Below are positions 1 through 21,538 of a stretch of DNA of 21,538 nt, piece by piece; the stretch's first letter is position 1, and every line of letters starts with the position of its first letter. Position numbers and translations under genes: made by a program. A model generated the notes under the pieces. The model worked only from the letters and a program-made list of their open reading frames with translations, had not been told where the DNA came from and did no database searches. This DNA is from Thermoanaerobaculia bacterium (GTDB lineage: Bacteria > Acidobacteriota > Thermoanaerobaculia > Multivoradales > UBA5704): assembly GCA_044226625.1 (NCBI GenBank), contig JBGAGQ010000084.1, positions 1-21,538 of the forward strand, in the 5' to 3' direction.

Positions 1-2
1 AC

Positions 3-1121
3 TACCCGTTCACCGCGCCGCTCGCCCTCTCCTTCGGCCTGCTGCTCGACGCGCTCGCCACGCGGATCGCCTCTCGCTTCCGGGGCTCTCCGGCACCCGG
101 CGGGGAGACGCCGTCCCCGCGGAGCCGACTCGCGGCGGCGCTTTCGTGGGATCGGCTCGCCGTTCTGCTGGTCGCATTCCCGTTCGTTCTCGGCCAGGCC
201 GCGAGCTTCCGCCAGACGCTCCCCTCCCCACCGCACGACGCCTCGCCCGGCTTTTGGCGCGCCGCCGCGGTGCTCTCGCATCTCCTGGAAGCGGAAGCCG
301 CCCGGCCCGGCGCACCGCCCTGGACGCTCACCGACGGCCAGTTCCCCTTCCCCGGGATCCACGACGGCAGCCTCGCGTTCTCGACCATCTTCCGCACCCA
401 CTTCCCGCGGCCGATCGCCGGAGAGCGTTTCGCCCTGGCGCCGCCGGGCACCCGGATCGTTCCGGGCGTCTCGGCCGACGATCTCCGCCGGGAGAACGAG
501 GTGCTCGACCGCTGGGCCGACGCCGTGGGCGCCGCAACGGTGCCGGTCTGCGCGACCCCGAGCGGCCTGGTGGCCCCGACCGCCGCGGCGCACGTGGCCG
601 ATTTCCGCGCCTCCCCGCGGGACGACGTCGCCCTGTTCGGCCTCTACACCTGGGAGCCGCCGTTCCGCTGGATGGGCCCGACAGCCCGCCTGCGCCTCAA
701 GGCCGCCCCCGGCGACCTGATCGTCCGCGCCTGGATGCCTCCGCCGAGCGCCCTCTCCCGCCCCGAGCCGACGTTCACGCTCACCGCTAAGGCGGCCGGG
801 CGGATGCTCGGAACGTTCCGCTTCGACCCCGCCGGAGGCGAGCAGCTCGCCCGCTTTCCTCTCGCCGAGCCTCTCGCCCCCGACGGCTCGTCCGTGGTGA
901 TCGTCCTCACCGCCGATCCCGTCTGGCGCCCGAGCGAGAACATGCCGGGCTCGCGGGACACCCGGGAGCTCACCGTCGGCCTGTTCGTCGTCGGCTTCTC
1001 CAGCGACCCCCTCGAACGCCCGGTACCGATGCGCTGCCTGTCCGGAGGCGAGCCTTCCGGAATCGCCGCCGCGGGAACCGCCGCGCCGGCACCCGCCGCT
1101 CCAGCAATCCAGCCTCGTTGA
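3..1121 (+). CDS. Partial (5'-truncated by window) hypothetical membrane protein with C-terminal beta-rich extracytoplasmic domain
   Basis: The frame of ORF 270..1121 stays open back to position 3 (YPFTAPLALSFGLLLDAL...RLAVLLVAFPFVLG, hydrophobic segments). C-terminus has GLYTWEPPFRWMGP...DTRELTVGL. Confidence 0.65.
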   Translation, partial: YPFTAPLALSFGLLLDALATRIASRFRGSPAPGGETPSPRSRLAAALSWDRLAVLLVAFPFVLGQAASFRQTLPSPPHDASPGFWRAAAVLSHLLEAEAARPGAPPWTLTDGQFPFPGIHDGSLAFSTIFRTHFPRPIAGERFALAPPGTRIVPGVSADDLRRENEVLDRWADAVGAATVPVCATPSGLVAPTAAAHVADFRASPRDDVALFGLYTWEPPFRWMGPTARLRLKAAPGDLIVRAWMPPPSALSRPEPTFTLTAKAAGRMLGTFRFDPAGGEQLARFPLAEPLAPDGSSVVIVLTADPVWRPSENMPGSRDTRELTVGLFVVGFSSDPLERPVPMRCLSGGEPSGIAAAGTAAPAPAAPAIQPR

Positions 1122-1146
1122 TTCGGCGGACCTCGGCCCGTATCGT
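1118..1146 (+). promoter_or_regulatory. Putative sigma70 promoter, leaderless GNAT transcript
   Basis: TTGATT (1118-1123), 17-bp spacer, TATCGT (1141-1146), 6 nt, ATG at 1153; no SD sequence. Confidence 0.5.
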
Positions 1147-1152
1147 TGTCCG

Positions 1153-1695
1153 ATGCCGCCGAGCCCGCCGGATCCCACCCAGCCCGAACCGCCGACGCCT
1201 TCGTCCGCGGATCCGGCGGTCGTCCTCCGCCCCGCGACCCCCGCGGACCTCGAGGCGATCGGCCGGCTCGGCGCGCATCTGGTGCGCCTCCATCACGGGT
1301 TCGATCCGCTCCGTTTCCTGTCCGCGACGCCGCGGACCGCGGAGGGGTACGGCGCCTACCTCGGCACCCAGCTCGACGAGCCGAACGTCCTCGTCCGCGT
1401 GGCCGAGCTGGCGGGAAAGGTGGTCGGCTACACGTACGCGGGGGTCGAGGGGACGGACTACATGGCCCTGCGTGGGCCCGCGGGCGTTCTGTACGACATC
1501 GTGGTCGATCCGGAATATCGCGGCCAGGGGGTCGGCCGGCGCCTGCTCGACGCGACCCTCGACGAGCTCGGGCGGCGCGGCGCGCCCCGGGTGGTGCTCC
1601 AGACCGCGGAGCGGAACGAGACCGCGCAGTGGCTGTTCGAGCGCGCCGGCTTCCGCCGCACCATGGTCGAGATGACGCGGGAGTCGGACGCTTGA
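1153..1695 (+). CDS. GNAT family N-acetyltransferase
   Basis: Acetyl-CoA motif A IVVDPEYRGQGVGRRLL, N-terminal LRPATPADL, and NETAQWLFERAGF. Confidence 0.93.
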   Translation: MPPSPPDPTQPEPPTPSSADPAVVLRPATPADLEAIGRLGAHLVRLHHGFDPLRFLSATPRTAEGYGAYLGTQLDEPNVLVRVAELAGKVVGYTYAGVEGTDYMALRGPAGVLYDIVVDPEYRGQGVGRRLLDATLDELGRRGAPRVVLQTAERNETAQWLFERAGFRRTMVEMTRESDA

Positions 1696-1708
1696 GGCGA
1701 GCCGGGCG

Positions 1709-3328
1709 ATGAAAGTCTTCGAGATCGTCATCGCGCTCCTGATGGCCGGCGCCGCGCTCGCCGCCCTGTCGCGCAAGCTCGGTGCCCCCTACCCCGCCCT
1801 GGTAGCGTTCGCGGGCGCCGTCGCCGCGCTGATCCCCGGCGCGCCGACAATCGGCCTCGATTCGGAGTTGGCGCTCGCGCTGTTCGTCGCGCCGGTCCTG
1901 CTCGACGCCGCGTTCGACTCTTCGCCGCGCGACCTGCGCGCGAACTGGCGGGCGGTGGCGAGCCTCGCGCTCGGCGCCGTGGCGCTCACCATCGCGACGG
2001 TCGCCGTGGTCGCGCGGTGGCTCGTCCCCGACCTGCCCTGGAGCGCGGCGATCGCCCTCGGCGCGATCGTGGCGCCCCCCGATGCCGCGGCGGCCACGAC
2101 GGTGCTCAAACAGCTCCGCCCGCCCCACCGCCTGCTCGTGATCCTCGAAGGAGAGAGCCTGTTCAACGACGCGAGCGCACTCCTCGTGTTCCGCCTGGCA
2201 GTCGCGGCGACGCTCACCGGCGTCCTCTCTCCCTCGACCGTCCTGCCGACGCTCCTCGTGGTGACGCTCGGCAGCGTCCTCCTCGGCCTGGTGCTCGAGC
2301 GGATCCTGCTCGGATTCATCTCGAAGATCGACGACATGGCGACCGCCGTAGTGTTCCAGTTCTGCGGCACGTTCGCGGTCTGGATGCTCGCCGAGCGGCT
2401 TCATCTGTCGGGAATCATCACGATGGTGGTGTTCGCGATCGCCGCGGGGCGCCATTCGGCGAAGATCACCCCGGCGCGCATCCGCATCCCCTCCTACGCG
2501 GTCTGGGAGTTCGCGGTGTTCGTGCTCAATGTGCTCGCTTTCATCCTCGTCGGCTTCCAGCTCAAATCGATCTCGGCCCGGGTCACCGGAGCGCAAAGCG
2601 CGCGCTACGCGCTGGTCGCCGCGGTGGTCTGCGTCGCGGTGATCGCCGCGCGGATCGTCTGGGTAACCGGTGCGGCCGCCTTCAGCCGGTGGCGCTGCCG
2701 TCCCCGGGGGTCCAAGCCGGGGCCGAAAGACGCCGTGGCGCTCGACCGGCGCGGCGCCGCGGTCGTCGGCTGGTGCGGCATGCGCGGCACGGTGACGCTC
2801 GCCGCCGCGCTCGCGCTGCCGACCGGAGCGGGAGGGGGAACGCCGTTCCCCTACCGCGACCTGATCCTCGTCACCGCCTTCGGCGTGGTGCTCGGCACGC
2901 TCGTTTTCCAGGGCCTCACGCTTCGGCCGCTGATCCTCCGTCTACGTCTGGAAGACGACGGAACGGTCGATCGGGAGGTTCAACTCGCGCGAATCGAGAC
3001 CCTCAAAGCGGCCACGAAAGCCGCGGCCACCTGCCCGGGCGCCGAGACGGTCGATTTCGTCCGCCTCCGCTACGACCTCCAACTCCGCCGCGCCGAGGCC
3101 GAGCAGGACACCGCCCACGCGGCGGAAGTGGCGCGCGCCGAGGCGGCGGAGCGCAGGAAGGAAGAAGCCGTCGTCCGCGCCGCGACCGGAGCCGCCCGTC
3201 AGAGGCTGGTCGACCTACGGGCCGACGGAACCATCGGCGACGCCGCGTTCCAGCGCGTCGAGCAGGAGCTCGACCTCACCGATCTCGATTGGGCGCAGTT
3301 TCTTCGATTGGAGGAGGGGGAAGGGTAG
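1709..3328 (+). CDS. CPA1-family Na+/H+ antiporter (NhaP/YjcE-like)
   Basis: Many TM segments; motifs APPDAAA, ILEGESLFNDA, GMRGTVTLAAALALP, LVFQGLTL. Confidence 0.93.
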   Translation: MKVFEIVIALLMAGAALAALSRKLGAPYPALVAFAGAVAALIPGAPTIGLDSELALALFVAPVLLDAAFDSSPRDLRANWRAVASLALGAVALTIATVAVVARWLVPDLPWSAAIALGAIVAPPDAAAATTVLKQLRPPHRLLVILEGESLFNDASALLVFRLAVAATLTGVLSPSTVLPTLLVVTLGSVLLGLVLERILLGFISKIDDMATAVVFQFCGTFAVWMLAERLHLSGIITMVVFAIAAGRHSAKITPARIRIPSYAVWEFAVFVLNVLAFILVGFQLKSISARVTGAQSARYALVAAVVCVAVIAARIVWVTGAAAFSRWRCRPRGSKPGPKDAVALDRRGAAVVGWCGMRGTVTLAAALALPTGAGGGTPFPYRDLILVTAFGVVLGTLVFQGLTLRPLILRLRLEDDGTVDREVQLARIETLKAATKAAATCPGAETVDFVRLRYDLQLRRAEAEQDTAHAAEVARAEAAERRKEEAVVRAATGAARQRLVDLRADGTIGDAAFQRVEQELDLTDLDWAQFLRLEEGEG

Positions 3329-3417
3329 CTCTCGTGTTTCGGAAGCTCTCCTTCGTCGCAGGTTGCAAATTGGAATCAAGCAGCACGACGACGTTCGACT
3401 TCAACCGATAGCACTTG

Positions 3418-5385
3418 TCATGAGTGAGGCCAGAGCCCAAGCACCTGCGCGGCCCGCTCGGGATCCATACGGAAAGGGCTGCCTGCGCCTTCGAAGAGGT
3501 GGTGGTCGCGGATTAGATGCACCAAGAGACCGGAGCCTCGAAGGAAGTTTCGGGTCTTTCTCTGAACGATGAGGAACTCCAAGTTGGAAAAGCGGTATGA
3601 GAGGTCCGCACTGCAGGGTAGCTCCTGATCGGTCGACGGCGTGAGAACGGCGACGCCCTGTTTCAGTTTCCTGAAGACCTCGATCGCTGGGACCTCATCG
3701 CTCCACGGAAGGCGCAGGCAGGTAAACGGGCAGTACTGATACCCCAAATAGATCTGCAAGTAGACCTCGTGGTCTCCCACGAGGGCGCCGCGTTCCTCGG
3801 GGATCCGATCGCCAGAGCTCAAGCGCCTTTCGAGATCGTCGAGCGAGAAGCCGAGAGGTAGTATGGCCAAGCTGGCCATCCCTCGCTCGCCCGAGGCGCG
3901 GAGCGCCTCCACGAACTGCTCGGTCGCACGCGCGATGCGATCTCCGGACGCCAGCAGAGCTTCCGAGAGCAGGCGATCGAGCGCGTCCGAGATTTGCGAG
4001 TGTGTGAGCCCCATTCGCTGCAGCGTCTCGGCGTCGCGGTCCATGACATCGCGTAGCGATTCGCTCTCTCCAAGAAAGCCGGAGCGCGACCATCTTCCCG
4101 GCCGCATCCGCGCTTCGACCCAGGCCTCGGTAGGGCTGGTCGTGCACTGAGGGCATGCATACCCCGCCAACAGAACGCCCTCGATGACGGCATCGAAATA
4201 TGCGGACTCGCGCTGGCACGATGCGCACCGTCGAGCCGAGCCAGTTAATTCGCTCCGCCCAAAAACAGGCCGCTCTCCGAACAGCGTCGTCGGTAGGCCG
4301 GGGTCGTGGTGGTCGAATCCATCCATCGCCACCCCGAGAATCTGCTCCCCTTGCATGAGCACGCGAAGGTTGCGTCCTACCCTTGCCAACGCTCGCCGAT
4401 CTGGTTCGATCCCCCTTGGGATTGTCCAGGCAGGATCGCAAAAAAGGGAATCGAATTGCTCCAACCGCATCTCGAGGATGCGCGGCCCTATTCCATCCGC
4501 GACCTCGGTGAGCGACTTCCGGATGCCGTCCTGGCCGTAGATCGGCAGGAGGTTCCTGCCGCCATCGGGAAGCGTTACCACTCCAAAGAACGCTCCATTG
4601 GACCACCGCACCTTTTCCAAGAGGTCGCGTACGGCATCGCCCAGGGAGAGCGGGACGATCTCGGTCCACAGGTCTTCCGTAGAGGGGTTCTCGGGCTCGG
4701 ATCTCTCAAATTCGCCGCGCTGCAAATCCCGGCGTCGGCCCGCGGCCAGGGACGCAAATTCTCCCTTGGGGGCCACCTCGATAGCGTTTTGGTAATCGCG
4801 AGCGGCGCGAGAGGGGTCGCCGAGCATTTCGTGGGCGAGCCCTCGGTGATACTGCGTCATCGGTTGCGAAGGGTCGAGTCGGATCGCGATGTCCAGGTGC
4901 GGGAGCGCTTCCTTCCAACGGCCGAGCAGCAGACAGGCGATGCCCTTGTTGTCATGCGCTGTTCGATAGGAGGGATCGAAAGCAAGGGCTGCGTCATAGT
5001 CGCTCAGAGCTCGCTCGACTTGGCCGCTCTCAGCATACGCGAGCCCTCGCTCGGTCAGCGCCATCGGAAAGCAGGGCCGGAGTTTGATCGCCAGATCCAG
5101 ATCGGCGATCGCTTCCGGATAGCGTCGGAGCCTGCAGCGCACGAGCCCCCGACCATAGAAAGCGCTTGCGTCCGGACCGCGCTCGATCGCCCTGGTGAAG
5201 ATCTGGAGGGCTCCGTCCAAATCTCCCGCCTGGTTGAGTGCCCACCCCTGATTCAAAAGGTCGGTGAGATTCTCCTCGCGCTTGGCACCCGCTTCTCTCC
5301 CCAGCGCACCTCCAGCGTTGTCACCGGACGTCCCGGACGCCGGGCCTCTCGAAAGCTTCTCCTTGACCCTACTCAACCAAGACAT
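3418..5385 (-). CDS. TPR-repeat protein with CxxC...CxxC zinc-ribbon-like segment and uncharacterised C-terminal domain
   Basis: About five TPRs in the N-terminal third (e.g. AFYGRGLVRCRLRRYPEAIADLDLAIKLRP); CASC...CPQC; C-terminal GFLGESE...GYQYCPF...HLIRDHHLFEG..SPFRMDP; GGAGG SD upstream. Confidence 0.8.
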   Translation of the reverse strand: MSWLSRVKEKLSRGPASGTSGDNAGGALGREAGAKREENLTDLLNQGWALNQAGDLDGALQIFTRAIERGPDASAFYGRGLVRCRLRRYPEAIADLDLAIKLRPCFPMALTERGLAYAESGQVERALSDYDAALAFDPSYRTAHDNKGIACLLLGRWKEALPHLDIAIRLDPSQPMTQYHRGLAHEMLGDPSRAARDYQNAIEVAPKGEFASLAAGRRRDLQRGEFERSEPENPSTEDLWTEIVPLSLGDAVRDLLEKVRWSNGAFFGVVTLPDGGRNLLPIYGQDGIRKSLTEVADGIGPRILEMRLEQFDSLFCDPAWTIPRGIEPDRRALARVGRNLRVLMQGEQILGVAMDGFDHHDPGLPTTLFGERPVFGRSELTGSARRCASCQRESAYFDAVIEGVLLAGYACPQCTTSPTEAWVEARMRPGRWSRSGFLGESESLRDVMDRDAETLQRMGLTHSQISDALDRLLSEALLASGDRIARATEQFVEALRASGERGMASLAILPLGFSLDDLERRLSSGDRIPEERGALVGDHEVYLQIYLGYQYCPFTCLRLPWSDEVPAIEVFRKLKQGVAVLTPSTDQELPCSADLSYRFSNLEFLIVQRKTRNFLRGSGLLVHLIRDHHLFEGAGSPFRMDPERAAQVLGLWPHS

Positions 5386-5454
5386 CGGCCCTCCAAGCGT
5401 TCAGGGCGAATCCCACTGATCACATCGACACACACGGCGATCACCGAACCACAA

Positions 5455-5775
5455 TCACCATGTGATGCGCTCCCATTCGGCGATCCTCTGCCATTCGCTC
5501 GTTCCGGAGGTGTACGACACGAAGGCCTGGCAGATTTCATCCGCCGTCAAGCTGCGCTTCGCGCGATAGTGATGCGCCACGTCGCCTTCCTGGTACTCCA
5601 GATCGAAGCCAACATTCCGGTCGCCGCTCGTCTGAATGTAGGTCATCTCGTACTTCTCAAGAATCAGGAAGGCGTCGTCTTCACTGGAATCCAGGGAGAA
5701 CACCGCATGGCGGATGTCGGCCTCCGTGGGGTCCGGAATCGATTCTTCGCCGCAAATGATGAGACCGTAGCCCAT
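5455..5775 (-). CDS. Small acidic hypothetical protein
   Basis: 106-aa ORF with globular composition, AGGGGG SD-like sequence upstream, same orientation as neighbours. Confidence 0.7.
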   Translation of the reverse strand: MGYGLIICGEESIPDPTEADIRHAVFSLDSSEDDAFLILEKYEMTYIQTSGDRNVGFDLEYQEGDVAHHYRAKRSLTADEICQAFVSYTSGTSEWQRIAEWERITW

Positions 5776-5908
5776 CGTCCAATTGTCCCCCTGAAGGTCG
5801 TTTGAAGGCTTGTTCTTCTAAGGAGCGTTACAAGAAAAGGCGCTGAAGTGCCGCGTCAATCTTGAGGCGCCACTCCAATGTAGACGAGACGCTTCGGCCT
5901 ATCGACCC

Positions 5909-6274
5909 CTAGCTTGGTGAGCCTTCAGGCGGTGCCGGGACCAATGTGGCGAGTTGTTGGATCAACAGAGGAATCTCGCTCACGGTCAGCAACCAGATGC
6001 GGTCATCCGCAATCTCATCGTAAGCGTGCACGAGCACGTTCCGTTGATCGACGATCCGTCGCCAAGGAATCTCGGGGTGAGCTTCTTTGAATTCGCTGGA
6101 GACTCGCCGTGCGGCCTCTCCAATGATCTCGATTCTCCGCTCGGTCGCAAGACGAAGATCTTCGTCCTCGACGTACCGCGCGAACGTGGAACCGCGGAGC
6201 GAAGAGACGACTCCCTTCACCGCCTTCAGCATGTCCCAAAGATGAACCGCATCACGGCCCGAGTCAGGCGGCAT
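5909..6274 (-). CDS. hepT: HepT-like HEPN ribonuclease toxin (DUF86)
   Basis: RX4HXY motif RNVLVHAY, IEIIGEAA, HPEIPW. Start moved to ATG 6274, which overlaps the mntA stop by 11 nt. Confidence 0.9.
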   Translation of the reverse strand: MPPDSGRDAVHLWDMLKAVKGVVSSLRGSTFARYVEDEDLRLATERRIEIIGEAARRVSSEFKEAHPEIPWRRIVDQRNVLVHAYDEIADDRIWLLTVSEIPLLIQQLATLVPAPPEGSPS

Positions 6275-6563
6275 AGAGGAGCTGCTGATTCGCCAGGATC
6301 GCCTGTCGGCGGAACGGATTCCGCAACCCCTTCTTCTCGACCAGGTCAACCTCGCGTCCGAAGATGCCTTCCAGCTCTTCCCTCATCGCAGAGAGGTCCC
6401 ACAACGTCCAGGGTGCCTCGGCTGCGAAGGAAACGAGAACGTCGACGTCGCTTTCTGGCCGAAAATCGGCGCGCAGCACGGAGCCGAACAGCGCCAGCTC
6501 GGTCACCTTCCAGCGCTGGCAGAATTCGGAGATACGTTCGCGGTCCATCTGGATTTCGGGCAT
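6264..6563 (-). CDS. mntA: MntA-like minimal nucleotidyltransferase antitoxin
   Basis: GSX10DXD motif GSVLRADFRPESDVD, GREVDLV; GAGGAG SD; TAGAAT -10-like box at 6582-6587. Confidence 0.92.
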   Translation of the reverse strand: MPEIQMDRERISEFCQRWKVTELALFGSVLRADFRPESDVDVLVSFAAEAPWTLWDLSAMREELEGIFGREVDLVEKKGLRNPFRRQAILANQQLLYAA

Positions 6564-6670
6564 CGGGTCTCCTCGGGTCGAATTCTACTCCCGTCCCGTC
6601 GGCCTCGGAGGCTTCGATCTTTCACTCCCGAACGCAGCTGGCCGACTCCTCTTGCCCCTTCAGGAGGAGC

Positions 6671-7041
6671 CTAGCCCCCCACCTCGCCGAGGCTCCCGGA
6701 AAGCAACCGATCCAACTCCTCCCACTGGTCATCGCAAAGGCCCAGCCGATAGGCGGCCTGCCGGAAGGCCGCCTGCTCGCTGCGATAGAGCTCCCAGAGG
6801 CTCACCTTCCGATCCTCAACGCAGGCCCGGACGTTCGCCAGGCGGTCGGCGACTTTGACCAACAGAGCGAGCTCCGTCGGGCCGGTAACCTCCGCCAGTT
6901 TCGCGTAGGTCTTGGCCTTTCGCTCCTTACGGTTTGCGCCGGGCTGGTCCGTCAAGAGGTCCACGCAAGCCGCCACGTTCGATCCGAACCGGGACTCGAT
7001 CTCCGACAGCGTGGTGCCGGTGTCCTCGACGGTGTCGTGCG
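6671..7041 (-). pseudogene. C-terminal fragment of small alarmone hydrolase (Mesh1/SAH-type HD domain), disrupted by IS1595 element
   Basis: Reads HDTVEDTGTTLSEIESRFGSNVAACVDLLTD...ALLVKVADRLANV from 7039, i.e. the HDxxED and KxADRxxN motifs. It starts abruptly at the IR with no in-frame start before HD. Confidence 0.88.
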
Positions 7042-7065
7042 GGGCAACAACATACTTGACTCACC
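7042..7065 (+). repeat. Terminal inverted repeat (cargo end)
   Basis: GGGCAACAACATACTTGACTCACC; 23/24 match to the reverse complement of 10024-10047. Confidence 0.93.
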
Positions 7066-7084
7066 AGATAGTATCGTCTATGCT
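7056..7084 (+). promoter_or_regulatory. Putative sigma70 promoter for CapRel-like gene; -35 inside the IR
   Basis: TTGACT (7056-7061), 17 bp, TATGCT (7079-7084), 6 nt, ATG 7091. Confidence 0.65.
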
Positions 7085-7090
7085 TTGGGC

Positions 7091-8161
7091 ATGGCATGGA
7101 CCAAGCCTCAATTCGGGCGCGGGCGAGTGGACGCAGCGGGCGACCACTTGGCTAGCGATGATCTAGCAGATGAAGCCTTTTTTGATTCGCTTGCGGTTAT
7201 AAATAACTGGCGATCTTCCCATAGTTACCCACTTCAGGTCCTGAAAATGAACCTGCTCGGCCGCGCGAGAAGGGTTGATGGCGAAGCGATTGTGGCGCAG
7301 CGGCTTAAGAGGTTGTCGTCAATCAACATGAAGTTGAGACGCAATCCGAATATGAAGCTCTCACAAATGCAAGACATTGGGGGTTGCAGAGCGGTCGTTA
7401 AGTCGGCCGACAACGTTGAGAGTCTCCTCAAGTTATATCAAGAGGGGAGCGCAAAAAACCCTCGGGGTCGATCTGAGCTAGTCAAGACCTACGATTACAT
7501 TGCAAACCCGAAAAGCGACGGCTACAGGAGTATGCATTATATATACAAGTACAGGACCGACTCTCAGCAGCACCAGGTTTATGATGGCCTTAGAATCGAA
7601 ATTCAAATACGATCTCGGCGACAGCACGCTTGGGCGACAGCAGTAGAGACAGTTTCCACTCTGACCGGTCAATTTCTGAAATCGAACATCGGAGACGATC
7701 AGTGGAAGAGGTTTTTTGCCTTAATGGGCAGCGCTATCGCTATAAAAGAACGAAAGAATCCAGTTCCGGGGACACCCACCAACCGCAGCGAACTTTCCGA
7801 AGAATTGCGTGACCTGTCGGCACAGCTAAAAATTGAGACCGTTCTCTCAGGCTACAGTAACGCTATCCATTCAATTCAAGCCTCTATGGAAAATGCTATC
7901 GCCTACCTGATGGTTCTGGATTCGAAACGACAAACGGTAAACATTCACGGCTATTCGAAGCATGAACTTTTAGACGCCTCGGCCGCATATCTCCAAGTGG
8001 AAAAGGAGACCTCGAATCAACCGGAGATCCAGGCCGTCTTGGTTTCTGTGGAGTCCATCGCCGCACTTCGTAGCGCATACCCGAATTATTACCTGGACAC
8101 CAGGGCGTTCATTAGCGAAGTCCGAGAGGCCGTGTCTCCGCGTCCTGTTCGACGAACTTGA
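7091..8161 (+). CDS. capRel: RelA/SpoT synthetase-domain protein, fused CapRel-like toxSAS (putative anti-phage tRNA pyrophosphokinase)
   Basis: 356 aa from MAWTKPQF. SYNTH motifs QRLKRLSSI, MQDIGGCR, DYIANPKSDGYRSMH, IEIQIRSRRQHAWA; N-terminal NNWRSSHSYPL; C-terminal AVLVS...SAYPNYYLDT..F with YXXY at 8078-8089. The SYNTH call is firm; the CapRel subfamily call rests on recalled motifs. Confidence 0.8.
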   Translation: MAWTKPQFGRGRVDAAGDHLASDDLADEAFFDSLAVINNWRSSHSYPLQVLKMNLLGRARRVDGEAIVAQRLKRLSSINMKLRRNPNMKLSQMQDIGGCRAVVKSADNVESLLKLYQEGSAKNPRGRSELVKTYDYIANPKSDGYRSMHYIYKYRTDSQQHQVYDGLRIEIQIRSRRQHAWATAVETVSTLTGQFLKSNIGDDQWKRFFALMGSAIAIKERKNPVPGTPTNRSELSEELRDLSAQLKIETVLSGYSNAIHSIQASMENAIAYLMVLDSKRQTVNIHGYSKHELLDASAAYLQVEKETSNQPEIQAVLVSVESIAALRSAYPNYYLDTRAFISEVREAVSPRPVRRT

Positions 8162-8196
8162 GGGGGCCGGCCCTCCTTAAAATCGTCCTACTGCTT

Positions 8197-8382
8197 TCAA
8201 TCCTCAACCCCCAGAAACTCCCGCAGTGCCCGGCGGATGATCTCGGATTTGCTCGCCCGCTCCTTCGCCGCCCGCTTCTCCAGAGCTTCCGCTTCGTCCG
8301 TGTGTAGGTAAGCGACCTCCCGAACGAGTCCGCGACTCGTGGCGGGAGTCCTGCGCTCCGGTTTGGCTTTCCTGGTAGGCAC
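8197..8382 (-). CDS. Ribbon-helix-helix (CopG-like) DNA-binding protein
   Basis: VAYLHTDEAEALEKRAAKERASKSEIIRRALREFL is a typical RHH pattern. The GTG start at 8382 is uncertain. Confidence 0.75.
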   Translation of the reverse strand: MPTRKAKPERRTPATSRGLVREVAYLHTDEAEALEKRAAKERASKSEIIRRALREFLGVED

Positions 8383-8574
8383 CTCAGGACAATACCGAAC
8401 CGCGCTACCTACACTAGACACACGATAAACACGCACTATGCCCACATTGTAACCACCGGCCACCAATCTGGGAACGGAGGTGGAGCGAGCCGAAGGCGAG
8501 TGCGAAAGCCTTGCGCGAAGGGCACCGCCTTGCCTGTAGGCGGGGCGGGTTTCCATCTCAGAACGGAGGAAGCG

Positions 8575-8853
8575 GTGACGGTCGAACAGGCACAAACGGC
8601 GCTCGCCGCCGTGGCGGATGCTTTGGGAGAAACCGAGCGGGCGCTGGAAACGATCTTGGCGGAGTTGCCGCCGTCAGAGCAGGAAGATGCAATCCTTGAG
8701 CACCAAGGGCCATTCGACCGCGCGACAGAGATCCGCTCGGTGATCGAGTGCGCGTTGGCCGACAACATCCGGCCCGCGTTCGCAGAGCTTTGGGCGGCCG
8801 CTCTGGCGACGGATGATCAGTTGCTCGCCCGCTGGCGCGAGAGGCGCGCCTAG
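8575..8853 (+). CDS. Small helical hypothetical protein (92 aa), IS passenger
   Basis: GGAGGA SD at 8565-8570, GTG 8575, MTVEQAQTALAAVADAL...ATEIRSVIECALADNIRPA. Confidence 0.65.
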   Translation: MTVEQAQTALAAVADALGETERALETILAELPPSEQEDAILEHQGPFDRATEIRSVIECALADNIRPAFAELWAAALATDDQLLARWRERRA

Positions 8854-9008
8854 GCGGGTTTCGGGGCGTTCCTGCGGTCTTTGTAGGCGCGCTCGCGCTC
8901 CTCGATCTCCGACTTGGGAACGGAGAGAACGCGGCGCGTCAGGTCCGAGAACTTCTCAAACGGCGTACGTTCGGGCGGGATCTTCCCGCCCGGCTCGTCG
9001 TCTTTCAT
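8850..9008 (-). CDS. Small 52-aa ORF downstream of the transposase (absent from the ORF track)
   Basis: AAAGGGGG SD, ATG 9008, MKDDEPGGKIPPERTPFEKFSDLTRRVLSVPKSEIEERERAYKDRRNAPKPA*. Its stop overlaps the convergent gene's stop in CTAG (8850-8853). Confidence 0.6.
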   Translation of the reverse strand: MKDDEPGGKIPPERTPFEKFSDLTRRVLSVPKSEIEERERAYKDRRNAPKPA

Positions 9009-9044
9009 TTTTCCCCCTTTGGTTTCTTCCCCCGTCCTTGGCCC

Positions 9045-9998
9045 TTAGGCCGTGGTCGTTTGTCCGATCAACTCTTTGTACTGGACGCGCCGACCGATCA
9101 ACCCGGCGGCGGCGCGGACGAACCGGAGAGCATCGGTCCCCTTGCGGAGGTTGAACCGGAAAGTCTGTTCGTCCAGGTACCGGAACAAGTGGAACGGCTC
9201 GACGTTGACGTAGGTTCCCTTAATCGCCCGCTTCAAGAGGCTCCAGAAGTTTTCGAGCCCGTTGGTGTGAATCCGGCCCTTGGCGTAGCTCTCGGCGTGG
9301 TCGATAACCTGGTGCTCGTAGTCGCTCCCGAGATCGGCGTAAGACTTGAGAGCATCGGTGAAGACCGCGGAACCCTGCTCGACGTTCGACCGCACTTCCG
9401 GGCTCAGGGTCTTTCGCTTGACGTTGGCGACCACCTTGGCCTTGACGCGACTGTGGCCGTCCTTGCCGTGGCGCTCCAAAAGCCCCATGACCGCCGCCTT
9501 ACCCGCTCCGCCGGTGCCGGTGATTTTCGCGGCTCGCTTGTCGGCATGCATGAAGCGAGCGCGACCGCCGATAAAGGTTTCGTCCACTTCGACCTCTCCT
9601 GACATCATTTCGACGGTGCCATCCTGCAAGGCGAGCCGAATCCGGTGCGACATGAACCAAGCGGTTTTCTGAGTCACGCCGAGCGCCCGGGCGATTTCGT
9701 AAGACGAAACGCCGTTCTTGCAGTTGGCAACGAGCCAGAACGCCGGGAGCCACTTTTCCAGGCCGATCGGGGAATCCTCGAAAATCGTTCCGACCTTGAC
9801 CGAGAATTGCTTTTTGCAGGCGCGGCACTTCCAGATTCGGCGCGTCGCGAGAAACATCGGGTTCTCGGCTTCGCAACGGGGGCAAGTCACGCCGTTGGGC
9901 CAACGGAGATTCACGACGAAATCAAGCGCAACGTCGGGATGCGAGAAGTAAACGACGGCTTCGAGCAGAGTCTCGGGAAAGTGCTTGGTGGCGTCCAT
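9045..9998 (-). CDS. IS1595-family DDE transposase
   Basis: Zinc finger CPRC...CRAC, FSVKVGTIFEDS, HTH SSYEIARALGVTQKTAW, catalytic VEVDETFIGG / VFTDALKSY / HTNGLENFWSLLKR / YLDEQTFRFN; intact frame. Confidence 0.96.
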   Translation of the reverse strand: MDATKHFPETLLEAVVYFSHPDVALDFVVNLRWPNGVTCPRCEAENPMFLATRRIWKCRACKKQFSVKVGTIFEDSPIGLEKWLPAFWLVANCKNGVSSYEIARALGVTQKTAWFMSHRIRLALQDGTVEMMSGEVEVDETFIGGRARFMHADKRAAKITGTGGAGKAAVMGLLERHGKDGHSRVKAKVVANVKRKTLSPEVRSNVEQGSAVFTDALKSYADLGSDYEHQVIDHAESYAKGRIHTNGLENFWSLLKRAIKGTYVNVEPFHLFRYLDEQTFRFNLRKGTDALRFVRAAAGLIGRRVQYKELIGQTTTA

Positions 9999-10004
9999 GC
10001 AGAG

Positions 10005-10033
10005 ACTCTACCCGAGAAACGCGGGTGAGTCAA
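10005..10033 (-). promoter_or_regulatory. Putative sigma70 promoter for the transposase; -35 inside the IR
   Basis: TTGACT (10033-10028), 17 bp, TAGAGT (10010-10005), 6 nt, ATG 9998. Confidence 0.6.
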
Positions 10034-10047
10034 GTATATTGTTGCCC
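10024..10047 (-). repeat. Terminal inverted repeat (transposase end)
   Basis: Minus strand GGGCAACAATATACTTGACTCACC. Confidence 0.93.
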
Positions 10048-10176
10048 TTCTTCCCCGTAAGGGGCTGCGATCGCCGCGACGGCATCGAGGTGATAGGCGT
10101 AGGGATGATCGCCGTACTTCTGTTCGCCATGCGCCTCGAGGGCGAAGGCACGGGCTCGGGCGATTGTGGGCGACAT
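10048..10176 (-). pseudogene. N-terminal fragment of the disrupted small alarmone hydrolase
   Basis: Hand translation from ATG 10176: MSPTIARARAFALEAHGEQKYGDHPYAYHLDAVAAIAAPYGEE (RSH hydrolase AH.GQ...PY..H motifs). It runs into the IR as GQQYT*. Confidence 0.88.
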
Positions 10177-10306
10177 CTTGGGATCCAAGGATACTCGAGA
10201 GCACCCTGAAGCGCCCGCCTTCAGCCAATGGGTACTTGGGGCGGTGATGGCGCTCTAGCTCCCCATCGTGGAGGTCCCGTCGCGCTGGATGCCGTAGCGA
10301 GCCTCC

Positions 10307-11413
10307 TCAGCCGATCTTCTTCAGCTTGGCGAGCTCGGGCTCGCCGAGCCACGCTTTGAGCTCGGCGACTTTCGCCGCGTTGGCTGCCCGCCAATCCGCG
10401 GAGCCCTTCGGGTCGAGCGATTGGAGCGCCAGGTAGGTGAACGGCTGGACGAGCGATTTCTCCTTCAAGGCATCGAAGAATCCGCCATATTGCCCGCAAG
10501 GGAAACACTTTCCGCCCTGTCCTGGCTTCAATTCCGACATCGAACCGAGCAGCGAGTCCAAGACCCCGGCCAGCCACTGCAGATCGCCTTGGTCCTTGAA
10601 TTCGGGCAGATAGCGGCCCGCCGCGACGATCGACAGCATCAGATCCGACGATCCGAAAGGCCCCTTGCCGGCCGTTTCCGACAAGTTGATCGTCACGTTG
10701 CCCCCCGAGCCCTCCGGCGTGACGCCCTTTAACACGAGGTCCTTGACCGAGCGAGCGACTTGGCCCGCGCGTTCGGACTCCGAATCCAGGCTCAGATACC
10801 GGAGGTTCGCGAGAAGGGCGGGAATCCGCCGGCCGGTTCGAGCGTAGAGAACTCCGAGCGCGTAATTGCCCGACAGATGTTCCGGCTGCACCTTCACCGC
10901 CCGCTCCAGCGCCGACTCCACTTCGGAGATATCGCCGAGTCGGTCGTAGACGACCGCGAGGTTGAACCAGAGCCCGGCGTCTCCAGAATCCTCCCGCAGA
11001 CCACGCTTGATCACGGCGATCGCCTTCTTGGGCTCTCCCCCGGCGTCGTAGCAGCTTCCGGCGAGAGCAAAGATCTGAGACCGAATCGAAGATTCGAGCC
11101 GTAGGGCTTTCTTGGCGGTCTCGTAACAGGCCTGCCATTGTTTCTGGAAGGCATAGGTGAAGCTGGATTCGTAGAGGGCGGTCACGTTCTTCGGGTTGGC
11201 GGCCAACACCTCGCGATATTTCGCGAGCGCCCCTTCGAAATCCCCCTTTTCGTGGAGCCGAACCCCGGCTTCGATTTCAGCCTGTTGTTCCTCCAAGGTC
11301 ATCTGCTCGGCGGAGGCACGAACCGCCCCAAGGGCGGCCGCCAACGAGAACAGCAGAACAGGGCCCCATGCCCCGCGGTTACGGCGGCGACGACCGTACT
11401 GATCTGGAATCAT
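10307..11413 (-). CDS. Exported TPR-repeat protein
   Basis: Signal-peptide-like N-terminus (RRRRNRG...VLLFSLAAALGAVRASA) followed by about five TPRs (e.g. AGLWFNLAVVYDRLGD). Confidence 0.85.
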   Translation of the reverse strand: MIPDQYGRRRRNRGAWGPVLLFSLAAALGAVRASAEQMTLEEQQAEIEAGVRLHEKGDFEGALAKYREVLAANPKNVTALYESSFTYAFQKQWQACYETAKKALRLESSIRSQIFALAGSCYDAGGEPKKAIAVIKRGLREDSGDAGLWFNLAVVYDRLGDISEVESALERAVKVQPEHLSGNYALGVLYARTGRRIPALLANLRYLSLDSESERAGQVARSVKDLVLKGVTPEGSGGNVTINLSETAGKGPFGSSDLMLSIVAAGRYLPEFKDQGDLQWLAGVLDSLLGSMSELKPGQGGKCFPCGQYGGFFDALKEKSLVQPFTYLALQSLDPKGSADWRAANAAKVAELKAWLGEPELAKLKKIG

Positions 11414-11634
11414 GGCAACGCCTTCCCGGGAGAAATGTACGAATCGTTAGACACCCAAAGGGCGATGGACGTTCCTTGACCGCCCATAAGCCTCGTAGCG
11501 GCGTGAGCACCGCGAAGATTATTCAAACAAGACGTAACACAACAGATTCTAATTCGCCAACCTCTGACAGACGCGCCTTGCGTCCGCCCTGCCCGGAGCG
11601 GTCCGGGCTCGCGCCTCTCCAGAGGAGGTCCGTC

Positions 11635-11982
11635 ATGGCCGAGTCGAAATTCAACACTCCGAACGACACCCCGCACGCCAAAGCCGCCGCTACCGCCGAG
11701 GCGGTCGCCACCGCCTCTCCCCTGGTGGGCACGTGGCAAGCCTGCAACAAGGCGACGCGCGGCATCGTCCGCGTCGAGATCTCCGAGGTGGCCGGCGTGC
11801 TTCACGTTCACGTCTTCGGCGCCTGCTCGCCGACCCCCTGCGACTGGGGCGACGTCAAGGGTCTGGCCTACGCCACCGGCCTGCTCGACGCCGGCTCGCT
11901 TCTGGTGGAGAACTACAACACGTTCAAGGACGGCAGCGGCCGAGCGAACTACTACGACCGCGGCTACTTCTGTAAGCGGTAG
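11635..11982 (+). CDS. Hypothetical beta-rich protein (115 aa)
   Basis: AGAGGAGG SD, ATG 11635; LVGTW...TRGIVRVEI...VHVFGACSPTPCDWG...DGSGRANY. Confidence 0.75.
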   Translation: MAESKFNTPNDTPHAKAAATAEAVATASPLVGTWQACNKATRGIVRVEISEVAGVLHVHVFGACSPTPCDWGDVKGLAYATGLLDAGSLLVENYNTFKDGSGRANYYDRGYFCKR

Positions 11983-12205
11983 TCGCGACCCTCCCGGCGG
12001 CCGGCGCTGCCGAAGGGAAGTCGTCGCGTCAGGGGACGTGCGTCGTGATCTCAGCCGCCGCGCCTTCGGGCGTGGCGGCGTTGCGAAAAGCGCAGCACGG
12101 CGCCGAGCTGCTCGACGATCCAGTGGAGGTTCGCCCCCTGGCGAGGTTCGGCATTCCCAGGGCGGCGGATCAACGGAATGCGCCGAAGGTCGGCGGTCCC
12201 GCGGT

Positions 12206-12520
12206 AAGGACCAGAGCTCCCGCGCCAGGGATCAGCGATCCGTCTCGAAGGACCAACGATCCCGCGTCAAGGACCAGCGATCCTTCGCGAAGGACCAGCG
12301 CTCCCGCGCCAAGGACCAACGTTCCTTCGCGAAGGACCAGCGCTCCCGCGCCAAGGACCAGAGATCCTTCGCGAAGGATCAGTGATCCCGCGCCCAGGAC
12401 CAACGATCCTTCGCGAGGGATCAGTGATCCCGCGCCCAGGACCAACGTTCCTTCGCGAAGGACCAGCGATCCCGCGCCCAGGACCAACGATCCTTCGCGA
12501 GGGATCAGTGATCCCGCGCG
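12206..12520. repeat. Tandem array of 15 x 21-bp units, alternating A/B (42-bp superperiod)
   Basis: Consensus AAGGACCARCGATCC followed alternately by CGCGCC or TTCGCG; exact 21-bp register throughout. Confidence 0.93.
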
Positions 12521-12605
12521 AGGGAACGGCAAGTATTGCCGAGGAGCGCTGATCCCGCCTGCGGGATCGGCTTTTACCGGGCCGGGCTGGTTTCTGACGT
12601 AACGG

Positions 12606-13058
12606 TCAGGTCTCCAAGCCGTCCCACGACCATCGCGGGATTCGTAGGTCGCCCGGGACCTGTTCGGGGCTATCCGGGTACGCCGCCATCGTGGTGGTCG
12701 TCGTCCACGCAAAATAGTCGTGGAGCGCGCGTCGGAGCCGCGGGTCCGTGAGCCCGACTCGATCCATGGCTTGATCGAAGCATTCGATCGCGCGGCGATC
12801 CATCTCCTCATGAACGCCGTTGCCGCTGTGGAGACGAACGACGGACGACTCACTGCCCAACGATTCGCTGTACGTCGGCGGGCCGCCCCACGCCTCGCCC
12901 CAGTAGGCCGCCAGGCGCTCCGTATGCTGAGGATGGAAGCCGTGGCTAAAAGCGTGGGCGACGATCTCGTCTGCCAGAACGCACTCATGCCAGGCGTGCG
13001 CTAGGTCTCGTACGCCGTCGGCTCCTCCGAGCGATTCGAACAAGGTAGAAGATTGCAT
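12606..13058 (-). CDS. Group II truncated hemoglobin
   Basis: LFESLGGADGVRDLA, HTERLAAYWGEAWGGPPTYS, VVRLH, CFDQAMD; GGAGGAG SD. Confidence 0.88.
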   Translation of the reverse strand: MQSSTLFESLGGADGVRDLAHAWHECVLADEIVAHAFSHGFHPQHTERLAAYWGEAWGGPPTYSESLGSESSVVRLHSGNGVHEEMDRRAIECFDQAMDRVGLTDPRLRRALHDYFAWTTTTTMAAYPDSPEQVPGDLRIPRWSWDGLET

Positions 13059-13140
13059 ATCGTCGCTCCTCCCGCGGCGCGAGTGTACCGCGCGGAGTGA
13101 ACGGATCTTGCGGTGCCCATCTGGCGCTTTCCGAGCCAGA

Positions 13141-13270
13141 AAGTGACTTCAAGGTCCAGCAAGTGACTTGAAGGTCTGGGAAGTGACTTCCTGGAGTGTA
13201 GAGCGGCTGGTTCGACCGTAAAGCCGCTTCCTCGACCGTAGAACTACTTCCTCGATCGTAAAGCCGCTTC
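13141..13270. repeat. Degenerate 20-bp-period repeat array
   Basis: AAGTGACTT at 13141, 13161, 13181; TCGAYCGTA ending at 13220, 13240, 13260; AAGCCGCTTC at 13221 and 13261. Confidence 0.8.
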
Positions 13271-13300
13271 CGGAGATTCGGAGGGCGGTGCGCTCTTCGA

Positions 13301-14584
13301 TCAGGTGGGGAGCCGCCCGGCCCGGCGCAGCAGGTACTCCCGCTCGGGAACGCTCGTCGTCTTCTCGGCCGCAGCGCAGTAGAGCGCTCCAGCCTCTTCC
13401 GTCCTTCCGGCGCGCTCGAGCAGATGGGCGCGGACGGCGTCGAGGCGATGCCCTCCGGCGAGGCGCTCGTCGGTTTCGAGGGGCCGGAGGCGTTCCAGCC
13501 CCGCTTCCGCGCCGTGGACCATCGCGAATGCGACCGCCTGGTTCAAGGCGACGATCGGGTTGTCCTCCAGGCGCAGGAGCACCGTGTAGAGCGCGAGGAT
13601 CTGCGGCCAGTCGGTCGCGTCGGCGCTCGGTGCCTCGTCGTGGACGGCGGCGACCGCGGCCTGGAGCTGGTACGGGCCGACCGCGCCGCGGCGGAGGGCG
13701 GCGGAGACGAGGGCCACTCCCTCTTCGATGCGCGCGGCGTCCCAGAGCGAACGGTCCTGCTCGTCGAGCGGAATCAGCTCGCCTGCCGGCCCGGTCCGCG
13801 CGGCGCGGCGGGCGTCGGTGAGGAGCATCAGGGCGAGGAGGCCGGCGGCTTCGGCGTCGTCCGGCAGCATGCGGTGGACGATGCGGGCGAGCCGGATCGC
13901 CTCGTTCGAGAGATCCGTGCGCGCGAGCTCCGGGCCGGAGGTCGCGGCATATCCCTCGTTGAAGATCAGGTACAGCACGTGAAGGACCGAGGCCAGCCGT
14001 TCCGCTCGCTCCGCGGCGTCGGGGAGGCGGAACGGCACGCCCGATTTCTTGATCGCCTGCTTTGCCCGGTGGATGCGCTGCCCCATCGTCGCCTCGGGCA
14101 GAAGGAACGCCCGCGCGATCTCCCCGGTGGTGAGGCCCCCGACCGCGCGCAGCGTCAGGGCGACCGCCGCCGAGGACGGAAGCGCGGGATGGCAGCAGAG
14201 GAAGAGGAGGACGAGCGTGCCGTCCGCCTCCGATTCGAAATCCGCGCCGAGATCGGCGGCGGAAGAAAGGTGCCGCTCCGTCTCACCGTACGCCGCGGGC
14301 ACGACCACGAACGCCGTCTCCTCGGCGAGAGCGGCCTCCCGCGCCCGCCGCGAGGCGTCGCTGCGCAGGAGGTCGATCAGGCGGCGAGCCGCCACCTGGA
14401 TCAGCCAGCCGCGCGGGTTTGCGGGGAGTCCCCCACGCGGCCATTGGTTCGCGGCGGCGAGGAGCGCCTCCTGCACCGCGTCCTCCGAGGCGTCGAAGTC
14501 CCGGAACCGCCGCACGACCGCGCCGAGCACCTGCGGCGCGAGCTCGCGCAACAGGGGCTCGAATTCGAAGTCCTGCGACGGCAC
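13301..14584 (-). CDS. ECF RNA polymerase sigma factor with C-terminal TPR-like extension (ECF42-type)
   Basis: sigma2 SEDAVQEALL...PRGWL; LFLCCHPAL; sigma4 GGLTTGEIARAFL; YLIFNEGY, GPYQLQAA, TDWPQI; directly follows a YCII gene. Confidence 0.92.
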   Translation of the reverse strand: MPSQDFEFEPLLRELAPQVLGAVVRRFRDFDASEDAVQEALLAAANQWPRGGLPANPRGWLIQVAARRLIDLLRSDASRRAREAALAEETAFVVVPAAYGETERHLSSAADLGADFESEADGTLVLLFLCCHPALPSSAAVALTLRAVGGLTTGEIARAFLLPEATMGQRIHRAKQAIKKSGVPFRLPDAAERAERLASVLHVLYLIFNEGYAATSGPELARTDLSNEAIRLARIVHRMLPDDAEAAGLLALMLLTDARRAARTGPAGELIPLDEQDRSLWDAARIEEGVALVSAALRRGAVGPYQLQAAVAAVHDEAPSADATDWPQILALYTVLLRLEDNPIVALNQAVAFAMVHGAEAGLERLRPLETDERLAGGHRLDAVRAHLLERAGRTEEAGALYCAAAEKTTSVPEREYLLRRAGRLPT

Positions 14585-14614
14585 GGGCTGGAGTCGCTCG
14601 CTCGACCGCCGGTC

Positions 14615-15025
14615 CTACTTCAAGTCCCGGCGCGAGCCCATGATCTCGCGCACCTCGACCCAGAGGTGATGGATCGTCTCCCCCTCCGGCGTGGTCACCG
14701 TGCCGCCCGGCGCGGTCGAGAGCTCGGCGGCGATCTCCTCGGCGCGCTCGGGGCTCTCGACGTCGATCACCCAGTATCCGGCGAGGAACTCCTTCGATTC
14801 GGGAAACACGCCGTCGGTGATCGGCCGGCCGTCCTCGCCCCGCCGCACCCGCTTGGCCTGGAGCGGCGAAGCGAGCCCCTCCGTGCGCAACAGCTCGCCG
14901 GTCTCGGTGTACTTCTGGGAGAACGCCCCCATGAACGCAAAGTTCGCCTCCAGGATCTCCTTCGGCCACTTCATGAACTGGGTGTAGCCGTCGCGGGGGG
15001 AGCTCATCAGCAGCATGTATTTCAT
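14615..15025 (-). CDS. YCII-related (DGPF) protein
   Basis: MKYMLL...ITDGVFPESKEFLAGYWVIDV...VEVREI; AAGGAG SD. Confidence 0.92.
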   Translation of the reverse strand: MKYMLLMSSPRDGYTQFMKWPKEILEANFAFMGAFSQKYTETGELLRTEGLASPLQAKRVRRGEDGRPITDGVFPESKEFLAGYWVIDVESPERAEEIAAELSTAPGGTVTTPEGETIHHLWVEVREIMGSRRDLK

Positions 15026-15149
15026 CGCGGGACTCCTTCGGGGTCGCGTCCGCTCCGGCGCGAAGCGACGTTTCCCTCAGAGGTCGGAGCGGACCCGGGG
15101 ATTTCGACATCTCCCCGAAATTTTGTACTCAAGGGGGCTCCCGAGGAGA

Positions 15150-16964
15150 TCAAGCCGGGGACGGCGCGAGTAGCTCGAGCTCCTCGGCGGTCGGCTGGAA
15201 GACGACGGCGCCCACCGTGCCCGGGCCGACGTGGGTGCCGACGATCGGGCCCATCTCGGCGAGCAGGAAGTCGGCGACCGAGAGCTCGGCGCGCAGGGTC
15301 GCCTCCAGTCGCTCGGCCCACAGCGGCGCCGCGGCGTGGGCGACGCCGGCGATCACCGGACGGCGGGGATCGACCTTTTTCTTGAGCAGGTCGACGAGCC
15401 GGCGCTGCGCCGCCCGTCCGCCGCGGACGCGATCGACCGGGCCGACCTCCCCTTCCGAAACGCCGAGGATCGGCTTGATGCCGAGCAGCTTGCCGACCAT
15501 CGCCTGGGCGCGGCCGATGCGCCCGCCGCGGGCGAGGAATTCCAGGGTGTCGACGACGAAGTGGGCGTGGAGCCGGCGGCGCATCCCCTCGATGCGATGC
15601 GCGACGTCCTCGACCGCGAGTCCTTTCTGGACCATCCGCGCGGCGAACAGGACCAGGAGGCCGAGCGGCAGGCTCGCCTGCTCGCTGTCGATCGCGCGGA
15701 TCGTCGGCAACGGGGCCTGCGCCGGATCGACGCGGTCCGGCTCCTCCCGGCCGATCGCCTGCGCGGCGAGCGCCGCGTGCTCCTCGGTGAGCGACATCTT
15801 GCGCGACAGGTGGATCGACAGCACGTGCGTGGCGCCGCGCAGCCGCCGGTACTGGGCCGCGAAATCCTCGACGGACGGAGGCTGGGTGGAAGGGTGCGAT
15901 TTGCGCGAGGTGAGCAGGTCGTAGAACTGGCGCGGCGTCAGGTCCACCGCGTCGCGGTAGGTCTGGTGCCCGAAGATCACCGACAGCGGCACCAGGTGGA
16001 TCCCCTCCCGCCGCAGCAGCGCGTAGGGCAGGTCCGAGGAGGAATCGGTGACCACGGCGATCTTTTCCCGGAACGGCTTGAGCTCGATCAGGCCGCGGTC
16101 GGCGAGCGAGCGGAGGTCGCGCGCGATCTCGCCGTCGGGCGCGGCGAGCGCGTCGAGCAGGCGGTCGGCCGGAATCCCCTCGCCGACGATCGAGAGGATC
16201 TCGCGCTGGAGCGGCGTGAGCGTGGCGTCGAACAGCGCGCGGCCCAGCTTGAGCTCGATCCGCGTGCGCGGGTCGGGCGTCTCGACCAGGCTGTCGTCGA
16301 TCGCGACCGCGAGCAGCTCGCGGGTCGAGGTCTCGATCGACCGCTCGGGCGCCGCGTTCTCGGGCACGAATTTGAAGATCCCTTCCGACCGCGGCGTGGC
16401 GAGCCGGCAGAACGCCTTCAAGCCGGAGACCGCGCCCGCGCGGGCGGCGACCACGTCGCCGCGGTCGAGCGCCAGCTCCCCGGCGGGAAGCTGCAGCCGG
16501 CCGCGCACCTGGGCGCCGACCAATCGCGGCAGCAGCGCGAAGAACGGCCAGCGGCTGACGTCGCCGACGAGCGCTCCCTGCTCGACGTCGACGTCGAGCG
16601 ACAGCTCGCGGCCGAGCAGGAGCAGACGGATCCGCTCGAGCAGCCGGGCGGGATCGGCGTCGCGCTGGGGGAGAATCAGCGCGCGGTCGGGGGCGGCCGC
16701 CTCCTGGCCCGCGTTCGCCGGCAGGAACAGGAGGGTGTTCGCCGGGTCGTCGGCGCGGGCGAGCAGGTCGGCGTAGAGCTCGGGCGGATCGTCGGCCGAT
16801 CCCGAGAGGACCAGCACCTGCGCCTCGAGCTTCTCGATGAACGAGCGTCCTTGCGCGAGCGTGGCGGCCGGGATCACCTCATAGGCGAGATCGGCGAGGC
16901 CGGTCGCCAGAGCGCGGCGGCGCTCCTCGAGGGGATCGATCACGAGCAGGGTCTGGCGCTCCAA
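15150..16964 (-). CDS. Pseudo-receiver / DUF4388-like / DegV (fatty-acid-binding) fusion protein
   Basis: TTG start 16964 after AGAAAGG. LLVIDP (REC-like); GDVSRWPFFALL...GRL...GDVVAA...GLKAF...EGIFKF (DUF4388-like); IAVVTDSSSDLP, STQPPS, LEFLARGGRIG, IKPIL, GTHVGPG (DegV). Confidence 0.85.
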   Translation of the reverse strand: MERQTLLVIDPLEERRRALATGLADLAYEVIPAATLAQGRSFIEKLEAQVLVLSGSADDPPELYADLLARADDPANTLLFLPANAGQEAAAPDRALILPQRDADPARLLERIRLLLLGRELSLDVDVEQGALVGDVSRWPFFALLPRLVGAQVRGRLQLPAGELALDRGDVVAARAGAVSGLKAFCRLATPRSEGIFKFVPENAAPERSIETSTRELLAVAIDDSLVETPDPRTRIELKLGRALFDATLTPLQREILSIVGEGIPADRLLDALAAPDGEIARDLRSLADRGLIELKPFREKIAVVTDSSSDLPYALLRREGIHLVPLSVIFGHQTYRDAVDLTPRQFYDLLTSRKSHPSTQPPSVEDFAAQYRRLRGATHVLSIHLSRKMSLTEEHAALAAQAIGREEPDRVDPAQAPLPTIRAIDSEQASLPLGLLVLFAARMVQKGLAVEDVAHRIEGMRRRLHAHFVVDTLEFLARGGRIGRAQAMVGKLLGIKPILGVSEGEVGPVDRVRGGRAAQRRLVDLLKKKVDPRRPVIAGVAHAAAPLWAERLEATLRAELSVADFLLAEMGPIVGTHVGPGTVGAVVFQPTAEELELLAPSPA

Positions 16965-17011
16965 CCGTCGGGCCTTTCTCGAACCGATCGCAAACGGGCG
17001 GCGAGGCCGCC

Positions 17012-18667
17012 TTAGGTCAAACCTTCCAGGAACGACGACAGACTGCCCGGCACGCCGTCCGAAAGGCGCCACTTTTCCTGCCGGGCGAGCGGCGCGGGCC
17101 CCGCCTCGGCCGATTCGGCCGAATCGATCGGAATCCAGAGGCCGGAGCGGAAGTTGGCGAACGACCGCGAGCGCTCGATCAGCGTCGCCGCGAGACCACT
17201 TTCGTCCCCCAAGTCCCACCAGATGCCGCCGGCCCGGCAGAGGGGCAAAACGTTTTCCGCCCGCGCCAGCGTCGAGGCGTCGAGAGCCAACAGATGGAGT
17301 GAGGCCTCCGGGCCTTTCGCGCCGGCGTCCGCCCCGCTCTTCGAGCCGCCGAGCTGGATGCTTCCGCCGCGCTCGCGGGCGATCGTCTCGAGCCGCTCCC
17401 ACCACCCTTCGAACGGCGGCGTCCAGGCGCCGAGCTGGGCGATGAAGCGATGCCAGGCGCTCGCCGAGGCGACCAGGAGGAAGTGGGACGCCTTGCTCGG
17501 GTCCCCCTTGTCCGAGCCTCCTTGAAGGCGCTCGAGCGCCGCTTCGACGCGCCGCTGCTCGCGCCTGGAGGCGGCCTCCGGGTCGAGCGAAACCAGCGCG
17601 CCGCGCTGGGCGAGGGTCGCGAGCAGGAGGTCGATGGTGATCGGAGCGGCGAGCCCGCGCTCGTTGAGCAGGCGCCGGCTCGAGCTCGGCTCGGCGACGA
17701 GTGCGCCGAGGACCCGCTCGCCGCCGGGGCTCATCAGCTCGGGCGGCACCTCGATCGCGCCGCGCTCGCGGAGCTTCAACGGCTCGTCCCAGTCGGGCAG
17801 GTAGGGCGCCCGCGCGGCCATCTCGTCGCCGAGCCAGGCGGCGGTCATCAACAGGTTCGCGAGATCGACCGGCCGAGCCTCCGCCGGCACCCGCGGCTCC
17901 TCGTCGAAGAAGCGGAAGGTGCCGTCTGTCCCGGTGAGCGCGACGAGAGCCGCCTCCTCGCCCACCAGGGAGACCATGCCGCGCTCCAGGACCTCCGAAT
18001 GGACGAGATGGCCTTGGCGCAGCGTGAGGTCGATCGTCCGCGCGCCGCGCTCGATCGAGATGCGGCCCGAGCGGCCGGAACGCTCGAGCGATTGGAGGAG
18101 ATCCCAGAGGGGATACGCCTCGAGCGAGCCGGACAGCTGATGGGCGGCCCGAGCGCTTTCCGAGGCGATGCGGTCGGCGACCATCTTGCCGAGCCGCAGC
18201 AGCAGCTCCTCCGGCTCGAACGGCTTGGCCAGATAGTCGTTCGCTCCCTCGCGCAGCCCGCGCACGCGGTCGGATCCCTCGGCGTGCGCCGAGACGATGA
18301 TCACCGGCAGGTCGCGATGGCGCGGGTTGTCGCGGATCCGGCGCAGCAGCTCGAGCCCGGAGATCTCGGGCAGGGACAGGTCGAGGATCACGGCATCGAA
18401 TTCATTCCGGTCGAGCAGCGTGAGCACCCGCCCGGGGTGCGAGACCGTCTCCACCTCGAAGCCGGCCCGGCGCAGGGTCAGCTCGACCAGCAACAGGATG
18501 TCCGGATGGTCGTCGATCGCGAGCACGCGGACGGGACGGGCGCCGGGTGCCTTCACCACCGGGAGAGCGAGCCCAGGCTCCAGCTCCTTCGATTCCCCGT
18601 CCCTTTCGAATCCTACGTCCCTGGCACCCAGATCGGCGGCGGCCCTCGCCGCGTCGCGCGTTCGCAT
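17012..18667 (-). CDS. Response regulator with DUF4388-like domain and uncharacterised C-terminus
   Basis: REC motifs VLAIDD, ILDLSLP, IIVSA, DYLAKPF; LSGSLEAYPLWDLLQSLERSGRSGRI...GEEA...GTFRF; GAGGGG SD before ATG 18667. Confidence 0.87.
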   Translation of the reverse strand: MRTRDAARAAADLGARDVGFERDGESKELEPGLALPVVKAPGARPVRVLAIDDHPDILLLVELTLRRAGFEVETVSHPGRVLTLLDRNEFDAVILDLSLPEISGLELLRRIRDNPRHRDLPVIIVSAHAEGSDRVRGLREGANDYLAKPFEPEELLLRLGKMVADRIASESARAAHQLSGSLEAYPLWDLLQSLERSGRSGRISIERGARTIDLTLRQGHLVHSEVLERGMVSLVGEEAALVALTGTDGTFRFFDEEPRVPAEARPVDLANLLMTAAWLGDEMAARAPYLPDWDEPLKLRERGAIEVPPELMSPGGERVLGALVAEPSSSRRLLNERGLAAPITIDLLLATLAQRGALVSLDPEAASRREQRRVEAALERLQGGSDKGDPSKASHFLLVASASAWHRFIAQLGAWTPPFEGWWERLETIARERGGSIQLGGSKSGADAGAKGPEASLHLLALDASTLARAENVLPLCRAGGIWWDLGDESGLAATLIERSRSFANFRSGLWIPIDSAESAEAGPAPLARQEKWRLSDGVPGSLSSFLEGLT

Positions 18668-18874
18668 GTTGGTCCCCTCGATCTCCGCCGGTGCGGGGGC
18701 TCGCGCCGCGACCGCACCCCTCTCGAATCAGTCAGCAGGATGTCGAGAGAAGAGCAAACTTTGGGCCACACCGGGATCCTACCTCGTTTCGAATCCCCCG
18801 CCCGGACCTCTACGCAGCCTGGGGCGAACGGCCGGCGCCGGTACGGCAAGCGCCCTCGCCGACGACGGGCTCGC

Positions 18875-21346
18875 TCAGCGCGAGCCGGCGCGGGCTTCCA
18901 AAGCGCGTCCGCGCCGCACCTCGGCGGCCGCTTCGGCCCGTCGGCCCGCGCGCTCGAAGACGTCGGCCAGGACGTAATGGCCGAGAGCGGCGATCGGCGA
19001 GGCGGCGTCGAGCGCCAGTCCGCGGCGCGCCTCGGCCGCCGCGTCGGCCGTCCGGCCGAGCTCCAAAAGAGACTGGGCATGGTAAAAATGACCTACCGCG
19101 AAGTCCGGATCCGCCGAAACGGTCTGGCGAAATGCCTCTTCGGCACCCGCGGCGTCCCCCCGCCGCGCGAGCAGTCTCCCCAGGTTGAACCAAGCCTTGT
19201 AGGCGTCGGGATAGTCGGCCACCTCGGCGCGGTAGGCCTTCTCGGCACCCGCCGGATTCCCCTCCGCCTCCTCCACCAGGGCCAGGTTGAAGCGCGCGTG
19301 GCGCGCCTTGCCGTCGATCGCGAGCGCGCGGGTCAAGGCGGCTTTCGCCCCGGCGAAGTTCTGGCGCCGGAACGCGACGACCGCGCGGCCGACCTCCGCG
19401 CGCGCGGTGGCCGGCTCGATCGCGATCGTGCGGCCGAACCACTCCTCCGCCTCGCCGTCGCGGCCGTCGTCCAGCAGCACCTGGGCGAGCCGGTAGGTGA
19501 TCTGGGCGTTGCTCGGATCCTGCTCGAGGAACTTGCGATAGCCGAGCACCGCGTCGTCGATCCGGCCCCGCGCGACCAGCGTGTCGGCGAGACCGATCAT
19601 CGCGTAGTCGTGGTCGGCCCGGCGCGCGAGCGTCTGCTGGAAATCGGCCGCCGCCGCTTCCCACTGCCGCTTCTGGAACCGCGCGTTGCCGCGCCCGAAC
19701 CAGGCGTCGATCACGTCGGGGTCTTTCGCGAGAACCTGGTCGTAGGTCGCGATCGCCGCGTCCGGCTTGCCCGAGGAGAGCTCCTCGCGAGCCCGCGTCA
19801 TCAGGTTGTAGACGTCGAGCCGGTCCTTCGGATCGGGCAGCTCGCGGAAGCTCTTGCCCGCCGCGGCGTCCCCCATCGAGCCGACGTAGCCGAGCGCCGC
19901 GAGCTTGCGCAGCGTCTCCTCGTCCTCCTCGATCGGCGCCGCGGATTGGCCCGGGGACTTGCGACCGGCCGCCTCCTTTTCGATCGCCGCGTCGATCTCG
20001 CGATCGAGCGCCGCGAGCCGCGCACGCAGATCGGCGACCGTCCGCCGCTCGGTCGAAGCGAGGTTCTTGAGCTCGCCCGGATCGGCCTCGAGGTCGTACA
20101 GCTCGGGCCGGGGCGCCTCGATGAAATGCCAGCGCTCGGTGCGAAGCGAGCGCAGCTCGCTCCAGCCATAGTGGAACCGCGGGTAGAACGCCTCGCTGTA
20201 TCCGGGATCGGGGGCGCGCGCGGTCGACCGCCGTGTCGCCGCGCCGAGCAGCGGCACGAGGCTCCGCCCCTGCCCTTCGAGCCGCGCCCCGGGCCCACCG
20301 AGGCCGACCAGCTCGAGCAGCGTCGGGGCGAGATCGACGTTCTGCACCACCGCGCCGACCTCGCGCCCGGAGAGCGCCGGATACGGCCCCGCGAGCAACA
20401 GCGGCACGCGCGTCGTCGGCTCGTAGATGAAGAACCCGTGGCCATGCTCGCCATGCTCCCCCAGGCTCTCCCCGTGGTCGGCGATCACGGCGACGATCGT
20501 GCGGGAGGTCAACCCCCGTTTCTCGAGCCCGGCGAGCAGGCGTCCGACCAACTCGTCGGTCCAGGCGATCTCGCCGTTGTACGGATGCCCCGCGTAGCGC
20601 GACGCGTACGGCTCGGGCGGCTCGTACGGCGAGTGCGGATCGTAGAGGTGGACCCACGCGAAGAACTTCTCCTTTGCTCCCCGCTCGCCGATCCAGGAGA
20701 GCGCCCGCTCGACCGTCGCGTCGCCGCGCCGCTGGATGTCGCCCATGCTCATGGTCTTGAACTTGGCGAGGTCGAAGTCGTCGAAGTACGTCGAGAAACC
20801 TTGCGCGATCCCCCACCGATGATCGAGCACGTACGCCGAGACGAACCCGCCGGTCGCCCAACCCTTCTCCGCAAGGACCTCGGCGAGCGTGAGCTTCTCC
20901 GCCCCCACCCGAAACCCGCCGTTGTCGCGCACGCCATGCATGCCGGGCAGCTCGGCCGTCATCAGCGACGTGTGCGAAGGGAGCGTGAGAGGAACCGGAG
21001 CGACCGCCCGAGAAAACCGCGTGCCCCGCGCCGCGAGAGCATCGAGGTTCGGAGTCTCGACACCGCGAGCCCCATAGCACCCGAGCCGATCGGCCCGCGT
21101 CGTGTCGAGCGTGATCAGGAGGACGTTCAGATCGCCCGGAGCCAGGCCGTTCGGAAGACCGCCGAGAGGACCCGAGCGACGTAGAAGGAGCCAGCCGACG
21201 AGAGCGGCCCCCGCGAGCGCTATTGCTCCGACCGCGAGAACGAGGCGTGCGGAGCGCTTCCGGCCGGGAAGAGAGGATGAAGAGGATGAAACGGCTGGCG
21301 CGGGCGGCGAGGCGGCGGGCGTTCCGCGCGGGCGTTTGCGAGGCAT
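18875..21346 (-). CDS. Membrane-anchored sulfatase-like hydrolase/transferase with C-terminal TPRs
   Basis: NVLLITLDTTRADRLG, PLTLPSHTSLMT, WVHLYDPHSPY, ADHGESLGEHGE, LAALGY, DPKD, then TPRs. Start 21346 is preferred over 21382 because an extended -10 (TGGTACGAT) lies between them. Confidence 0.9.
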   Translation of the reverse strand: MPRKRPRGTPAASPPAPAVSSSSSSLPGRKRSARLVLAVGAIALAGAALVGWLLLRRSGPLGGLPNGLAPGDLNVLLITLDTTRADRLGCYGARGVETPNLDALAARGTRFSRAVAPVPLTLPSHTSLMTAELPGMHGVRDNGGFRVGAEKLTLAEVLAEKGWATGGFVSAYVLDHRWGIAQGFSTYFDDFDLAKFKTMSMGDIQRRGDATVERALSWIGERGAKEKFFAWVHLYDPHSPYEPPEPYASRYAGHPYNGEIAWTDELVGRLLAGLEKRGLTSRTIVAVIADHGESLGEHGEHGHGFFIYEPTTRVPLLLAGPYPALSGREVGAVVQNVDLAPTLLELVGLGGPGARLEGQGRSLVPLLGAATRRSTARAPDPGYSEAFYPRFHYGWSELRSLRTERWHFIEAPRPELYDLEADPGELKNLASTERRTVADLRARLAALDREIDAAIEKEAAGRKSPGQSAAPIEEDEETLRKLAALGYVGSMGDAAAGKSFRELPDPKDRLDVYNLMTRAREELSSGKPDAAIATYDQVLAKDPDVIDAWFGRGNARFQKRQWEAAAADFQQTLARRADHDYAMIGLADTLVARGRIDDAVLGYRKFLEQDPSNAQITYRLAQVLLDDGRDGEAEEWFGRTIAIEPATARAEVGRAVVAFRRQNFAGAKAALTRALAIDGKARHARFNLALVEEAEGNPAGAEKAYRAEVADYPDAYKAWFNLGRLLARRGDAAGAEEAFRQTVSADPDFAVGHFYHAQSLLELGRTADAAAEARRGLALDAASPIAALGHYVLADVFERAGRRAEAAAEVRRGRALEARAGSR

Positions 21347-21391
21347 GGGGGCCGGTATCGTACCAGCGACGCGTACGGGCATGGCGGCGCG

Positions 21392-21430
21392 CCCCCCTCC
21401 TAGCCTCCCCCCGCACGCGGGGGGAGGGAC
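21392..21430. repeat. REP-like palindromic element
   Basis: CCCCCCTCCTAG followed by the inverted repeat CCTCCCCCCGC-AC-GCGGGGGGAGG (21404-21427). Confidence 0.55.
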
Positions 21431-21538
21431 CCCTTCGCCGAAGGGCTCGTGGTCGTCGAAGATGATGGAAATCGCGATGCTTCAGAGATCTACGCAGTCC
21501 GAGCAACTTCGATCGCGCAACTTCCCATCGCAGGAGCC

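Follow-up and report, generated by a model that had tools for sequence, protein, structure and literature searches.

The arrangement at 6671-10176 of the window (the whole stretch of DNA analyzed, 21,538 nucleotides) is best explained as the irreversible inactivation of a dispensable, SAH-like HD_4 hydrolase gene by an IS1595-family "transporter" insertion sequence (IS) carrying a CapRel homolog. We consider it likely that this target was hit by chance and that a small flanking deletion was involved. As related elements land elsewhere, the pairing of a toxin with its potential neutralizer is most likely a coincidence. Of broader relevance, CapRel, a single-gene defense system, is moved here by an insertion sequence.

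The element comprises 3,004 bp (7043-10046) between 21-nt inverted repeats, the left (IRL, 7043-7063, plus strand) and right (IRR, 10026-10046, minus strand) being identical at 20 of 21 positions, with ends fixed by 8-bp duplications in relatives. A general repeat search of the window did not have this pair among the 25 matches listed. Of 401 genomes from the phylum, 16 contained this 21-mer repeat family. An apparently intact transposase gene (9045-9998, minus strand; 317 aa) matched DDE_Tnp_IS1595 (PF12762, 1.2e-41, profile positions 2-153 of 153) and Zn_ribbon_IS1595 (PF12760, 3.1e-14) in Pfam, and transpos_IS1595 in NCBIfam (NF033547, 3.4e-53, cut-off 75 bits). The element thus combines a DDE transposase bearing an N-terminal zinc ribbon with terminal inverted repeats, as IS1595 elements do, in agreement with the family proposed in a first-pass annotation of this DNA.

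From IRL to IRR, the element is ordered as cargo slot, ribbon-helix-helix (RHH) ORF, two small ORFs, and transposase gene. The cargo slot (7068-8196, plus strand; 50.5% G+C) bears no likeness to a second element of the same genome, and in sister elements the same slot holds other cargo (PDC-S13 in L045 and an unknown 261-aa ORF on contig C93). Three small backbone ORFs accompany transposase and cargo. One (8197-8595, minus strand), whose true start is probably internal, ends in an RHH (CopG) domain at 8212-8298 (RHH_1, 3.8e-08) and is common to the second element on C93 (59% amino acid and 88% nucleotide identity) and to L043. The 117-aa ORF at 8500-8853 (plus strand) matched no known family in profile searches and is kept in the second element on C93/C15 (89-93% amino acid identity). 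The 52-aa ORF at 8850-9008 (minus strand), also of no known family, has a relative on C15 (85% amino acid identity), and its relatives adjoin the transposase gene in five CapRel elements (L063, L104, L116, L129, and L136). Three promoter-like sites were found versus 0.7 expected, and two of them, both consensus matches only, place a -35 box inside an inverted repeat: one leads into the cargo gene (7056-7084, plus strand; TTGACT inside IRL, 9 of 12 positions matching) and one into the transposase gene (10005-10033, minus strand; inside IRR). The CapRel cargo is probably transcribed from a promoter with its -35 box in the inverted repeat, and would be expressed wherever the element lands.

The cargo gene (7091-8161, plus strand) encodes a 356-aa CapRel homolog in which a toxSYNTH domain at the N-terminus is fused to an antitoxin/sensor domain at the C-terminus. 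The protein matched RelA_SpoT (2.5e-18) and, over its full length, PADLOC PDC-S33 (2.3e-120), and residues 32-340 aligned to CapRelSJ46 (PDB 7ztb/9erv, E 8e-39). CapRel structures were the top PDB folds for an AF2 model (pLDDT 88.6), with a Foldseek match to 7ztb_B of 1.2e-22 (TM 0.66/0.69 over 361 columns). Among the CapRel residues named in PMC9712102 (R79, R116, Y155, and Y352/Y355 of the YXXY motif), equivalents of both ATP-coordinating arginines and of the G-loop tyrosine are conserved in a HMMER alignment to 7ztb, and Y-P-N-Y lies opposite YXXY. The antitoxin/sensor part corresponds to the pseudo-ZFD plus anchors of CapRel. In a set of 5.8 billion proteins, the closest relative shares 64% identity. 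Sequence and predicted fold identify the cargo as a fused toxin-antitoxin of the CapRel type in full length, bearing out its initial description as CapRel-like. By analogy with what PMC9712102 reports for CapRelSJ46, it may pyrophosphorylate tRNA 3' ends, be activated by phage capsid, and protect against phage; the C-terminal domain would keep its N-terminal partner closed until a capsid protein of the phage is bound, whereupon CapRel would block translation and the infection would abort.

Linkage between CapRel and IS1595 elements is recurrent. An IS1595 inverted repeat and/or transposase gene was found at 24 of 72 distinct CapRel-homolog loci of this clade, and the repeat search gave 28 matches, whereas the reversed pattern gave none and shuffled patterns gave 0-2. 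Seven complete related elements are flanked by perfect 8-bp duplications (L043, L044, L055, L067, L096, L097, and L114), four of which carry CapRel (L067, L096, L097, and L114). These observations support the element being a mobile unit.

The two flanks of the element are parts of one SAH-type HD_4 gene broken before the HD motif, as had been recognized initially. The N-terminal fragment (10047-10176, minus strand; start ATG at 10176) holds residues 1-43 (10048-10176) plus the first base of codon 44, and the C-terminal fragment (6671-7040, minus strand; stop codon 6671-6673) holds the last base of codon 50 and residues 51-172 (6674-7039), starting at the HD...ED motif. By itself, the C-terminal piece matched Pfam HD_4 (27.5 bits, cut-off 27.2, profile positions 47-155 of 156) and TIGR00691 (4.7e-11); the N-terminal piece (47 aa) alone matched no Pfam family and scored 6.4e-17 against a custom HD HMM built from 119 intact homologs of one clade. 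Intact homologs are 169-172 aa long and 76-81% identical; alignment A1 shows that seven residues are gone at the break and that H16, H29, H51, D52, E55, D56, and D115 are nearly invariant. One intact homolog, P0002, matched the RelSeq hydrolase domain (2.9e-12), MESH1 (8e-11), and the solved SAHs 6yvc, 6z3o, and 7qoc (1e-8 to 2e-7). With 172 aa in the intact allele, the protein has the single-domain size (~170-200 aa), RSH hydrolase HD fold, and H...HD...ED...D motifs of SAHs, and its activities may resemble those demonstrated for other SAHs in PMC7229694, which remove the 3'-pyrophosphate from (p)ppGpp/(p)ppApp and from pyrophosphorylated tRNA and neutralize toxSAS.

An intact allele, which the first-pass annotation had proposed looking for, was present in X1, the public run holding the window. 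In two X1 contigs, 19 different letters connect 7040 with 10047, and these letters with the window flanks restore an uninterrupted 172-aa frame (302 bits against the HD HMM) that aligns to P0002 gap-free at 79% identity. In the window, the 19 letters are replaced by two, GG (7041-7042), found in neither the inverted repeat nor the intact allele. A chimeric contig, in which the element would not lie inside the gene at all, might be suspected given a fragmented assembly (133 contigs, 5.5% contamination) and the tendency of insertion sequences to break or mis-join assemblies. However, a separate, independently built X1 contig matches 7011-8579 without differences and so bridges the left junction (no spanning piece for the right junction was among the X1 matches listed), and, as insertion predicts, the two flanks represent colinear portions of a single gene and share its orientation. 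We therefore regard such an artefact as very improbable and the hydrolase gene as truly split by the element.

The junctions also bear on reversibility. The insertion lacks an 8-bp target duplication (flanks TCGTGCGG and CTTCTTCC) and leaves a net loss of 17 letters, 19 lost and two foreign ones gained, which is out of frame, so that excision could not restore the gene. It had been suggested that the arrangement could reflect a synthetase-ON/hydrolase-OFF switch, in which excision would rebuild the hydrolase gene, and both allele states do occur in one sample. Nonetheless, the intact-allele contigs are only about 90-95% alike to the window and differ from it at other sites, which identifies them as other strains rather than excision products; together with the missing letters, this leaves the switch with practically no credence.

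Seven of nine other complete elements are flanked by a duplication, which indicates that the family makes them and that this copy lost or never made one. Both this unexplained absence and a look-alike of the repeat tip in the target count against the best explanation. They could instead indicate that a hydrolase stretch resembling the repeat tip attracted the transposase or recombination, accounting for the choice of site as well as for the lack of a duplication: in one intact-allele contig, the break contains a 9-mer that matches the tip at seven of nine positions, and the tip read in the frame of the gene gives V-V-A, the same three residues as the lost stretch. However, a 7/9 match is weak, no such motif is common to the seven duplicated target sites of relatives, the junctions are out of register (two letters versus five before the look-alike), and the structure is explained equally well if about 25-27 flanking letters were simply deleted. 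We consider sequence-directed insertion quite improbable.

Under the preferred reading, the 3.0-kb element would have entered by chance an accessory 172-aa HD_4 gene within a lower-G+C island rich in toxin-antitoxin genes, with a small flanking deletion accompanying or following insertion. The island has 60-65% G+C versus 70-74% in its flanks, and a neighboring MNT/HepT toxin-antitoxin pair is not part of the element (5909-6563, minus strand; nucleotidyltransferase 6264-6563, NTP_transf_2 2.5e-18; HepT 5909-6349, HepT-like 5.1e-21). None of 60 relatives yielded a hydrolase homolog exceeding about 40% identity, and 2 of 121 genomes of another order hold a close one; the hydrolase matches the phage family phrog_990 (2.4e-35). 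As the relatives lack it, the gene is accessory and not a conserved host gene, and we take it to be dispensable and horizontally acquired. The proposal that the insertion delivers a toxin and removes the host enzyme able to reverse it thus holds insofar as a CapRel element breaks an SAH-like gene, but the description "host enzyme" does not.

If insertion were random and uniform, a target of 0.5 kb within 6.6 Mb of genome would be reached with a probability of about 8e-5, which makes the coupling of toxin delivery with destruction of a potential neutralizer striking. According to Table 1 of PMC7229694, SAHs of two subfamilies and human MESH1 neutralize the toxicity of CapRel, and SAHs likewise that of all other toxSAS tested, in line with the background given for the initial proposal, so a functional consequence of hydrolase loss is plausible; the Methods of PMC9712102 describe co-expressing PaSpo to produce CapRelSJ46. 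It is conceivable that an active SAH strips the tRNA pyrophosphate added by CapRel, leaving cells that make the hydrolase unprotected by CapRel, and that phages enriched insertions that destroyed the hydrolase and so gave working defense; a single event that both brought in the toxin and eliminated its neutralizer would then be adaptive. Such selection would agree with the improbability of the match, with the split gene being the only stand-alone HD_4 gene found in the genome (besides it, only the long RSH on contig C37 was found), and with the co-occurrence of filled and intact alleles (X1 contig depths 12.8 versus 5.7 + 4.2), as expected of a polymorphism open to selection. However, contig depths are not shares of cells, the published neutralization relied on over-expression, and the window was chosen from a very large scan for its meaningful-looking pairing.

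The comparison with other loci also argues against selection and against targeting, an option raised at the outset. A flank is visible for 19 further elements that carry CapRel, in many cases only a short one (122-751 nt in eight), and not one of these elements lies in an HD gene, which leaves targeted insertion unsupported and this case a single instance. The HD HMM, which could miss fragments of distant SAH subfamilies because it derives from one clade, was run on the window and 103 loci translated in all six frames, and recovered only the two fragments in the window and the long RSH of L081, its positive control. Apart from that same RSH, 5 kb away, no HD_4 ORF was found in flanks of 6-8 kb around 84 CapRel-homolog loci. 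Moreover, small HD_4 ORFs are retained in 6 of 22 genomes that bear CapRel, among them G456, which hosts the complete element of L067, so hydrolase loss is not required for carrying CapRel. We conclude that the choice of target is not characteristic of this element family and that a selected knock-out is unlikely; under chance insertion, loss of the hydrolase may have been neutral or helpful to CapRel.

IS1595-family insertion sequences with passenger genes are known as "transporter IS" (ISfinder subgroups marked "+"). The element described here resembles them in its transposase with an N-terminal zinc ribbon, short inverted repeats, and extra genes between the ends, while its passenger is a predicted phage-defense gene, which occupies a fixed slot immediately next to IRL; a literature search at the level of search-result entries found no publication linking insertion sequences with CapRel or toxSAS. 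It is also established that an inserting IS can inactivate a gene and delete adjacent sequence, and the split non-essential gene, absent target duplication, and short loss at the junction conform to this, with the difference that the lost enzyme might counteract the product of a gene on the element. CapRelSJ46 of Salmonella phage SJ46 and Escherichia coli prophages (PDB 7ZTB, 9ERV), as presented in PMC9712102, is of similar length (373 versus 356 aa), is also a single-gene fused toxin-antitoxin, and shares the top fold, colinear over cargo residues 32-340, but is only about 28% identical and prophage-borne, whereas an insertion sequence carries the cargo here, in a high-G+C genome from the environment. 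Type IV toxSAS-SAH pairs such as FaRel/ATfaRel of C. marina, described in PMC7229694, likewise bring together a toxSAS and a small HD_4 hydrolase within a single genome. The stand-alone SAHs PaSpo (phage SSU5) and PbcSpo (phage PVP-SE1) listed there are phage proteins, and the hydrolase clade here has phage relatives. In contrast to such operons, toxin and hydrolase genes are neither adjacent nor co-conserved across the 84 CapRel-homolog loci, and intact homologs of the hydrolase at L149-L151 lack an RSH neighbor; here one gene interrupts the other, the hydrolase having come first and been destroyed.

Flanked by 21-nt inverted repeats with outer ends at 7043 and 10046, 20 of whose 21 positions agree, the element in the window (the entire 21,538-bp contig C89, from a 6.6-Mb assembly with 67.7% G+C in 133 contigs) is a 3,004-bp insertion sequence of the IS1595 family. 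The repeats were first spotted by eye and then confirmed by script, being missing from the general repeat-search listing. A 317-aa transposase is encoded at 9045-9998 on the minus strand (DDE_Tnp_IS1595 over the whole profile, 1.2e-41; Zn_ribbon_IS1595, 3.1e-14; NCBIfam transpos_IS1595, 3.4e-53), and the 356-aa cargo gene is located at 7091-8161 on the plus strand (RelA_SpoT, 2.5e-18). Between these two genes lie a backbone ORF with a terminal ribbon-helix-helix domain (RHH_1, 3.8e-08) and two further ORFs, 117 and 52 aa long, that matched no family. Because a second copy in the same genome shares this backbone but has an unrelated cargo, the cargo slot could be delimited to 7068-8196, with a G+C content of 50.5% compared with 60%–64% in the backbone. 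Both repeats contain TTGACT, which a -10-like hexamer follows 17 nt closer to the element's interior, and promoter-like sites face the cargo gene (7056-7084, plus strand) and the transposase gene (10033-10005, minus strand). Such sites, which are consensus matches only, numbered three against 0.7 expected, and those borne on the repeats would make expression of a slot gene independent of position.

The cargo gene encodes a genuine homolog of CapRel. Its best PDB sequence matches were 7ztb and 9erv (E 8e-39, query residues 32-340 against chain residues 38-362 of 373), with housekeeping small alarmone synthetases ranking after CapRel in that search, at 1e-9 or weaker. According to PMC9712102, 7ZTB is CapRelSJ46, in which R79 and R116 coordinate ATP, Y155 is in the G-loop, and the YXXY motif (Y352 and Y355) obstructs the active site when the protein is closed. 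Equivalents of all five residues are conserved in the window's cargo when aligned with 7ztb. The top PDB folds for an AlphaFold2 model of the cargo (40 sequences, mean pLDDT 88.6) were "Salmonella tRNA pyrophosphokinase CapRel" and "CapRel bound to Bas11 Gp54" (E 1e-22, TM 0.66–0.69, about 360 columns); the accompanying rmsd of ~10 Å would fit a closed model compared with an open crystal form. The PADLOC candidate family PDC-S33, a name for which our literature search found no paper, matches the cargo over its full length (2.3e-120). The cargo family is large: of 8,000 scored candidates, at least 6,193 reach E ≤ 1e-20, and even the nearest shares only 64% identity. By analogy with CapRelSJ46, the cargo would be an autoinhibited fused toxin-antitoxin, triggered by capsid and acting through tRNA pyrophosphorylation.

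The first-pass annotation had read the flanks of the element as two parts of one alarmone hydrolase gene, and both its coordinates and its description proved right. On the minus strand, an N-terminal fragment of 43 residues from Met (10048-10176) and a C-terminal fragment of 122 residues from His-Asp (6674-7039) were colinear in one protein when aligned with eight intact relatives, with seven residues absent between them. The C-terminal fragment, at 27.5 bits, exceeds the Pfam HD_4 cut-off of 27.2 and covers positions 47-155 of the 156 in that profile; it also aligns with the hydrolase portion of TIGR00691. The N-terminal fragment alone, because it is too short, matched no Pfam or NCBIfam model. 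A profile built from 119 intact hydrolase homologs (HD HMM) scored the C-terminal fragment at 1.3e-62 and the N-terminal fragment at 6.4e-17. Protein searching yielded 421 relatives at E ≤ 1e-5 from 427 candidates, and the nearest intact ones are 169-172 aa long and 76%–81% identical. A search with one intact homolog, P0002, hit RelSeq in its hydrolase half (2.9e-12), MESH1 (8e-11), and bacterial small alarmone hydrolases (SAHs) of solved structure, and the hydrolase also matches the phage family phrog_990 (2.4e-35).

Removal of a host enzyme, as had been proposed, was upheld only in that an SAH-type gene was destroyed; judged from homology searches, the gene is not a conserved host gene. In sixty relatives, spanning the same genus to the same order, nothing matched except long RSH genes and a handful of additional frames sharing ≤40% identity, and in the order containing G459 (a genome with a record titled Rhodocyclaceae) the hydrolase was found in 2 of 121 genomes at E ≤ 1e-30. 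The sole other HD_4 match in the window's genome is a long RSH on contig C37. The neighborhood of one intact homolog looks chromosomal (SLT_2, VanZ, PliI, and RdgC), and two further homologs are located on short contigs with small co-directional ORFs and one endonuclease VII/HNH match, a context suggestive of a possible phage origin. In the window, the hydrolase sits in a stretch of 60%–65% G+C (about 3.4–13.4 kb) between flanks of 70%–74%. An MNT (nucleotidyltransferase)/HepT toxin-antitoxin pair (5909-6563, minus strand) lies directly downstream of the broken gene, and two TPR-repeat proteins, also on the minus strand, flank the island (3418-5385 and 10307-11413), the former with ~430 C-terminal residues free of any Pfam family. 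No tRNA gene or integrase was found within the window.

An intact allele, which it had been suggested might be found in relatives or in reads, was absent from the 60 relatives by protein search but present in metagenome contigs. Three runs (X1-X3), all from one sample of one bioreactor metagenome study, were searched as contigs, with X1 covering 0.94 of the window's words. Two X1 contigs join 7040 to 10047, omitting 3,006 letters and carrying 19 other letters at the joint in two variants (depths 5.7 and 4.22; shorter side 82 letters). Placed on the window's flanks, the first variant produced an uninterrupted 172-aa frame that scored 302 bits against the HD HMM. Aligned gap-free over 165 residues, this frame shares 79% identity with P0002, and its seven restored residues agree with the family consensus. 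The intact-allele contigs differ from the window elsewhere nearby; they represent related strains rather than excision products of the window's own strain. Another X1 contig spans 7011-8579 with zero differences (depth 12.8), bridging the left junction independently of the window's assembly; X2 covered parts of the element only, and X3 short pieces of at most ~33 letters, mostly 90%–95% alike, neither run adding anything on the junctions. In X1, two contigs follow the element's right end as far as 10049 before diverging into unlike sequence, which suggests that the same IS end is present in other contexts of this community.

Related elements fix the start of the repeat exactly at its first G, and perfect 8-bp target duplications flank seven of nine other complete elements (L043, L044, L055, L067, L096, L097, and L114), with none at locus L045 or the 520-bp L053. 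The octamers just outside the two ends of the window's element are dissimilar, and there is accordingly no 8-bp duplication. Instead, two letters stand where the hydrolase gene had 19, so that 17 are lost on balance and the reading frame is broken. This is most simply explained by a standard insertion, after which about 25–27 flanking letters were deleted. Whatever the path, excision cannot rebuild the gene, and the suggestion that the element acts as a synthetase-on/hydrolase-off switch therefore fails. In one intact-allele variant, the 9-mer at the break matches the repeat tip in seven of nine positions, and the tip (7043-7051) read in the hydrolase frame gives V-V-A, the same three residues as the lost stretch; this likeness may be coincidence or micro-homology.

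Targeted insertion, also raised at first pass, was tested on other CapRel elements and is not supported. With all filters off, the HD HMM was run against six-frame translations of the window and loci L043-L145, in which 19 CapRel elements offer ≥100 nt of sequence beyond a repeat. Apart from the window's two fragments, the only match was the long RSH of locus L081 (1.5e-16), a positive control situated 5 kb away from the CapRel gene of that locus. Hence, 1 of 20 CapRel elements, the window's own, is inside an HD gene. Neither RSH cargo nor HD flanks turned up in 19 loci that share the repeat family and come from 15 genomes of the phylum. In L081 (record titled Acidobacteriaceae), the CapRel homolog (7644-8675) and long RelA/SpoT gene (12497-14515) are about 4–5 kb apart, probably by chance. 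As a raw count, 6 of 22 CapRel-bearing genomes, including G456, host of the complete L067 element, contain small HD_4 open frames, 184-251 aa in length.

That SAHs can counteract toxic small alarmone synthetases (toxSAS), as the first-pass annotation noted, agrees with PMC7229694 for SAHs outside the clade of the window's hydrolase: in its Table 1, three SAHs (ATfaRel of C. marina and those of phages PVP-SE1 and SSU5) neutralized all five toxSAS tested, CapRel included, as did human MESH1. The same source proposes that phages could bypass toxSAS defense by means of SAHs. Physically, the insertion delivered a gene of CapRel type and destroyed one of SAH type, as claimed. On an adaptive reading that we consider unlikely, this one insertion would both have brought in a tRNA-pyrophosphorylating abortive-infection gene and have removed the cell's sole stand-alone hydrolase able to erase its signal, thereby licensing defense. 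SAHs act on the toxSAS product and not by binding. Selection for hydrolase knock-out is likewise doubtful, and overall the observation was confirmed and sharpened, with its interpretation partly supported. If the adaptive reading were true, the co-occurrence of filled and intact alleles within a single bioreactor community would represent an ongoing polymorphism maintained by phages, and SAH genes would be resident suppressors of toxSAS immunity that mobile elements gain by knocking out. A hydrolase gene that is intact or destroyed by a CapRel carrier within one community constitutes a natural allele pair, making it testable whether resident or phage-borne SAHs blunt toxSAS immunity at native expression.

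Sister elements carry other cargo. The second, decayed copy in the window's genome (C93:1603-3054 and C15:140-705) has the same left repeat on C93 (25 nt, 96% alike), a backbone 88%–90% like 8197-9248 of the window, and an unrelated 927-nt cargo; an IS21-type element with IstA/IstB-like ORFs interrupts this copy, and only the last 67 codons of the transposase gene remain, on C15. A putative addiction-module pair is located on C93 just ahead of this copy. The 261-aa cargo ORF on C93, a 402-aa ORF of L044, and ORFs of L055 and L043 matched no Pfam or PADLOC family. In L045 (G154:C239, 56-3898), which has the same repeat family, a 322-aa ORF matches the PADLOC candidate PDC-S13 (2.8e-81) and Pfam Bro-N; the same slot in sister elements thus holds other candidate defense genes. 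Nested IS3-type (rve integrase) insertions were observed within both L043 (G009) and L044 (G331), each with a perfect 8-bp duplication, and that in L044 splits the transposase gene. The CapRel elements of L067 and L068 adjoin HicA-like and PIN/VapC-like ORFs, identified by eye from translations only.

CapRel homologs with DNA were collected from one-genome-per-species contigs (22 loci) and metagenome contigs (62 loci), and removal of 12 sharing the first 300 letters of match with another left 72 loci. Among these, 24 had the inverted repeat (≤5 of 21 changes), the transposase (≥40% identity), or both, with the repeat mostly 51-154 nt upstream of the CapRel start. Over the same 625 kb, the repeat search gave 28 matches compared with none for the reversed pattern and 0–2 for five shuffled patterns. 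Four complete CapRel elements of 2.3–3.5 kb carry perfect 8-bp duplications, and, besides the window's own genome, CapRel-IS1595 elements occur in genomes with record titles Acidobacteriota and Phycisphaerales. We found no link between CapRel and insertion sequences in the literature titles and abstracts listed, although supplements such as the gene-neighborhood datasets of PMC7229694 may bear on it. This CapRel clade (PDC-S33), which is large and environmental, is repeatedly a passenger of an IS1595-family insertion sequence, occupying a fixed slot downstream of a promoter-like site within the inverted repeat, and that it travels as insertion-sequence cargo is the most general result here. 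CapRel is known from prophages; its carriage on an insertion sequence is a new route of spread for a defense system, and at 2.3–3.5 kb the IS1595-CapRel element would be a very small vehicle for single-gene immunity.
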